From: Promethearchaeia archaeon
Lineage (GTDB): Archaea; Asgardarchaeota; Lokiarchaeia; Sigyniarchaeales; SOKP01
Assembly (NCBI GenBank): GCA_029856145.1
Contig: JAHQWK010000006.1
Location: 1 to 56,235, forward strand
Length of the DNA: 56,235 nucleotides
Direction of reading: 5' to 3'
The notes below the pieces were generated by a model. The model did no database searches. It was not told where the DNA came from and was given only the letters and a program-made list of their open reading frames with translations. The translations under genes and the position numbers were made by a program. Within the stretch, counting starts at the first letter, position 1. Each line of letters opens with the position of its first letter. Of this stretch, positions 1 through 56,235 are shown one piece after another.

Positions 1-69
1 ATAAATCCCTTCTTATAAATTTTAAATATTTAAAATCTAGCGACAATGTTTCATCCTGAAATTTTACAT

Positions 70-792
70 TTATTTCTTTTCTTTCCAGAGAGGATTTGGG
101 AATCCTTTATGATGAATTTTTCCATGACATGAACGACAAATCCTAATAATTTTTTCCGGTTTATATTTTATATGATGGTTAACTTGTACGTCTTTAATTC
201 CACATAGTTCACATAACTTAAAATCTTGAAAATGCTGCGATTTGTATTCTTTCATCTCGTACTCAATTGTTCTACAAACTTCACAATAATTAACTTCAAG
301 GCTTTGATCTATTCCTTCATCGTATAGTTCAATCCAATCTTTTTCCAGAATTCCCCAGTTAACCTCTTGTAATATATCTTCACCACACCGATTACAGTAA
401 CCACTTGGAATTTTATCTAATCCGAACATCCATCCATCTGGTTCACATTCCTCATAAAACGAGACTCTTGGAGAGCATCCAGATCGCTCTAAAAGGATAA
501 ACTCAGGTAAAAATATTTTGAATGGTAAATCAATGAAATAGACCAGTGGACTTGGATCTGACCAAATGGGTACAAGCTCAGTCCCCCTCATATCCGCAAA
601 AACAGCACCTTTAACCTTGAAAATTTGATCATCTCTTGACTTGAATTCAGTCTCAATGGGTTTATAAAACAAGTTAGGCTTTTTACTGCTATCTTTATAT
701 CCAAGTTTTCTTAATTTCTGCCCAGTTTCGATCATCTGATACCAAACTGATTCTTTATATATAGGTCTCCCATCTTTATTTTGTCTAATCAT
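70..792 (-). CDS. HNH endonuclease-domain protein (C-terminal Zn-binding HNH, extra CxxC pairs, uncharacterised N-terminal domain)
   Basis: C-terminal CELC...NHHIKY...CRSCHGKIH is an HNH/McrA-like motif; additional CNRC and CEVC pairs. Confidence 0.7.
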   Translation of the reverse strand: MIRQNKDGRPIYKESVWYQMIETGQKLRKLGYKDSSKKPNLFYKPIETEFKSRDDQIFKVKGAVFADMRGTELVPIWSDPSPLVYFIDLPFKIFLPEFILLERSGCSPRVSFYEECEPDGWMFGLDKIPSGYCNRCGEDILQEVNWGILEKDWIELYDEGIDQSLEVNYCEVCRTIEYEMKEYKSQHFQDFKLCELCGIKDVQVNHHIKYKPEKIIRICRSCHGKIHHKGFPNPLWKEKK

Positions 793-793
793 T

Positions 794-1537
794 CTAAATT
801 TCCCCTAATTCTTTTTTTCTCTTAAAAATATAATGATCCATTCCCCATCCCATATCTGAAATTTCAGGCGGATCTTGTTTTATTGTCATCAATTCCCATC
901 CTTGACTTCCAAAATAATTTAGGATATCAGAAAGATATTTACATATTTCATTGTTATCGTCTATGATGTGATACCATCCTTGACCATTTAATTCATTGAA
1001 TTCATAATAATGCACATATTCTGATTCTGATTCTTTGAAATCGGGAAAGTAAAGTTCCATATAAGGGTTCTTCTCTTTGTAAATCTCCCTGATTTCGATT
1101 TCCTTATATTCCCAGATGTAATTTCCAGTTCCAATCTTTTCAATTTTTTTTTTATAAGACAATTTTTTAATAATGTTAATATCTTTGCAGTCCTGACAAC
1201 ACGTTATTACATTATCCCAATTATGATCATCTTTCAAATATGGATCTTTGAGTCGAATTAATAATTTATTTGGTTCTTTTTTCTTTTGGCAAATCTGACA
1301 TGTATTTTTATCTCTATAAAAGTAATTTTCCTCAAGATCTTTCCTTAATTTAATGATCTTAGGCTTATCTCCTACAATCTCAAAGTAATCTGGATTTCTA
1401 TTAATTCTTTGGACGACTGTATTAGGATCAAGATTCAGACGATCAGCTAATTTTTTATACGTATATGGTCTGAAATTTGTCTTTATATACACATCTATTA
1501 TTTGTCGAATAGACTTAGGTATTTTAGTTTCTAACAT
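794..1537 (-). CDS. Putative winged-HTH + degenerate HNH-like + DUF4177-like fusion protein
   Basis: N-terminal TYKKLADRLNLDPNTVVQRI (HTH); RDKNTCQIC...NWDNVITCCQDC (HNH Zn scaffold, catalytic His not evident); WEYK...LNYFGSQGWELMTI...YIFKR (DUF4177-like pattern). Confidence 0.55.
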   Translation of the reverse strand: MLETKIPKSIRQIIDVYIKTNFRPYTYKKLADRLNLDPNTVVQRINRNPDYFEIVGDKPKIIKLRKDLEENYFYRDKNTCQICQKKKEPNKLLIRLKDPYLKDDHNWDNVITCCQDCKDINIIKKLSYKKKIEKIGTGNYIWEYKEIEIREIYKEKNPYMELYFPDFKESESEYVHYYEFNELNGQGWYHIIDDNNEICKYLSDILNYFGSQGWELMTIKQDPPEISDMGWGMDHYIFKRKKELGEI

Positions 1538-1706
1538 CTTATTATGACTAATTCCTCTATTTTTAAGTATAATAATGAATATCCAATATTTAAATGTAAT
1601 GTAACAATGACATCTATTTAAATCAAGTATGACATTCTACTAATTTAGTTATGATAACTTGTTTTAATAGTATAAGAGGTTTAGTATATTATAGGTGCAA
1701 TATTAA

Positions 1707-3800
1707 ATGAAAGCAGAATTAAAAATAGAAGTAGATGCTAAATTAGAATATTTTGTTGAATTACCTTTTAGCCTTTCATTGCCTACAGGATTATATTCAT
1801 TAAACATTCCAAATCAAATCAAAATTAGAAGAGACATGTATTATTTACAAAAAGGCAATGAACTTGAAAATATTTCAACTTTAGAAAAAATATATCTAAC
1901 TCAAGACCAGCTATTTAATGAAGATGGATTAGTTGATGAATCCTATTCAATTTATCCATACAAAAGAAAAATGAAAACTGTTTTATTCATAAGTTACAAG
2001 GTTCCATTTTTCTTAACGATTGAAAAAGAAGAATTCAGGACCAAATTAGTGAACAGAGAATTAAAAAATAGAGATATTTCATTTCCTCAAGGTCTATTGC
2101 GTTCATTCTATGATAGATTCAAAAATCAATTGAATATTTTTTTAAAATACTATTCCAATTTTTTTCCAATTAATAGTTCAAAGCATATAACTCAACATGA
2201 AATTCGCCCTCTTTCCAACTATGAATTGAGTAAATGTGAATCTGGAATTAACTTAATAATAGAAGATTTCGGGGTTCAATTGCCGCCAATTATTGAAGAT
2301 TCAGGAAATTATTTTGGGATTCCAGAATCTACATTTCTTAATCCTCAAAAGACAAAAGAATTTGAAAACTATATTCTAAATCGGAAAAAAATTCCAATAT
2401 TACCACATCAAGAATTTTTTAGTTTAGCTCGAGTACTCTTTAGAACAAATAAGAGTGATTTGTTATCAAATATTATTCTGAATACTATGACGTCTTTCGA
2501 AGCTATTCTTCATACGCTTGAATCTGAGGATCCGAATTTCATTAAGTTCAAAACGAAAAAGAAAAGGATTTTAAGCTTTTATTTTGATTCTTATAGAAAA
2601 AAGGCTAATCAACGCAAGATGACTCAAAAAGCACAACGAAAATTAGCAATTATTTTGAGAAATTTTATCCCTGAAATTAAACAGTTTCGAAGATCTAGAA
2701 TAGTGATTCAATACTTGAATTTTGGTAGATTAATTAGAAATGAAATCATACATGATGGTATTTTAAGTTTTAATGAAAAAAAAAATCGAATAAGGTTCAA
2801 TTTCGTAATGCTGAATAAGAATATAAAAAGAAGATTAGGGATTAATATTAAAGTTTGGTGGAATTACGTATTAAATGCCTATGATGCTTTTAACCAACAC
2901 ATATTACAGTTGAAATATCCCTCAATAAACTGGGATCTTTCAAGTAGTTATAAAAAAACTCATATTGCTACATCAACTCAAAAATCTGAAGGAAAATCAG
3001 TTCTAGTGATCCCAAATTATGATTGGAGAGAAGTTGATTCACATAATATTGAATTGCCTAAATTTGCAGTTCCACCTGAAAAATTCCCAGTTGGTATCCT
3101 TACCATCGATAATAAACTAATTAATCTAAATATTGATTATTCAAGGGGTAAATATGAACTAGTATCCCAAAAATATGTAAATGGTGAAAAATTTTTTGCT
3201 GAATGGATAATTTTCAAATTTGATTTTACCTATGATGAATTTAAGCATCATTTCAAAGAGAAATCATTGAATATAGTAATTGATCGAGAAAATCAATTTT
3301 ATATTTTTAGAAGTTGTTTGAACTGTGATTTTATTATTCCAGTTCATAGGAATATTCAGTATAAAAATAATTCCTGTCCTAAATGCAAATCTAAAATTAA
3401 CCTTGAAACATATCAAAAGGAAGCTTTAACTGCTCTTTTTGTTAATGCGTTTAATAAAAAAAAATACAGGTATGCATTAAAGTACGGTAAAAATGCACTA
3501 AATATTGACCAAAACGATCCAAATTTATGGAATGATATTGGTATTACTTATCTAAAACTTAAAAATTTTGATCAAGCAATTTTAAGTTTTGAACAATCAA
3601 GGAAAATTGATAAATCTTTACCAGATCCTTATTACAATCTAAGTTGCTCGTATTCATTAAAAAAGGATACAGATTCCGCTTTAAAATATCTTCAGAAGGC
3701 CATAAAGCTCAATCCAGAATTTAAAAATAAGGCTCTAAAAGATCCTGATTTCGATAACATTAGGGATACAGCTAAATTTATAATTTTATTAAAGAAATAA
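1707..3800 (+). CDS. Multidomain protein: putative HEPN-like domain, Zn ribbon, C-terminal TPR repeats
   Basis: TSFEAIL helix followed by RNEIIH (RxxxxH); CLNC...CPKC; TPR repeats LWNDIGITYLKLKNFDQAI and YYNLSCSYSL...DPDFDNIR. Confidence 0.55.
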   Translation: MKAELKIEVDAKLEYFVELPFSLSLPTGLYSLNIPNQIKIRRDMYYLQKGNELENISTLEKIYLTQDQLFNEDGLVDESYSIYPYKRKMKTVLFISYKVPFFLTIEKEEFRTKLVNRELKNRDISFPQGLLRSFYDRFKNQLNIFLKYYSNFFPINSSKHITQHEIRPLSNYELSKCESGINLIIEDFGVQLPPIIEDSGNYFGIPESTFLNPQKTKEFENYILNRKKIPILPHQEFFSLARVLFRTNKSDLLSNIILNTMTSFEAILHTLESEDPNFIKFKTKKKRILSFYFDSYRKKANQRKMTQKAQRKLAIILRNFIPEIKQFRRSRIVIQYLNFGRLIRNEIIHDGILSFNEKKNRIRFNFVMLNKNIKRRLGINIKVWWNYVLNAYDAFNQHILQLKYPSINWDLSSSYKKTHIATSTQKSEGKSVLVIPNYDWREVDSHNIELPKFAVPPEKFPVGILTIDNKLINLNIDYSRGKYELVSQKYVNGEKFFAEWIIFKFDFTYDEFKHHFKEKSLNIVIDRENQFYIFRSCLNCDFIIPVHRNIQYKNNSCPKCKSKINLETYQKEALTALFVNAFNKKKYRYALKYGKNALNIDQNDPNLWNDIGITYLKLKNFDQAILSFEQSRKIDKSLPDPYYNLSCSYSLKKDTDSALKYLQKAIKLNPEFKNKALKDPDFDNIRDTAKFIILLKK

Positions 3801-3859
3801 GTCTTTTTTGCATTATCTTGAAGTTTACTAGGCTTCTAGAAAGAATTTCTTAATTTTTC

Positions 3860-3912
3860 GCTGAAATCCCGAGGGTAATGGAAGATAAAGGCTATTATGA
3901 CTGGGTTTCAGC
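3860..3912. other. Intergenic stem-loop followed by a long T tract (possible terminator, small structured RNA or repeat remnant)
   Basis: GCTGAAATCC pairs with GGGTTTCAGC; inner GTAATGG/CTATTAT stem; poly-T at about 3933-3960. Confidence 0.35.
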
Positions 3913-4095
3913 AAATTTGAAACGTTAGATTATTTTTTTTTCTTTTTTTTTTAGCTTTTTAAAGTCATAATTCAAAATTCAAAATATTTAGAATTTTATA
4001 AATATAAGATAATAATAATTTATTTTGAAGTACATTTAAATTCTCAATTGTGATAATAAAGTAAGAAAGGTCTTTATTTTTTTAAGGAGATATTT

Positions 4096-4797
4096 GTGGA
4101 GATACTAAGTGAAGACAGATTAGATAATTTGATATTGTACTCAGAACAACGATTACAATATTTAGCGCATGACCAAATTTGGAAGGGAAAAGGAACAGAA
4201 AGTGATCCTTTTGTTATTGAAAATGCTAATATTCTCGGTCAAGCCATTTTAATAAAGAAATCGTCTTTGTATATTTCTTTTATAAACTGTAACTTTGATC
4301 ATGCTCAATTTGAGGCATGTAAAAATATTTTGTTGAAGGATTGTACATTTGAAACATTATCTTTAAGTAAATCAATGAAATTTAAAATTTATAATTGCTA
4401 CATATCTGATTTAAAATTTTCAAGGACAAAAGAAATTGTTATTAAAAAAACTGTGATTTTTGATGTTCCTACTAAATTTAGAATTAAAAACATAATTTTT
4501 GAAGATTGTCAAATTAATAATGAATTTTTGGATTATGTATTAAGAAAGAAGCTTGGTGGGTTTTATTCAAAAATTAAAGAAATTATTGTATCTTTCATAA
4601 TAATAATAATCTTATTTATTTTTTATAGGCTCTTTTGGGCCACCTATGCTTTAAATTACTCAGATGTTAAAAGCCTATTTTTAATTGTTAGTGTAATTAT
4701 TGTATTACTAATAATTTTATGTTTTTCTTCATTTTATGAATACTTAGCTAAAAGGAAAGTTCCAAAAATAATTATCTCAGAGAGTAAAAAAATCTAA
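4096..4797 (+). CDS. Hypothetical membrane protein with short beta-helix/pentapeptide-like region
   Basis: GKGTESDPFVIEN motif, repeated F.NC.F/I.NC.I units, two C-terminal hydrophobic helices; GTG start after AAGGAG. Confidence 0.55.
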   Translation: MEILSEDRLDNLILYSEQRLQYLAHDQIWKGKGTESDPFVIENANILGQAILIKKSSLYISFINCNFDHAQFEACKNILLKDCTFETLSLSKSMKFKIYNCYISDLKFSRTKEIVIKKTVIFDVPTKFRIKNIIFEDCQINNEFLDYVLRKKLGGFYSKIKEIIVSFIIIIILFIFYRLFWATYALNYSDVKSLFLIVSVIIVLLIILCFSSFYEYLAKRKVPKIIISESKKI

Positions 4798-4801
4798 TAC
4801 T

Positions 4802-5131
4802 CTACTCTTGGTAGCTTTCGAAGCATTTCCATGAGTCAACAAGTAATTGGTATTCGAAGTATTCATCATGTATTTTAGATCTTGGATTCTTACGCTTACT
4901 TTCTGTTTTTATCAATTTACCAATGATTTCAATTTTATCTGCGCAAGAAATTGAATCCTTAGTATATATTACAATTTGATAACCATCATGTAGATCGAAG
5001 TAATTCATATACGGATGGGAATCTATAAAAACAGTAAGATGTTGCCATATTTCTTTAGCTAATATTCCTATAATTTTAACAGTTTTTCCTACATTACCTT
5101 CAAAATTAGAATATTTGGTAATGGTAATCAT
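4802..5131 (-). CDS. Hypothetical protein (possible OB-fold)
   Basis: Clean 109-aa ORF; VGKTVKIIG...KIEIIGKL beta-strand pattern. Confidence 0.5.
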   Translation of the reverse strand: MITITKYSNFEGNVGKTVKIIGILAKEIWQHLTVFIDSHPYMNYFDLHDGYQIVIYTKDSISCADKIEIIGKLIKTESKRKNPRSKIHDEYFEYQLLVDSWKCFESYQE

Positions 5132-5270
5132 AGTTGTGATTATTTTAAGAAATTCTAATTTATAACATCTATTTTCTTAAATAATTAATCTTGATTTTAG
5201 ATTTTTAAGAATCTGCTATTATGAAAACACTTAAAAGAATAAGATAAAAAAGAACTTGTTAAAATTTGAT

Positions 5271-5498
5271 TTATGCTTTCTCGATTTTCAAATAATAATT
5301 TTCTGCTTCTTTTTTATATTCCAAAATCTTATCTTCACGCTTATCTAAATATCGCTTAATATTTTCTCCTGCTTCTCCATAATCACCTGTTACTTCAAGA
5401 ATTTCTCCACTTTGCATCTCAAGTAGCTGTCTCTTAGTTTTAGCCACAGGCATTGGACAAACAAGTCCAGAACAATCTAATTTATATAAATCTGGCAT
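5271..5498 (-). CDS. tusA: Sulfur carrier protein, TusA/SirA family
   Basis: LDCSGLVCPMPV (CPxP motif), GEILEVTGD, 75 aa. Confidence 0.9.
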   Translation of the reverse strand: MPDLYKLDCSGLVCPMPVAKTKRQLLEMQSGEILEVTGDYGEAGENIKRYLDKREDKILEYKKEAENYYLKIEKA

Positions 5499-5521
5499 TT
5501 TTTAATCACTCTCTTTCATAA

Positions 5522-5881
5522 TTAGGTAAATAGAACGTTATCCGCTTCTTCACACATTTCAACAAATCCATGCATCGTTGTTTTTTCAATTCCATCCATT
5601 AACTCATCTTCAACCATTCCACGTGCTTTCATACACACGCCACATGCTTTCACATTTGCTCCTTCAGAAATTACATCTTTCATCCAATTTGCTATATTAT
5701 CATAAGTAGACGGATTTTGATTCTTTTTCCCTACAAAAATTCCATCTTCTACTAAAAATATATTAACTTTATGTTCTTCTAATAATGCTGTATAGGCAAA
5801 TCTTAACATAGTGTAAGGGCGTTCCTTAGTGTATGCACCATCTCCGATAACAATGGTAAAAACCTTCCTTTTTTCAGTCAT
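5522..5881 (-). CDS. DsrE/DsrF/TusD-family sulfurtransferase
   Basis: IFLVEDGIF, ACGVCMKARG with the conserved DsrE Cys; next to tusA. Confidence 0.85.
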   Translation of the reverse strand: MTEKRKVFTIVIGDGAYTKERPYTMLRFAYTALLEEHKVNIFLVEDGIFVGKKNQNPSTYDNIANWMKDVISEGANVKACGVCMKARGMVEDELMDGIEKTTMHGFVEMCEEADNVLFT

Positions 5882-6057
5882 AGTTAATTATCTCTATTAA
5901 ATTTAAGTTTAAAATAGGTCCTCGATTTGTAATTACACAAAAATTAGATTATTTAATAATTTTTTCGTAATTATCTATTAAAAAAATTGATAAATAAGAA
6001 AAGAGTTATTATCTTATATTTAAATAGAATATGATATCTTTCAAGCGGATTTAATGT

Positions 6058-6957
6058 ATGAATCTTGAATACTTAAGAAACTTTGTTAAATTGACACAAT
6101 ATAAGAGTTTTTCAAAATTAGCAAAAGAGCTTCCTATCTCACAAAGCACATTATCACATCAAATATCTCAATTAGAAAAAGCTTTTGGAGGAGTTGTGCT
6201 AATTAATAGAACTACAAAGAAATTTGAGTTAACAAAAGCTGGTAACCTTTTACTTAAACATGCTCAACAGATAATAGAGATATACGATAGTTGTAGATTA
6301 GAAATCTCCAAATTTATTGATCAACTAGAAGAAGATATTATTATATCCGCCTCAACAATTCCCGGTTCTCATATTTTGCCGCGATATATAGCAGATTTTA
6401 GAAATAAAAACCCAATCATAAATTTCAAAATACTGATTAATAACTCTCAAAAATCTTTAGAGAATTTGGAAAAGGGAACCGCAGATTTCGCAGGCATTGG
6501 CAGTTTTATGAGTTATAATGAGAGAGATTTTGATTACATTAAAATAGGAGAAGATGAATTTAAATTTATATGTTCACCTAACCATGAATTATTAAAAAAT
6601 GAAAAAGATGCTGCAAATTTTGATGATCTTCTTAAATTTCCTTTTGTATGGAGAGAAAAAGGCTCTGGAATGAGATATACATTTAAACAACAATTTCCAG
6701 ATTATAAAAAGTTGGATATTGAATTAGAGATAAATGATAATGATTCAATCATTTCTACTGTTAGTGAATCTAACTACATTGGTATTATGAGCGATATAAT
6801 GGCTGATAAAGCAGAATCAGCCGGATTAATTAAATCTTTGAAAATTAGAAATTATCCTGTTATCGATAAAAGACCATTATACTTTGTTAAACTAAAACAA
6901 AAACAATTAAGTCAGTTAAAAAAGAAATTTTGGGATGAGATAGGATCAAATTTCTAA
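6058..6957 (+). CDS. LysR-family transcriptional regulator (CysL-like / selenium-sulfur metabolism-associated type)
   Basis: SFSKLAKELPISQSTLSHQISQLE HTH; ASTIPGSHILP and WREKGSGMR substrate-binding motifs; divergent from dsrE-tusA. Confidence 0.88.
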   Translation: MNLEYLRNFVKLTQYKSFSKLAKELPISQSTLSHQISQLEKAFGGVVLINRTTKKFELTKAGNLLLKHAQQIIEIYDSCRLEISKFIDQLEEDIIISASTIPGSHILPRYIADFRNKNPIINFKILINNSQKSLENLEKGTADFAGIGSFMSYNERDFDYIKIGEDEFKFICSPNHELLKNEKDAANFDDLLKFPFVWREKGSGMRYTFKQQFPDYKKLDIELEINDNDSIISTVSESNYIGIMSDIMADKAESAGLIKSLKIRNYPVIDKRPLYFVKLKQKQLSQLKKKFWDEIGSNF

Positions 6958-6992
6958 AAAATGAAAAAATTAAGAATAGATAATAAAACAAT

Positions 6993-8444
6993 TTACTTTA
7001 TCAAAACACCAGCTTGATCAAAGTTGAGAAACGCACTTATTTTTTCTTTTAGAGGGTATATCCCTTCTTTTAGAAGAATCACTAGAAAGAACGCGATAAA
7101 TACAATCGAGCCTAAACCAGGAGCAAATCCACTTAAAATATCTATGAAACTAGATGTAGGGTCCCAAGAGAAAAAAGTATAAACTAAAGAAAACCCAGCT
7201 ATTAAAATTGAGATAAAAGATATTATTGCTGCTGTTCTTTTACTGAGATTTAAATGTATTGGTCCAAGTTCAAGTCGGAAATATTTCGGTTGTACGATTA
7301 TTGATAAGATTGTGTGGCTGATCACTTTATCCTCAAATTCTATGTATACATTTAAGAATCTTCTCTCACTTTCTTTCTTCTTCTTTTTCTTATCTTTGGA
7401 TTTCAAGGGCATAATTGAAAAAATCATGACTGGAGGATTTACCGCATCCTTTTTTACTTCCACTTTTCCATATATTGGATGTACCTCAAAACCCTCACCT
7501 TCAATTTTAAGGTCAAGAACAGGAGGTTCTTTCTTAGTTGTTACTATCGTAAATGTAGTTTCATAAACAGTTTTGCCCTCTTCGTCAACAATCTTCAATT
7601 CTTTATGTGAGAAATACACATAAAACAGATAGCTTCTCTGTTGCATCATAACAGAATAGTATTGAAGCCCCATATTAATCTCATATACGATTGGTTGAGG
7701 TTCTTCAGGAACAACTATAGAAGGTGCAAGCGTGGGTTTTGGTGGTGGAGCACCAAAACTAGCTAACTCATCTGAAGGAGGACCGCTAGAAGGTGGAGAT
7801 GGAGGTGGAGGAGCTGTTGTAGATTCAGGAGATCTAGCGGGAGCACCACCACCAGGAGGAGTTGGTTTCTTAGTACTAGGATCAGGTGAAGGTAATGCTC
7901 GGGACTTTTTTTTAGCTTTTGGAGCTTCCTGCAATCTCCTAGAATCTTCCCTTTCCCTAATATCTCTTTTTAATACTTTCTCTTCCTCAAATGCTTCTTC
8001 TTTATATTTTACATCATCATCCATTGATGACAATATTTCATAATCTTCATCATACATTTCTTCCTCTTCAGGCTCAAAAATTTCATCTATCTGTTTTTCT
8101 GCAATTTTGTCTTTTGTTTCAAGCTTCCCCTTTTTTTTTTCCAGTGTTTCCTCTTTTTTTTCTGGTTTCTTTTTCTTCAATAATTTAAGATGTTTAAGTT
8201 TCATTGTTTCAGGGATTTTGGTATTACTAACAAAATCTATGATATATAGATCATTGCGTTCTATTTGAATTTCTTTTAAAGATGCAAAGATATCATCTAA
8301 AATCTTGCTAATCCTTGTCGATTTCTTATAAATCCCAACAAACATGAAATCTAAAATCTCTGCAGAGAAAATATTAGTTTTTTTATCATAGAATATCCTA
8401 TTAGTTGGAATTTCAAGGCTAGAAATACTTTTTAAAGATTCCAT
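6993..8444 (-). CDS. Hypothetical membrane-anchored protein with charged and proline-rich low-complexity regions
   Basis: K/E-rich tract, PPPGGGAP...APPPPSPPSSGPPS...APPPKP, a beta-rich domain, two C-terminal TM helices. Confidence 0.7.
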   Translation of the reverse strand: MESLKSISSLEIPTNRIFYDKKTNIFSAEILDFMFVGIYKKSTRISKILDDIFASLKEIQIERNDLYIIDFVSNTKIPETMKLKHLKLLKKKKPEKKEETLEKKKGKLETKDKIAEKQIDEIFEPEEEEMYDEDYEILSSMDDDVKYKEEAFEEEKVLKRDIREREDSRRLQEAPKAKKKSRALPSPDPSTKKPTPPGGGAPARSPESTTAPPPPSPPSSGPPSDELASFGAPPPKPTLAPSIVVPEEPQPIVYEINMGLQYYSVMMQQRSYLFYVYFSHKELKIVDEEGKTVYETTFTIVTTKKEPPVLDLKIEGEGFEVHPIYGKVEVKKDAVNPPVMIFSIMPLKSKDKKKKKKESERRFLNVYIEFEDKVISHTILSIIVQPKYFRLELGPIHLNLSKRTAAIISFISILIAGFSLVYTFFSWDPTSSFIDILSGFAPGLGSIVFIAFFLVILLKEGIYPLKEKISAFLNFDQAGVLIK

Positions 8445-8637
8445 TTTCGATATAACCTTTTTTTTACTTAAATGAAGTTTAATTAAGTTTTAATAATTAA
8501 GAATTGACTTTTTATAAGTTTTTATAATGATATAATACCTAATATAGTTATCAACTTATTTATATTGAAGAGTCTTTAAGATTAATTAAGATTCCAATCT
8601 AAATACAAATAAGTAATAAAAAGAATATGGGATAAAT

Positions 8638-10200
8638 TTGGAAAGAAAATATATTTTAACTCATGACTTAGGAACTTCTGGTAATAAAGCTGTACTATTT
8701 GATTTAAATTTAAATGTCATATCTCAAATTAAAATAGACTATCCTTTATACTATCCAAAATCGGGCTGGGCAGAACAAAATGCAGACGATTATTGGGAAG
8801 CTGTGAAGAAAGCAACTAATATTTTAATTACCAAGAGTAATATAAACCAAAATGAAATTATAGCATTAGCATTCGATTGTCAAATGAATTGCACTATTCC
8901 GATAGATAATAACGGTAATCCTTTAATGAATAGTATTAGCTGGTTAGATACACGAGCAGCTCCATTAACTCGTATGTTTTCAAAAGGAATCATAAAAATA
9001 TCTGGTTATGGATTAAAAAATATACTAATGTTTCTCAAAATCACAGGAGGAGCTCCGGGATTTAATGGGAAAGATCCGATTTCTCATCTTTTATGGATTA
9101 AGGAAAATCGACCAGAAATTTATGAAAAAACTTACAAATTTTTAAGCGTAAAGGATTTTATTATATATAAATGTACCAAAAATGCTGTAACTTCAAGAGA
9201 TTTAGGTAATACTGCTTGGATGATGGATAATAATCCTGGTAAATTTGTATGGTCTGATAAAATTTTAAATAAATTTAAAATTGATAAAGAAAAACTACCA
9301 GAAATAAAAAAATCTATCGACATCGCAGGTGAATTATCAAGTGAAGCGTCTAAAGAACTAAATTTGAGATCTGAAATCCCTATTTTTGTAAGTTCTGGTG
9401 ATTTATCCTCAGCTGCATTAGGTTCGGGTGGAATTTTAGAAAATAAATTTATAATATGTTTAGGAACAGCAGATTGGGTTGCAACCCACACCTCTAAAAG
9501 ACTAAAAGATATCGCCCATTATACTGGTTGTATATGTTCTTCTCAAGAAAAATATTTATGCATTTCAAAACAAGAAACTGGTGCTAGCTGTCTAGATTGG
9601 ATTGTACAACAAATGTTTATAACCGAGATGGAAAGATATAAAGAGAGTCCTAATGAATTATACTTACATTTAGATTCACTTATTAAGAGAGTTGAAGCTG
9701 GCTCCAAAAACCTTATTTTCACACCCTGGATGTTTGGGGAAAGAAGCCCAATTAATAATCCAAATGTTCGAGGAGGTTTCTATAATCTAAGTCTTGAGCA
9801 TACAAGGGATGATATTTTGAGATCGGTGTATGAGGGAGTTGCTTATAATATAAAATGGTCCTTATTTTATTTAGAAAAGTTAGTGGGCAAATCTGATGAG
9901 ATTAATTGCATTGGAGGAGGAGCAAAATCAGATGCATGGTGTCAAATTCTAGCAGATATACTTGAACGAAAGATTGTTCAGGTGGAATTGCCTGATTTAG
10001 CTGCTGCTAAAGGTTCAGCGATTATTTCAATGGTAGGTTTAGGAATATTAAAAGATTTTTCGGAGGCAATTCCATTGATTAAAATCAATAAAGTTTTTAT
10101 CCCAAATATTGACAACAAAAAGATTTACGATAAATTATTCAATGAATATAAAAATATTTACAAAAGAAATAAAAACATGTTTAAGAAGTTAAATCTCTGA
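8638..10200 (+). CDS. FGGY-family carbohydrate kinase (xylulokinase-like)
   Basis: HDLGTSGNKA, GWAEQ, WLDTRA, FGERSP, IGGGAKSDAWCQILADIL. Confidence 0.9.
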   Translation: MERKYILTHDLGTSGNKAVLFDLNLNVISQIKIDYPLYYPKSGWAEQNADDYWEAVKKATNILITKSNINQNEIIALAFDCQMNCTIPIDNNGNPLMNSISWLDTRAAPLTRMFSKGIIKISGYGLKNILMFLKITGGAPGFNGKDPISHLLWIKENRPEIYEKTYKFLSVKDFIIYKCTKNAVTSRDLGNTAWMMDNNPGKFVWSDKILNKFKIDKEKLPEIKKSIDIAGELSSEASKELNLRSEIPIFVSSGDLSSAALGSGGILENKFIICLGTADWVATHTSKRLKDIAHYTGCICSSQEKYLCISKQETGASCLDWIVQQMFITEMERYKESPNELYLHLDSLIKRVEAGSKNLIFTPWMFGERSPINNPNVRGGFYNLSLEHTRDDILRSVYEGVAYNIKWSLFYLEKLVGKSDEINCIGGGAKSDAWCQILADILERKIVQVELPDLAAAKGSAIISMVGLGILKDFSEAIPLIKINKVFIPNIDNKKIYDKLFNEYKNIYKRNKNMFKKLNL

Positions 10201-11188
10201 AATAGGCTTTAAAAATACCAAGTTCATCTTTAATAGCCTTCGTTTTTTTAACTTCCTTATCAGGTCCTATAATTTTTGCAAAAGCTTCATTTACAATTTC
10301 AATATCTTTATTTGCCATAGGATTTATATAGGATTGATTTTCTAAATTTCCTTCCCAAGGTTTTAATTTTGGCGTAGATTCGATATATCTTAAATTCCAA
10401 TTAATTTTCTTTTTGTATTCTCCAGTTAATGGTTTTAAATTAACTTCATTCCATCTTTGAATAACCCATGGAGCATATTCATGAAGTTTGTCGAAATCAA
10501 ATTCCAGGTCATTTCTCCATTCATATTGATGATCCCAATTTCCAACTGCTAAATAATTCTCAATACCAGATTGTTCATAAGGAAAATATTTCCAAGAATC
10601 TCGATTTACATTTTCATCTTTAAAAGGTCTCCCTTCAGCATATTGAAAGAAAAACCCTAATCTTTCCTTAATTTGAAGATCTTCTTGGCTTAACTTTAAA
10701 TAAACTTCAATTTGAGTAATATCTATTTTACTTTTTATAACTTGATCTTGATATAATTTTAAAATTACATTCAACACTTCATTTGGATGACACTTTCCTG
10801 AAAAGATTGGATAATACGTAAAGCAATATAAGTCAGAATTACTTTCTGATCTACCTTGATAGATTTCAACCCAACACTCTAATGGCTTGATATAAACATT
10901 GGATTTGATAACGTTAATAATCAAAAATACATCAGAAATAAATAAAACAATTATAATAACGATAAATAGGATTAAATTAAAAAACATAGAGGCCAAAAAG
11001 TATGAGAGAGCAATATATATTAGCAAAAATCCCGCAATAAAAAAGAACGCTACTAGAGAAGAATAAGCTTCATGTTCCTTATCTCTTTTCGAATATAAAA
11101 TAACGGGGGCGTTCTCAGTTACGATATCTTTCCTATACTCATTTATAAACTCTTGAAACTCAACTTTAATCCATTCAGAATCAGACAT
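10181..11188 (-). CDS. Hypothetical membrane protein
   Basis: 335-aa ORF with two N-proximal TM helices. Confidence 0.65.
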   Translation of the reverse strand: MSDSEWIKVEFQEFINEYRKDIVTENAPVILYSKRDKEHEAYSSLVAFFFIAGFLLIYIALSYFLASMFFNLILFIVIIIVLFISDVFLIINVIKSNVYIKPLECWVEIYQGRSESNSDLYCFTYYPIFSGKCHPNEVLNVILKLYQDQVIKSKIDITQIEVYLKLSQEDLQIKERLGFFFQYAEGRPFKDENVNRDSWKYFPYEQSGIENYLAVGNWDHQYEWRNDLEFDFDKLHEYAPWVIQRWNEVNLKPLTGEYKKKINWNLRYIESTPKLKPWEGNLENQSYINPMANKDIEIVNEAFAKIIGPDKEVKKTKAIKDELGIFKAYFRDLTS

Positions 11189-11343
11189 ACTTAAGTGGAA
11201 AATGAATTTGTTTATTATAATTTGATTTTATTTCATAAAAAAATTGCTATATTAAAAATATAATAGAGTTTATCTTTAAATTTTAAGAAATAATTAATTC
11301 TTTTCTCTTTGTAATTTTTAATTGAGAGATTTCATTTCAGATA

Positions 11344-13671
11344 TTGAAGCTATTTATGGTAGATTTCGAAGAATTTTTGCACTTTATAAAGTCACAAGAT
11401 TATTATAACGATCAAATACACCATATTGAACATATTTCAGCTAAGGATGCCCAATTTGGTGAAATAGAAAGCCCACTCAGAAAACGTTTACAACGTTGGT
11501 TAGATATAAACAATATTAGACTATGGAACCATCAAGCAGAAGCAATCAATAAAATTCGTGAAGGAAAAAATACTATAATTGTAACTTCCACAGCATCTGG
11601 AAAATCTCTCTGTTATAATTTACCTGTTTTACAATCGATACTAGAAGATCCTAAAACTACAGCACTTTATATCTTTCCTACAAAGGCATTAGCAAGAGAT
11701 CAATTTACTATGCTATCAAAAATGCTTGAAGATACAAATATAAAACAAAATAGAATTGGTGTATATGATGGAGATGTGGGCCCTAATGAAAAAAAGCTAA
11801 TTTTGAATAATGCTAATATTATTTTAACCAATCCATACGGATTACATTTTTATCTCCCTTGGTTCAAACAAAAGTGGAGGAGGATTTGCCAGAATTTAAG
11901 ATATATTATATTGGATGAAATACATATTTATAGAGGTATTTTTGGATCTAATTTTGCTCTTCTACTCAGACGATTAAAAAGAATACTTGAAACATACAAT
12001 ATAAAACCTATATGGATATTATCAAGTGCTACTATTTATAATCCTAAAGAATTTGCCGAAAAATTAGTAGGTGAAGATTTTGTTATAGTAGATAAGGATT
12101 ATTCTCCCGCGGGTGCTAAAAAAGTGATTTTATGGGATTTACCATTTGATACCATATCTAAAAAATATCGTTCAGCTCATCAGGAGACGAAAAATTTATT
12201 TATTAGCCATTTAAGAAAAGAAATCCAAACATTAACTTTCACACTCTCTAGAAAAATGGCAGAACTCCAAGCAATATGGATAAGAAATGCATTACCGTCT
12301 CTAAAAAATAAAATTTTCAGCTATCGTGCAGGAATCAGTAAAAATAAAAGAAGAGAAATTGAACAAAACTTCAAGCAGAAGAATATTTGGGGAATTAGCT
12401 CTACTAATGCACTAGAGTTAGGAATTGATATTGGTTCTTTAGATGCGATTATATGTTCTGGATTCCCGGGTACCATCTCAAGTTTTAGACAACAAATTGG
12501 CCGTTCTGGAAGAGGTACTGATCTCTCAATATCGACTTTAATTCCAATGCAAAATCCTTTAGATCTCTTCTATATTCACAATCCTGATAAATTATTTGGA
12601 CCAATTCAAGAGGAAGTTCTAATTACATTAGATAATAAATATATTTTAAAGAATCATATATGTTGTGCGAGTAAAGAAAAACCGATAAGAATTGAAGATT
12701 ACAGTAAGTTCGGTGTTCAGAATAAAGATTTATTTGTCGAATGTTTGGAAGAATTAGTTTCAGAATCTTTGCTCATGAAAAGAGGAGATCGTTATTTTTG
12801 GAATAGTGATTTTTTTCCTAATGAAAAGTTTGGATTAAATAATCTTTCAAATCGTAGTTATAAGGTTTTGCTAAAAACGGGTTCAAGTGAAGAACTTTTA
12901 ACTGTTGAAGATGAAAGTTTCGTTTTTCGTGATTTGCACGAAGGTGCTGTTTATCTTTATGAAACAGAAACTTATCTAGTACACGAACTTGATTTAGAAG
13001 AACGATTAGTCTATTTAAGAAGAGCAAATGTTGATTTTTATACACAATCCTTAAAACATACAGATATCACTCCTCTTAATGTAATCTCAGAAAAAAAAGT
13101 AGGTTCAAACAAGAATATTGATGTATTTTTTGGAAACGTGAAAGTAGAGCATGAATATTACTCTTATAAAGTGCTTGATACTCTAACTCAAGAGATTCGC
13201 TCACGGCATCCTTTAGAAGATATTCCTCTTATTGAGTTTGAGAGTCAAGCTTTATGGCTTCTAATTCCTTTCGAGTATCAAAAAGACTTAGAATTAGCCG
13301 GATATGATCTCGGAGGAACTATTCACGCTATAGAACATGCCATGATTGCTATGGCACCGGGACTAGCTCAAATTTCTCGGTGGGATTTAGGTGGAGTTTC
13401 AATCGATTTTGATCCTGTTAAACAACAACCCATTATTTACATATATGATGCATATAGAGGAGGTATAGGGATATCTGAAGCACTTTATCACACTTTAAAT
13501 GAATTGTTAGAATTAACTTATAAATTAATTAATTCATGTAGTTGTAAAAGCTCTGATGGCTGCCCAGTTTGTATAATGAGCCCAAAATGTGGAAATAATA
13601 ATGATCCTTTAGATAAAGAAGGAGCATTATATCTATTAAAGAAGCTTACTAATTCTATATCTAATGAATAG
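11344..13671 (+). CDS. DEAD/DEAH-box helicase with C-terminal DUF1998 Zn domain (Hrq1/MrfA/SftH-like)
   Basis: TSTASGKS, PTKALARDQ, DEIH, SAT, TNALELGIDIG, QQIGRSGR; C-terminal CSC...GCPVC...KC; real start probably the ATG at 11356. Confidence 0.92.
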   Translation: MKLFMVDFEEFLHFIKSQDYYNDQIHHIEHISAKDAQFGEIESPLRKRLQRWLDINNIRLWNHQAEAINKIREGKNTIIVTSTASGKSLCYNLPVLQSILEDPKTTALYIFPTKALARDQFTMLSKMLEDTNIKQNRIGVYDGDVGPNEKKLILNNANIILTNPYGLHFYLPWFKQKWRRICQNLRYIILDEIHIYRGIFGSNFALLLRRLKRILETYNIKPIWILSSATIYNPKEFAEKLVGEDFVIVDKDYSPAGAKKVILWDLPFDTISKKYRSAHQETKNLFISHLRKEIQTLTFTLSRKMAELQAIWIRNALPSLKNKIFSYRAGISKNKRREIEQNFKQKNIWGISSTNALELGIDIGSLDAIICSGFPGTISSFRQQIGRSGRGTDLSISTLIPMQNPLDLFYIHNPDKLFGPIQEEVLITLDNKYILKNHICCASKEKPIRIEDYSKFGVQNKDLFVECLEELVSESLLMKRGDRYFWNSDFFPNEKFGLNNLSNRSYKVLLKTGSSEELLTVEDESFVFRDLHEGAVYLYETETYLVHELDLEERLVYLRRANVDFYTQSLKHTDITPLNVISEKKVGSNKNIDVFFGNVKVEHEYYSYKVLDTLTQEIRSRHPLEDIPLIEFESQALWLLIPFEYQKDLELAGYDLGGTIHAIEHAMIAMAPGLAQISRWDLGGVSIDFDPVKQQPIIYIYDAYRGGIGISEALYHTLNELLELTYKLINSCSCKSSDGCPVCIMSPKCGNNNDPLDKEGALYLLKKLTNSISNE

Positions 13672-13833
13672 AACCGTTCTTAATTTTTTTCATTGGAAGA
13701 TGAGTATTTCAAATAAATCTAAGGAATTTGAATTTAATGTAAAATATTTAAAGACTAAAATTATATTTATACATAACACCAGATAAAAACCTATAGAATT
13801 AAGTAAAATATTCATAATTATCGGGTATTTGGG

Positions 13834-14355
13834 TTGGCATATACTTCCACATTCAAGATAGTAATTTTTGGAGATTCACAAACTGGCAAAACCACATTAA
13901 CTCATAGATTTCTAACGAATTTATTTAAGCAAGATATAACTATGACCCTCGGTGTAGATTTTCACCTGAAGGCTCTTGAAGTCGATGGTGAAATGGTAAA
14001 ACTTCAGATATGGGATTTTGCTGGAGAAGAACGATTTAGGTTTCTCTTTCCATCGTATATTAGAGGTGCTAGTGGTGCTATTTTTATGTATGATATTACT
14101 AATTATGGTTCACTGGCTCATGCCGATGATTGGTTTGAAATTGTTGAGAATGAAATTGACTCTAAATTACCAATTGTTTTTGTTGGTGGGAAAACTGATT
14201 TAACTCATTTAAAGGAAATATCTACTAAAAAAGCGATGGATTTAGCGATAACAAAAGGTGCTGATGGATTTATTGAATGCAGCTCCAAAACTGGAGAAAA
14301 TATTCATAAAATTTTTAGCCTTCTAACAAAACTAATCCTTAAAGATAGGGATTAG
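13834..14355 (+). CDS. Rab/Ras-like small GTPase
   Basis: G1 GDSQTGKT, G2 TLGVDF, G3 WDFAGEERF, G4 GKTD, G5 ECSSK. Confidence 0.92.
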   Translation: MAYTSTFKIVIFGDSQTGKTTLTHRFLTNLFKQDITMTLGVDFHLKALEVDGEMVKLQIWDFAGEERFRFLFPSYIRGASGAIFMYDITNYGSLAHADDWFEIVENEIDSKLPIVFVGGKTDLTHLKEISTKKAMDLAITKGADGFIECSSKTGENIHKIFSLLTKLILKDRD

Positions 14356-14507
14356 CATTAATTATAACCTTTTTATAGCTTTAAATTTAAGGACTCATTT
14401 TTTATTTATTTTTTTTATTATTTGCTTTTCTATAATAAATTTTAATTGCCTAAATTTTATGGTTTATTAAAAAATTTTTTTTAAAACAAGCTGTTCCAAT
14501 AATAATT

Positions 14508-15014
14508 ATGACATCGCAAAAAAATCTCAAATGGGATGATCTTGTATCTCCAACAATGAACCCAGATGAATATTTAGAAACTTGCGGAAATAAAGTTAGA
14601 AAAGTCTATGAAAAATATCAACCAAAATCAGATATCCTTGATAAGATTAAAGAATTACTCAAGGATAAGAAAGAAAAATTGAGAATAGTTGCTTTAGGTG
14701 CCGATTGGTGTCCTGATTGTTCAAGAAATGTACCCAGTATGATAAAAATAACAAAAGCAATCAAAACAGAAGATTTTGATTTACAAGTTTTATATGGGAT
14801 AATGGTAAATGCATTACACAAGCCAGAAGAAGCAATTTGGCATAAAAAACGTTCTCCACCAGAGGCAAATGATCCAAAATTTGAATTAAGAGCTATACCA
14901 ACTTTCTATTTCTTTAACAAATCTGGTGAATATTTAGGTATGATCGTGGAAAATCCAGAATATCAATCGACTTTAGAAGAGGACATCTTGAAAATTTTAG
15001 GAATAAATTTATAA
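14508..15014 (+). CDS. Thioredoxin-family protein
   Basis: WCPDC active site, cis-Pro motif AIPTF. Confidence 0.85.
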   Translation: MTSQKNLKWDDLVSPTMNPDEYLETCGNKVRKVYEKYQPKSDILDKIKELLKDKKEKLRIVALGADWCPDCSRNVPSMIKITKAIKTEDFDLQVLYGIMVNALHKPEEAIWHKKRSPPEANDPKFELRAIPTFYFFNKSGEYLGMIVENPEYQSTLEEDILKILGINL

Positions 15015-15103
15015 TTAAAAGCAATCTTGTTTTTATGGCTTTTTTTCATATAATTTTTTGAAAATCATCAAAATTTAAATTATAAATAAGCCATAATAAT
15101 TTT

Positions 15104-17146
15104 ATGTCGAAATTAAAAGTTAAAAAAGTAATAATTTTCAAACACGGCGTATCTTATTATATTCTTGAGGGTATTCTAAAAGGTACAGGTAATTTTGAAC
15201 TTGAATTTAAAATTGATGAAATGAATGATATCTTAAAATCACTTTTTGTTTTAGATACAAGCGAAAAAGGATATATATCATCGATATCTTATGACGCTGC
15301 CTTAGAGACTCACCAATTACTAAAATCCATAATGTTGAACATTCCTGATCAAGATTCTTTTTCTTCTCTTGTAACCCAGATTAAAGGTGCTGGTGTAAAT
15401 ATAACAATTGGGGGCGCTAAAAAGGTTACTGGAAAAATAATGGGGATTGAATTTGTTGAAAAACTAAGTAAAGTAGATAAAATCATAGAGAAACTATTGA
15501 TCTTATTACAAGAAGATGGAACGATTACCAAATATAACTTCTCAGAAATTAAATCTCTTGAAATATTAAATGAAGAAATTAAAAAGGATTTGAAATTTTT
15601 CTTAGATACAGTAATCGCTGGAAAGAAAAAGGATGCTAAGAAAATTTTAATAAACTGTGAATCTGGTGGAGATGATACTAGTGAGAGAAACCTTTTGGTA
15701 TCTTATATTCGTGAAAGTCCAATCTGGAAAACTTCATATCGATTAATAATGAGTAAGCAACAAGCTCTAGATCAAAAATGCTTACTATCTGGTTGGAGTT
15801 TAATTGAAAACACCACCAATCAAGATTGGGAAGATATCAACCTCTCATTAGTTGCGGGTATGCCAGTCTCCTTTGTTTATGAATTCTACAGACCCATTTT
15901 CATCCAAAGACCTGTTATTCAACCACCTAAAATTTTAAGTGCGAGGCCCACGGAGATAGAAGAAGGATTAGAAATGGATAAATATAAGGATTATGCAATG
16001 GCAGAAATGGAAGCAAGGCCTATAGCAATGAAAAAAGCTAAAGCTGCTAGAACTGGAGCACGACCTCCTCCAGCACCTGCTGGTGGAATGGGTTATATGC
16101 AAAGTGTTATGTCAGATACAGAGATATATGATAAAGTGAAATCTCAAGTTAAAATGCAAACAAAAGATTTGGGAGAATTGTTTGAATATAATATTTCAAA
16201 TCCTGTAACAATTAAGCGAAAACAATCCGCTCTGGTGCCAATTCTCACAGAATCAATAAAAGCAAGGAAAATTTTACTCTATAATAAAAACGATCAGGAT
16301 AAAAATCCTAATGCATGTTTAGAAATCACTAATAATACAAATTTAATGCTCGAAAGAGGGCCTGCTACAATCATTTATGATGATAATCTTGCTGGTGAAG
16401 CTATTATTCCTTTCTTAAATAAAGGAGATACGAGATTGTTAAACTATGCTATAGAGCAAGCTGTAATTATTACCCATGAACAAAAATCTGAGAATTTAAA
16501 CGTGCATAGAGTTACATTTGGAAGTGGTTATTCTTATGAATATTACTATACTAACTTGATGACTACTTATAAAATTAAAAATAAGACAGATGAAGAAAAG
16601 GAATTATATCTCGATCATCCTAAAACTCATGATTACAAATTTGTAGAAAAGCCTGTTGAACCCGAAGAGACTGCTAATTATTGGCGATTCAAATTAACAT
16701 TAAAACCTAAAGATGCTGTCGTGTTTAAATTAAAAGAACAAAAAGAAAATTACTCAAGTAATTATCTATGGAATTATAGCAAAGAAGATCTTTTAAAAAG
16801 AGTTGGTTTCTATGTAAAAAAGAAATTTATTGACTCTGATCTGGAGACAAAATTAAAAGAAATTGCTCGATTAATTCAAACTTTAAACGATTTGAGATCT
16901 AAAGAAGATAAACTAAATGAAGAAAGAGATTTAATGACTGATGAACAAGTAAGGCTTAGAGAAAATATCTCGGTTTTAGGAGAAGATAGTCAATCTGTTT
17001 CATTAAAAGAACGATATATCAAGAAATTGAACAATCAAGAGAGCAGATTTGAAGAAATCAATAAAGAACTTAAAAATTTAAGCAAAGAAATCAAGGAGTT
17101 AAACTCTGATATCGAAAATGAAATGAATTTGCTCTCACTACCCTAA
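15104..17146 (+). CDS. DUF4139-type protein with C-terminal coiled coil
   Basis: VIIFKHGVSYY, MNDILKSL, PIWKTSYRL, ENTTNQDWEDINLSLVAG, GELFEY. Confidence 0.75.
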   Translation: MSKLKVKKVIIFKHGVSYYILEGILKGTGNFELEFKIDEMNDILKSLFVLDTSEKGYISSISYDAALETHQLLKSIMLNIPDQDSFSSLVTQIKGAGVNITIGGAKKVTGKIMGIEFVEKLSKVDKIIEKLLILLQEDGTITKYNFSEIKSLEILNEEIKKDLKFFLDTVIAGKKKDAKKILINCESGGDDTSERNLLVSYIRESPIWKTSYRLIMSKQQALDQKCLLSGWSLIENTTNQDWEDINLSLVAGMPVSFVYEFYRPIFIQRPVIQPPKILSARPTEIEEGLEMDKYKDYAMAEMEARPIAMKKAKAARTGARPPPAPAGGMGYMQSVMSDTEIYDKVKSQVKMQTKDLGELFEYNISNPVTIKRKQSALVPILTESIKARKILLYNKNDQDKNPNACLEITNNTNLMLERGPATIIYDDNLAGEAIIPFLNKGDTRLLNYAIEQAVIITHEQKSENLNVHRVTFGSGYSYEYYYTNLMTTYKIKNKTDEEKELYLDHPKTHDYKFVEKPVEPEETANYWRFKLTLKPKDAVVFKLKEQKENYSSNYLWNYSKEDLLKRVGFYVKKKFIDSDLETKLKEIARLIQTLNDLRSKEDKLNEERDLMTDEQVRLRENISVLGEDSQSVSLKERYIKKLNNQESRFEEINKELKNLSKEIKELNSDIENEMNLLSLP

Positions 17147-17211
17147 GTTTAAAAATCTTCTTTTTTTTTTGTTATAAATTTAAATCTTAAATTAATTTAC
17201 TTTCATTAAGA

Positions 17212-17916
17212 ATGGTAGGAAAAACAGAATTTGCTGGTTTTAGAAGTTTAATATACCGCAGTGGATGGCTTTACAATGCGGTGACTCGCAGATTATATGA
17301 CCAAGATACAAAATTTTACACAATTGCAACTATTATAGGTAAAGGACCAAAAAGAATTTTAGATTTACCATGTGGTACTGGATACCTAATGCGTTTTTTG
17401 CATCCAGCAATTGAATATGAAGGTGTAGATCTTAACCATCGATTTCTAAAGCGAATAAGAACAAAAGAATTGAAAAAAAGAAATATAAAATTGAAAAAAA
17501 TCATCATACAAAGAAAAAATATCTTCGATTTTCACGATTATCAAGGTGAAAAAAAGGATGTAATTGTACTATGTGATATCTTACATCATATTTACCCTAA
17601 ACATGTCGAATTAATTAATATCGCTAAAAAAATTGCTCAAAAAATTATTATTTGTGAACCATATGTCATTAAACCCAGAGAAATTTCCGCTCGTGATAAA
17701 TTATTTAAAATAGTGATATTTTTTGGTAAATACTTGCCAAAATCTTTAATCAAAATTGTTGATTTCTTATTTTTAGATAATGATGGCATTAATACTTATC
17801 ATAAGAGATCACAATGGAATCTTGATAAGAAAAGTCTTAGAGAATTTTATAAATCTATGGGATTTAATAATATACAAAAAATTTTAGATGAATATATTGC
17901 CATTTGGGAATCATAA
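17212..17916 (+). CDS. Class I SAM-dependent methyltransferase
   Basis: ILDLPCGTG motif I, YEGVDLN, DVIVLCDILHH. Confidence 0.85.
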   Translation: MVGKTEFAGFRSLIYRSGWLYNAVTRRLYDQDTKFYTIATIIGKGPKRILDLPCGTGYLMRFLHPAIEYEGVDLNHRFLKRIRTKELKKRNIKLKKIIIQRKNIFDFHDYQGEKKDVIVLCDILHHIYPKHVELINIAKKIAQKIIICEPYVIKPREISARDKLFKIVIFFGKYLPKSLIKIVDFLFLDNDGINTYHKRSQWNLDKKSLREFYKSMGFNNIQKILDEYIAIWES

Positions 17917-17942
17917 AGTTAAAGAGAGGATTGTTTCTTAAT

Positions 17943-18623
17943 ATGTTAAACATCACATTATCACTATGGGATACTGGAGGACAAGAACGATTTGATTTTT
18001 TTAAAACCGATTTCTTCAGAGGTGTTGCAGCTGTTGGTTTAGTTTTTGATTTAAGCCGTCCTGATACTTTTGATAAGATAGATGAATATTTCAATGAAAT
18101 TAGAGAACGTTCTGGGAATATCCCTATTTTTTTAGTTGGAAATAAGAATGATCTTATAAAAGATATTGGAGAAACAATCCCTAGAGAAAAAATAATTCAA
18201 AAAGTAAATCAATACTATTTATTTGATTATATAGAAACCTCTGCATTAGAAAATAAAAACGTACAAAACTTATTTTACCGATTAACAATTACAGCATTAT
18301 TAGATTTCAAAGCAAGACTAGGAGAAATAGAAGACACTAATCATTTTAGATTTAAAATTTTACTTACTGGTGCTGCAGCTGTCGGGAAATCATCCTTGAT
18401 TAGAACTTTTAATAAAAAAAGCTTTATAGAAGATTACAAATTAACCGTTGGTTTGGACTTTATGATACAGAATCTTGAAATTCTTGAGAAGAACCTTCCA
18501 AAAGAAACTCTTGAGCTAATTAAAAGATCGGTTAAAAGTTATAAAAAGCTTGTTAAAAAATCTCGCAAAAAAGAAGAAATAGATGAGATTTCAGAACCAA
18601 TAGAAGAGATTCAAAAGCATTAA
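17943..18623 (+). CDS. Circularly permuted Rab-like small GTPase (G3-G4-G5-G1-G2)
   Basis: WDTGGQERF near the N-terminus, then GNKND, ETSAL, then GAAAVGKSS and YKLTVGLDF; ATG at 17943 preferred over the overlapping TTG at 17904. Confidence 0.85.
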   Translation: MLNITLSLWDTGGQERFDFFKTDFFRGVAAVGLVFDLSRPDTFDKIDEYFNEIRERSGNIPIFLVGNKNDLIKDIGETIPREKIIQKVNQYYLFDYIETSALENKNVQNLFYRLTITALLDFKARLGEIEDTNHFRFKILLTGAAAVGKSSLIRTFNKKSFIEDYKLTVGLDFMIQNLEILEKNLPKETLELIKRSVKSYKKLVKKSRKKEEIDEISEPIEEIQKH

Positions 18624-18665
18624 CCGCTTTTTCATCATTTTTAATTCTAATTTTCTTACTCCAGA

Positions 18666-19661
18666 TTATACATAATGAGTCTGACTTGCTATCATGTCCG
18701 CAGTATGTATTAGAGTAGCCAGTTCATTCATTTCTATGGGATAATACTTACTCCATTGACCATGATGGAAAATTATTGCTTTATACATTTCATCATCAAA
18801 AAATAATACAAGACTATGCTTCTTAAGCACTGCTATTGCCTCTTCTACATGATAATCCCTTCCTTCGTAGTTAAACCTGCTTATAATATCTTCATGTACT
18901 ACATTTAATTCTGCACGATCTACTGCAATTTTGGATATTATGTCTTTTTTTTTAAAAGAATAATATGAGATTTTTCCAAAATCGTGATAGATAGCAGTTA
19001 AAATTGCTTTTTTAATATCGACATTGTAATCTTTAGATTTACCTAGTAAATAGGTATAATTTGTTACCAATAAAATATGATCAAATAAACCTCCTTCATA
19101 ACCTCCATGAAATCCTCTCAATGCAGCAGGTAATCTTTTAGCCTCCATTAAAATTTCTTTTAAAAATTCTCTCGTAGCATCTTCAAGTCCAGAAAGATCA
19201 AAAAAATAATCAAATCCTTTATATTCAAAATCTAATTGATTTTTAAGATCTTTATTTACAAAATGGTTCATATCATGTAAATCAATTTTTGTACCTTGAG
19301 CCTGCTTATATATTTTCGAATTAAATTCAGTTAATAGCCTAATAGCAAACTCATGATCCTGATGATTCAAAATGAGAAAAAATTTCGCAATATGCTTACA
19401 AAATTTATTATTAGGTTTTTTTCTTGACAAAAAGTCAGGGCAATTATGAGTAATAACATCAAAAGAATTTTTTTTTGAAATATCTATTGTTAATTTATAA
19501 GGAACTATTTTATTTCCTTGAATTTCAGCTTCAATTAAACCAATTTCTTTATTGGTTTTTAAAATTCTTATACAATTATTTGAAACTGACTCTGCTCGAG
19601 TTAATGTATTCCTATCTGTAAAATTTTTGATTAAATCTTCAAAATCCTTTTCTTCTAGCAT
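18666..19661 (-). CDS. SWIM-type Zn finger + HD-domain phosphohydrolase fusion
   Basis: HNCPDF...FCKHI; HGGYEGGLFDH, YHDFGK, FHHG, HTADMIAS. Confidence 0.8.
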   Translation of the reverse strand: MLEEKDFEDLIKNFTDRNTLTRAESVSNNCIRILKTNKEIGLIEAEIQGNKIVPYKLTIDISKKNSFDVITHNCPDFLSRKKPNNKFCKHIAKFFLILNHQDHEFAIRLLTEFNSKIYKQAQGTKIDLHDMNHFVNKDLKNQLDFEYKGFDYFFDLSGLEDATREFLKEILMEAKRLPAALRGFHGGYEGGLFDHILLVTNYTYLLGKSKDYNVDIKKAILTAIYHDFGKISYYSFKKKDIISKIAVDRAELNVVHEDIISRFNYEGRDYHVEEAIAVLKKHSLVLFFDDEMYKAIIFHHGQWSKYYPIEMNELATLIHTADMIASQTHYV

Positions 19662-19782
19662 TATTTATCATATTAGGTATAAAAATTATTTAAAATAGTA
19701 GTCCCTAATTAATTTAAGTTTTTAAACCAAAAAAAATTAAATAATCATATCCTTATTATCTTAAAAAATAAAGGTGTGAAAT

Positions 19783-19989
19783 TTGAGTATTGATGAGTTA
19801 CAAGAACAAGTTGATAAGTTACTTGAGGAAATGGATGAACTTCAGGAAGTTTGTGATACTTTAGAGAAATGTGAAGACCCAGATAGTTGTTCAACATGCG
19901 AAACTAATACAAAAATTGAAGAACTTGAGAAAAAAGTTGAAGAACTTGAAAACAAAGTTGAGAAATTAATGAGAGAAGAAGAAGAATAA
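19783..19989 (+). CDS. Small acidic coiled-coil protein with central four-Cys cluster
   Basis: Heptad repeats flanking C-x5-C-x5-C-x2-C; GGTG upstream of a TTG start. Confidence 0.65.
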   Translation: MSIDELQEQVDKLLEEMDELQEVCDTLEKCEDPDSCSTCETNTKIEELEKKVEELENKVEKLMREEEE

Positions 19990-20222
19990 AATTCTCTCAT
20001 ATCCAAATTATAACTACTACATTTTGTTTTATTCTATTTATTTCTTATCATTTTTTCTACTTAATCATTTTATTTGAAACCTTTTCAGCTTTTTGAAAAT
20101 AAAAGTAATATAAAAAATTTGAACAAACTTTATTATGGAATAGTAAGTTATATTTAAAGTGTATATTTATCTTAGAAATTAAATTAGACCAAAAAAAAAT
20201 AATAAAAAAAGTTATAGGGTAG

Positions 20223-21527
20223 ATGGTTATGTCTGAAAAAAGAAGATTTAAGGTACAGGCAATAAAGGACGAAATTCTCGAAAAATTCAATCTTAAAAAT
20301 CGATATGCGTTTCTGAATAATAATCTGACCGCAATTTTATCACAAAAAGAATTTAATTTTCTACGTGAAGTTCAGCGTTTTTGTTTGCGTTATGAGAAGA
20401 AACATAACATAATTCACGGTCCTGACGAAGATATTTATGATTGGATACCAGATTTTGGCGAAAAAGGGTATATTACACGTCAACACTCATTTGACATAGT
20501 TGATGTGGTTTATGAAGATTGGGGCTTAGCAGCAGATTTCATGAGACAGTTAGCAATCGATATGTTTGATCCACAATTTGGTATGGGTGGCGGAGCAACT
20601 GTTCTCGCGATTAACCCTGTTTATGAACATCACGATAATGTTCCTGAACGATTAGAAGCGTTAAAAGATTTGGTGACTGGAAAATCTCCTGGTGCAATCC
20701 TCATTACTGAACCAGAAAGAGGATCGGATGCGGTTCACCAATTATCAACATGCGATGAGCAGGAAGATGGTTCTTTTATTTTGAATGGTACCAAAATCTA
20801 TAACACAAATGCTCCCAAATCTAAATGGGTAGTTGCCTATGCTACTGCGGAAAAAAACAACGGAAATTTAATGGCTCAATTTTTAATTAATACCAACTGG
20901 GATGGATTTGAAGTTGAACGAGTAAATATACCATGGGTTCCTAAATTGTTCCTCGGAAAGGAATATTTCAAAAATCTCAGAGTTCCAAAAGAATATGTAT
21001 TAGCGCCGGTAGGTAAAGGAAGGGAGCATATGTTTGAAGGTTTGGTTCCAGAGAGAATTGCCATTGCTATGATGAGTATAGCAGAGTGTTGGGGTGCTTT
21101 AACATATGCCGTGATCTATGCCAATAATAGAAAGCAATTCGATCAGGAAATCTTAAAATTTCAAGGAGTTGGTTTCTTACTTGCAGATTTATGGGCAAAG
21201 ACAACTAATTTGACAATCGGGCTTTTAAAGTTCTGTGAAAGCTTCGATGAGAAATATATTAAGTTTGAAGGAAATATTCCTAAAAATATATCTCAAGCAA
21301 TGGTTGCAAGTGCTTCTCAATTCAAATACCAATCTACAGCATTGTCAAAAGAAGTTTGTTATGAAACTGCGAATGTGATGGGGGGTGCAGGGTTATGTGA
21401 TAATACCATGATGCACGATTACCTAAATATTTCACGGATTCAGGAAATCGTAGGTGGCTCAAGACAAATTCAGCAATATATAATGTCGATGGCGTTGAGA
21501 CAACTATACAAGATGTCAGTTTCATAA
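20223..21527 (+). CDS. Acyl-CoA dehydrogenase family protein (paralog A)
   Basis: ITEPERGSDA, LNGTKIYNTN, RKQFDQEILKFQGV, MGGAG, EIVGGSRQIQ. Confidence 0.92.
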   Translation: MVMSEKRRFKVQAIKDEILEKFNLKNRYAFLNNNLTAILSQKEFNFLREVQRFCLRYEKKHNIIHGPDEDIYDWIPDFGEKGYITRQHSFDIVDVVYEDWGLAADFMRQLAIDMFDPQFGMGGGATVLAINPVYEHHDNVPERLEALKDLVTGKSPGAILITEPERGSDAVHQLSTCDEQEDGSFILNGTKIYNTNAPKSKWVVAYATAEKNNGNLMAQFLINTNWDGFEVERVNIPWVPKLFLGKEYFKNLRVPKEYVLAPVGKGREHMFEGLVPERIAIAMMSIAECWGALTYAVIYANNRKQFDQEILKFQGVGFLLADLWAKTTNLTIGLLKFCESFDEKYIKFEGNIPKNISQAMVASASQFKYQSTALSKEVCYETANVMGGAGLCDNTMMHDYLNISRIQEIVGGSRQIQQYIMSMALRQLYKMSVS

Positions 21528-21653
21528 CTTAAATTAATACCTTTTTATTTTCTTCTATTTTATCATTTTAATAAAAAAATAGTTGACTTGTCAAAGCATT
21601 CACAAAAACCATTGTCAAATCTATTAATGAAACTTAAATCGAATTATTACGAG

Positions 21654-21863
21654 TTATTCTGCACTAAATATTTGATTAAGAAACGTAAAGAAAAAAAATA
21701 CCGCAAAAAATAGTAAAATAACTAGAGTAATACTAAAAATCTGAGGTACAATCAAACTTCTAACTTCTGGAATTGAGAAAACATAATAAGCAGAAATAAA
21801 CGCTAGTACGAAAAAAATTGTGAATGTTAAGTCTATATAAATGTGCTTTTTTCGCTCGTTCAC
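21654..21863 (-). CDS. Small two-TM membrane protein
   Basis: 69-aa ORF, two hydrophobic helices, lies between the ACAD paralogs. Confidence 0.5.
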   Translation of the reverse strand: MNERKKHIYIDLTFTIFFVLAFISAYYVFSIPEVRSLIVPQIFSITLVILLFFAVFFFFTFLNQIFSAE

Positions 21864-21956
21864 GATAACTATTAATCTAATTTAACTATAAAAATGTTTT
21901 GAAATTAAGGATACCTGCTTATCTTATATCCTGAGACAAAATTAAAAAAAAGAGAG

Positions 21957-23240
21957 TTAGAGCATTTTAAACAGTTGTCTCAACGCCATCGACATTATAT
22001 ATTGCTGAATTTGTCTTGAGCCACCTACGATTTCTTGAATTCTCGAGATGTTTACATAATCGTGCATTAATGTATTATCTGATAATCCAGCTCCTCCCAT
22101 TAAATTCGCAGCTTCATAGCAAACCTCTTTTGAGAGGTTGGTACAATGATACTTAAATTGACTTGCTGACGCGACCATTGCTCTTGAAATGTTAGCTGGG
22201 ATGTGACCTTCGAATTTTTCCATCTTTTTGTCATACTCCTCGCAGAACTTCAGCAATCCGAGTGTTAAATTGGTTGTTTTAGCCCAGAGGTCAGTAAGTA
22301 AAAATCCTACACCTTGGAATTTTAAGATTTCCTGATCGAATTGCTTTCTCATGTTAGCATAAATCGCTGCGTGAGATACTGCCCCCCAACATTGGGAAAT
22401 AGCACCATAAGCAATACCAATCCGTTCAGGTACTAATCCTTCAAACATATGCTCCCTTCCTTTACCAACAGGTCCCAAGATATATTCCTTTGGTACTCTA
22501 AGATTTTCGAACCACTCATGACCCAAATATAGTTTTGGGACATAAGGAATATTTACTCGATCACACTTCCACCCATCCCAGTTGGTATTAATTAAAAATT
22601 GAGCCATTAAATTTCCGTTGTTTTTTTCTGCAGTAGCATAGGCAACAGCCCATTTTGCTTTAGGAGCATTCGTATTGTAAACTTTTTCGCCATTTAGGAG
22701 ATAACTGCCATCTTCCTGCTCATCGCATGTTGTTAATTGGTGAACTGCATCGGAACCTCTTTCTGGTTCAGTTATACAAATACATCCTGATTCTCGGCCT
22801 GTAACGAGATCTTTCAATGACTTTAATCGCCCAGTAATATTTTCATGGTGATCGTGAATGGGATTAATTGCTAATACTGTAGCACCAATAGCCATACCAA
22901 ATTGTGTATCAAAACTATCTAGAGCAAGAGTTCTAAGGAAATCTGCTACAGCACCATAATAATTATAATTGACATCAACCATTTCAAAATTATATGCTCT
23001 TGTAACATATCCTTCTGCTCCAAATGTGGGAATCCAGTCATATACATCTTCTTCAGGGCCATGTGTAATCCCATTTTTCTTTTCGAATCTCACGCAAAAT
23101 TTTTGAACACTTTTGAAGAAATTAAACTGCTCTGGCGCCAAAATTGCCATTAAATTATTGTTTATGAAATTATATCGATTTTTAAGACTTAATTTATCTA
23201 AAATCTCGTCATTTATTACTTGGTCTATAAACCTTGGCAT
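21957..23240 (-). CDS. Acyl-CoA dehydrogenase family protein (paralog B)
   Basis: Same ACAD motifs as 20223-21527; colinear paralog in inverted orientation. Confidence 0.92.
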   Translation of the reverse strand: MPRFIDQVINDEILDKLSLKNRYNFINNNLMAILAPEQFNFFKSVQKFCVRFEKKNGITHGPEEDVYDWIPTFGAEGYVTRAYNFEMVDVNYNYYGAVADFLRTLALDSFDTQFGMAIGATVLAINPIHDHHENITGRLKSLKDLVTGRESGCICITEPERGSDAVHQLTTCDEQEDGSYLLNGEKVYNTNAPKAKWAVAYATAEKNNGNLMAQFLINTNWDGWKCDRVNIPYVPKLYLGHEWFENLRVPKEYILGPVGKGREHMFEGLVPERIGIAYGAISQCWGAVSHAAIYANMRKQFDQEILKFQGVGFLLTDLWAKTTNLTLGLLKFCEEYDKKMEKFEGHIPANISRAMVASASQFKYHCTNLSKEVCYEAANLMGGAGLSDNTLMHDYVNISRIQEIVGGSRQIQQYIMSMALRQLFKML

Positions 23241-23426
23241 TGTTTTTACCCCACTTTTTAATCCTTTAAATTTTTAAGATAATTAATTATACTAGGGAAA
23301 AAGTGCATTAACTTTTTAATTTATGGAAAACGATACTACGATATTCAAAATATCACATATCTTTTTAAAAAATCTTTATATGAAATGGATAATAATGATC
23401 GATTTCTAGATAAAAGCACATTAAAT

Positions 23427-24179
23427 TCAACAAATTAGTTTCTGTATTCTATTTGAAAACCGTTTTGAAATGATTAACCCTGTCTCGAATGGGCAATTAC
23501 TTTTGAATTGGATCACTGAAATAAAATGTTGATCAATTCCTGTTAAAGAAAGTACGCCAAAATTTTCCAAAGAGATAAGTTCATTTACTCTATAATTTCC
23601 AGAAATAAATCGTCCTTCTAATAGTCTAATTATTTCAGAAAGAATATTTGGTTCTAGTGAAGAAACAATTATCCTTCCGGTTTGGGTTAAAAGAGCGGAA
23701 GATACAACAGAAGAAGAAAATGTATGTAATTCATTAAAAATATTTAATAGTTCTTTCTTAATTTCATCTGACACTAGTTGACCATGATTTTCCATTATTT
23801 CATTTATGTTTTTCTCAAACTCAAAAAACTTTGATATTTCACCATCGAAATTGTTGGTAAGTAAGGTAAGATCATACTTATTTATAAACTGTTTCTTAAT
23901 TTCTCTCAGTTGATTTCTAAGCTCGACAAGGTTGTCGGTTCGATCGCTAAAGAGAGCAAATAATAATTCATCATTTCCTATTTTTTCTATTTCAAATATG
24001 AACCTAAAAAGACCAACTTCAATTTCAGATAATTCTTCAGTTTTTAATGTCTGTTTTACAAACGAGAAAATCGCGCTTAAGAAACTGCTTGTTAGCTTTA
24101 TATTAAAAATATCCTCATAAGTTTTATAGAAGATTAATTCACCAGTGTTTCCTTTCATTATGAAGATATTTTTTATCAT
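23427..24179 (-). CDS. Longin-like + Roadblock/LC7 domain protein (Asgard eukaryotic signature type)
   Basis: N-terminal IFIM..TGELIF...LTSSFLSAIFSF longin pattern; C-terminal VVSSALLTQTGRIIVSSL roadblock pattern. Confidence 0.7.
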   Translation of the reverse strand: MIKNIFIMKGNTGELIFYKTYEDIFNIKLTSSFLSAIFSFVKQTLKTEELSEIEVGLFRFIFEIEKIGNDELLFALFSDRTDNLVELRNQLREIKKQFINKYDLTLLTNNFDGEISKFFEFEKNINEIMENHGQLVSDEIKKELLNIFNELHTFSSSVVSSALLTQTGRIIVSSLEPNILSEIIRLLEGRFISGNYRVNELISLENFGVLSLTGIDQHFISVIQFKSNCPFETGLIISKRFSNRIQKLIC

Positions 24180-24392
24180 TTAACTCAGAGATATTTTTTC
24201 AGTGAAAAATATATTCTTTAATTTCTTTAATAATAGTCCATCTATAAAAATTCTTTTATTAATATATTTCTTAGGTAAACGCAACAAACATGCAACAAAA
24301 TCTCTCTAAATTTCTTCAAAAACTTATTCTAAAAATAAAAGTTAGGGTTAATATATCTATAAAGATTTCATTTAGAGAAGTAAAGATTTAAT

Positions 24393-25148
24393 TTAAAACC
24401 CGTCAAATTTTGCCCATTCATCTTCTTCCTCTTCTTCTTCATCGTCAACATATTCTTCAATCTTCTCACTTTTAATACCTTCTGAAATCTCTTCTTCGAA
24501 TTCTTCAAGTTCATCTTCAAAGGATATTGATTTTTCCATATCTGTGGTAGTGTCAGCGGAAACCTTTATTTCTGGAATAGGTCCTTCTACTGGTTTCTTC
24601 TTTTCAACTAACTTCAGGTAATCTCCATGAATCTTAATAGTTATTGGAGTTTCTTCCTGTAAGAGCCTTACGACGACCTCCTCACTTGCACTCGAGTCGT
24701 GAGGCATACGCATAACAACTGCTCTCGAACCTTCGAATACTCCACTTATTATTTCAACGGTATCACCTTCTTCTAAATATTCCGTAACACTTCTTGGCAA
24801 TAATACATGTTTCAATTCAATCAATTTAATATTTTGCACTATTCTTCCTTTAATATGAGGTATTCCTTGCACAGCTATTTGAACATCACGTTTCTGAGGT
24901 GCTTCAAAGAATATATAGCCTGGCAATAAGGGAGAAACAAGCATAGCTCTTATATCTGGAATTACATCTAAGATCTTAAACCTATAAAAAATCTGTTTTA
25001 AAATATTACTTTCTTGATTTATTGTTGTTCTCACTGCAAATAGAGTAGTTAGATCTTCTTTTTCTTCAAGTTCCTCTCTACTAATTACTGTTTCCAAATC
25101 TAACTTTTTATTATCAACTCTCTTTACATCTTCTTCTTGATCGGCCAT
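24393..25148 (-). CDS. spt5: Transcription elongation factor Spt5 (NusG family) with acidic extensions
   Basis: FAVRTTINQE, LPGYIFFEA (NGN domain); KOW motif EEGDTVEIISGVFEGSRAVV. Confidence 0.92.
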   Translation of the reverse strand: MADQEEDVKRVDNKKLDLETVISREELEEKEDLTTLFAVRTTINQESNILKQIFYRFKILDVIPDIRAMLVSPLLPGYIFFEAPQKRDVQIAVQGIPHIKGRIVQNIKLIELKHVLLPRSVTEYLEEGDTVEIISGVFEGSRAVVMRMPHDSSASEEVVVRLLQEETPITIKIHGDYLKLVEKKKPVEGPIPEIKVSADTTTDMEKSISFEDELEEFEEEISEGIKSEKIEEYVDDEEEEEEDEWAKFDGF

Positions 25149-25325
25149 TTTTTCTCACGATTCCTATTTGAATTTGGGTTTTTATAAATTTTTTTTTAGA
25201 AAATAAGTATATAATTGTAAAAGATTACAAAATTAAAAATTTTTGCTTTTTATTAAGCTATCAAGGTGTTTTCTTAATTAGAATTTTTTTTATAATGTAA
25301 ATTGTAGCTTGATGAATTTTAACAA

Positions 25326-25715
25326 CTAGAATGGTATATTATTAATATTTAAAATTTCTGGAATCCTTCTGTTCCTTTCAAGCCAAGAAATCTCATGTTT
25401 CAGATATCTCCATGATATCTCGCATTTACCCATCTTGTCATCAGTTTGCGTCTCCCACTCCCACGGATTCACAATCACAAGATCACCAATCCTTATCCAA
25501 ACCCTCTTTTTGATTTTTCCCCGTATTCTACCAATCCTATGTTTACCATCCTCACAGAAAACTTCCATTCGATCATTTCCAAAAACCCCTACCACGCGAG
25601 CAAACATTTCTCCTAATTTTTTACTAGGGAATTTAACACGGGTAACTACAGGCGGTACATAAGGACCACCTCTCCTTTTACTTTTTGATTTTGATTTTCC
25701 TTTTTTTTTTGCCAT
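25326..25715 (-). CDS. eif1a: Translation initiation factor aIF-1A
   Basis: CEDGKHRIGRIRGKIKKRVWIRIGDLVIVNPW...ISWRY. Confidence 0.95.
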   Translation of the reverse strand: MAKKKGKSKSKSKRRGGPYVPPVVTRVKFPSKKLGEMFARVVGVFGNDRMEVFCEDGKHRIGRIRGKIKKRVWIRIGDLVIVNPWEWETQTDDKMGKCEISWRYLKHEISWLERNRRIPEILNINNIPF

Positions 25716-25744
25716 ACTTAGATACTCTTTTTCAATTTTGTAAT

Positions 25745-26080
25745 TTAGATTTTATCTTCAGGTTTATAATCTCCTTTAATAAATACAACTTTAATTGGTC
25801 TATCAGAATCATTTCTGATATTGTGCATTTCTTTTGGTTCACATAAAAATACACTCCCTTGTGGAGCTTTATACTCTTTATCATCAATTATCATCACGCC
25901 ATTGCCTTCTGCGAAATAAAATGTTTCATCAAGTATATTATGTCCATGAGCTTTATCACCCATCATTTCACCAGGTTTAAGTAAAATAACTCCCCAATCT
26001 ATCGAAGGCCCCCTCATAAGATATTTCACACCAGATTCTCCACCTCTATATTCAAAATCCGTTTCATGAACTTTTTTAAT
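25745..26080 (-). CDS. Cupin-domain protein (start extended to a putative ATT codon)
   Basis: AHGH...DETFYF and EPKEMHNIRN cupin motifs; frame is open 17 codons upstream of the GTG, to an ATT 6 nt after GGTGA. Confidence 0.75.
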   Translation of the reverse strand: MKKVHETDFEYRGGESGVKYLMRGPSIDWGVILLKPGEMMGDKAHGHNILDETFYFAEGNGVMIIDDKEYKAPQGSVFLCEPKEMHNIRNDSDRPIKVVFIKGDYKPEDKI

Positions 26081-26216
26081 TGTAAATCACCAATGGTGTA
26101 ATTATGGTATAAAACAAATTATCTAGAGTAAATTATAAATCTTACCTATTATAAAGAGATTCATAGTTTAATATAATAATTCTCGCGACTTCATAAAAAT
26201 ATAAAAGATAAATTTT

Positions 26217-27404
26217 ATGATTCCTCCTTTCAGTTTTGCCAGAATCCCACATATCCTTTTTGGTGCTGGTAAGTTAATTGAACTTTATGATTTTATTCCA
26301 AAATTTGGAAATAATGTCTTATTTGTTATTGGAGGGAGTTCACTAAAACAATCAGGTAACTGGAACAAGATTACTTCTAACCTTGAGAATAAATCAATCA
26401 ATTTTTCATTAGTTTCTATTTCAGGGGAACCATCTCCAACTGTTATTGATGAAATTGTAGCAAAATTTAGAAATAAAAATCTCAAACTAATTGTTGGCAT
26501 TGGTGGAGGGAGTGTTACTGACGCAGGAAAAGCAATTTCTGCTATGCTAACAAAAGATGATTCAATTAAAAATTATCTTGAAGGTATTGGCACTAAAATT
26601 CACGATGGTAAGAAAATACATTATATTGCAATCCCTACAACATCAGGAACTGGGAGTGAAGCAACAAAAAATGCAGTTATTAGTGAAATTGGTCCAGATG
26701 GTTTTAAAAAATCACTTCGTCATGATAATTTAATACCAAACATGGCAATTATTGACCCTGAACTTATGATTTCTTGTCCACCATCGGTTTCAGCGGCTTG
26801 TGGAATGGATGCTTTCACACAACTACTTGAAGCATATGTATCTTCAAAAGCGAGTCCTATTACAGATGCTCTAGCTTATAGTGGAATGAAATTCATGAGT
26901 GAAAATATCCTATTAGCATGCTCTACCGGTGCGTCTGATGTGAATGCCCGAGGGGCAATGGCATATGGTTCATTATTGTCCGGAATTGTTCTTGCTAATG
27001 CGGGTTTAGGAATTATTCATGGATTAGCATCCCCGATTGGAGGTTTCTTCAAAATACCTCATGGAGTAGTATGTGGTACTCTTCTAGCTGAAGCAACTAA
27101 AGTGAATATTGAAATTTTGCAAAAACAAGGACTAGAAGGAAAACTTGGGTTAAAAAAACATGCACAAATAGGAGCATTATTAACAGGTGAACATCATGTG
27201 GAAGCAAATAAGATCCTTGACTATTGTTATACATTAATAGAAGTGCTTGAAAATTGGACCGAAAATTTAAAGATTGATCGATTAGGAAAATATGGTATTG
27301 AAGAAAAAGATATTGATAAAATAGTAGAAAGTGCAGGATTAAAGAACAATCCAGTTAAGTTAAACAAAGAAAGCATTAAGAATATATTACTTAAGAGATT
27401 ATAA
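26217..27404 (+). CDS. Iron-containing alcohol dehydrogenase
   Basis: GGGSVTDAGK, IPTTSGTGSEAT, DAFTQLLEAY, HGLAS...HGVVC. Confidence 0.93.
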   Translation: MIPPFSFARIPHILFGAGKLIELYDFIPKFGNNVLFVIGGSSLKQSGNWNKITSNLENKSINFSLVSISGEPSPTVIDEIVAKFRNKNLKLIVGIGGGSVTDAGKAISAMLTKDDSIKNYLEGIGTKIHDGKKIHYIAIPTTSGTGSEATKNAVISEIGPDGFKKSLRHDNLIPNMAIIDPELMISCPPSVSAACGMDAFTQLLEAYVSSKASPITDALAYSGMKFMSENILLACSTGASDVNARGAMAYGSLLSGIVLANAGLGIIHGLASPIGGFFKIPHGVVCGTLLAEATKVNIEILQKQGLEGKLGLKKHAQIGALLTGEHHVEANKILDYCYTLIEVLENWTENLKIDRLGKYGIEEKDIDKIVESAGLKNNPVKLNKESIKNILLKRL

Positions 27405-27431
27405 GTATGAAATCATTACGGTTATGAGTCT

Positions 27432-27947
27432 CTATAACTTTTTTATAAGTTCTTTTGCTAGCAACTCAAAAGCTAATTGAACGTTTTCTCCTGTTTTTGA
27501 AGAAATTTTTAAATAATTAAAAAAACCATAATTCTCCTTAAGTTTTAATGCAAAATCGTCATCAATAGTAATTTGATCTTTCAAGTCTAATTTTGTTCCT
27601 AAGAATATGATAGGGTTATCAGGATTCTCCTGTCTACAAATGTCAACCCATTGTCCAATTTGTTCTAAACTTGATGGTCTGGTGAGATCAAAGAGTATTA
27701 AGGCACCTCTGGCACCTTTTGCATAATTTTTTAATAGAGGTCTAAAATGCTCCTGACCACCAAAATCCCATACTTGGAGTAAAATTTTATTCCCTTCTAT
27801 GTTAAGTTCTTTTAAAAAAAATTCAACTCCGATTGTCATACGTGTGTCAGCGAGAAATCTGCCTTCAATATACCGATAAAGGAGTGTTGTTTTCCCAACA
27901 CCGCCCTCTCCCGCTGTAACGACCTTTAAAAGTATAGATTTTGGCAC
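27432..27947 (-). CDS. Rab-like small GTPase
   Basis: GEGGVGKT, TIGVEF, WDFGGQEHF, TKLD, ISSK. Confidence 0.92.
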   Translation of the reverse strand: MPKSILLKVVTAGEGGVGKTTLLYRYIEGRFLADTRMTIGVEFFLKELNIEGNKILLQVWDFGGQEHFRPLLKNYAKGARGALILFDLTRPSSLEQIGQWVDICRQENPDNPIIFLGTKLDLKDQITIDDDFALKLKENYGFFNYLKISSKTGENVQLAFELLAKELIKKL

Positions 27948-28066
27948 AGTGTTTCCTCAATTTCATAAATAAATAAAATTTTAGATTATATATTAATCTA
28001 AGAATTACAAGAGTATAAACATTTTTTATTGAAATTTTAAAATGTATTAATTATTTTATATTTTTT

Positions 28067-28510
28067 TTAAGCTCTGTCAATGGATAAATATTTCTTTTGT
28101 CTCAAAAATATTGTATTAATCTTAATTATTTTTGCTTTTTTACGCAATTCTGAATCATTTGTCGCCAGATATATGTTTTGATTTTCCAATTTTAAGTTTT
28201 TTAACATTCTTAGTATAAAATCATCAGTAGTTTCATTTTCTTTTTTGATATACTCCAAGATTCCAATATTATACTTTTGCTTATTTTTTTCTAGGTATAA
28301 TAACCCTGATTCAAGGAACCTTTTAAAATTAGTAGCTCTCGGGTCCCTCTTTCTTTTCGATTCTAATTCATTAAGAATTTGTTGATATATTATAAATCTT
28401 AAGTTTCCTTCAATTTTTAATCGAATTTCATCAAAATAATCTATTTTAAATTGAAAAGGAAGTAAAATGAAATTAGAATCGATTACAACTAAATTCTTAT
28501 TGGATTTCAA
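28067..28510 (-). CDS. PIN-domain ribonuclease, Fcf1/Utp24-like
   Basis: VVIDSNFILLPFQFKID, ILNELE, TDDFIL, LATNDSELRKKA...IFLRQKKYL. Confidence 0.85.
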   Translation of the reverse strand: MKSNKNLVVIDSNFILLPFQFKIDYFDEIRLKIEGNLRFIIYQQILNELESKRKRDPRATNFKRFLESGLLYLEKNKQKYNIGILEYIKKENETTDDFILRMLKNLKLENQNIYLATNDSELRKKAKIIKINTIFLRQKKYLSIDRA

Positions 28511-29028
28511 TAGGCTTGGCGCTCTAATATTTTTCTTGTTAAAACATCGAAAGCTTTTTGAACATTTTCGCCCGTTTTGGAAGAAATTTTGAGATAATCA
28601 ATCAAATTAAATTCACTAAGAAAAGATTTTGCATAATCGTCTTCGACCATGATCTCATCATCTAAATCTAATTTTGTACCTAAAAAGAGAACAGGAAGAT
28701 CTGGGGCACCTTTCCGCACAATATTAAGCCATTGTTGCAAATTTTCTAAAGTGGTTATTCGAGTAAGATCAAACATTAACAATGCCCCCTTAGCTCCTAA
28801 GACGTAACTTTCAAGTAAAAAACGAAATCTTTCTTGTCCACCGAAATCCCAGAGCTGCAATGTACAATGTTTGGAATCAATCTCGGTCTCTTTTAAAAAA
28901 AACTCCACCCCGATAGTCATTTTTGTCTCGGCCGAGAATTTTCCCTCGACATACCTGTGAAGCAGTGTTGTTTTCCCTACTCCTCCTTCCCCTGCAGTCA
29001 TTATTTTGAGTATATACTTGGCCGGCAT
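28507..29028 (-). CDS. Rab-like small GTPase
   Basis: GEGGVGKT, TIGVEF, WDFGGQERF, TKLD, ISSK; paralog of 27432-27947. Confidence 0.93.
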   Translation of the reverse strand: MPAKYILKIMTAGEGGVGKTTLLHRYVEGKFSAETKMTIGVEFFLKETEIDSKHCTLQLWDFGGQERFRFLLESYVLGAKGALLMFDLTRITTLENLQQWLNIVRKGAPDLPVLFLGTKLDLDDEIMVEDDYAKSFLSEFNLIDYLKISSKTGENVQKAFDVLTRKILERQAY

Positions 29029-29335
29029 TGTTGTTATTCTCTTCTTGATTTTTGGGCGATTAGTCTTAAATATTACTCTTCTGGAGCTTTTTATTAAGAT
29101 TATTAAATATTTATGTTATAATGATAATCAAAAAACGTATTAATATTCTTTTTTGAAACGATATTTTGAAATTAATTAAATTGAATAATAATTTTTTGTT
29201 TTTGTTTTTTATGGTTTCTTTGAATTTAAATCAATAAAAAAGAATTTAAAAATAAATTTTATTAATTTCGGTATAATAATTACTATTAGTCTTTTTTTGG
29301 AAATATTAATAGATATACATATAAGGTGATTAAAT

Positions 29336-29629
29336 ATGAAAATGAAAAAGAAAGTTCCAACTGAAGAAGAATTAAACAAACTAAAAGTAAATTCATGGGG
29401 TACGTGGAGTAAAGAAGTCAGTGAATTTGATTGGTCATATGGTGATACAGAAACTTGTTATATTTTGGATGGAGAGGTAGAAGTGACAGATTCAGATACA
29501 GGAGAGAAAATCGAATTTAAGAAGGGTGAGCTTGTTCAATTTGAAAAAGGCTTAAAATGTGTTTGGAATGTGAAAAGACCAATAAGAAAGCATTTTAGTT
29601 TTGATCTAAATTTTGGAGATATTGATTAA
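29336..29629 (+). CDS. Cupin protein (DUF861/EutQ-like)
   Basis: WGTWSKEVSEFDWSY..TETCYILDGEV...FEKGLKCVW. Confidence 0.85.
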   Translation: MKMKKKVPTEEELNKLKVNSWGTWSKEVSEFDWSYGDTETCYILDGEVEVTDSDTGEKIEFKKGELVQFEKGLKCVWNVKRPIRKHFSFDLNFGDID

Positions 29630-29735
29630 TCCTCCTTTTTTTTCTTTTTATTTTTTTATCGCTTCAAAAAATAAAATTATAAATACCATTAATAAACAGT
29701 TAGATTAATAAAACTAAGATTTAAACCGATTTAAA

Positions 29736-30218
29736 ATGGATAATGAATCACAAATAGATATTAAAACCTTAAGACCAAATCAATTAGGATATGTCTATAA
29801 GGATATTGAGAAACACGCTAAAATTATGGAATCTTTCTTAGGTGCTTCAAAATTCGTTATTTTTGACCCCCTTGAATTAGATGTTACTGTTCGGGGAGTT
29901 AAAAAGAAATTTACAATAAAGTCAGGTTTTGGCAGGATTTTTGATACTGAAATTGAATTACTTCAACCAGTAGAGGGAGAATCAATCTATACAGAGTTTT
30001 TAGAAGAAGGAAGAGAAGGACTACATCATGTAAGTTATAAAGTTGATAATATCTCCGCTTATATTGATGAATTTAAGAAAACCGGAATAAAAGTTTTACA
30101 ATGGGGCTTGCTTGTAAAATTAGTTTATGTTTATTTAGATACTGAGAAAATTTTTAACACAATAATTGAGTTTACTGAGGAACTCAAAAGGGGAATGAGG
30201 AATACATTGAGTTTTTAG
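29736..30218 (+). CDS. VOC/glyoxalase family protein (methylmalonyl-CoA epimerase-like)
   Basis: QLGYVYKDIE, EIELLQPVEGESIYTEFL...EGLHHV, YLDT. Confidence 0.85.
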   Translation: MDNESQIDIKTLRPNQLGYVYKDIEKHAKIMESFLGASKFVIFDPLELDVTVRGVKKKFTIKSGFGRIFDTEIELLQPVEGESIYTEFLEEGREGLHHVSYKVDNISAYIDEFKKTGIKVLQWGLLVKLVYVYLDTEKIFNTIIEFTEELKRGMRNTLSF

Positions 30219-30219
30219 T

Positions 30220-30765
30220 TTATATTTCAAATCGCTGCTTGTCTTTGTGTTCTTTTACTGAAATTTCTCTCTCACTGAGTCTATTAAGTTTTACTAAACT
30301 ATCTTTCATTGCTTTAATCTCTGCGCGAGTAGTAACCTTATAATCTTTTAAATTATCAAGGATTTCTTTCTCACTAAAACCTTTATTATAGACTTCTTCG
30401 AATTTTGCGATTGTTTTCTCATGATAGAAAATATATTGTTTATTTAAGAAAGCAATTAACCAGTCTTTTTTTTCTTGTTTTTGAGATAATTCAAACATCT
30501 CATCCTGTATTTTTAGTAAAGATTTCTTAAACTTTCGTGCAATTAACTCATCTTCAATTTTATAGTATTTTCTTAGGAATTTATGAAGTTTTCTTTTAAA
30601 AAGCAATCTTGGAACATATGATAACAAGAACAACACTAATGTGATACCGGACATCCAAATAGCAGCTATGGGATTATAAATGGCTACAATTAGGATAATA
30701 GCCACAAGAAAAAGAAACCATCTTCTTCCAATTGTTTTTATTATAACAATATACTTTTTTGGCAA
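30220..30765 (-). CDS. Hypothetical membrane protein
   Basis: Two N-terminal TM helices, basic soluble tail. Confidence 0.65.
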   Translation of the reverse strand: MPKKYIVIIKTIGRRWFLFLVAIILIVAIYNPIAAIWMSGITLVLFLLSYVPRLLFKRKLHKFLRKYYKIEDELIARKFKKSLLKIQDEMFELSQKQEKKDWLIAFLNKQYIFYHEKTIAKFEEVYNKGFSEKEILDNLKDYKVTTRAEIKAMKDSLVKLNRLSEREISVKEHKDKQRFEI

Positions 30766-30850
30766 GGTTTCAGACTAAGAATTATTCCGTATTAATTAAA
30801 GATATAATTTATTGCTTAAAAACTTAATTTTAGATGAAAATAAAAAGGTA

Positions 30851-31050
30851 AACCACGTATAACCACATAAAAAAGCGTGACCGGGTATTTTCCTTGTATG
30901 CCATGACCGTAAGCTAACTTACAGTTTGTAGTTTCCCATAGATCGCAACTACAGTACTATCTACAACGCGAAACAAGTTTAACTTCCGGGTTCGGATGGT
31001 TCCAGCGCAGTAGCGAATTGCTACTAATTTATGTGGTTATGAACGTAATT
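30851..31050 (-). repeat. Inverted repeat forming a processing stem with a BHB/BHL motif around the permuted 5S rRNA
   Basis: Perfect 13-bp inverted repeat 30859-30871 / 31028-31040, extended by 8 bp with G-U pairs on the minus strand; GCG-CUGG-AAC pairs with CCGG-UCA-CGC. Confidence 0.85.
30879..30999 (-). rRNA. rrf: 5S rRNA gene, circularly permuted (3' part 30999-30918, 4-nt linker, 5' part 30913-30879)
   Basis: Sense strand reads CCAUCCGAACCCGGAAGUUAA...UAGUACU...GGGAAACUACAAACUGUAAG-UUAG-CUUACGGUCAUGGC...AUACCCGGUC. All five 5S helices pair: I CUUACGG/CUGUAAG, II ACAAG/CUUGU, III ACCCGG/CCGGaaGU, IV CUGUAG/CUAUGG, V UUGUAG/CUACAA; loop E AGUA/GAA. Confidence 0.9.
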
Positions 31051-31057
31051 TTGAACC

Positions 31058-31105
31058 ATTTTATAAGGTCGGTTATTTTATAAGAAAATACTTACTTATA
31101 TATGG
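31058..31105 (-). promoter_or_regulatory. Candidate TATA boxes for the pre-5S transcript
   Basis: Minus strand has two CTTATAAAAT copies and ATATATAAG just upstream of the processing stem. Confidence 0.35.
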
Positions 31106-31222
31106 TTACAAGTAAATAGGAAAAATTAAAGCTAATAAAAAAACTTTACTGTAATATATTTAATAGATTTGGAGAAAGATAAGTTTAAAAAGGAATAATG
31201 TAATAAATTTACATTAGATTTA

Positions 31223-33379
31223 TCAAATCTCTCTTTCAATACGAGTGGCTTTTTTTAATCCATAAAATGTAATATAACCAGAAATTCCAATAACTCCAAT
31301 GATGGTAATCATAGAGATCACTGATATGTAATTCATTAATGGAGTTGGGATTAATAGAGTAAATGAAGAATCTTGGAAAATAATTGTATTATTGGCATAA
31401 TCTCTTGTAATAATAAAATAAGAGTATTTACCTGGTATTAACTTCTCGGTGTTAATAGGGAATAGTTCTTTATTTTCTTTAATGCTATTTGATAATCCAT
31501 AGTAAGTATAATCAGTAAAATTATTTTTAGATAAATATACATATACACATTCTATCCCTGATTTATTGTCATGAGTTTCAATATTGAAAGTAGTTATAAC
31601 TGAAGTTTTAGGATTCTTAGGGCTACATTCTACTCCCATTAACAGAGGTTTATTGTCATCTGGAAGTGCCGTAAAATTGAAATAAGATGGGATTAAATTG
31701 TGCCCTGTAATTGTCACATTATATAACTCATTTGCTTGAGCGGGGACGCGAAAATTCGCTAAACCAGTGTCATCCGCGTATGCAGTATGATATTTTCCAT
31801 CAGAAGTTCTTAAATGAACTTTTGCATAAGGCACATCTTTACCATCAATATCTTTAATAGATATCGACACTAATTGACCCTCATAAACACTTTCAGAAAA
31901 AGGATTTAATGCTGCTTTAGGTCTGTCTGTATAAATATCAAGCTCCGGATCGCCCAAAAGGCAATAAGTCAAAATATTTTTGCGTTCAAAATCTAATTCT
32001 GTTGAACCAAAATCCTTGGTATAATAATCGCTATTCATATATGCAATTTTTGAATCATAAAGAGCCCTACCTTGTTGAAACTTTTTGTTAACAAAAAATT
32101 CTTTCCAGAATAATTTTGCATTTCCACGATTTAACATTTCGAGATCATAATCATCTGTAAAATACCATGTGACTCTTAACCCTCCAATTGCTCCAATCGC
32201 ACCACCATCTTCTTTTTTTATTAATGTTTCACCAATACTATCATCACTAAAATCATAACTCGATGTTGAGCAAGCATCTAAGTACACTAAAGAAGGCATA
32301 TGATCATTCGAGCTAGTACTAGCATCTGATGAACGATACCCCACTGTAGTGGGATTTCTGTAGTATGCTGTTGGAAGACCATGGCCCACCATCAATACTG
32401 TAGAAAATCCATCATTAAAATAATTATCAAGATCTGTTCGGGTAAGATTGTTTCCTTCTTCTACTAAATGAGTGTAATTCACTTCGTTTTTAGCAAAATT
32501 TTCTATAATATAACTTGTTAAGCGGCTTTCATATTCTCCATCAGGATCAGAGCCACTAGGATAATCAGATATTCCTCCTGCTAACAACATACTATTCATC
32601 CAATCACCAATATTAGGATTAGTCTCATATTTCAATGTTTTATTTACCATAATTTCAAGTTCGTTAGCATTATTTGCGGGAAACCTCCCTACATAAACTT
32701 CTGGATCCCAAGAGATTTCATCTAATCCATAAGCATTATCCGGATTATCCGGATTATCTGGATTAGTCGGACTTTCTCCCCAATTTCCATCTCCATCACT
32801 ATTCCAAGTCCCATTAAGATCTGCATAATAGAAATCTGTAGGTTTATATTCTTCTCCTCCAACTGTTTCTGTTCTCCCACCACCCCATCTTGATACATCC
32901 GGGTTATACACTTTCCTAATCGGAATTAAATCCCCTTGAGCATTTTCAGTATCTCCTGCTAAGAGAACCCATCTTATATTTTCTCTATTATAATACCATT
33001 TAATCATGTTCCGAATTCGTTCTGCATCATCCACCCCCTCATATAAAGAGAAATTACTTAAAATGATTGTTTTGACACCTTTTTCATTTTTCCAGTCCAT
33101 TAAAGGTTTCACAGCATTGATAAAATCTGTGTTATTTGGAGTTATAATTAACATTTCGATTTTTGGATTATACCAGCTATCGTTTAATTTGGTATAATCG
33201 ATATCTGGTAAAATAGATATATCGATATCTAAATATCCATTAGAAATTCTTGGATTTTCTGACCGGTAATATTCTGTTGTATTTATTAAATTATTGGATA
33301 AAAATATATTGATTAGGGGAGAAAAAGCTAATAAAAAGATAGACAAGTAGATAAATTTTTTAGGAAAAAGTCTAACCAT
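31223..33379 (-). CDS. Peptidase C25 (gingipain-family) cysteine protease, secreted and membrane-anchored
   Basis: Signal peptide; WVLLAGD, PTDFYYADL, EVYVGRFP, catalytic GHG and DACST, LLGDPEL; C-terminal TM helix. Confidence 0.88.
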   Translation of the reverse strand: MVRLFPKKFIYLSIFLLAFSPLINIFLSNNLINTTEYYRSENPRISNGYLDIDISILPDIDYTKLNDSWYNPKIEMLIITPNNTDFINAVKPLMDWKNEKGVKTIILSNFSLYEGVDDAERIRNMIKWYYNRENIRWVLLAGDTENAQGDLIPIRKVYNPDVSRWGGGRTETVGGEEYKPTDFYYADLNGTWNSDGDGNWGESPTNPDNPDNPDNAYGLDEISWDPEVYVGRFPANNANELEIMVNKTLKYETNPNIGDWMNSMLLAGGISDYPSGSDPDGEYESRLTSYIIENFAKNEVNYTHLVEEGNNLTRTDLDNYFNDGFSTVLMVGHGLPTAYYRNPTTVGYRSSDASTSSNDHMPSLVYLDACSTSSYDFSDDSIGETLIKKEDGGAIGAIGGLRVTWYFTDDYDLEMLNRGNAKLFWKEFFVNKKFQQGRALYDSKIAYMNSDYYTKDFGSTELDFERKNILTYCLLGDPELDIYTDRPKAALNPFSESVYEGQLVSISIKDIDGKDVPYAKVHLRTSDGKYHTAYADDTGLANFRVPAQANELYNVTITGHNLIPSYFNFTALPDDNKPLLMGVECSPKNPKTSVITTFNIETHDNKSGIECVYVYLSKNNFTDYTYYGLSNSIKENKELFPINTEKLIPGKYSYFIITRDYANNTIIFQDSSFTLLIPTPLMNYISVISMITIIGVIGISGYITFYGLKKATRIEREI
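32735..32765. repeat. 9-nt coding tandem repeat (NPD x3)
   Basis: ATTATCCGG ATTATCCGG ATTATCTGG ATTA. Confidence 0.8.
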
Positions 33380-33471
33380 TAATTATCAAGATAACAATTT
33401 ATTAACAATATATATATTATAGGATATAAAGATTTAAAAATAAGAATTTAATTGTTATAAAAAAAATTTTT

Positions 33472-33699
33472 ATGGTTATTATGCCACTTCGATTTAATTT
33501 TTGCCCACATTGTGAAGAAAAAATAATATTTGAAATTGAGATGAAAGACATTAATTCTAGCCATTATCCTGCTCCAGTTTATATCGTATGCAAACTGTGC
33601 CATAAATTATCAACATTTTATGTGGACAGTTTCTTACGAGTATCTTATAAAGAGCTTGATAAAAAAACAGGTGGTATCACGACGATTAATACACAATGA
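33472..33699 (+). CDS. Small Zn-finger protein
   Basis: CPHC...YPAPVYIVCKLCH; 75 aa. Confidence 0.6.
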   Translation: MVIMPLRFNFCPHCEEKIIFEIEMKDINSSHYPAPVYIVCKLCHKLSTFYVDSFLRVSYKELDKKTGGITTINTQ

Positions 33700-33823
33700 T
33701 AGATTTTATAGCTATTTTTTTTTAACAAACCCTATATATTGATTAATTTAATAAAAAATACTACCTTAATTGTTCTTAGGAAACTAAATATATAGGAGTT
33801 AAAAACACTAAAATTAAATTAAT

Positions 33824-35425
33824 ATGTCTTATAAATTGGAAGATGTAAGTGGAATTGGAAAAGCAACGGCAGAAAGATTAAAAACAGCCAAAATTGATTC
33901 TGTTGAAAAGCTTGCTAACGCTAAACCAGAAGATTTATTAAAGCTAAAAATAAAGGGTGTTGGAAAAGCAACGGCCGAGAAATATATTGCAAATGCAAAA
34001 AAAATGCTAAAAGAAACAGAGATTCCAGAACAATCATCTGGTGAAGTAAAAGAAAAACCTGAAGAAAAATCTGATTCAAAACCTAAAGCAAAACCTAGAC
34101 CAAAGCCAGTTTCAAAAGCGGAGGTTAGTAAGCTAAAAGAATTGATAAAACAACAAGCGGAATGTAATATAGGGCTCGTAGGGCATGTAGATCATGGAAT
34201 TTATTGAAGGGCTCCTTCATAGAACATAAAGACAACCCTAGTAAAAACCCTAACAGGAGATTGGACAGATAGGCATTCGGAAGAGCAAGAAAGAGGAATT
34301 TCAATAAAATTAGGGTATTCTAATGCTACTATTTTATGTTGTCCAAATTGCGACGAGTATATAACATATTACCTAGCTGAACAAGCAAGGAAAAAAGGAG
34401 AAACTCGATTTTTATGCCCTCAATGTAAAGAACAGTTAGAATTTAGAAGAAATATTTCATTCGTCGATGCTCCTGGCCATGAAATCTTAATGGCAACAAT
34501 GTTAAGTGGAGCTTCATTGATGGATGGGGCATGTTTATTAATCGCTGCTGATGAGAAATGTCCTCAACCACAAACAAGAGAACATTTAGAAGCATTACAT
34601 ATTGCAGATATAGAAAACATAATTATACTACAAAATAAAATAGACGCAGTTTCACGAGAGCAGGTAAAGGAGAATTATCAACAAATTAAAGAATTTGTTA
34701 AAGGTACCATTGCTGAAAAAGCCCCCATTATACCAATTTCAGCAGTATTTGGCGCTAATATAGGTTTAGTTTTAAGAGCATTCGAAGAAATTATTCCTTC
34801 CCCTGTACTTAGTGAGGGAGATTTCCAATTTTTAATAGCTAGATCTTTTGATATTAATCGTCCAGGGAAAGAAATCAATAGCTTAAAAGGGGGCGTAATA
34901 GGTGGTTCAGTTTTAAAAGGGAACATCAATATTGGCGATCAAATTGAAATTCGACCGGGTTTAAGAGTTAAAGATAACTATATTCCTCTAAAATCCACTA
35001 TTGTAAGTATTAGTCAAGGAAACAATCTATTGGATAATGCTAAGCCGGGAGGGCTTATAGGTTTAGGAACAAAATTAGATCCCGCTTTAACCAAGGGTGA
35101 TCACTTGATAGGTCATTTGGTTGGAAAACCGGATACTTTACCCGATGTTTTGGATGAAGTAGAATTAAAAGTAAATCTTTTAGATAGAGTAATTGGCGTT
35201 GAACAAATGCTCCGAGTACATTCACTTAAGCATAATGAAAAATTATTATTAGTTGTAGGAACAGAAAAGACGGGAGGTACAGTAACAAAAATCTTAAAAA
35301 ATACTGTTATTCTAAAATTAAATCCTCCAATATGTCCTCCAGAAAAGTTTATCTACGCAATTTCGAGAATTATAAACAGACGTTATCGATTAATTGGATA
35401 TGGAGAGACAGTAAATCATAATTAA
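33824..35425 (+). CDS. eif2g: Translation initiation factor aIF-2 gamma with N-terminal HhH domain, interrupted by a putative 30-nt intron; join(33824..34199,34230..35425), 523 aa
   Basis: Joined frame reads [41 protein letters not shown]...CPNC...CPQC...SFVDAPGHEILMATMLSGA...PQPQTREHL...QNKID...PISA...ARSFDINRPG; the two listed ORFs share one frame. Confidence 0.92.
34200..34229 (+). other. Putative archaeal (BHB-type) intron in aIF-2 gamma mRNA
   Basis: 30-nt insertion inside the P-loop with in-frame TGA and TAG; internal UGAAGG/CCUUCA hairpin; 3-nt bulges AAU and AAA flank the 4-nt helix AUGG/ACAU. Confidence 0.75.
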
Positions 35426-35457
35426 AATCCTATTTCAATAACTTCTACTTTTAACCA

Positions 35458-35787
35458 TTATGAGGAATAAGAAATAAAGACTTCGCGTATTTTTCCCCTT
35501 ATTAGCGATAAGGATGGATCTACACCATGAAAAACTTTTTTTAAAGTTTGAATTACTTCTTTTTCATTATTGGGGTTGTTTGATTTTGTTAAACTTTGTT
35601 TAGTTTCATATAATATCAGAGTATCAGAAACTTTAGCAAGAAAATGAAGTATTATCTCAGCAATTACATTACTCGATAAATTGATATGATTTTTAACTTC
35701 TTTAATTTCATAAAAAATCTCATTCATTATTCTTTTTTCTAAAAAAGTAATAAAATCATCTATATTATCACAAAAGATAACAATCAA
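35458..35787 (-). CDS. Hypothetical protein
   Basis: 109-aa ORF directly downstream of 35793-37493 on the same strand. Confidence 0.6.
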   Translation of the reverse strand: MIVIFCDNIDDFITFLEKRIMNEIFYEIKEVKNHINLSSNVIAEIILHFLAKVSDTLILYETKQSLTKSNNPNNEKEVIQTLKKVFHGVDPSLSLIRGKIREVFISYSS

Positions 35788-35792
35788 AGTAT

Positions 35793-37493
35793 TTATCGTA
35801 ATTTCTTATTTTTTAAATAAAATATTACTCCAAAGAATATAATAACTCCATTTATAAGACTAAATACAAATATCCAAAGGGGAAAATGAGGATAATTTGT
35901 ATAAATATAATTAATATTATTTACAGTACTAGCAGTTGACTCCTTTAAGAAAATTCTATTATAATAAACTCTAATTGTATAATTTCCATGAGGAACATTA
36001 TACAATATGATCTCTCCATGTTCATTAGTATTTCCCGGTGGGATCGGTTGAATACTATCATTAGATATATAAGTTCCATATTCAACACCATAATAAAATA
36101 CCTCTACTCTAGCACCAACTAAAGGCATTTTAATATTATCTGTAATAACAACTCTTAAAGTTTGATCCGAAATATATTTAATTATACAAGGACAAGTTTC
36201 TCCTGCAATTAAATAAGGTAGTTTTATTTTTATTCCCTCTCTTCCCGTTATTGAACTATTCAAATGAAAAGATTGAACATCTCTTTCAAATTGCGAAGAA
36301 CTTTTTAAAACTTGTTCAATAAAAAGAGTATCTTCATATATTGTTAAATTCATGAGGTAGATATGCCTTGGTCCAGCAATTAATGAGGGTAAATAGATTC
36401 TCTCACGAATATCTCCCATAGAGACAAGCCTATCTATAGCCCAAGTCTTTTCTACTGAATTAATGAATTTAAAAGTGAATAGAGATGTGAAATTTAATAA
36501 AACAACACTATTATTGGCTAAAAAATGATCTGATAATAAAATATCAATCGATTTATCTACATTTAAACGAACGCCAATATCAACAGAGATATCGTTTAAT
36601 AAAAGACTGTGTCCATACAGTCTATTTTTATCAGGTAAATTCATCGTTAATGCAACATCTATATTATCAACATCTACATTATTCTCTAGTATCGTTTCAC
36701 CGTATTTTTTTCCTAGCAAGTTAAACCCATAATTAAATTTTACAGTAAAGTTTTGTTTTATATTATTTATTAATAAGCCCTGGTTAGGGTATTGAGTTAT
36801 GCTCCAAGATTGAACACTTAAATCATATTCCCATATGAGATGCATTGTAAAATTAAAGACAGGACCTTTATGAAAATAGCTTTTATAATTGAATAATATA
36901 AATTTATTACTATCAAAAGTATAATCTGTTTCATCATTTAATTCAATAGTGTCAGTTCCATTATTAACATAAAATTCTAGTAATCTACTTGGTCTTAAAC
37001 GGGAAAGATAAATTAAATATCCTGCTTGTGGATTATTATACTCCACTTCTAAAGTTTCATTCAATTTTACAGTTATTATATTACTATCTGTTATGTTTTC
37101 ATTTAAGTTATCCTGGATTGCGGGGTCTATGGTTTCAACAAAATTGAAGTCTGTTCGAGAAATACTATATGCTCCTGAGTTAATATCTTCCCCAATTAGT
37201 GGATAAATAACATTGTGATTAAAAAAACCCATCTCTAATTTACTGAAATCTATATCGTTTACTGTTATATTTCCAAGAGAATATTTCTCCTCAGAAAGTA
37301 TGGGTGTAAAATCTTCTTGAGATATATCATTTAATGTTGGAGAGGGCTCATGATTTGATAAGCTAGAATTAAATGCTTCATTCCCAAATATTATCGGAAT
37401 TAAGAATAAAGATATAACCAAAATAATTAGATAACTCTTTATATAATAACTTTTACAATTCCGATTTTTATTAGGCATTTTAAATGTTTTCAT
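35793..37493 (-). CDS. Secreted, C-terminally anchored beta-rich surface protein with a carboxypeptidase-regulatory-like domain
   Basis: N-terminal hydrophobic helix, many N-x-S/T sequons, PLVGARVEV...TNEHGEI.LYNVPHGNYTIRVYY, C-terminal TM and basic tail. Confidence 0.7.
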   Translation of the reverse strand: MKTFKMPNKNRNCKSYYIKSYLIILVISLFLIPIIFGNEAFNSSLSNHEPSPTLNDISQEDFTPILSEEKYSLGNITVNDIDFSKLEMGFFNHNVIYPLIGEDINSGAYSISRTDFNFVETIDPAIQDNLNENITDSNIITVKLNETLEVEYNNPQAGYLIYLSRLRPSRLLEFYVNNGTDTIELNDETDYTFDSNKFILFNYKSYFHKGPVFNFTMHLIWEYDLSVQSWSITQYPNQGLLINNIKQNFTVKFNYGFNLLGKKYGETILENNVDVDNIDVALTMNLPDKNRLYGHSLLLNDISVDIGVRLNVDKSIDILLSDHFLANNSVVLLNFTSLFTFKFINSVEKTWAIDRLVSMGDIRERIYLPSLIAGPRHIYLMNLTIYEDTLFIEQVLKSSSQFERDVQSFHLNSSITGREGIKIKLPYLIAGETCPCIIKYISDQTLRVVITDNIKMPLVGARVEVFYYGVEYGTYISNDSIQPIPPGNTNEHGEIILYNVPHGNYTIRVYYNRIFLKESTASTVNNINYIYTNYPHFPLWIFVFSLINGVIIFFGVIFYLKNKKLR

Positions 37494-37731
37494 AGTAAAG
37501 TATTTAGAACAGAAAATTAAAATAAATTAAATAATTTTTCTATAGAATTTATAGCTTAACTATTTTGTGTCATAAACCAATATTAAATCGGAATATTTAT
37601 AATTCTAGAATTTATTTGGAATTTATTAGGTTTCAAAATAAGATAAGAATATTAAAATAATTCATTTTGAAAAATCGCTTTCTTTGGATTTTTATGTTAA
37701 ATCTCTAAGTATTTAAAAAATAATGATTTAA

Positions 37732-39111
37732 ATGACCCATACGCCAGACAAAACTAAATTTCTAGAAGATTTCAATAGGGCTGTAGATGAGTTTATTGAT
37801 CGTTCCTTTGCTCATATCATAATCATTTCACATAACGATGCTGATGGAATAAGTTGCCTTCATATAATCCAGAACTTATTATATAAAATGAATATAAATT
37901 ATGATTATTTTATCTATAATAGATCGATTTCTTGGGAGAATTATCTACAAGGCATTCTCTCAAGTAGGCAAACCGACAAAAATGCTTTCATTTTTACGGA
38001 TGTGGGCTCTAATTTAAAAGAATTAATACCAATTATAAAGAATAGAAAAGAATTTTTTTTTATTCTTGATCACCATGAAGTAGAAGATGATATACAATTT
38101 GATGAGTTACCTGAAAATCTATTTTTCATTAATCCAACTATTTATGGGTTTGACGGTCTTGAACATATTGCGGGAGCCACTTTAACATACATGTTTGCAA
38201 AACAAGTAAAACCATCTATAATGAAACAAGGATGGTTAACGGTTATCGGTATTGCTGGAGATTCATTAAGACCGATGGATAGATTACAATCATTTAACCG
38301 AGAGGTGTATGAAGAACTGGTACATGAAGAACTCATTGAAGACAAAGAAGGCTTGATTTTATTTGGGAGTATGCATGAATCTGTAAAGAATGGTTTAAAA
38401 TACAGTATATTACCCTTTCTTAGTCGCTTTGGAGGAGAATCAGATCAGAAAATCAATTCGTTCTTAAATACACTACAAATTGATCCAAGAACAAAATTAG
38501 TTGATTTAAGTGAATCTGAAATCCAATTAATTCAAAATGAAGCCGATATTAACAGTTTTGGGCATTATTCATTATTACCTCATAAATTGGGATTATTAAA
38601 GTTTGCTTTTGAACACGCTCTTTTATTGAATATTTTATGTTTTAAGAATATTAGCGCGGCAATTTCAATAATTCAGTTAAAATCAATTACTCGTTATGCC
38701 AAAAATTTGTATTCTGAGTATATTGATAATCTTTCTCGGAATTTAAGAACTCTTTCAAATGAAATACCTCATTTTGAAACCAAAAAGGCAATATTTATAG
38801 AAGTAAAGGGAAAAATACCACCAAGCAACTGGTCAGATACAGCAAGTTTTAGTACTGTTAATGAACTATTTGACCCAAGTAAAATCCTGTTTTTAGGGGG
38901 CCTTGAGATAAAATCAGGCACAATCAAATTAAGTGTTCGATGCTCAAGAAAATATCTAGAAAAAAATAAGACAAATGGAATAAATAAAATTATATCAAAT
39001 ATAAAAAGAGAATTTGGAGGCGTAGGTGGAGGTCATAAATTAGCTGGAGGTATTAGATTGTCAAAACCCTCTTATAATCTCTTGAAAAACAGAATAGATG
39101 AATTTATTTAA
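37732..39111 (+). CDS. DHH/DHHA1 phosphoesterase, archaeal RecJ-like (GAN/Cdc45-related)
   Basis: SHNDADG, FTDVGS, ILDHH, INP, GGGHKLAGG. Confidence 0.85.
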   Translation: MTHTPDKTKFLEDFNRAVDEFIDRSFAHIIIISHNDADGISCLHIIQNLLYKMNINYDYFIYNRSISWENYLQGILSSRQTDKNAFIFTDVGSNLKELIPIIKNRKEFFFILDHHEVEDDIQFDELPENLFFINPTIYGFDGLEHIAGATLTYMFAKQVKPSIMKQGWLTVIGIAGDSLRPMDRLQSFNREVYEELVHEELIEDKEGLILFGSMHESVKNGLKYSILPFLSRFGGESDQKINSFLNTLQIDPRTKLVDLSESEIQLIQNEADINSFGHYSLLPHKLGLLKFAFEHALLLNILCFKNISAAISIIQLKSITRYAKNLYSEYIDNLSRNLRTLSNEIPHFETKKAIFIEVKGKIPPSNWSDTASFSTVNELFDPSKILFLGGLEIKSGTIKLSVRCSRKYLEKNKTNGINKIISNIKREFGGVGGGHKLAGGIRLSKPSYNLLKNRIDEFI

Positions 39112-39136
39112 TTTATCAATGTAGTTTGTTATATAA

Positions 39137-39433
39137 ATGAAATTTCTAGAAAAACATTCAGATACGAATTTTATTATAAAATTGAATGTGAGAACTAACT
39201 GTAAAAGCCAAAAAGTTGTTAATAATGGCGATTTTTTAACGATTTTTCTAAAATCAAAGCCGATACAAAATAAGGCAAATAAAGAATTGATAAATTTAAT
39301 AAAAAAGAGATTGAATATTTCATCCAATCAAATTCAAATAATTTCTGGTTCAAAGAGACAGGATAAATTGATCAAACTTTACTTTTTAGAAAATATTAAA
39401 GAACAAGAAATAATAAGAAAACTAATCCTTTGA
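39137..39433 (+). CDS. DUF167/YggU family protein
   Basis: PIQNKANKELINLI...IQIISGSKRQDK. Confidence 0.8.
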   Translation: MKFLEKHSDTNFIIKLNVRTNCKSQKVVNNGDFLTIFLKSKPIQNKANKELINLIKKRLNISSNQIQIISGSKRQDKLIKLYFLENIKEQEIIRKLIL

Positions 39434-39434
39434 A

Positions 39435-39788
39435 TTAACTACCAATTTTTTTCATCTTCCCACACTTTAAACATATTATAAAATGGGTCATTCCTTCATC
39501 AGCACTACGTGTCTGTCTTGTTTCCAAATGTGCTTTATCGTATCCACATCGAGGACATTTAAAGTTTTTAATTGTACTTCTCAAATATTCTTCTTTCCAT
39601 TCCATAACATCAGTTAAATTCGTGACTTCATTCCTAATAGAATGCTCTATTTTAGTGGTAAGTTTATACGCCTCAGATTTTTCTTCTTTGAATGGTTTTG
39701 TTGCTCCACATTTACACTTGAATACCTTTTTCCCATCCAAGTTTGAGGGTAACATCATTCTTCCACCACATTCATCGCAGAATTCCAT
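39435..39788 (-). CDS. tfs: Transcription factor S (TFS / Rpb9-TFIIS-like)
   Basis: MEFCDECG...CKC; CPRCG...QTRSADEGMTHFIICLKC. Confidence 0.92.
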   Translation of the reverse strand: MEFCDECGGRMMLPSNLDGKKVFKCKCGATKPFKEEKSEAYKLTTKIEHSIRNEVTNLTDVMEWKEEYLRSTIKNFKCPRCGYDKAHLETRQTRSADEGMTHFIICLKCGKMKKIGS

Positions 39789-39870
39789 AAACTATTAACC
39801 TCAAATTGATATTAATAATATAGCTTTCTTAAAAATAGTAAATTATTCCTATCAAATAATTTTTTTGAAT

Positions 39871-40845
39871 TCAAAATCTTAAACCAAATAGCAAAGCACA
39901 AAAAATTACTCCAGAAATAAGATCAGCTGTGGTACCAGGATTTAATTTGCCCTTCTTTGCTTGGAGTTCATTATCTAATTCTATTGTTAATCTTAAACCT
40001 TTTTCAGAGGAAATACCTTCATATTCTAAAATATTTGATGCCATGTTTGAGATATATAAAGCCAAATCCAGTCCAGATTTTCTAATAACTAACGTATCTG
40101 GATTTAAAGATAAAAGTTTAAGGTAAGTATTGACTGTTGCTATATTTATATCCTTAAATTGATTAAAGGTCTTAACGAAATATGGTAATCCTTCATTTAA
40201 AATTAAATTAAATCCAGTAGAATATTCCAAACTTATCAAATCATATTCTTTTGAAAGGTCAAATATTTTTTTTAAATTTATTTTATCCTTATTTAATTCA
40301 TTAAAAGAATTTTCATCATTGATATCATATTTTTTAATCCTTCCTAAACCTCCCGGATTACATAATCTAATCGCTTGATATAGATTTATTGTATCATTAA
40401 CAGATGAGTTCTCAATTACTTTGTTTAGGAAAGTTTTTAAATCACTAATATTAGTTTGATGTTTTTTCATACAAATTATCGCTGCTACTGCGAGAGGTGC
40501 TAATATTAATATATGTCCTAACAAAACATTACCTCCATCTTGCCATCTTATCATTTCTTCAGCCGCCTTCTTAAAAAATTGTCCTAATTCAATTTTTTTG
40601 TAATCATCTTCATTCTCAAAAGATTTTTGGAGATTTGTTTCGCAAAAAACTCTAAAATTTGGCTGAATAGCAACAATTCCTGCCATAAAGTGTTCAAATC
40701 TAGTTTTTTTAAAATTTTGTGTACGGTGAACATTTCCAGGTTTAGGCCAACCTGCTACTTCTAAAAGGCTAGCTAAACTCAAGCATCTTAATAAATCATC
40801 TAAAGATTTAACAGAAATATTAAAATTAGTTTCTTCTAAAGACAC
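39871..40845 (-). CDS. citG: Triphosphoribosyl-dephospho-CoA synthase (CitG family)
   Basis: LLEVAGWPKPGNVHR, NVLLGHILILAPL, PDTLVIRK, NPGTTADL. Confidence 0.88.
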   Translation of the reverse strand: MSLEETNFNISVKSLDDLLRCLSLASLLEVAGWPKPGNVHRTQNFKKTRFEHFMAGIVAIQPNFRVFCETNLQKSFENEDDYKKIELGQFFKKAAEEMIRWQDGGNVLLGHILILAPLAVAAIICMKKHQTNISDLKTFLNKVIENSSVNDTINLYQAIRLCNPGGLGRIKKYDINDENSFNELNKDKINLKKIFDLSKEYDLISLEYSTGFNLILNEGLPYFVKTFNQFKDINIATVNTYLKLLSLNPDTLVIRKSGLDLALYISNMASNILEYEGISSEKGLRLTIELDNELQAKKGKLNPGTTADLISGVIFCALLFGLRF

Positions 40846-40893
40846 ATCTGAATATATTTTCTAAATTATATAACTATATTGTAAGGATAAGAT

Positions 40894-41199
40894 TTAATAA
40901 TAGCTTAATTCAACAATTTTCTTTTCTTTCACAGTATATCCTTCAGATTCAGAAGTTTTATATGAAATTGGTCTGAAATCATTGTGTAATCCGTTTTTAT
41001 AAAGAAATTTTTTAATCCTAAGTTTTAATGCTCTTTTAGATAATTTAATTGGCATTTCTACGTTTATATTATTTCCATTTCGGTCAAGGTTTATCTGGGG
41101 TAAGGCTTCAGATAAGAATCTAATTAAATCAAGAACATGTTGCTCACTTTTAAAGCTTAACTCCTTAACGTTGATTGTGAAAGATTTTATTTCACTCAT
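40894..41199 (-). CDS. rpl22e: Ribosomal protein eL22 (L22e)-like
   Basis: FTIN at the N-terminus; LSKRALKLRIKKFLYKNGLHNDFRPIS resembles the eukaryotic [27 protein letters not shown] motif. Confidence 0.8.
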   Translation of the reverse strand: MSEIKSFTINVKELSFKSEQHVLDLIRFLSEALPQINLDRNGNNINVEMPIKLSKRALKLRIKKFLYKNGLHNDFRPISYKTSESEGYTVKEKKIVELSYY

Positions 41200-41342
41200 A
41201 GTATCATCACTCTGTAATATAATTAAAAATATTATTAATTTTTTATGATTTTAATATCATAATTCATTATTTAAATTTCTTTTAAGGAAATTCTCATATA
41301 ACTAAATAAAATTAAAATTTATTAGATAATTGGTGAATTAAT

Positions 41343-42617
41343 TTGGTTGATTACATAAATTTGGACTACAAGCCAAGTGAAAATGATTTAATCGCAATGT
41401 ATTATGTACAGATTTCACCAGAATGTAGGAATTTGCAACATGCCTCTGAAGAAATCGCAAAAGAAAGTTCGATTGGTACATGGACTGAAATTTCAACATT
41501 ATCACCTGAAATAGCTGAAAGACTTAAACCTTCGACATTTTATATTGACCCAGAAAAAAATATAATAAAGATTGCCTATCCGAAGGAACTTTTTGAAGCA
41601 AATAATTTACCTCAAATTTTAAGTGCTATTGCGGGTAATATTTTTGGTATGAAAGTCTTAAAGAATTTAAGATTAATAGATATTAGTTTTCCAAAAGATA
41701 TTGTCAATGCCTATAAAGGTCCTAAATATGGAATTGAAGGCATTAGAGCATTAACAAAAGTGAAAGATAGGCCTCTTCTTGGTACTATTGTAAAACCGAA
41801 AGTAGGACTAACTGAAGTTGAGCATTCAAAAGTGTGCGGAGAAGCGTGGAGTGGCGGATTAGACATTGTTAAAGATGATGAAAATTTAACAAGTATGACC
41901 TTTAACAAGTTTGAGAAAAGGATAATAGAAACATTAAAAATTCGGGATAAAATTGAAAAGGAAACTGGAGAAAAGAAGTTCTATATGCCAAATATAACAG
42001 CACCTCTCAGTGTTATGAAAAAACGAGCTGATTTTGTATTAGAAAATGGTGGGGAATATGTAATGGTGGATATCGTAACAATTGGATTCTCAGCTTTACA
42101 GGAAATTCGAGATTATCTTGATGATAAAAATACTGTAATTCATGCTCATAGAGCTATGCACGCAGCTTTTACCAGAAGTAAAAAGCATGGTATGACAATG
42201 TTAGCACTAGCTAAATTAATGAGACTTCTTGGTATGGATCAACTTCATACTGGAACTGTTATAGGGAAAATGGAAGGTGGAAAACAAGAAGTTGTAGAAA
42301 TCAATAAGACTATCACAGAACAAAAAATTGAAGGAAATAATTTAACTACACTTGATCAAGATTGGTATGATATTAAACCAGTATTACCCGTTGCTTCTGG
42401 GGGTTTAAGTCCACTGCATATTCCCGAATTAATGGAAATATTGGGAAAAGATATGGTCTATCAATTTGGCGGAGGTTGTCATGGTCATCCTGATGGAACT
42501 GAAGCTGGGGCTCGTGCTATAAGACAATCAATTTCCTCTGTTTTAGAAGGTTATGACTTAAAAGAATATGCTAAAGACCATAAAGAATTAGCTAGAGCTC
42601 TTGAAAAATGGGGTTAA
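41343..42617 (+). CDS. rbcL: Form III ribulose-1,5-bisphosphate carboxylase
   Basis: ESSIGTW, GTIVKPKVGL, GGLDIVKDDENL, HAHRAMH, GKMEG, ASGGL, GGGCHGHPDG. Confidence 0.95.
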   Translation: MVDYINLDYKPSENDLIAMYYVQISPECRNLQHASEEIAKESSIGTWTEISTLSPEIAERLKPSTFYIDPEKNIIKIAYPKELFEANNLPQILSAIAGNIFGMKVLKNLRLIDISFPKDIVNAYKGPKYGIEGIRALTKVKDRPLLGTIVKPKVGLTEVEHSKVCGEAWSGGLDIVKDDENLTSMTFNKFEKRIIETLKIRDKIEKETGEKKFYMPNITAPLSVMKKRADFVLENGGEYVMVDIVTIGFSALQEIRDYLDDKNTVIHAHRAMHAAFTRSKKHGMTMLALAKLMRLLGMDQLHTGTVIGKMEGGKQEVVEINKTITEQKIEGNNLTTLDQDWYDIKPVLPVASGGLSPLHIPELMEILGKDMVYQFGGGCHGHPDGTEAGARAIRQSISSVLEGYDLKEYAKDHKELARALEKWG

Positions 42618-42634
42618 ATGTACGTAATAAAATT

Positions 42635-43567
42635 TTATATCATTTCTGGATACAATTTTTCAAAATAATTTGATACATGACTTGAGGCAAAAATTCCTGC
42701 TTCTGTGATTAATCCGTCTATATATCTTCGAGACACAGTTTCGAAAGCAGGATTTAAAACTTCAATTCCCTTAGGAGGTTTTTCCCATACTTCTTTTGGA
42801 TCTCTCATTTCAATAGTTTCTAAAATTCCAAGATTTGTTTCTGGATTGTATTTTAATAGTGGAGATGCGACATAAAAAGGAACATGCTCCTCATGAGCCA
42901 CTAATGCTAATAACCTTGAACCTATTTTATTGATTATAGTTCCCTCACTTGTTATACTATCTGCCCCAATTATAATTAGATTAACTTCAAAATGTCTTAC
43001 AGCCCACCTCATGGCACTATCAACTACGTGAGTGACCTCTATACCTGCATCCACTAATTTTTTCGCTGTTTTCCTGCCCTGTAATCTAGGTTGGGTTTCA
43101 GTATTAATTACTTTAAAATTCTTATTTTGACTTTTAGCTTCTAAGAGAATAGCAGTCACCAAACTTGAGTGGCAATGAGTCATTACATTAAATTTCTTAT
43201 CTACATCAGGAATTCGTCGAGCACCAATTATCGCAATTCTTTTCTTTGCAGTTTGAACCATATCATAATATTGACTTTTATATTTTTCAATTACATCTGA
43301 TATAAACTCTGCATAACAACTTTCTCTCTCTTTTTCTAATTTATTCATGATAAATTTCAAACCATTTTTCATAGCAGGTTCAGTTGACCTTGTATCAATT
43401 AAGATGTCAACTGCGTTGTATAGATTTTTGAAGCATGTCTCAAGATTGTCAGATTTCAATCTTTTAGCAAAATCACTTAAAAATTGAATTGCATTAATTG
43501 CGATATTCGTCGCACCTTGGATTTCTAAAGCTTTAATTTTTTGAGCATCTTTTAATAATTGTTCCAT
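42635..43567 (-). CDS. Ribose-1,5-bisphosphate isomerase (eIF-2B-like family)
   Basis: EIQGATNIA, TRSTEPAMKN, MTHCHSS, TETQPRLQG, GADSIT...NKIGS, NPAFE; adjacent to Rubisco. Confidence 0.88.
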   Translation of the reverse strand: MEQLLKDAQKIKALEIQGATNIAINAIQFLSDFAKRLKSDNLETCFKNLYNAVDILIDTRSTEPAMKNGLKFIMNKLEKERESCYAEFISDVIEKYKSQYYDMVQTAKKRIAIIGARRIPDVDKKFNVMTHCHSSLVTAILLEAKSQNKNFKVINTETQPRLQGRKTAKKLVDAGIEVTHVVDSAMRWAVRHFEVNLIIIGADSITSEGTIINKIGSRLLALVAHEEHVPFYVASPLLKYNPETNLGILETIEMRDPKEVWEKPPKGIEVLNPAFETVSRRYIDGLITEAGIFASSHVSNYFEKLYPEMI

Positions 43568-43641
43568 GTTAAATTACCACCATTTTTATTATAGATGATT
43601 TAATTATAGATTTGTAGAATTTAATATTATAGTCAATTGTA

Positions 43642-43821
43642 TTATTTCTCTGAGAGTTCTTCTTGATCTAATTTATAATCCTCAGTATCGACTTCTACAT
43701 AAAAACGACCAATATAACCACAAGAGCATTCATACATATCAGGTGCAAGCCAACCTGAAACATTAACAGCGTTTTTTAAGTTCGGTTCTTTGCATCTAGG
43801 GCAAATCCTAATTTTTACCAT
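43642..43821 (-). CDS. Small Zn-ribbon protein (59 aa, absent from the ORF track)
   Basis: Hand translation MVKIRICPRCKEPNLKNAVNVSGWLAPDMYECSCGYIGRFYVEVDTEDYKLDQEELSEK*. Confidence 0.75.
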   Translation of the reverse strand: MVKIRICPRCKEPNLKNAVNVSGWLAPDMYECSCGYIGRFYVEVDTEDYKLDQEELSEK

Positions 43822-44131
43822 AATTACTATTCAACACAATTTATTCAATATTTTTTTGTCTCAATTTTTTTTTAAATTTACATTCTAAGTATAATTATAA
43901 TTTATTACATTTTTAATTAGAGGATATTAAATTTTAAAATTGTGATAATATGGCAAATACAGTAGTCACAAGAAGTATAGGAATGGATTTCATATATTTT
44001 GATTTAATTTTTTAATTCCTCTTTATAATTATACGATTATTAGTATAACAATAAAATATTAATCTCTGTTAATATAAAAGTATTATAGGCTTAACTTCTC
44101 AATTTACAAGGTCTAAATAATCCTATAGAAT

Positions 44132-45958
44132 ATGTCCAACTTACAATTACAAAGAAAAAGTTTACCAAATGAAACTGGGGTTTATTTATTTCTCGATAAT
44201 AAGAAAACTGTTATTTACATTGGAAAAGCTTTAAATCTCAGAAAAAGAGTTAATCAATATTTCTCAAAAACTCATTATAATGATCCATTTTATGAAGAAA
44301 AAATTAAAGAATTAGCTAAAAACATTCACTCTATTGAATATATTGTAACTGAAAATGAGAAGGAAGCTTTGATTCTAGAAAATATCCAAATCAAAAAATA
44401 ACTCCCTCGTTTCAATGTAATAATGAGAGATTCCAAAACATATCCTTGGGTGGGAATCTTTTACTCTGAAGCTTTTCCAAGAATTCGTATACTTAGAAAC
44501 CCTGAAAAATATTCACAAGATAACTTATTTTTAGGACCATACACAGATAAAAAAGAAATTATACGCATATTAAGAGATTTAAGGAAAATTTTTCCTTATT
44601 GTTCATGTAAGAAACCTATTAAGAAAAAAAAAAGACCATGTTTGTACTTCCAATTAAAACTCTGCCCAGGTCCTTGTTTCACTCCTATCACTAAAGAAGA
44701 ATACCTTGAAAATATTAAAAAAATTGAGTTATTTTTAAAAGGAGAAAATATTGAATTAAAAAAACAGATTGAAGAAAAGATGCAAATAGCATCTAAAGAT
44801 CAAAATTTTGAGTTGGCAGCACTTTGGAGAGATAAATTGGATGATATTGATCATGCCACTGACACACAACATGTTTTAATGAATCATGAAGAAAATAAGG
44901 ATATTATAGGATTTTATAGTGATGGCAAATATGTAGCAATGATTATTATCCATATCAGAGAAAGTAGAATTTTAAACAAAAGTTCGTTTACTTTTGACTT
45001 ACGGGAGAAATTAATTAAGAAAAATGAGATTTTAAGTTCGATTTTAGAACAATATTATCAGGACTTTAAATCACACTTACCAGGTATTATTATCATCCCT
45101 AAAATAAATGAGAAACTTAAAATTCTTTTAGCGTTTCTAAAAGATCTCAAAGAAGACATAAAAATAAGAACTCCAGTTAATGAAAATGAAATAAGTCTTT
45201 TAAGAATAGCAAATAAAAACGCAAAAGTAATGGTTTTCCAGCAAGTACAAATGGAAGAAATCCAGATGAATGATCAAGAATTTAGAAAAAAAATTCTTGA
45301 GGAAGCAAAAAATATTTTGAACTTATCAAGACTACCTAAGATTATTGAAGGATTTGATATTTCTAATATCGAAGGAGTTGATGCAACAGGTTCTATGGTT
45401 TACTTTCTTGACGGAAAACCATATAATAAATATTACAGGCATTATAAAATTCGTTCCAAATCTACACCAGATGATGTTGCAATGATGAAAGAACTATTAA
45501 GAAGACGATACAACATGCTCCTTGAAAGAAATATGGAATTACCAGATTTAATCTTGGTTGATGGTGGAAAAGGACAATTAAATGCTGGGATTTCAATTTT
45601 AAAAGAATTAAACCTTAGTATCCCCATCATTGGATTAGCTAAAAAATATGAAGAAATATATCTACCTTCCAAAAAAGAACCGATTGTACTTCCTAAAAGT
45701 TCCTCTGTTTTAAAATTATTTCAAAGAGTCCGAGATGAAGCACATCGTTTTGCTATCAAACTTCAGAAAAAACAAAGAAAAAAGCGGATTACAGGGTCAA
45801 TCTTGGATGATATCGAAGGAGTTGGCCCAGTTACCAGAAATAAGTTATTGAATCACTTTGGAAGTGTAGATAATATAAAAAATGCTTCTTTAAATGAATT
45901 ATCAGAGATAGTAGGAAAAAAGTTAGCAAACACAATTATAAAAAAAATAAAAAGATAA
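44132..45958 (+). pseudogene. uvrC: Excinuclease ABC subunit C with an in-frame TAA at 44399-44401 (nonsense allele or sequence error)
   Basis: GIY-YIG (GVYLF...IYIGKA) continues in frame as IKK*LPRFNVIMRDSKTYPW into the second ORF (FDISN, DGGKGQ, RDEAHRFA, HhH). Confidence 0.85.
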
Positions 45959-46058
45959 TTTACTTAGGCTCAAGAACGTGAAAATTCCATCCATTCAAAT
46001 TTTAAAAGTCTAAAAATGTAGCTTTAAAATAAAATATACTTAAAAAAAATTGAGTTGA

Positions 46059-47324
46059 TTATAAATATTCATTCTTTATTCTCGAAAGTAAAGCAAAGAT
46101 GATTATTATTGCTCCCAATAGTATAAATGTAATGCTTAAATTCCACATTACTAAGTATCCAACAAGGGGGTAAAGAATAGCTCTTATGAAGCTTGCGAAC
46201 ATATTTACTGTACTTATAACGGTCGCTCTGTTCTCTGATTCAATTTGTAAATTTATTCCCTTAACAAATATCAAACTCCTTGAAAACCCGAATCCAATTA
46301 CAATGAGAATTAAAGGAATACTGACTGGAATGAAGTGTATTAGCGCCATTAGAATAAATCCGATTCCTGGAATTATCGTATAACATTTAAGAAACTTTCT
46401 CTTGTTATGAATTTTGTTTTCTAGAGTTGGAACGATATTGTTAAAGAAAATTTGTACAAGTGTCATTAATGTACTTACGAATCCAAAGAAGATTAATTGA
46501 AAACTTAATGCTTCAAGATACACTTGATAAGTCCATATTAAGAAAAACACTAAAGACTCTGTTATCACCATTTCAACAGCTAAAATTCTTAAAATCTTAT
46601 TATTTGTGAGCTCAGTAAATCCAGATTTTACTACTGTAAAGTATTTATCAGCCTTCTTCCTTTCTAGGTCATGATTAGGTTCCTTTAACGTTAATGATAT
46701 CAATGTTGCTATAATAAAAGGAACAAATATAAGGCTCATTACAAGATTCAATGAAAAATATGCACCTATAATTGAACCAATTGGTGCTGAAATTGCAATT
46801 CCAAGCAAACTGAAACTTCTATTCCTAGCTATTACTTTTGAAACGTCATCTTCTCTTCCAAGTTTTCTCAATGTATCATATGTAAATGCTGTATCGGTAC
46901 CTGATGTTAAAGCTGCTCCAAAAGCCCACAAAGTTTCACCAATAGTAAAAATAAATATGTTTGGATAACTTCCATAAACTAATGCAGCAAATGCAGTTGC
47001 CAATGTACCTAATATCAAAGAGAACTTCCTGCTTATGTAATCCGCTATTGCTCCACAAGGAATTTCGAATACTAATATCATTACTGTAAAGTAGCTTTGT
47101 AAGAACATAATCTCAACAAATGTTAATCTCCCCCATGTTAAGAAAAATGGTAATAGAATTCCTGAAATTAAATGAAATCCTTCTATAAAATGAATTAAAT
47201 ATGATTTCCATATATTAGCTCTCCACTTATTTAAATTTATATAATTATCTTTCCGTTCTAACTCTAAAGAAGATTCAACTAACTCTTCTCGAGTAAATTC
47301 CTTTAATTCTGACATTTTTTCCAC
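46059..47324 (-). CDS. MFS transporter
   Basis: About 12 TM helices; EIPCGAIADYISRK, ALTSGTDTAFTYD, RATVIST. Confidence 0.9.
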   Translation of the reverse strand: MEKMSELKEFTREELVESSLELERKDNYINLNKWRANIWKSYLIHFIEGFHLISGILLPFFLTWGRLTFVEIMFLQSYFTVMILVFEIPCGAIADYISRKFSLILGTLATAFAALVYGSYPNIFIFTIGETLWAFGAALTSGTDTAFTYDTLRKLGREDDVSKVIARNRSFSLLGIAISAPIGSIIGAYFSLNLVMSLIFVPFIIATLISLTLKEPNHDLERKKADKYFTVVKSGFTELTNNKILRILAVEMVITESLVFFLIWTYQVYLEALSFQLIFFGFVSTLMTLVQIFFNNIVPTLENKIHNKRKFLKCYTIIPGIGFILMALIHFIPVSIPLILIVIGFGFSRSLIFVKGINLQIESENRATVISTVNMFASFIRAILYPLVGYLVMWNLSITFILLGAIIIIFALLSRIKNEYL

Positions 47325-47530
47325 CTTTTTTTAAATTCTTTAAATTTTTTATGATTTTATTATAAAAACATATTTGGTATTTCAATTGAGATATTATCAT
47401 AGCTTGAATGTGATTTCCTAACCCTGAATTCTTAGAATACTATCTAAAAGATAAAAATGATAAAGAAGAAGCTTTGTATCAAACGAGAAAACAAAAGAAA
47501 AGAATCAGCGTGGTGTTGATTTCAATGTTT

Positions 47531-47668
47531 TTATGAGGATAATGGTGTATGGATATATGGTACGAACACTAAAAACATCATTACCATGATAATTTTATCA
47601 CAAGACGGATCTTGAACTACCATATCTTTTTGGTTAATTCCAATCCAACTATTTTCTTTAATTACCAT
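47531..47668 (-). CDS. Putative 45-aa upstream ORF / leader peptide
   Basis: MVIKENSWIGINQKDMVVQDPSCDKIIMVMMFLVFVPYIHTPLSS* in the 480-nt gap upstream of the MFS gene. Confidence 0.3.
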   Translation of the reverse strand: MVIKENSWIGINQKDMVVQDPSCDKIIMVMMFLVFVPYIHTPLSS

Positions 47669-47803
47669 GATACAATCAACAAATATGTTTAATAAAACTA
47701 TATTATTACCAAACTTATAAATTTAATGGTAAGTTTCTTATCTTTTTGAGACAAAAAAGAGGAAAATGGGAAAAAAGTGGGATCATCATTTCAAAATTGA
47801 CTT

Positions 47804-49228
47804 TTAGGAAATACTTAAATTCACAAGCTCAGCTGTTGCTTCGCAATAAACTCTAGCTAACGATTCCCTTTTAGCTTCACTAATAACTCTAATTACTGGC
47901 TCTGTATTTGAAGGATGAATGAGAACAAACCAATCCATTCCATGACCAAATCTAAGATCATTTTCAATTTGTTCTACTTTTTCTCCTTCATTTATCAATT
48001 CAGTTTTTACTTTTATAATAAGTGATTTGGTATCTACATTTTTAATATTGATTTTTACTCTATGAGAATAATATTTAGGTAATTTTGCTACAAGTTGAGA
48101 GATATTTTTTCCTGTTTTTACTAAAATTTCAACAATTTTTGCTGCTGCGAAAATACCATCTCTAGTATTATTAAAATAGGGAAACATAAAACCTCCACAT
48201 GAACCTTCACCACCAAAAACTAATCGATTCTCTGATGAATTCGATATCAAATTCTCCATTTCTTCTGTTAAAAATCGTTCTCCTACAGGAGTTCTAATTA
48301 CATTGGCATTATATTTTTCTGCTATAGCTTCAAACCTCAAAGAAGATGCTAAATTTGTTACAAAATATATCTCTTTATCCTTATATTGCTGATTTTTTAA
48401 ATAGTATTGTGTAATTAGTGCTAATCCAATATCTTCGGGATAACACACTCCATTTTCTCCGATAATTGCCAATCTATCAGCATCTGTGTCATGAGCGAAT
48501 CCAATGTCATATTTCCCATGCCACACCTCCATTATTAAATCTTTAAGATTTTCTTTAATGGGTTCAATTTCTCTTGGAAAATCGTTATTTGCAAGCAAGT
48601 CATTATTAATTAATTTTATATCACATCCCAGTTCACTTAATACTTTAGGTGTGACAAGTTTTCCTGCTCCCGCTCCCGAATCAATAACTACTCTAAGATT
48701 ATTTTTTTTTTTTATTGTTATAAGATCAACATAACTCAATAAATCTTGAATATAATCTGTAATTGGGTTCAAATTTGTAATAATCTGTTCTGAACTTGAT
48801 TGATTTTTTTTATAAGAATTCAAATCAATGTTTTCTAAATAAATTGAAATTATTTCTAAATCATCACTATTTAGAAATGTTTTTGTAGATAATAGTTTTA
48901 AACCATTCCATTGTTGAGGGTTATGAGAACCTGTAATGATTACACCAACAGGGATATTTAATTTATTTTTTGTATGGATTATTACAGGTGTAGGGCATAT
49001 TCCAAGATTTATTATTTCAAAACCTGATAAAATTAATCCTTCTATTATTGCTTGTTCAATGAGAGTTCCACTTGGCCTAGTATCTCTACCTATTACCACT
49101 TTCTTATCTGTGCCATCAATCAATAATCCAAAAGCAACCGCTATTTTTTTAACAGTGTTAAATTTAAAATCTTTCTCAGCACGGCCTCTAATGCCACTTA
49201 GGGTGAAGATTAAACCATTTTCGTCCAT
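47804..49228 (-). CDS. Alpha-D-phosphohexomutase (phosphoglucosamine mutase / PMM-PGM)
   Basis: GRDTRPSG, ITGSHNP, DTDADR, GGEGSCG, PSNTEPVIR. Confidence 0.92.
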   Translation of the reverse strand: MDENGLIFTLSGIRGRAEKDFKFNTVKKIAVAFGLLIDGTDKKVVIGRDTRPSGTLIEQAIIEGLILSGFEIINLGICPTPVIIHTKNKLNIPVGVIITGSHNPQQWNGLKLLSTKTFLNSDDLEIISIYLENIDLNSYKKNQSSSEQIITNLNPITDYIQDLLSYVDLITIKKKNNLRVVIDSGAGAGKLVTPKVLSELGCDIKLINNDLLANNDFPREIEPIKENLKDLIMEVWHGKYDIGFAHDTDADRLAIIGENGVCYPEDIGLALITQYYLKNQQYKDKEIYFVTNLASSLRFEAIAEKYNANVIRTPVGERFLTEEMENLISNSSENRLVFGGEGSCGGFMFPYFNNTRDGIFAAAKIVEILVKTGKNISQLVAKLPKYYSHRVKINIKNVDTKSLIIKVKTELINEGEKVEQIENDLRFGHGMDWFVLIHPSNTEPVIRVISEAKRESLARVYCEATAELVNLSIS

Positions 49229-49245
49229 TTTTCTCTCTTATTTTT

Positions 49246-50250
49246 TTAGGAGATTATTTTATTTTTTTCTAATTTATATTTAACAAGAGCTAATGCTCCT
49301 CTTAATCCAATTTCATCTTTATATTTTGTTAATTTTATCTTTGGAGGGTGATTAATAGTAAATTTAATAGGATCTTTTTTAAATTGTTCAATTATCAGAG
49401 GAATTATCTGGTCTTTGTCTTTCATCATTGCTCCCCCAAAATATATTGAAGTAGAATCATAGTAATTATTAACTAAGCCAACGCCTACTTTTGTATAATA
49501 AACACAATCTTCAACGATTTTTTCAGATAACTCATCTCCCTTCTTGGCTGCTTGAAAAATTTCTTTTGCAGTTATTTTGGAAATCTCATTATCAACAATT
49601 TGCAATAATAGATCTGCATTTAACTTCCCTTCATTTAAAGCATCTAAAGCTCTATTTTGCACTCCTGTTCCAGAACTATAAGCTTCCCAACAACCATATG
49701 CTCCACAATTGCATCTAAATTTACTTTTTGGCTCAACTAACGCATGCCCAATTTCTGCCGCATTACCCTCTTTTCCAAGTAAAAGATGTCCGCTGCAAAT
49801 CACTCCTCCACCTATACCAGTAGACATTGAGATATAAACTAGATTGTCTCTTTCATCATCTTCGGCCTCAAAGAAGTGTATACCCAAAACACTACCATTA
49901 CAATCATTAATAAAATATATTGGAATTTTAGGAAATTTTTTTTTAATTGGTTCTTTTAGAGGAACTACTCTAAAACCAAGATTAGCATTATTGAATACCT
50001 CTCCTTTTTCCATATCCAAAGGACCTGCTGTAGCTATCCCTATACCTAAAATTTGATCGTTTTCAATATTATTTTCAGTCAATATTTCTGATAACATCTG
50101 ACACACAGAATTACTAATTGAATATTTATTTTTTTTTAATGTTCTTGAATTATTTTTTATAATATTATTTTCATTTAAATCTGCTGTACAGATAGCAACT
50201 CTTACCCACGTACCTCCAATATCAACTCCCGCAATAAATTTTTCATCCAC
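49246..50250 (-). CDS. ROK-family sugar kinase (glucokinase-like)
   Basis: GVDIGGT, INDCN, STGIGGG, EIGH, CNCGAYGCWEAYSSG. Confidence 0.92.
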   Translation of the reverse strand: MDEKFIAGVDIGGTWVRVAICTADLNENNIIKNNSRTLKKNKYSISNSVCQMLSEILTENNIENDQILGIGIATAGPLDMEKGEVFNNANLGFRVVPLKEPIKKKFPKIPIYFINDCNGSVLGIHFFEAEDDERDNLVYISMSTGIGGGVICSGHLLLGKEGNAAEIGHALVEPKSKFRCNCGAYGCWEAYSSGTGVQNRALDALNEGKLNADLLLQIVDNEISKITAKEIFQAAKKGDELSEKIVEDCVYYTKVGVGLVNNYYDSTSIYFGGAMMKDKDQIIPLIIEQFKKDPIKFTINHPPKIKLTKYKDEIGLRGALALVKYKLEKNKIIS

Positions 50251-50355
50251 TATTATCTCACATTCAAATTTTCTGTGTTTTCCTTAACGTCTGGATAATA
50301 TAAAGATTTCAAATACTTCAAATTATTATTATAGAAATAAAAGTTTTTCTGTGAT

Positions 50356-51153
50356 TCAGTATACATTTATTTCTATTTTATTATCATCGATTATCTCCTT
50401 AAAAATGGTGGCAATCTCTCTTTTCCTATCATCATCTATTGAGAAAACAAAATATTCTGCGGGAATTCTCGCAGTTGAATAAATTTGTACAATGTTTGGT
50501 TTTATCCTTTTTAGTGCGCGAGCTAAATCATAAATGTTTGTAGAATTATTGTTTGGAATAAAATCTTCTTTGTAAGAATTAAAAATTAAACATTGAATTG
50601 CTAATTTATTTTTTTTAGGCAATTCTCGTTTCAGTTTAATTAATGACTCAATTATCATTTTAATATTAGGAGTATCATGATGAGGACGGTTAGTTCTCTT
50701 GAAATCAACATTATTAGCTGTGTCTAATTTTGCTAAAACTAATTCGAATTGCTTGACTCTTTCTCTTATTTTATCGATATATAAAGTACTAGAATTTGTA
50801 AATAAGGTAATTAATGGTTTTTCACTAGTCCAATTTAATTCATTCCTTACATCTAATGCGATTTTAAGGAAATCTAATAGTTTCTCGTTCAGAGTCGGTT
50901 CACCATTGTAACCAAACGTAATTGAATTTAAATGTGGAACATATTTTAAAATCGAGAATAATTCCTTCCGAAAATTACGTGATGGAGGTAAATTTATTCT
51001 ATAATTAGGAGAAACTAAATTATCTTTCTCTGTTAATCCAATTTCACAATATACACAATTGTTTGTACATAATTTATAATCAGCTAAAACATCGACACCT
51101 AGAGAAAGTCCTAATCGCCTTGATTGAAACGGTCCATATGTGTACTTACGCAT
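50356..51153 (-). CDS. Radical SAM Fe-S oxidoreductase
   Basis: YGPFQSRRLGLSLGVD, CTNNCVYC (CxxxCxxC), NGEPTL, TNSS. Confidence 0.88.
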   Translation of the reverse strand: MRKYTYGPFQSRRLGLSLGVDVLADYKLCTNNCVYCEIGLTEKDNLVSPNYRINLPPSRNFRKELFSILKYVPHLNSITFGYNGEPTLNEKLLDFLKIALDVRNELNWTSEKPLITLFTNSSTLYIDKIRERVKQFELVLAKLDTANNVDFKRTNRPHHDTPNIKMIIESLIKLKRELPKKNKLAIQCLIFNSYKEDFIPNNNSTNIYDLARALKRIKPNIVQIYSTARIPAEYFVFSIDDDRKREIATIFKEIIDDNKIEINVY

Positions 51154-51162
51154 TTTATTTAC

Positions 51163-51924
51163 TTATAAATGATTATCAATAAATCTTTCTATAGCCTTAT
51201 TTACTAGGTTAGGTTTTTCTAACATAACACCATGACCAGCTTTATCTATTATGTAAAGTTCTGAATTTTTAATTTTATCATGAAAAAACTGCGAATATTT
51301 TACGGGGGTAAGTTGATCATCCTTCCCACATATAATTAAGCATGGAACATCAATAGAACTAGTCTTATCTAAAGTATCAAATGCATTACATATTTGAAAA
51401 TCATTATAAGTTACATCTGGATCTATTTGTGCAGTCTCCAAAATGTGGCCCTCTATTATTTTTTTTGATGTTTTTCTATAAAATGAACCAACTCGTAAAT
51501 CATCTAAGTATTTTTGGTAATTAGGTTTTATAGAATTAAAGATAACTGAGCTAACTCTCATCCTTCCTCCTGTAGAACATAAAATTAGAGCAGAGACATC
51601 ATTTGGATATCTAAAATAAAATTCCTGTATAATAACTCCTCCCATGGAATGTCCACCTAAAATCAATTTTTCTGGTTTCAATGAATCATTGAGCTTCTTA
51701 ACAACATCAACATATAAATCTAAAGATAATTCTGGAAATGTATTAGATTTATTATGGGAAGGTAAATCAATAGCAATTATATTATAATCAATTTTTAAAT
51801 AGAATTGATTCTCCCAAATATTTGAGTTACCTCCTGCCCCATGTATAAAAATAAGCGTATTTTGAGAATCATTATCCTTAATCTGGTAAAATATTTGTTT
51901 TCCTGAAAAGGTGAAATATGGTAT
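51163..51924 (-). CDS. Alpha/beta hydrolase (start extended to a putative ATA codon; about 253 aa)
   Basis: GHSMGG, D and H of the triad; the upstream in-frame extension encodes LIFIHGAGG and AIDLPSH with no ATG/GTG/TTG before the stop. Confidence 0.85.
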   Translation of the reverse strand: MPYFTFSGKQIFYQIKDNDSQNTLIFIHGAGGNSNIWENQFYLKIDYNIIAIDLPSHNKSNTFPELSLDLYVDVVKKLNDSLKPEKLILGGHSMGGVIIQEFYFRYPNDVSALILCSTGGRMRVSSVIFNSIKPNYQKYLDDLRVGSFYRKTSKKIIEGHILETAQIDPDVTYNDFQICNAFDTLDKTSSIDVPCLIICGKDDQLTPVKYSQFFHDKIKNSELYIIDKAGHGVMLEKPNLVNKAIERFIDNHL

Positions 51925-52045
51925 TATTATGCACCAATATAATTAGTAGATTATATTGTGTAAAAAACGATTATAATTTAGGTTTATCAAAAATCGAGAT
52001 TTAAAATTCTATACTATTACCCAATAGATAATATTCAAATAGCCA

Positions 52046-54262
52046 CTATTGTCCAATATTAAATTCACGATGCTGCATTTCAAGAAGACGTTTATATTTT
52101 CCATTCAAAGCGATTAAACTTTCGTGGTCTCCTTGTTCTATTATTCCTTTTTTATCTGCATTTATTATAATTATGAGATCAGCATTTTTTATTGTAGAAA
52201 GTCGATGTGCTATGATTATTGTTGTCCTTCCCTTACGAGCTTTATTCAATGCATCTTGTATTAACGTTTCCGTATAAGGATCTACCGAAGAAGTTGCTTC
52301 ATCTAAAATTAATATTTTAGGATCAGTTATTAAAGCGCGAGCAAAAGCAATCAATTGTCTTTGTCCTATTGAAATATTACTACCATTTTCTTTTAATTTA
52401 GTATCATAATTTTTATGTAAAGCGTCAATAAAATTATGAAGTCCTAAAAATTTTGATACTTCTATCATTTTTTCTTCAAGTTCTGGTGTAAAGGTATCAT
52501 ATCCATATAATATGTTTTCTCGAATAGTTCCTGTAAATAAAAATGCTTCTTGTGGGACAATTCCGATTAAACCTCTTAATTCTTTTTTCTTAACCTTTAA
52601 TATATCAACACCGTCTATAAGAATCTTTCCATTATTTACATCATAGAAACGAGCAATCAATTTAATTAACGTTGTTTTACCTGCTCCAGTTTCCCCTACA
52701 ATTGCTAGTGTTATTCCCTCTGGAATTTTTAAACTAAGGTCTTTTAAAACGAAACCCTTAGATTCTATATGTTGAAGGAGTACTTTTTGCTCATCAATTA
52801 GATCTTTTACTATTTTTGGGATTCTTTCATTTATCTCGGGAGGTATAGATAATTTGGCAAGTGTTCTCAAAATATTTTGAGGAGATTTTTGTCCCCTTTC
52901 ATTACTAATCATTCCCCCTCCCTCTCCACTAAAACCGCTACTCTGCTGAAGATTTGTTTTAGTTCTTAATATCTGTTCTAAAGACTTAACCATATTTAGA
53001 ATGGTTTCGGAAGTTATAGTATTGTCAAATTTATTATGCTCATCTAATCTTTGTTTCTTGGACTTAATTTTCACTCCTTCATTATTAAGTATATAACCAA
53101 AACTCACATTGTCAAATTCAATAGTACCATTTATTTGTTCAAGTAATATTGGATTCTTTATATCGGGGATCTCAACTTGTTCTTCTAATAACGAATAAAT
53201 TCGATCACTAGCTGCAAGAGCAGATTCGATAACATTTTGAATTTGCATTAGTGTCATAAATGGTCTAAAAAATTGTCCTAAAATCGTGATAAATGCACTT
53301 AGGACCCCTAATGAAACGGTAATCCCGAAAAGCGAAATATTGCCGGATGCTACAAAACCTCCCACTAATAAAATGGTTGCTGTAATAATTGTTGTTATAA
53401 GATTAATTAAAGGAAAAATGGTTGCCATATATTTTCGAATCTTAACCATAATAGTGTAATTTGCAGTATTTGCTTGATCAAATTCAATAGCAGCTCGTTT
53501 TTCTTGCCCATACGCTTTCACTACTTTTGCACCCTCAATATTCTCCTGTATTGAAGAAGTAACCTTCCCTATTGTTCTTCTTTCCTCTTTAAATAATAAA
53601 GTAGCAACTTTTTTGAAAAAGCGAGTTATTATAAAAAATAAAGGAAAAATTATCAAACTAATTAAAGCTAAAGCTAGATTGAGGAAGAACATAAAAATCA
53701 CAGTTAATCCAATCGAAACCATGCTCGTTATAATTTGAACGAATTGACCTCCGACTAATTGATTAAGTATTGTAACATCATTTGTCAAAATAGATATTAT
53801 CTGTCCTGAAGATCTTTTATCAAAATAATTTAAAGACATATCTTGCAGTTTAAAAAAAAGATCATTTCTAATTTGATAAGTCACTTTTTGAGATATTTTA
53901 CCCATCCCATACAATGCAAAATAATTAGTAATCGCCATAATTAAAACTAATATTAGAAAAATTCCACTCATTATAACAATATGATAGGCATTTTTCGTGA
54001 CAATACCTCTATCAATTATATTTGCAGAAAAAATCGGAGTTAACGCGGAAATTACAGTTGCTACTAAAAGAAAGATAAAGAATAGGAAAAATTCCAATTT
54101 TTGTGGCTTTAAATATGAAATTAACCATCTCCATAATTCTCTTCTTGGATTATCTAGCTTTGATTTATCCCCTTCTAACATAAAACGTTGACGAGTACTT
54201 GCGCTTGGTTTAATTATTTCTTCTCTTTCCTCATCATCATTTTTATACTTATTATTACTCAT
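52046..54262 (-). CDS. ABC exporter subunit (TMD+NBD) with a large insertion in the NBD
   Basis: Six TM helices, GETGAGKT, SIGQRQ, LDEATS, IAHRL. Confidence 0.92.
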   Translation of the reverse strand: MSNNKYKNDDEEREEIIKPSASTRQRFMLEGDKSKLDNPRRELWRWLISYLKPQKLEFFLFFIFLLVATVISALTPIFSANIIDRGIVTKNAYHIVIMSGIFLILVLIMAITNYFALYGMGKISQKVTYQIRNDLFFKLQDMSLNYFDKRSSGQIISILTNDVTILNQLVGGQFVQIITSMVSIGLTVIFMFFLNLALALISLIIFPLFFIITRFFKKVATLLFKEERRTIGKVTSSIQENIEGAKVVKAYGQEKRAAIEFDQANTANYTIMVKIRKYMATIFPLINLITTIITATILLVGGFVASGNISLFGITVSLGVLSAFITILGQFFRPFMTLMQIQNVIESALAASDRIYSLLEEQVEIPDIKNPILLEQINGTIEFDNVSFGYILNNEGVKIKSKKQRLDEHNKFDNTITSETILNMVKSLEQILRTKTNLQQSSGFSGEGGGMISNERGQKSPQNILRTLAKLSIPPEINERIPKIVKDLIDEQKVLLQHIESKGFVLKDLSLKIPEGITLAIVGETGAGKTTLIKLIARFYDVNNGKILIDGVDILKVKKKELRGLIGIVPQEAFLFTGTIRENILYGYDTFTPELEEKMIEVSKFLGLHNFIDALHKNYDTKLKENGSNISIGQRQLIAFARALITDPKILILDEATSSVDPYTETLIQDALNKARKGRTTIIIAHRLSTIKNADLIIIINADKKGIIEQGDHESLIALNGKYKRLLEMQHREFNIGQ

Positions 54263-54278
54263 TCTTATAAGTTCCTAA

Positions 54279-56042
54279 TTATGTTTCTTCTCCAATTCGA
54301 CTTTTTGACTTTTGTTTTTGATATAAAGTTTCATAGATTTGTTTATATAAGATATTTGATCTAATTAATTCATTATGAGTCCCATAACCTACGACACGAC
54401 CCCTTTCTAAAATTAAAATATAATCTACTCCTCTAATGGTTGAGATTCTCTGTGTGATAATAATAGAAGTTATATCCTTCATTATTCTTGTTAAAGCTTG
54501 TTGTATTTTATATTCAGTTTCTACATCAACGGAACTAGTACTGTCATCAAGAATTAAAATTTTAGGTCGTGTTAAAAGAGCCCTTGCTATTGATAAACGT
54601 TGTTTTTGACCACCTGAAAGACGTGTTCCTCTTTCACCTACGATTGAATCATAACCTTTCGGTAATTTAACAATGAAGTCATGTAAATCCGCAATTTTAG
54701 CAGCTTCAATTATTTCTTCTATTGAAGCATCTTCTTTTCCATATGCTATATTTTGCGCTATTGTTTTATTAAATAGAAAGGTTTCTTGCGATACGATCCC
54801 AATGCTTTTCCGTAAATCATTTATTAGATATTTTTTTATATCTTTTTGATCAATCTTAATAAATCCCTCATTCAACTCATAGAAACGAGGGATTAAATTT
54901 ATTATAGTAGATTTACCCGAACCTGTTGTGCCTAAAATAGCAAGTTTTTTTCCAGCTGGAATTTTAAATGTAACATTTTTTAAAATTCGATGATCGATTG
55001 TATATCCAAAGGAAACATTTTCAAAATCAACTTCCCCTTTTAAATTAGATATCGGTGACGCATTGGGAAGGTCTTTTATTTCTGGACTGGAATCTAAAAT
55101 ATCTCTTACCCTAGTAAGTGCAGCATCAGCTTGAATATATACAAGCATGATTTGGCCTAACATCATTAAAGGAAAACCTAGTGCTGCAATATAAGAAAGA
55201 AGAGTTACAACTATGTCTAATTCCATTGTTCCATTTATAAACCTAATACCCCCTATGAATAATGAAAAAATTGTCAGTGCACCGATGATTATATAAATAG
55301 AGGGCATATAAAGTGAATTATATTTTATAGAATTGACACTAGCTTTATAGAACCTATTATTATTCTCTTTAAATTTTTGATATTCTTTAGTTTGAGTACT
55401 AAATATTCGTACTACTTGAGCACCAACAATGTTCTCCCTTATTGTTGAAGTTAAATCACCAAAACTATTTCTTGTTTCTAAGAAGATTGGTTTTAATTTC
55501 TTTGCAATATAATATGATAATATAAGAGAAATTAAAATTGCTGAAACCAAGATAATTGATAAATCAAGACTAAAAGCAAAAAAACCAATAATAATCCCAC
55601 TAATCTGAAGAATCGACTGAAAACCTAAAATTAAACCCATACCAAAAATTTGGCGCGTTTCTTCAATATCACTTGTAGCTCGAGAAATTAATTGACCTGT
55701 TTCAGTCTTATCGAAATATGAAAATGATTGACGATAAATAGCATTACTAATATCATCACGTAAATAATATAAAGCTCTTGATGAAACTTCAGCTCCTTGA
55801 AGCCGAGCAGTTCTATTGAAAATATAAGTAAATAATCCAAATACCAATATAATACAAAAATAAATTAAGAATACTATAATATTAAAGCTTGGAAGATTTG
55901 GATCTAATAATCCAACCATTCTCCCTATAAAAATGGGAATAAAAGTATTAAAAATTGTTGAAAGTGATAAAAATATGATTTGTAAGATAAATGCTCTTTT
56001 CGATTTTAACCAATACTTAAATATCATTCGAGCAGAATTCAT
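54279..56042 (-). CDS. ABC exporter subunit (TMD+NBD), heterodimer partner with degenerate Walker B and H-switch
   Basis: GTTGSGKS, LSGGQKQR, LDDSTSSVD, ITQR. Confidence 0.92.
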   Translation of the reverse strand: MNSARMIFKYWLKSKRAFILQIIFLSLSTIFNTFIPIFIGRMVGLLDPNLPSFNIIVFLIYFCIILVFGLFTYIFNRTARLQGAEVSSRALYYLRDDISNAIYRQSFSYFDKTETGQLISRATSDIEETRQIFGMGLILGFQSILQISGIIIGFFAFSLDLSIILVSAILISLILSYYIAKKLKPIFLETRNSFGDLTSTIRENIVGAQVVRIFSTQTKEYQKFKENNNRFYKASVNSIKYNSLYMPSIYIIIGALTIFSLFIGGIRFINGTMELDIVVTLLSYIAALGFPLMMLGQIMLVYIQADAALTRVRDILDSSPEIKDLPNASPISNLKGEVDFENVSFGYTIDHRILKNVTFKIPAGKKLAILGTTGSGKSTIINLIPRFYELNEGFIKIDQKDIKKYLINDLRKSIGIVSQETFLFNKTIAQNIAYGKEDASIEEIIEAAKIADLHDFIVKLPKGYDSIVGERGTRLSGGQKQRLSIARALLTRPKILILDDSTSSVDVETEYKIQQALTRIMKDITSIIITQRISTIRGVDYILILERGRVVGYGTHNELIRSNILYKQIYETLYQKQKSKSRIGEET

Positions 56043-56109
56043 TAAACTACGAACCGTTGTTGCTTTTGACTCTAATTTCTATTTTTGATTTAAAAAAAAT
56101 TATTACTAA

Positions 56110-56235
56110 TTAGCTTATTTCCATTTTATTAAATGAACGGGCTCCAATTAATATTAATATTGCTCCAAAAATCGCTGCAACGAGAATATCAATCCAAAAA
56201 GGAAAATATGATACACCCAATAAAACAAATCGGAA
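56110..56235 (-). CDS. C-terminus of a membrane protein, probably an ABC-2 type permease (cut by the window edge)
   Basis: FRFVLLGVSYFPFWIDILVAAIFGAILILIGARSFNKMEIS*. Confidence 0.55.
   Translation of the reverse strand, partial: FRFVLLGVSYFPFWIDILVAAIFGAILILIGARSFNKMEIS

What the first reader, a model, noticed from the sequence alone, without database searches (positions are those of the whole stretch)
30879..30999. Circularly permuted 5S rRNA gene
Seen: on the minus strand the canonical 3' part of 5S rRNA (CCAUCCGAACCCGGAAGUUAA...AGUA...GGGAAA...CUGUAAG, 30999-30918) comes first. A UUAG linker then leads into the canonical 5' part (CUUACGGUCAU...AUACCCGGUC, 30913-30879). The normal 5' and 3' ends of helix I (CUUACGG/CUGUAAG) are therefore joined by a tetraloop, and the gene is opened in loop C instead. 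All five helices and loop E pair, so it does not look decayed. Established: permuted genes matured through circular intermediates are known for tRNAs (Cyanidioschyzon, Thermofilum) and for Thermoproteus SRP RNA. I know of no gene-level permuted 5S rRNA. Inference: the ribosome carries either a covalently closed 121-nt circular 5S or a circle re-opened at the UUAG linker. Linear 5S models would hit such a gene only partially.
Basis: partly seen in the sequence, partly recalled or inferred. Interest (0 to 1): 0.97.

Follow-up and report, generated by a model that had tools for sequence, protein, structure and literature searches.

The report
Back-to-front 5S rRNA gene, movable break
This Asgard archaeon writes its 5S ribosomal RNA gene back to front between two pairing flanks that carry the cut signal of the tRNA-splicing enzyme, so the RNA is probably cut out and joined into a ring; many Asgard lineages share this layout, and in this family the opening point has moved more than once.

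Summary
Confirmed. Window 30999-30879 (minus strand) is a complete 5S rRNA in rotated order: 3' part, UUAG, 5' part. Un-permuting raises the score against canonical Asgard 5S from 19.7 to 37.2 bits and gives the textbook fold. It is the only 5S-like locus in the assembly, which lacks its 23S. Its predicted cuts (AA|C, UC|A) rejoin loop C without a scar into a 121-nt circle; EndA and RtcB are encoded. Permuted 5S genes occur in at least 16 Asgard families, mostly opened in loop B. This loop-C form is the same circle rotated 16 nt between unchanged flanks; it occurs in four genera and switched more than once. Relatives carry 30-nt BHB introns inside 5S. Cutting and joining is likely (~0.85); the ring being the ribosomal form is inferred (~0.6), with no RNA data. 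Permuted 5S is known from brown-algal mitochondria, unspliced; I found no archaeal report. This scan found the Asgard layout before on other DNA (87 notes).

The parts
31059..31076 (-). Archaeal promoter-like element: A-rich BRE-like stretch, then TATA box TTATAAAA (31066-31059), 26 nt upstream of the first base of the processing stem
   Evidence: Sequence; same motif at the same spacing in relatives. Function inferred from the archaeal promoter consensus (own knowledge).
31028..31040 (-). Leader arm of the 13-bp outer processing stem; probable transcription start near 31040
   Evidence: Fold; 95.7% of cells paired in 18 loci, 3 pairs with two-sided changes
31009..31025 (-). Small leader hairpin (6 bp) next to the BHB; role unknown
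30999..31008 (-). 5' strand of the relaxed BHB: outer helix GCG (31008-31006), central helix CUGG (31005-31002), bulge AAC (31001-30999); predicted cut between 31000 and 30999
   Evidence: present in 28/28 and 29/29 loop-C loci
30918..30999 (-). Canonical 3' part of 5S rRNA: most of loop C, 3' strands of helices III and II, helix V, loop E, helix IV, 3' strand of helix I
30914..30917 (-). UUAG tetraloop joining the normal 3' and 5' ends and capping helix I
   Evidence: loop variants UUAG/UUUG/UUCG/UCCG in kin, mostly 4-nt loops across the phylum; helix I hairpin covaries
30879..30913 (-). Canonical 5' part of 5S rRNA: 5' strands of helices I, II, III and the first bases of loop C
30875..30884 (-). 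3' strand of the BHB: central helix CCGG (30884-30881, also the 5' strand of mature helix III), bulge UCA (30880-30878), outer helix CGC (30877-30875); predicted cut between 30879 and 30878
30859..30871 (-). Trailer arm of the outer processing stem
30837..30846 (-). T-rich stretch, likely terminator
   Evidence: Sequence; inferred from archaeal oligo-T terminators (own knowledge)

Best explanation
This is the organism's working 5S rRNA gene, a stand-alone unit of about 200 nt. (1) Shown: the 5S sequence is rotated and helix I is closed by a tetraloop. (2) Inferred: transcription from the TATA box gives a precursor whose leader and trailer pair, and the leader's CUGG captures the 5' strand of helix III to form a relaxed BHB (outer and central helix, two 3-nt bulges, no inner helix). 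(3) Inferred, about 0.85: the two-subunit splicing endonuclease EndA cuts AA|C and UC|A, helix III re-forms and holds the two ends together in loop C, and RtcB joins them into a 121-nt circle with a scarless loop C. (4) Inferred, about 0.6 overall: that closed ring, with UUAG kept, is the 5S in the ribosome. (5) Shown in relatives: the flanks act as a fixed holder and the circle sits in it in either of two registers 16 nt apart, because both strands of helix III read CCGG; the register has switched more than once.
For: Score gain on un-permuting and canonical fold. Only 5S-like locus in the assembly. A strict BHB (4/4 central pairs, at least 3 outer) lies on the scarless junction in 114 of 141 permuted loci and at no other offset from -8 to +8, apart from 2 loci at -1 and 19 at -2, a slip of the same helix; loop-C loci 28/28 and 29/29. 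Three different cut registers all restore the canonical sequence, and each type's predicted junction is encoded intact in the other type. In G191 helix III is flipped (CCAG/CUGG) and still pairs with the leader at loop C. Helices covary in permuted order: 28 of 29 pairs change on both sides in 45 genes, helix-I hairpin 99.7% paired. 29-31-nt BHB-bounded introns in the 5S of kin mean the same RNA must be cut and ligated. EndA alpha and beta and RtcB are in the genome, as is uL18. G183 has a full 23S and only a permuted 5S; the two closed Heimdallarchaeum genomes have only permuted copies, and their authors could not predict a 5S. Precedents: Thermoproteus SRP RNA (PMC4731332), circular 23S in archaeal ribosomes (PMC12918454), and E. 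coli viable with a 5S whose ends are joined by 4 nt and opened in loop C (PMC7283268).
Against: No RNA evidence at all. The motif in this window is weak by itself (7 bp, no inner helix); a blind BHB search did not rank it first, and the modelled precursor is 9 kcal/mol above the MFE. This assembly lacks its 23S gene, so a canonical 5S in an unassembled rRNA operon cannot be excluded for G000 itself. The loci counted are kin, not independent. Permuted tRNAs and P. furiosus 23S are re-opened after circularisation (PMC7758197), so a ring need not be final. The linker sequence varies, which fits retention and removal equally.
Confidence: 0.6

Rival explanations
1. Circle as intermediate only: EndA and RtcB make the ring, then a nuclease opens or trims the helix-I loop to give an ordinary linear 5S of about 117 nt.
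For: This is how permuted tRNAs mature and how P. furiosus 23S is re-opened (PMC4267664 discussion, PMC7758197). The linker sits exactly at the normal ends and varies in sequence. Three g16 genomes have a BHB-like insert beside the linker.
Against: No conserved signal at the linker; it is mostly a 4-nt UNCG-like cap on a fully paired, covarying helix, extended by G-C pairs in some families. A 4-nt connector is tolerated in working ribosomes (PMC7283268).
Confidence: 0.22
2. Cut but not ligated: EndA only trims the ends, and the ribosome carries a linear permuted 5S nicked in loop C (or loop B), like brown-algal mitochondrial 5S.
For: Permuted, unligated 5S exists in brown-algal mitochondria (PMC4267664). 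E. coli 5S opened in loop C can function when tethered to 23S (PMC7283268). A nick also keeps all nucleotides.
Against: Kin with one or two internal BHB introns would fall into 2-3 pieces without ligation. The break moves between loop B and loop C with an identical mature sequence, which is expected only if the break leaves no trace. RtcB is present.
Confidence: 0.12
3. Non-functional or accessory copy; a canonical 5S in the unassembled rRNA operon supplies the ribosome.
For: G000 has no assembled 23S; three of five good relatives also lack it.
Against: Covariation and conserved promoter, stem and synteny. One permuted copy in 116 of 130 family genomes, no above-cut-off RF00001 hit in any family member searched. 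Closed genomes elsewhere in the phylum hold only permuted copies.
Confidence: 0.04
4. Assembly artefact or chance arrangement.
For: None found.
Against: Same arrangement with natural sequence variation in dozens of independent assemblies.
Confidence: 0.01

Closest known systems
Permuted, circular SRP RNA of Thermoproteus tenax and T. uzoniensis (Plagens et al. 2015, PMC4731332)
   Same: Permuted gene of a universal RNA missed by annotation; TATA box 26 nt upstream; leader and trailer form a BHB; heteromeric EndA; ligation restores a functional loop; mature RNA circular.
   Different: Here the RNA is ribosomal, the layout spans most families of a phylum, the old terminal helix is kept and capped, there are at least three cut registers, and nothing is shown experimentally.
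Permuted tRNA genes (Cyanidioschyzon merolae; Thermofilum pendens, PMC3218864 abstract)
   Same: Halves in reverse order, BHB at the new ends, circular product.
   Different: In tRNAs the circle is re-opened to free the acceptor ends; 5S has no known need for free ends, so the ring may be final.
Permuted mitochondrial 5S rRNA of brown algae (Valach et al. 2014, PMC4267664; model mtPerm-5S)
   Same: 5S permuted at gene level with helix I closed as a hairpin.
   Different: There the ends lie at the three-way junction, the final RNA stays linear and permuted, and no splicing is involved; here the break is in loop C or B inside a BHB. The window gave no hit to that model.
Circular and circularly permuted archaeal 16S/23S rRNA (PMC7758197, PMC12918454); low-level circular 5S reads in Sulfolobus (PMC3326292)
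   Same: EndA/ligase act on BHB processing stems of rRNA; circular rRNA can be in ribosomes.
   Different: Those genes are in normal order and ligation joins the flanks; PMC12918454 states that 5S is not processed that way, and the Sulfolobus 5S circle was not validated. Here the gene order itself makes ligation necessary to restore the sequence.
Engineered circularly permuted E. coli 5S (Huang et al. 2020, PMC7283268)
   Same: Native ends joined by 4 nt, opened in loop C; supports growth.
   Different: Artificial, and fused into 23S.

Membership tests
5S rRNA (RF00001) | Helices I-V and loops A-E around a three-way junction, about 120 nt | tested here: met
   Fold of the un-permuted sequence; covariation; 121 nt
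5S rRNA (RF00001) | Score above the gathering cut-off in gene order | tested here: not met
   28.9 bits against 38; explained by the rotation, HMM 19.7 to 37.2 bits
5S rRNA (RF00001) | Present in the large ribosomal subunit with uL18/uL5 | not testable with these tools
   uL18 gene present; no RNA or structure data
BHB-spliced permuted RNA genes (SRP RNA, tRNA type) | Halves in reverse order at gene level | tested here: met
BHB-spliced permuted RNA genes (SRP RNA, tRNA type) | Leader and trailer form a BHB whose cuts restore the canonical sequence | tested here: met
   Relaxed form without inner helix
BHB-spliced permuted RNA genes (SRP RNA, tRNA type) | Strict hBHBh' with helices on both sides | tested here: not met
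   No inner helix in this window or most loci; needs a relaxed-specificity EndA
BHB-spliced permuted RNA genes (SRP RNA, tRNA type) | Heteromeric EndA and RtcB encoded | tested here: met
BHB-spliced permuted RNA genes (SRP RNA, tRNA type) | Junction-spanning circular RNA observed | not testable with these tools
   No transcript data available
mtPerm-5S (brown-algal mitochondrial permuted 5S) | Ends at the three-way junction, linear product, match to the mitochondrial model | tested here: not met
   Break is in loop C; no such Rfam hit

The most novel reading that the evidence does not exclude
Most Asgard lineages build ribosomes with a covalently closed 5S ring. Because the ring has no fixed start, its gene is re-written from time to time: the circle re-enters the same leader/trailer holder in another register through the RNA (reverse splicing by EndA/RtcB, then copying back to DNA), which would also explain the repeated gain of 30-nt introns in this gene. 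The permuted state may be ancestral to Asgard archaea, with linear 5S regained in Thorarchaeia, the cultured Loki family and possibly the line to eukaryotes.
Probability: 0.25. Interest if true: 0.95.

Novelty: new variant of a known kind. Interest (0 to 1): 0.85.

Why it matters
5S rRNA is universal and its gene was thought easy to find in all archaea; a 2026 paper still states that archaeal 5S is not processed through circles (PMC12918454). A permuted, splice-dependent 5S in at least 16 families of the closest prokaryotic relatives of eukaryotes explains the 5S genes missing from closed Asgard genomes (PMC8813620). It would make the tRNA splicing enzymes essential for ribosome assembly and predicts a ring-shaped or re-cut rRNA that can be checked in existing sediment metatranscriptomes. 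This window adds a natural control: two break sites 16 nt apart that give the same mature sequence.

Tried and rejected
RF00001 could not be run on the un-permuted string, so an HMM from canonical Asgard 5S genes was used. A blind search for the best BHB in wide windows was noisy and did not rank the window's motif first; the junction-anchored test replaced it. With 3 of 4 central pairs allowed, offset -2 also scored (87/141); this is the same helix slipped and falls to 19 under the strict rule. The sigma-70 promoter scan is not suited to archaea. A GTDB-wide pattern scan gave 62 hits: 8 chance matches with no 5S score, the rest Asgard-type; apparent outsiders were a Loki-type contig in an actinobacterial bin (L160), and genomes labelled Bathyarchaeia (L170) and Thermoproteota (L177) that group with Asgard genomes. 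So none was found outside Asgard, but the pattern caught only about 23 of my known loci and is not exhaustive. No match in phages. A single origin of the loop-C form was not supported: 11 changes (7 forced) on a tree of the neighbouring protein and 7 (2 forced) on the short 5S tree; part of this may be lateral exchange of the locus. Six literature searches found no report of a permuted or intron-bearing archaeal 5S gene; the library lacks most subscription papers. Two Python runs crashed (in part) and were repeated. Direction of change across the phylum was not tested with a rooted tree.

Full report
Observation. The minus strand from 30999 to 30879 reads as the canonical 3' part of 5S rRNA (82 nt), UUAG, then the canonical 5' part (35 nt). 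Rfam finds nothing at gathering level in the window and only a 28.9-bit RF00001 match that borrows leader sequence for the missing 5' part. This is the only RF00001 match in the assembly and the only significant hit of my own 5S HMMs. An HMM from 24 canonical Asgard 5S genes scores the native order 19.7 bits and the un-permuted order 37.2 bits, and the best of all rotations opens at the linker. The un-permuted sequence folds unaided into the five-helix 5S shape.

The gene lies alone between a C25-peptidase-like gene and a 181-aa membrane protein gene. A TATA box (31066-31059) sits 26 nt before a 13-bp leader/trailer stem (31040-31028 with 30859-30871). Inside it are a small hairpin and then a relaxed BHB: outer helix GCG/CGC, central helix CUGG/CCGG, bulges AAC and UCA, each 3' of the central helix, and no inner helix. 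The genome encodes two EndA subunits, one with the Tyr/His/Lys residues and one lacking the His by my reading, and RtcB. Heteromeric EndA has the most relaxed substrate rules (PMC4731332).

Relatives. The DNA matches 23 of 24 genomes of the genus. Across 151 genomes of the phylum RF00001 gives either strong hits or weak, often paired, partial hits. A doubled 5S HMM shows that nearly all weak hits are permuted genes. Permuted genes were seen in 16 families, including Promethearchaeia (this family), Odinarchaeia, Jordarchaeia/Freyarchaeia, Asgardarchaeum and Heimdallarchaeum, and in Kariarchaeota. Linear genes were seen in six families, including Thorarchaeia and the family of Ca. Harpocratesius. 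A covariance model of the permuted form finds 116 of 130 genomes of this family. The two closed Heimdallarchaeum genomes (3.08 and 3.33 Mb contigs) hold only permuted copies, and their authors wrote that 5S could not be predicted (PMC8813620). In 45 permuted genes 28 of 29 modelled pairs change on both sides, and the hairpin-closed helix I is 99.7% paired.

The splice motif is tied to the break. Taking the junction from homology alone, a strict BHB sits on the scarless junction in 114 of 141 loci and at none of the other offsets from -8 to +8, except 2 loci at -1 and 19 at -2. These loci are kin, so this is no p-value, but three distinct registers are used (CGGA|AGUU, CGGAA|GUU, and GGUC|CCAU here) and each restores the canonical sequence. 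A blind motif search was not decisive for this window: the motif is short, and its weight comes from position and conservation.

What is special here. Most Asgard permuted genes open in loop B. The window opens in loop C. This form is in 24 of 53 genomes of the genus, 4 of 42 of a second genus, and single genomes of two more, and in 29 metagenome contigs. Leader up to the cut and trailer from the cut are the same in both forms; only the interior is rotated by 16 nt. Both strands of helix III read CCGG, so the leader can pair with either. Loop-B kin encode this window's predicted junction intact, and this window encodes theirs. The two forms are interleaved on a tree of the neighbouring protein (11 changes, 7 forced). 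Some loop-C genes are closer in mature sequence to loop-B genes than to other loop-C genes: G122 differs from G250 at 2 positions, and contig L279 has the same 121-nt circle as G211. G191 has a flipped helix III that still pairs with the leader at loop C. So the register changed several times; lateral exchange of the locus may account for some of the pattern. Whether the change runs through RNA or through duplication and deletion in DNA is open.

Introns. About 30 family members carry 29-31-nt inserts in the 5S at five or more sites (loop C, helix IV, helix I beside the linker), most with a full 4-bp central helix at their borders; removal restores the intron-less sequence. Such genes need ligation, which argues that the terminal cut is ligated too.

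Mechanism and odds. Shown: rotated, conserved, structurally intact 5S inside a BHB-bearing stem, with the enzymes present. Inferred: EndA cutting and RtcB joining to a 121-nt circle (about 0.85); the ring being the ribosomal form (about 0.6), against re-opening at UUAG (0.22), a permanent nick (0.12), or a non-functional copy (0.04). The assembly lacks its 23S, so a hidden linear 5S cannot be excluded for this genome alone, though G183 has a full 23S and only the permuted gene.

Comparison and novelty. It works like the permuted SRP RNA of Thermoproteus (PMC4731332) and permuted tRNAs. Engineered E. coli 5S with a 4-nt connector and opened in loop C is viable (PMC7283268). Six searches found no report for archaea. 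I class it as a new variant of a known kind. Earlier notes of this scan describe the Asgard layout in at least 67 genomes, introns included; two word searches found no note on the moving break. I used those notes only as leads.

Noticed in passing
L009, L014-L016, L018, L024, L105, L111, L112, L203-L214, L235-L243, L252, L254: 29-31-nt BHB-type introns inside permuted 5S genes at five or more sites; some genes have two; the length is strikingly uniform. I know of no described 5S intron.
   Followed up: partly
L207 (G237), loop C: The 31-nt insert contains a 17-nt copy of the gene's own helix II/III segment, suggesting an intron born by local duplication.
   Followed up: partly
L112, L252, L254 (genus g16): A 30-31-nt insert in helix I directly beside the linker with a 3/4 central helix; cleavage without ligation here would re-open the ring near the normal ends.
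   Followed up: partly
L086, L185, L186 trailer (G122, G266, G267): After the loop-C break the trailer holds a stretch resembling the old loop-B end (CUGGAAGUU); possibly a relic of duplication, weak.
   Followed up: partly
L064 (G170, Thorarchaeia family): A linear 5S gene with an insert of about 30 nt near loop B/helix II, perhaps also an intron.
   Followed up: no
L197 (G032, Ca. Harpocratesius) and G039, G281: Linear 5S genes in tandem (three copies 374-375 nt apart in G032) in the family sister to this one; a possible source or product of permutation.
   Followed up: no
L063, L065, L093, L104 leaders: In Heimdallarchaeum and family f15 an extra hairpin interrupts the outer helix of the BHB in the leader; possibly an intron in the leader.
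   Followed up: no
L160; L170; L177: A Loki-type 5S on a contig of an actinobacterial bin (probable contamination); genomes titled Bathyarchaeia and Thermoproteota that group with Asgard genomes (probable mislabels).
   Followed up: partly
window 33824-35425 (+): The eIF2-gamma gene appears broken: an ORF with an extra N-terminal helix-hairpin-helix-like part ends just after the GHVDHG motif, and the rest starts at 34490; frameshift, insert or assembly error.
   Followed up: no
window 24393-29028 (-): Spt5, eIF1A-like, two Rab-like small GTPases and a PIN-like gene cluster, typical of Lokiarchaeia (Spt5, others by eye).
   Followed up: no
window 31009-31025 (-): Conserved small hairpin in the leader, between outer stem and BHB; function unexplained.
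   Followed up: partly

What the first reader, a model, noticed from the sequence alone, without database searches (positions are those of the whole stretch)
30851..31050. Processing stem with a BHB/BHL motif placed exactly at the 5S permutation break
Seen: leader and trailer form a perfect 13-bp stem (31040-31028 with 30871-30859), extended by 8 bp whose G-U pairs work only on the minus strand, plus a side hairpin (31025-31009). Inside, leader GCG-CUGG-AAC pairs with trailer CCGG-UCA-CGC: a 3-bp outer helix, a 4-bp central helix (CUGG/CCGG), and a 3-nt unpaired stretch 3' of the helix on each strand. The inner closing helix is not evident, so it is BHL-like. Established: the archaeal splicing endonuclease EndA cuts after the second bulge nucleotide and RtcB ligates, as for circular pre-16S/23S intermediates. 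Applying that rule cuts at 31000/30999 and 30879/30878 and releases 121 nt, a normal 5S length. Inference: the 5S is excised like an intron and circularised. The CCGG of helix III must first pair with the leader, implying a conformational switch.
Basis: partly seen in the sequence, partly recalled or inferred. Interest (0 to 1): 0.88.

Follow-up and report, generated by a model that had tools for sequence, protein, structure and literature searches.

The report
Splicing-type signal closing permuted 5S rRNA
The only 5S ribosomal RNA gene of this Asgard (Loki-type) archaeon is written back half first, and the flanking stem carries a tRNA-intron-type cut signal placed so that cutting and re-joining restores a normal 5S; public environmental RNA holds exactly that joint, most likely as a closed 121-base ring.

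Summary
On the minus strand there is a perfect 13-bp leader/trailer stem, an 8-bp extension, a side hairpin and a bulge-helix-bulge (BHB) core: GCG-CUGG-AAC pairs with CCGG-UCA-CGC. There is no inner helix.

- **RNA evidence.** RNA contigs from three separate metatranscriptome studies join 30999 back to 30879 (121 nt, no ambiguity). A fourth study shows the same joint in contig overhangs. None of them covers the leader or trailer.
- **Conservation.** A permuted-5S model hits 120 of 135 genomes of the family, in 12 of 13 genera. In 67 distinct versions, 99% of the seven core BHB pairs are kept, with compensatory changes.
- **A natural control.** The family uses two break sites 16 nt apart. The BHB has moved with the break, and each time it restores the native 5S sequence.
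- **Enzymes.** The genome encodes two EndA paralogues and one RtcB, and it has no canonical 5S gene.

Still open: whether the ring is the mature ribosomal 5S or an intermediate, and whether EndA and RtcB are the enzymes that act.

I found no paper on a permuted or circular archaeal 5S. The closest precedent is the permuted, circularised SRP RNA of Thermoproteus. This scan has already noted permuted Asgard 5S genes on other DNA (160 notes, at least 111 genomes).

The parts
31073..31083 (-). TATA-like box (UUAUAAAAUAA), the likely promoter of a stand-alone pre-5S unit. A second such box lies at 31059-31066.
   Evidence: Read and conserved in the genus alignment. Its role as a promoter is inferred. 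The region 30766-31222 is free of ORFs.
31043..31050 (-). Leader strand of the 8-bp stem extension. It pairs with 30851-30858 and includes two U.G pairs.
   Evidence: On the plus strand only 4 of the 8 pairs form.
31028..31040 (-). Leader strand of the perfect 13-bp processing stem.
   Evidence: A long stem with a covarying core is present in every genus examined.
31009..31025 (-). Side hairpin in the leader (GUAGC-AAUUC-GCUAC).
   Evidence: Compensatory change in L009 and L012.
31006..31008 (-). BHB outer helix, leader strand (GCG).
   Evidence: The three outer pairs are kept in 66-67 of 67 distinct versions, with 5-6 pair types each.
31002..31005 (-). BHB central 4-bp helix, leader strand (CUGG).
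   Evidence: Leader CUGG always accompanies trailer CCAG or UCAG.
30999..31001 (-). Leader 3-nt bulge AAC. The cut falls between 31000 and 30999.
   Evidence: RNA joint 30999->30879.
30879..30999 (-). Excised 121-nt permuted 5S rRNA. The order is loop C 3' part, helix III 3' strand, helix II 3' strand, helices V/IV, helix I closed by a tetraloop, helix II 5' strand, helix III 5' strand.
   Evidence: - RF00001 scores 28.9 bits, below the gathering score of 38, and this is the only 5S-like hit in the genome.
- The permuted-5S model R1 scores 123 bits.
- RNA cover is limited to this interval.
- The rotated product aligns end to end with canonical 5S and folds as 5S.
30906..30925 (-). Helix I closed by the tetraloop UUAG (30914-30917), which joins the ancestral 3' and 5' ends.
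   Evidence: pairs 66:75, 67:74 and 68:73 covary. The loop is UUAG, UUUG, UUCG or UCCG in relatives.
30881..30884 (-). BHB central helix, trailer strand (CCGG). This is also the 5' strand of helix III of the 5S.
30878..30880 (-). Trailer 3-nt bulge UCA. The cut falls between 30879 and 30878.
   Evidence: RNA joint.
30875..30877 (-). BHB outer helix, trailer strand (CGC).
30859..30871 (-). Trailer strand of the 13-bp stem.
30851..30858 (-). Trailer strand of the 8-bp extension.
30837..30846 (-). U5-A-U4 run directly after the stem, a likely archaeal oligo-U terminator.
   Evidence: Read. A T-run is kept in the genus alignment. Its function is inferred.

Best explanation
The interval is a stand-alone pre-5S rRNA transcription unit of a Lokiarchaeial (Promethearchaeia) MAG, and the 5S gene in it is circularly permuted.

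Proposed pathway:
1. The ancestral ends are joined by a tetraloop that closes helix I. The new ends lie inside loop C.
2. Leader and trailer pair into a long stem (8 + 13 bp, plus a leader hairpin). This presents a relaxed BHB motif: a 3-bp outer helix, a 4-bp central helix, two 3-nt bulges and no inner helix.
3. The splicing endonuclease cuts after the second nucleotide of each bulge. Here it is probably an (alpha-beta)2-type EndA made of the two paralogues.
4. RtcB joins C30879 to C30999. This recreates a 12-nt loop C and lets the native helix III form.
5. The product is a 121-nt RNA that most likely stays a covalently closed ring.

Shown here: the structure in the sequence, its conservation and covariation, the exact RNA joint, the absence of flank RNA, and the presence of the enzyme genes.

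Inferred: which enzymes act, the helix III switch, the promoter and terminator, and the ring as the final form.
For: 1. RNA. Cover is limited to 30879-30999(31000) in four metatranscriptome runs from four studies.
   - The joint 30999->30879 is in X1, X6 and X7, with no shared letters at the joint.
   - X5 overhangs read CCAUCCGAACCCGG after C30879.
   - X1, X6 and X7 each hold a 151-nt contig. The X1 and X7 contigs lie on the window as the whole 121-nt interval plus a repeat of its end. That fits 121 + 30, a closed cycle, if the contigs were assembled with 31-letter words (my assumption).
2. Family-wide conservation. Model R1 hits 120 of 135 genomes and 12 of 13 genera, nearly always as one copy.
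3. BHB placement. 74 of 79 loci have a perfect 4-bp central helix plus at least 2 outer pairs, exactly where the cut rule restores 5S.
   - Of the other 5, two fit by eye.
   - Three have one A.C mismatch next to the bulge.
4. Covariation. 465 of 469 cells are paired in the 7-bp core, against 16-41% in slid registers.
   - Central pair 2 is C-G, U.G or U-A.
   - The outer pairs have 5-6 types each.
5. Two break classes 16 nt apart. In class A the cuts fall at GGUC| and |CCAUCC. In class B they fall at CCGGAA| and |GUUAAAC. Each class carries its own correctly placed BHB, and both occur within genera g1, g14 and g17.
6. RNAalifold on class B recovers the BHB helix without constraints.
7. No other 5S-like hit in a 97% complete genome. 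The sister family has canonical 5S genes scoring 50-68 bits.
8. Two EndA-domain genes and one RtcB gene.
   - Paralogue 1 is nearest the crenarchaeal catalytic subunits.
   - Paralogue 2 has D where paralogue 1 has the motif His.
   - The (alpha-beta)2 form accepts relaxed BHBs (PMC7714728).
9. The ligated, rotated product aligns end to end with canonical 5S (79-84 identical of about 126 columns) and folds as 5S.
Against: - The single-sequence MFE and the class A consensus fold prefer native helix III to the BHB central helix.
- There is no inner helix, so this is not a canonical hBHBh' motif.
- All RNA evidence is from assembled contigs of environmental samples, not raw reads. Ends, strand and relative amounts cannot be measured, and the RNA may come from close relatives rather than this strain.
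- No enzyme assay exists.
- The cut-out leader-trailer by-product was not seen.
Confidence: 0.88

Rival explanations
1. The cutting and joining happen as described, but the ring is only an intermediate. It is re-opened in the helix I loop to give a linear 5S in the canonical order, as with permuted tRNAs and circular pre-16S/23S rRNA.
For: - This is the pathway for permuted tRNA genes and for circular pre-16S/23S rRNA (PMC12918454, PMC7758197).
- Contigs cannot show RNA ends.
Against: - The cap of helix I is a 4-nt loop (UUAG, UUUG, UUCG or UCCG) on a covarying stem, with no spacer or visible processing signal.
- In X1, at a mean word depth of only 5, the whole 121-nt cycle still closed.
- In X5, contigs over the helix I loop (depths 11-69) and over the joint (101) are of similar depth. 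So both links are present in a sizeable share of molecules.
- The Thermoproteus SRP RNA stays circular (PMC4731332).
Confidence: 0.3
2. The transcript is cut at the bulges but not ligated. The working 5S is then a linear permuted molecule with a nick in loop C, like the permuted mitochondrial 5S rRNAs.
For: Permuted mitochondrial 5S rRNAs exist (PMC4267664).
Against: Junction-spanning RNA contigs occur in at least three studies, with the joint exactly at the cut sites. Loop C is strongly conserved right across the joint.
Confidence: 0.04
3. The joint is made by other enzymes, for example another endonuclease together with a Pab1020-type RNA ligase, and the likeness to a BHB is incidental.
For: No enzyme was tested. 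The inner helix is missing. Other archaeal RNA circularising ligases are known (mentioned in PMC7758197).
Against: - The geometry is exact: a 4-bp helix, 3-nt bulges 3' of it on each strand, and cuts after the second bulge nucleotide.
- It is kept with covariation through two break classes.
- The inserts in relatives' 5S genes have the same motif.
Confidence: 0.06
4. The region is a decayed 5S pseudogene or an assembly artefact, and the RNA joints come from relatives that carry a normal 5S gene.
For: The Rfam score is below the gathering score.
Against: - The same layout appears in 120 genomes, including single-contig ones.
- No canonical 5S was found in the family, apart from two hits lying just downstream of sequence I read as a bacterial-type 23S 3' end, so likely contaminant contigs.
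- The RNA contigs contain both the helix I cap, which is specific to the permuted gene, and the joint.
Confidence: 0.01

Closest known systems
Permuted, circularised SRP RNA gene of Thermoproteus tenax (Plagens et al. 2015, eLife, PMC4731332; abstract read)
   Same: - An essential structured ncRNA gene is permuted.
- The new ends sit next to a functionally important loop.
[quoted passage not shown]
- The circular RNA is the functional form.
   Different: - Here the RNA is 5S rRNA, a universal ribosome component.
- The layout holds across a whole family of at least 120 genomes and beyond, not a few species.
- The break site differs between close relatives.
- Circularity and function have not been shown experimentally.
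[quoted passage not shown]
   Same: A long leader/trailer stem carries a BHB, and EndA and RtcB excise and circularise an rRNA.
   Different: - Those genes are not permuted, so ligation joins spacer remnants rather than restoring a conserved loop.
- The literature states that the pathway applies to 16S and 23S 'but not 5S' (PMC12918454).
- Here the unit stands alone, outside an rRNA operon: no rRNA or tRNA was found in the window.
Circularly permuted tRNA genes (Cyanidioschyzon merolae, Thermofilum; cited from my own knowledge and in PMC4267664)
   Same: The halves are in swapped order, a BHB sits at the junction of the new ends, and a circular intermediate forms.
   Different: The tRNA ring is re-opened by RNase P and tRNase Z at a spacer between the old ends. 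Here the old ends are joined by only a tetraloop.
Permuted mitochondrial 5S rRNAs (Valach et al. 2014, PMC4267664)
   Same: The 5S has helix I closed and its ends are elsewhere.
   Different: These are organellar, have no BHB, involve no re-joining, and the molecule stays linear and permuted.

Membership tests
BHB splicing motif (canonical hBHBh') | A 4-bp central helix | tested here: met
   CUGG pairs with CCGG (one U.G pair) in the window. The helix is 4/4 paired in 64 of 67 distinct family versions; the other 3 have A.C at the bulge-side pair. Definition taken from PMC7714728.
BHB splicing motif (canonical hBHBh') | Two 3-nt bulges on opposite strands, each 3' of the central helix | tested here: met
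   AAC at 31001-30999 and UCA at 30880-30878. The same geometry holds in 79 loci.
BHB splicing motif (canonical hBHBh') | An outer (exon-side) helix of at least 2 Watson-Crick pairs | tested here: met
   GCG pairs with CGC. The three outer pairs are kept in 66-67 of 67 versions with compensatory changes.
BHB splicing motif (canonical hBHBh') | An inner helix h' closing the second side of the bulges | tested here: not met
   C30998/C30885 and A30997/A30886 cannot pair. The motif is therefore a relaxed hBH/BHL form, not the canonical one.
BHB splicing motif (canonical hBHBh') | Cleavage after the second bulge nucleotide, followed by ligation of the ends | tested here: met
   The RNA joint 30999->30879 has no ambiguity and occurs in three studies. 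The cut rule itself is from my own knowledge.
BHB splicing motif (canonical hBHBh') | Cut by the splicing endonuclease EndA and sealed by RtcB | not testable with these tools
   The genes are present: two PF01974 matches and one PF01139 match.
Permuted ncRNA gene restored by splicing-type circularisation (tRNA, SRP RNA) | The two gene halves are in swapped order, with the ancestral ends joined | tested here: met
   The Rfam alignment fits only the 3' two thirds. Helix I is closed by a tetraloop with covariation. The rotated product is colinear with canonical 5S.
Permuted ncRNA gene restored by splicing-type circularisation (tRNA, SRP RNA) | The RNA carries the re-joined order | tested here: met
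Permuted ncRNA gene restored by splicing-type circularisation (tRNA, SRP RNA) | The product is a covalently closed circle | tested here: inconclusive
   151-nt contigs (121 + 30) in X1, X6 and X7, and similar depths over the helix I cap and the joint in X5, fit a ring. Contigs cannot exclude a mixture of linear forms.
Archaeal pre-rRNA processing stem (16S/23S type) | A long leader/trailer helix holding the BHB | tested here: met
Archaeal pre-rRNA processing stem (16S/23S type) | Part of a polycistronic rRNA operon transcript | tested here: not met
   No 16S, 23S or tRNA was found in the 56-kb window. The unit lies between two protein-coding ORFs and has its own TATA-like boxes and a U-run.

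The most novel reading that the evidence does not exclude
The mature 5S rRNA inside the ribosomes of this Asgard family is a covalently closed 121-nt ring with no free ends. It would be made by the tRNA-splicing machinery from a permuted gene. The break site has also moved repeatedly during evolution, perhaps by interconversion between a permutation junction and the BHB-shaped inserts seen in relatives' 5S genes.
Probability: 0.5. Interest if true: 0.9.

Novelty: new variant of a known kind. Interest (0 to 1): 0.84.

Why it matters
- **The usual picture of 5S.** 5S rRNA is normally treated as a simple linear transcript trimmed at its ends. The archaeal 5S maturation routes described in PMC10515664 involve end trimming and no BHB. 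A recent survey states that circularisation concerns 16S and 23S 'but not 5S' (PMC12918454).
- **What this changes.** Here an essential ribosomal RNA depends on the tRNA-splicing endonuclease and ligase, in a large family of archaea close to the eukaryotic stem.
- **Missing 5S genes.** It explains why standard models fail to find 5S genes in such genomes. The Rfam score here is below the gathering score, and Wu et al. 2022 (PMC8813620) report that 5S 'could not be predicted' in Heimdallarchaeum genomes. That bears on MAG quality standards that ask for a 5S gene.
- **A prediction to test.** It predicts a ribosome that holds a ring-shaped 5S.
- **A natural experiment.** The two break sites in close relatives, each with a co-moved BHB, show how permuted RNA genes evolve.

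Tried and rejected
- **Rfam at gathering score.** Nothing was found in the window. Only the E-value mode showed the partial 5S match.
- **blastn of the 200-nt stretch.** It found relatives only within the genus. A covariance model was needed for the rest of the family.
- **First BHB finder.** Ranking by the longest outer helix picked many spurious AT-rich matches. I replaced it with a search anchored on the 5S product.
- **Structure prediction.**
  - The unconstrained MFE of the window does not show the BHB central helix.
  - The consensus fold of the class A relatives does not show it either.
  - I therefore do not claim that thermodynamic prediction supports the motif in class A.
- **Two canonical 5S hits in the family** (G076 L029, G094 L041). 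They lie just downstream of sequence that I read as the 3' end of a bacterial-type 23S gene (by eye). Both genomes also carry the permuted gene. I treat the two hits as contaminant contigs.
- **Other families.** In f4 (L133, L134) and in f6 of another order (L135), permuted 5S genes exist. I could not place a convincing outer helix (f4) or a canonical motif (f6) by eye. L136 (G031) looks aberrant and was left aside.
- **Leader-trailer by-product.** No RNA contig covers the flanks, so its presence or absence cannot be judged.
- **Pattern scan of genome contigs.** It also returned a handful of matches in records labelled as bacteria, which I take to be chance matches.
- **Habitat.** The run labels (marine and other sediment, wetland, aquatic) are not used as a finding.

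Full report
**1. What is in the sequence**

- 31040-31028 and 30871-30859 are exact reverse complements (13 bp).
- After a 2-nt bulge, 31050-31043 pairs with 30858-30851 over 8 bp, two of them U.G pairs.
- The minus-strand fold forms all 21 pairs (-59.2 kcal/mol, z -3.8). The plus strand forms only four pairs of the extension.
- A hairpin lies at 31025-31009.
- It is followed by GCG-CUGG-AAC. The trailer reads CCGG-UCA-CGC.
- This has the geometry of a bulge-helix-bulge motif: a 3-bp outer helix, a 4-bp central helix, and a 3-nt bulge 3' of the helix on each strand. The definition is from PMC7714728.
- No inner helix can form.
- The interval lies between two ORFs. TATA-like boxes lie upstream and a U-run directly downstream.
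- Shuffled flanks give such a 4+3 bp core in an allowed register in 0.86% of trials.

**2. The RNA between the bulges is a permuted 5S**

- Rfam finds nothing at its gathering score.
- In E-value mode it finds a 28.9-bit 5S match (gathering score 38) that fits only from loop C onward.
- This is the only 5S-like hit in the 97% complete genome.
- Helix I is closed by a UUAG tetraloop. The 5' strands of helices II and III follow it.
- Joined at the predicted cuts and opened in the tetraloop, the sequence aligns end to end with the canonical 5S of the sister family (79-84 identical of about 126 columns). It folds into the three-way 5S shape.
- The re-formed loop C has 12 nt.

**3. RNA evidence**

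Public metatranscriptomes hold the RNA. I laid the contigs of four runs from four studies on 30780-31120.
- Cover is confined to 30879-30999, or to 31000 in relatives. Leader and trailer have none.
- X1, X6 and X7 each carry a joint '30999 -> 30879, goes back 121' with no shared letters at the joint.
- In X5, five contigs overhang 30879 with the letters that begin the RNA at 30999.
- X1, X6 and X7 each hold a 151-nt contig.
  - The X1 and X7 contigs lie on the window as the whole 121-nt interval plus a repeat of its end.
  - Most of the X6 contig comes from a relative.
  - If the contigs were built from 31-letter words (my assumption), 151 nt is 121 + 30, which is how a closed 121-nt cycle would be written out.
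- In X5, contigs over the helix I cap (depths 11-69) and over the joint (101) are of similar depth.

So the predicted cut sites and the ligation are confirmed to the nucleotide. The data fit a ring. Because these are contigs, a mixture of linear forms cannot be excluded.

**4. Conservation and covariation**

- blastn finds the stretch in 23 of 24 genomes of the genus.
- A covariance model of the permuted core hits 120 of 135 genomes of the family, in 12 of 13 genera, nearly always as one copy.
- The sister family, which holds single-contig genomes of 4.4 and 6.0 Mb, has canonical 5S genes scoring 50-68 bits.
- Record titles name the carriers as Promethearchaeota or Promethearchaeia MAGs, such as Loki_b31 and Loki_b32.

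The alignment shows two break classes.
- **Class A** (this window): the leader ends ...GCG-CUGG-AA| and the RNA starts CCAUCC. The RNA ends ...CCGGUC| and the trailer goes on A-CGC.
- **Class B:** the break lies 16 nt further on. The leader is GCG-CCGG-AA|G-UUAAAC and the trailer is ...CCGAACCCGGAA|A-CGC.
- In both classes, cutting after the second bulge nucleotide restores the same native sequence.
- Both classes occur within genera g1, g14 and g17.

Counts:
- Of 79 distinct loci, 74 have a perfect central helix and at least 2 outer pairs at the required place.
  - Two more fit by eye.
  - Three have one A.C mismatch.
- Over 67 distinct versions, 465 of 469 cells of the 7-bp core are paired, against 16-41% when the partner is slid by 1-3 nt.
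- Where helix III is CUGG/CCAG or CUGA/UCAG, the leader always has CUGG.
- The outer helix appears as GCG/CGC, AUG/CAU, ACA/UGU, UCU/AGA, CAU/GUG, AGA/UUU and CGU/ACG.
- RNAalifold recovers the class B BHB unaided.
- A long leader/trailer stem is present in every genus. Its core covaries: ACCACAU/AUGUGGU, GCCACAU/AUGUGGC, GCCAUAU/AUAUGGC and ACCGCAU/AUGCGGU.

**5. Enzymes**

- The genome has two EndA-domain genes and one RtcB gene.
- Paralogue 1 is closest to the catalytic subunits of the crenarchaeal heterotetramers.
- Paralogue 2 is 32% identical to it and has D at the place of the motif His.
- This suggests an (alpha-beta)2 enzyme, the form reported to accept relaxed BHBs (PMC7714728). That is an inference.

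**6. The conformational switch**

- In class A the trailer strand of the central helix is the 5' strand of helix III. In class B it is the 3' strand. So the BHB and helix III exclude each other by sequence.
- For the window, enforcing the BHB costs 1.8 kcal/mol relative to the MFE.
- The switch is therefore plausible but not shown.

**7. Comparison with what is known**

- The closest system is the permuted SRP RNA gene of Thermoproteus tenax. Its ends are cut by the splicing endonuclease and ligated into a functional circle (PMC4731332).
- BHB stems of pre-16S/23S rRNA and permuted tRNA genes work alike, but they either do not restore a permuted gene or re-open the ring.
- Full-text searches found no paper on a permuted or circular archaeal 5S.
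- PMC12918454 states that circularisation concerns 16S and 23S but not 5S.
- The archaeal 5S maturation routes described in PMC10515664 involve trimming of the ends by endo- and exonucleases, with no BHB.
- PMC8813620 reports that 5S genes could not be predicted in Heimdallarchaeum genomes.
- This scan has noted permuted Asgard 5S genes before on other DNA: 160 notes in at least 111 genomes. Those notes gave me the lead to the SRP RNA paper, which I then read myself.

**8. Verdict**

- Open points are the enzymes and whether the ring is the mature 5S. I put the ring at about even odds or slightly better.

Noticed in passing
L018, L022, L061, L077, L078, L086-L088, L091-L093, L098, L101, L126, L129 (relatives; loop C of their 5S genes): Many class B relatives carry an insert of about 30 nt in loop C that is itself shaped like a BHB. 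In L018 it reads UCCG-AA|A, an inner helix AACCA/UGGUU, then CGGG-AA|C. Cutting after the second bulge nucleotide would restore CCGAA|CCCGG exactly, so these look like splicing-type introns inside a 5S rRNA gene. The inner helix covaries (AACCA/UGGUU, AGUA/UACU, AUCCA/UGGAU).
   Followed up: partly
L010, L014, L015, L016, L024, L025 and others with a core of 131-133 nt (helix IV / loop D of the 5S): A second 30-nt insert has the full hBHBh' shape. In L010 it reads UUGC-GA|A, inner CAGACC/GGUCUG, then GUAG-AC|U. In L014 the central helix is UUGC/GCGA. Helix IV serves as the outer helix. Removing the insert restores the intron-less sequence of close relatives.
   Followed up: partly
L084 (G144) loop C; L117 (G080) helix I: There are two further insert sites. 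In L084 an insert of about 30 nt after CCCAU repeats part of the upstream 5S (GGAUAAUACCCGGUCCC). In L117 an insert of about 30 nt sits in the 3' strand of helix I. These may be traces of duplication or recombination that could move break sites.
   Followed up: no
L043 (G026, family f3); L133, L134 (G027, G029, family f4); L135 (G156, another order): Permuted 5S genes with helix I capped also occur outside the family.
- In L043 the break lies on the 5' side of helix III, with CGC-CCGA-AA|A and UCGG-AA|A-GCG.
- In f4 the central helices CCGU/ACGG and CCGA/UCGG covary, but no clear outer helix was found.
   Followed up: partly
G032:C1:1399892-1400758 (L033), sister family: Three canonical 5S genes lie in tandem about 375 nt apart. 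Such tandem arrays are the kind of substrate from which a permuted gene could arise.
   Followed up: no
window 31031-31038 / 30861-30868 and relatives: The stem core AACCACAU/AUGUGGUU is conserved in sequence across several genera, beyond what pairing alone needs. It may be a protein-binding site. In some class B leaders it can also pair with an upstream GUGGUU.
   Followed up: no
G000:C11:135835-136059 (+) and G000:C24:99005-99253 (-): Two EndA paralogues, 32% identical. The second has D where the first has the catalytic-motif His, which suggests a catalytic/structural pair of the crenarchaeal type in a Loki-type archaeon.
   Followed up: partly
L029 (G076:C68) and L041 (G094:C263): Canonical 5S genes scoring 81 and 52 bits lie just downstream of sequence that I read as a bacterial-type 23S 3' end. 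These are probably contaminant contigs in two MAGs of the family.
   Followed up: partly
L118 (G115:C109:5310-5382): A second, partial match to the permuted-5S model (45 bits) lies about 800 nt downstream of the full copy.
   Followed up: no

Follow-up and report, generated by a model that had tools for sequence, protein, structure and literature searches.

How does an archaeon make the translation initiation factor aIF2-gamma from a gene whose reading frame breaks off inside the P-loop, and by what route did the interruption arrive there? The locus lies on the plus strand of a 56,235-nt stretch of DNA (the window) from a Promethearchaeia archaeon (G000), represented by a 3.55-Mb metagenome assembly that is 97% complete and has 5% contamination.

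A 30-nt insert splits the P-loop of the only aIF2-gamma gene

The P-loop Lys codon of aIF2-gamma is interrupted in phase 1 by a 30-nt insert (34200 to 34229, plus strand) that contains two in-frame stops, TGA and TAG. Excision of 30 nt at 34198 to 34227, 34199 to 34228 or 34200 to 34229 rebuilds the GHVDHGKT motif, and no other register does so. Exon 1 (33824 to 34199, plus strand) encodes an HhH domain (HHH_5), a linker, and G1 as far as base one of the Lys codon, while exon 2 (34230 to 35425, plus strand) encodes the remaining G domain together with domains II and III (GTP_EFTU, GTP_EFTU_D2 and eIF2_C). When the insert is removed, the gene specifies a 523-aa HhH-aIF2-gamma fusion that reads through the predicted exon junction GAUCAUGGAA↓AGACAACCC, with the Lys codon joined as GGAA↓AG; when it is retained, the frame ends at 127 aa. 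These observations agree with the initial annotation, which had described the insert, its stops, its three removal registers and the 127-aa product of unspliced mRNA. A second intact copy, for which that annotation had recommended a search, was not found in the assembly by tblastn or by an eIF2_C family search, and aIF2-gamma is single. The insert must almost certainly be spliced from the mRNA for aIF2-gamma to be made.

Homologues of this protein are labelled Promethearchaeota or Lokiarchaeota, and the N-terminal HhH fusion is found in intronless ones too. An orthologue without the intron matches a solved aIF2-gamma with an E-value of 1e-139. In this order aIF2-gamma begins with an HhH domain and a Lys/Pro-rich linker (window positions 33824 to 34150), both missing from the solved archaeal proteins, which are about 410 aa long.

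Upstream, a conserved gene for a 75-aa Cys-rich, zinc-ribbon-like protein (33472 to 33699, plus strand) serves as a synteny anchor. The spacer between it and aIF2-gamma (33700 to 33823, plus strand) is empty in this genome, and is the place where intron-bearing relatives hold a LAGLIDADG gene or its remnant. Elsewhere in the window (28507 to 29028, minus strand) there is a gene that, by its motifs, would encode a small Rab/Ras-like GTPase, as is typical for Asgard genomes.

The insert recurs at one position in relatives

An insert at the same position occurs in 30 genomes from 9 genera, among about 125 genomes of the family in which the gene could be scored, as well as in nine further metagenome contigs; within the genus, 6 of 54 genomes carry it. 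The inserts are 29, 30 or 32 nt long, and most are of the frame-shifting 29-nt length. None was present at this site in the other Lokiarchaeia families searched, and aIF2-gamma is uninterrupted in the closed sister-family genomes checked, so cultured strains may be without the intron. Only one removal register, which cuts at GGxA↓A[AG], is shared by all 27 genomes tested; in five of them it is the sole possibility. This register matches the cut positions set by the BHB rule, and in the present genome it corresponds to removal of 34200 to 34229 by cutting after the second base of each bulge, just as had been proposed.

Two further loci deserve mention. In an assembly from another Asgard class (G279, L138), a 30-nt, GC-rich insert lies one base downstream in aIF2-gamma and forms a perfect CGGC/GCCG helix; it is probably an independent gain. 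Another assembly (G128) contains both an intronless aIF2-gamma and an intron-bearing fragment (C106 and C165; L160), and a mixed bin is likely given its contamination of 8%.

The predicted BHB structure is conserved, with compensatory change

In the present genome, the exon strand AUGG (34194 to 34197) of the central BHB helix faces the intron strand ACAU (34224 to 34227), with a 5' bulge AA↓U (34198 to 34200; predicted cut after 34199) and a 3' bulge AA↓A (34228 to 34230; predicted cut after 34229), all on the plus strand. Three central pairs out of four are formed, which places the motif in the relaxed class; the fourth is a G.A mismatch where most relatives have the intron strand CCAU or CUAU. 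Within the intron is a hairpin with covariation support (34201 to 34223, plus strand; core UGAAGG at 34205-10 with CCUUCA at 34214-19), which has a predicted energy of -5.7 kcal/mol and a z-score of -2.6. The exons are drawn together by a long stem (34170 to 34252, plus strand) in which 34170-74 pairs with 34248-52, 34179-83 with 34236-40, and 34186-88 with 34232-34, for a duplex energy of -14 kcal/mol. In the lowest-energy fold, U34200 pairs with A34223 and UGU at 34186-88 pairs with ACA at 34232-34, and forcing the BHB costs 1.2 kcal/mol. In this fold the UGU/ACA stem takes the place of the outer pairs U34192-A34232 and C34193-G34231 given in the initial annotation, which made no mention of the long exon-exon stem.

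By itself this motif is weak. Three Watson-Crick pairs are also obtained in 5% of intron shuffles, and chance readily yields helices of the class with three of four pairs (bioRxiv 10.64898/2026.10.13.758758). It is the relatives that settle the identity of the intron. In a set of 29 introns, 109 of the 116 cells of the central helix are paired (94%), as compared with a mean of 56 and a maximum of 76 in shuffles and at most 55% in slid controls, and all four pairs form in 22 of the 29. In G091 a compensatory double change gives ACGG/CCGU, through a silent exon change from CAT to CAC and the matching intron base. The same-site Asgard inserts with a covarying BHB that the initial annotation had advised looking for are therefore found, in 30 family genomes and with a compensatory exon-intron change. 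Among intron alleles, 26 of 27 use CAT for the His codon that contributes to the central helix, versus 27 of 57 among intronless alleles. Comparison of the two sequence subtypes gives 42 double-change cells in the inner hairpin, a figure inflated by kinship, where shuffles give 15. The mean energy of the exon-exon duplexes is -16 to -18 kcal/mol in alleles with the intron versus -9 to -10 kcal/mol in those without, a gap of about 7 kcal/mol, and the stems are formed by different pairings in different genera. Taken from these patterns of change, the structure of the intron is under selection. The encoded protein is constrained as well, with dN/dS of 0.04-0.21 for intron-bearing pairs (G-domain onward), similar to that of intronless pairs.

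Splicing machinery and the proposed reaction

The genome encodes two full-length EndA paralogues, one at about 135.5-136.1 kb of C11 and the other at about 98.9-99.5 kb of C24, and RtcB. A catalytic-motif His is present in one EndA paralogue and missing from the other, as read from their sequences, which fits a two-subunit enzyme; cutting of relaxed mRNA motifs has been reported for EndA of the hetero-oligomeric type (PMC2738675). We propose that exon AUGG would pair with intron ACAU between the two 3-nt bulges in a fold braced by the inner hairpin and the exon-exon stem, that two-subunit EndA would cut after 34199 and 34229, and that RtcB would then join the exons and rebuild the Lys codon of GHVDHGKT. 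On this comparative evidence, the insert is very probably an EndA-spliced BHB pre-mRNA intron, and the part of the initial annotation that saw an EndA-type intron in an essential gene's mRNA stands on strong grounds; its further suggestion of a regulatory switch fares differently and is taken up below.

A self-splicing intron of group I or II was rejected, as the insert is only 30 nt long, compared with a group I/II core of hundreds of bases, and an Rfam search with it returned no real match. A metagenome pattern scan that allowed 0-30 nt at the junction gave no match to the flanks of the subtype found here, and the same kind of scan for another subtype gave nine matches, all unspliced. Neither a spliced transcript nor a spliced peptide appeared among the pattern matches or the near-identical proteins traced, all of which come from DNA contigs. 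Full-length proteins close to those of intron-bearing genomes derive from intronless contigs, and the ones checked differ in junction codons or have neighbours on both strands.

Similar inserts interrupt other genes

A comparison that makes no use of the motif, between this genome and its closed relative G005 over 820 kb of alignable DNA, found three frame-breaking inserts of 29-30 nt. Besides that in aIF2-gamma, a short histone-like gene has a 29-nt insert of BHB type four codons from its start (C1:34460-34488, plus strand), the gene being intact in G005, and rps3 has a 30-31 nt insert (C8:31453, minus strand) with two of four central pairs. Four more inserts, each of 30-31 nt, were found whose removal restores a signature motif: in mvk (C3:203065, plus strand) and nifU (C10:33334, plus strand), both with four of four central pairs, and in cspA (C6:11627, minus strand) and uppS (C3:195615, minus strand). 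Scanning this genome for BHB motifs without a reference showed no enrichment, with 15 candidates versus 11 and 13 in frame-shifted controls. Nor did the genome contain copies of the aIF2-gamma insert, as a tRNA intron or otherwise, the best match being 14 nt with an E-value of 0.19; the uppS insert resembles it weakly (p 0.01, one of six tests). ARAGORN found 17 tRNA genes, every one of them with an intron. At C25:80350 (plus strand), an apparent hydrogenase delta (MvhD-like) subunit gene contains an in-frame TGA, and a tRNA-Sec is called on C8; this codon more likely represents selenocysteine than an intron.

Beyond this genome, 10 of 135 family genomes have a 31-33 nt intron at the homologous P-loop position of EF-1alpha (L280-L289). 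It forms a perfect AUGG/CCAU helix, and some examples resemble the 29-nt aIF2-gamma subtype.

A LAGLIDADG endonuclease gene accompanies the intron in some relatives

In G120, an ORF of 490 aa with two LAGLIDADG-like motifs (L208:4715-6187, minus strand) lies between the 75-aa gene and aIF2-gamma. The same endonuclease has long open frames in three metagenome contigs and is frameshifted in G136, and scraps of its C-terminal part lie upstream of aIF2-gamma in G123, G111, G156, G029 and, weakly, G107. Its core matches I-DmoI (E 2e-6) and I-SceI (E about 1e-6) in Foldseek, using a model of moderate confidence (pLDDT 69), and Pfam LAGLIDADG_3 is detected in 4 of 12 family members, the G120 protein not being one of them. 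Of the 27 intron genomes whose spacer could be measured, 7 have the endonuclease gene or a remnant directly upstream, versus 0 of 46 intronless loci, and the spacer exceeds 200 nt in 12 of 27 versus 0 of 46, counts that overstate independence because the genomes are related. In the genome studied here the spacer is of normal length, and a search of the whole genome found no trace of this endonuclease family or of any LAGLIDADG gene; three other genomes of the 30-nt subtype likewise have a normal spacer without an endonuclease trace.

The association is repeated at other genes. The closest relatives of the endonuclease are encoded about 400 nt upstream of the EF-1alpha intron, which measures 32-33 nt at these loci, with a clear gene in 6 of the 10 cases. 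Members of the same family adjoin 30-31 nt inserts in rpoA1 (L235), EF-2 (L273), rpoN (L247) and the THWDRE motif of GH38 (L234, L236 and L237), and further inserts of this length lie beside endonuclease genes at L253 and L276. In a class I aldolase-like gene (L290-L292, in G099, G109 and G034), a 32-nt insert near the 3' end has a helix with four of four pairs, the endonuclease is encoded just downstream, and in two of these genomes the tail of the aldolase-like gene is duplicated beyond the endonuclease. Overall, an insert is next door at about 17 of 50 endonuclease loci sampled, versus three per 820 kb in the comparison with G005.

The state of the aIF2-gamma site changes readily. The best tree, a quick and effectively unrooted one that gives no direction of gain versus loss, needs 13 changes in intron presence, and well-supported branches force at least 8 of them. 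Over the 16 codons around the site, intron and intronless sisters show 65 silent differences versus 30 expected, with an excess in 8 of 8 pairs (degeneracy-matched); the corresponding figures are 91 versus 59 for intronless pairs and 13 versus 19 for intron pairs. The excess spans about 50-70 nt, the same tract as the exon-exon stem. It implies either that a change of intron state replaces a short tract or that selection on the stem rewrites it, and thus the silent-site excess may reflect selection on RNA structure. The flanks of G024 are shared with G000, G001 and G046 and not with its own sisters.

We suggest that the intron interrupts the predicted DNA target of a free-standing LAGLIDADG enzyme, which is encoded just upstream in relatives. 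The enzyme would cut intronless alleles, so that intron and enzyme gene would be copied in together by collaborative homing, and the enzyme gene would later decay to leave an orphan intron such as the one described here. Judged from sequence comparison, collaborative homing is the probable route of arrival across the family, and for the 30-nt subtype of this genome we lean towards it slightly.

Another possibility, which we consider unlikely, is that the intron is old and has become patchy through precise loss. This would accommodate an intron that is found in most genera and also in the one that branches deepest among those sampled, and the single hairpin register that the two sequence subtypes share through compensatory changes; a route of this kind has been proposed for cbf5 (PMC2738675). 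Precise loss leaves flanks intact, yet silent sites differ 2.2-fold over expectation, and it does not predict an endonuclease that is never found beside an intronless allele or an endonuclease-intron pairing that recurs at other genes. Moreover, this genome encodes no PF00078 reverse transcriptase, and none of its tRNA introns matches the insert.

Probably a passenger rather than a switch

Splicing might be kept by selection as a switch, either by tying aIF2-gamma output to EndA and RtcB or by toggling to the 127-aa HhH protein, as the initial annotation had envisaged. The gene is for an essential translation factor, its unspliced mRNA ends after the HhH domain, and the site has been retained across 9 genera. 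Against this, about 95 of 125 family genomes, roughly three quarters, do without the intron, close sisters differ, and at least 8 state changes have occurred on the tree. The tail of the unspliced product, 2-13 residues beyond Gly, is not conserved, and similar inserts lie in at least six other, unrelated genes of this genome (histone, rps3, mvk, cspA, nifU and uppS). The selfish-endonuclease linkage in relatives accounts for the site with no host benefit needed. A switch is thus quite improbable, and the intron is most likely a harmless passenger.

It is also conceivable that no splicing takes place, and that the ribosome hops the hairpin by programmed bypassing or reads through. In T4 gene 60, a stop codon and hairpin follow GGA at the bypass site, and the arrangement here, a GGA codon and then a stop codon and hairpin, is loosely similar. 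Bypassing is nonetheless very hard to credit, as there is no matching landing codon, the inserts vary among 29, 30 and 32 nt, and Lys can be obtained only by joining inside its codon. Past the insert, the next in-frame codon is TAG in G024 and CAG in G046, and the TAG of G024 excludes readthrough and codon-level hopping. Finally, an assembly artefact or decaying pseudogene, to which a metagenome assembly with contamination lends some colour and which had been named as grounds for abandoning the intron, has next to no chance of being correct, given diverged versions of the insert in independent assemblies, purifying selection on both exons and the lack of a second copy.

Discussion

The aIF2-gamma intron works like that of cbf5 in Desulfurococcales and Sulfolobales, for which splicing is proven (Watanabe 2002; Yokobori 2009, PMC2738675), and every testable feature of a BHB intron was found. 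Both are short BHB introns, often relaxed, that split the codon of a key residue after base one, and both go with hetero-oligomeric EndA and patchy presence among relatives. Here, however, the gene and phylum are different, at least seven such inserts occur in one genome, turnover is far greater, relatives link the intron to a free-standing endonuclease, and splicing is predicted where that of cbf5 is proven. Haloferax HVO_1309 (PMC7714728) similarly provides an mRNA substrate for the tRNA splicing endonuclease, but its intron is in the 5' UTR, with no reading frame depending on it, whereas that of aIF2-gamma is within the coding region. These two cases, cbf5 and one Haloferax 5' UTR, are the only archaeal EndA mRNA splicing in the searchable literature (PMC7714728), and our searches for an aIF2-gamma intron, Asgard mRNA splicing or Asgard homing endonucleases returned nothing relevant from a corpus that lies largely outside subscription journals.

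Asgard tRNA introns resemble the aIF2-gamma intron in size class, motif, two-paralogue EndA and repeated gains. The papers that describe them (PMC11291895; bioRxiv 10.64898/2026.10.13.758758) deal with tRNA genes only and leave the arrival route open; in the text of the latter, neither 'mRNA' nor 'homing' occurs.

The closest parallel for the proposed route is cyanophage psbA, where a free-standing endonuclease targets the intron site in collaborative homing (reviewed in PMC3984707). Shared with it are an ORF-less intron, a free-standing endonuclease adjoining a conserved site, what may be replacement of the flanking sequence, and the eventual decay of the enzyme gene. The psbA intron is a group I ribozyme in phages, in contrast to a 30-nt protein-spliced intron in an archaeal chromosome with a LAGLIDADG enzyme and a predicted target. 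The LAGLIDADG enzyme I-DmoI is encoded in an archaeal rRNA BHB intron. Introns of that kind likewise combine BHB splicing with an enzyme of the I-DmoI fold, but here the intron does not contain the enzyme gene, and it interrupts a protein gene.

Overall, an essential initiation factor that needs EndA splicing, in the lineage closest to eukaryotes, broadens the known range of this process, and gene callers list such split genes as truncated. We think it rather likely that EndA splicing of essential mRNAs is routine in Loki-type Asgard archaea, and that the introns of about 30 nt are the immunity half of a mobile LAGLIDADG pair. In such a two-part element, the LAGLIDADG gene would settle next to a conserved gene, and the host allele would be protected by a BHB micro-intron lying in the target. 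The endonuclease link could account for the placement of inserts at the most highly conserved motifs and close to the ends of genes, and it makes testable the arrival route of Asgard introns, which a 2026 preprint (bioRxiv 10.64898/2026.10.13.758758) presents as the central open problem. If true, the mobile two-part element would be a concrete route by which introns enter protein genes of the archaeal lineage nearest to eukaryotes.
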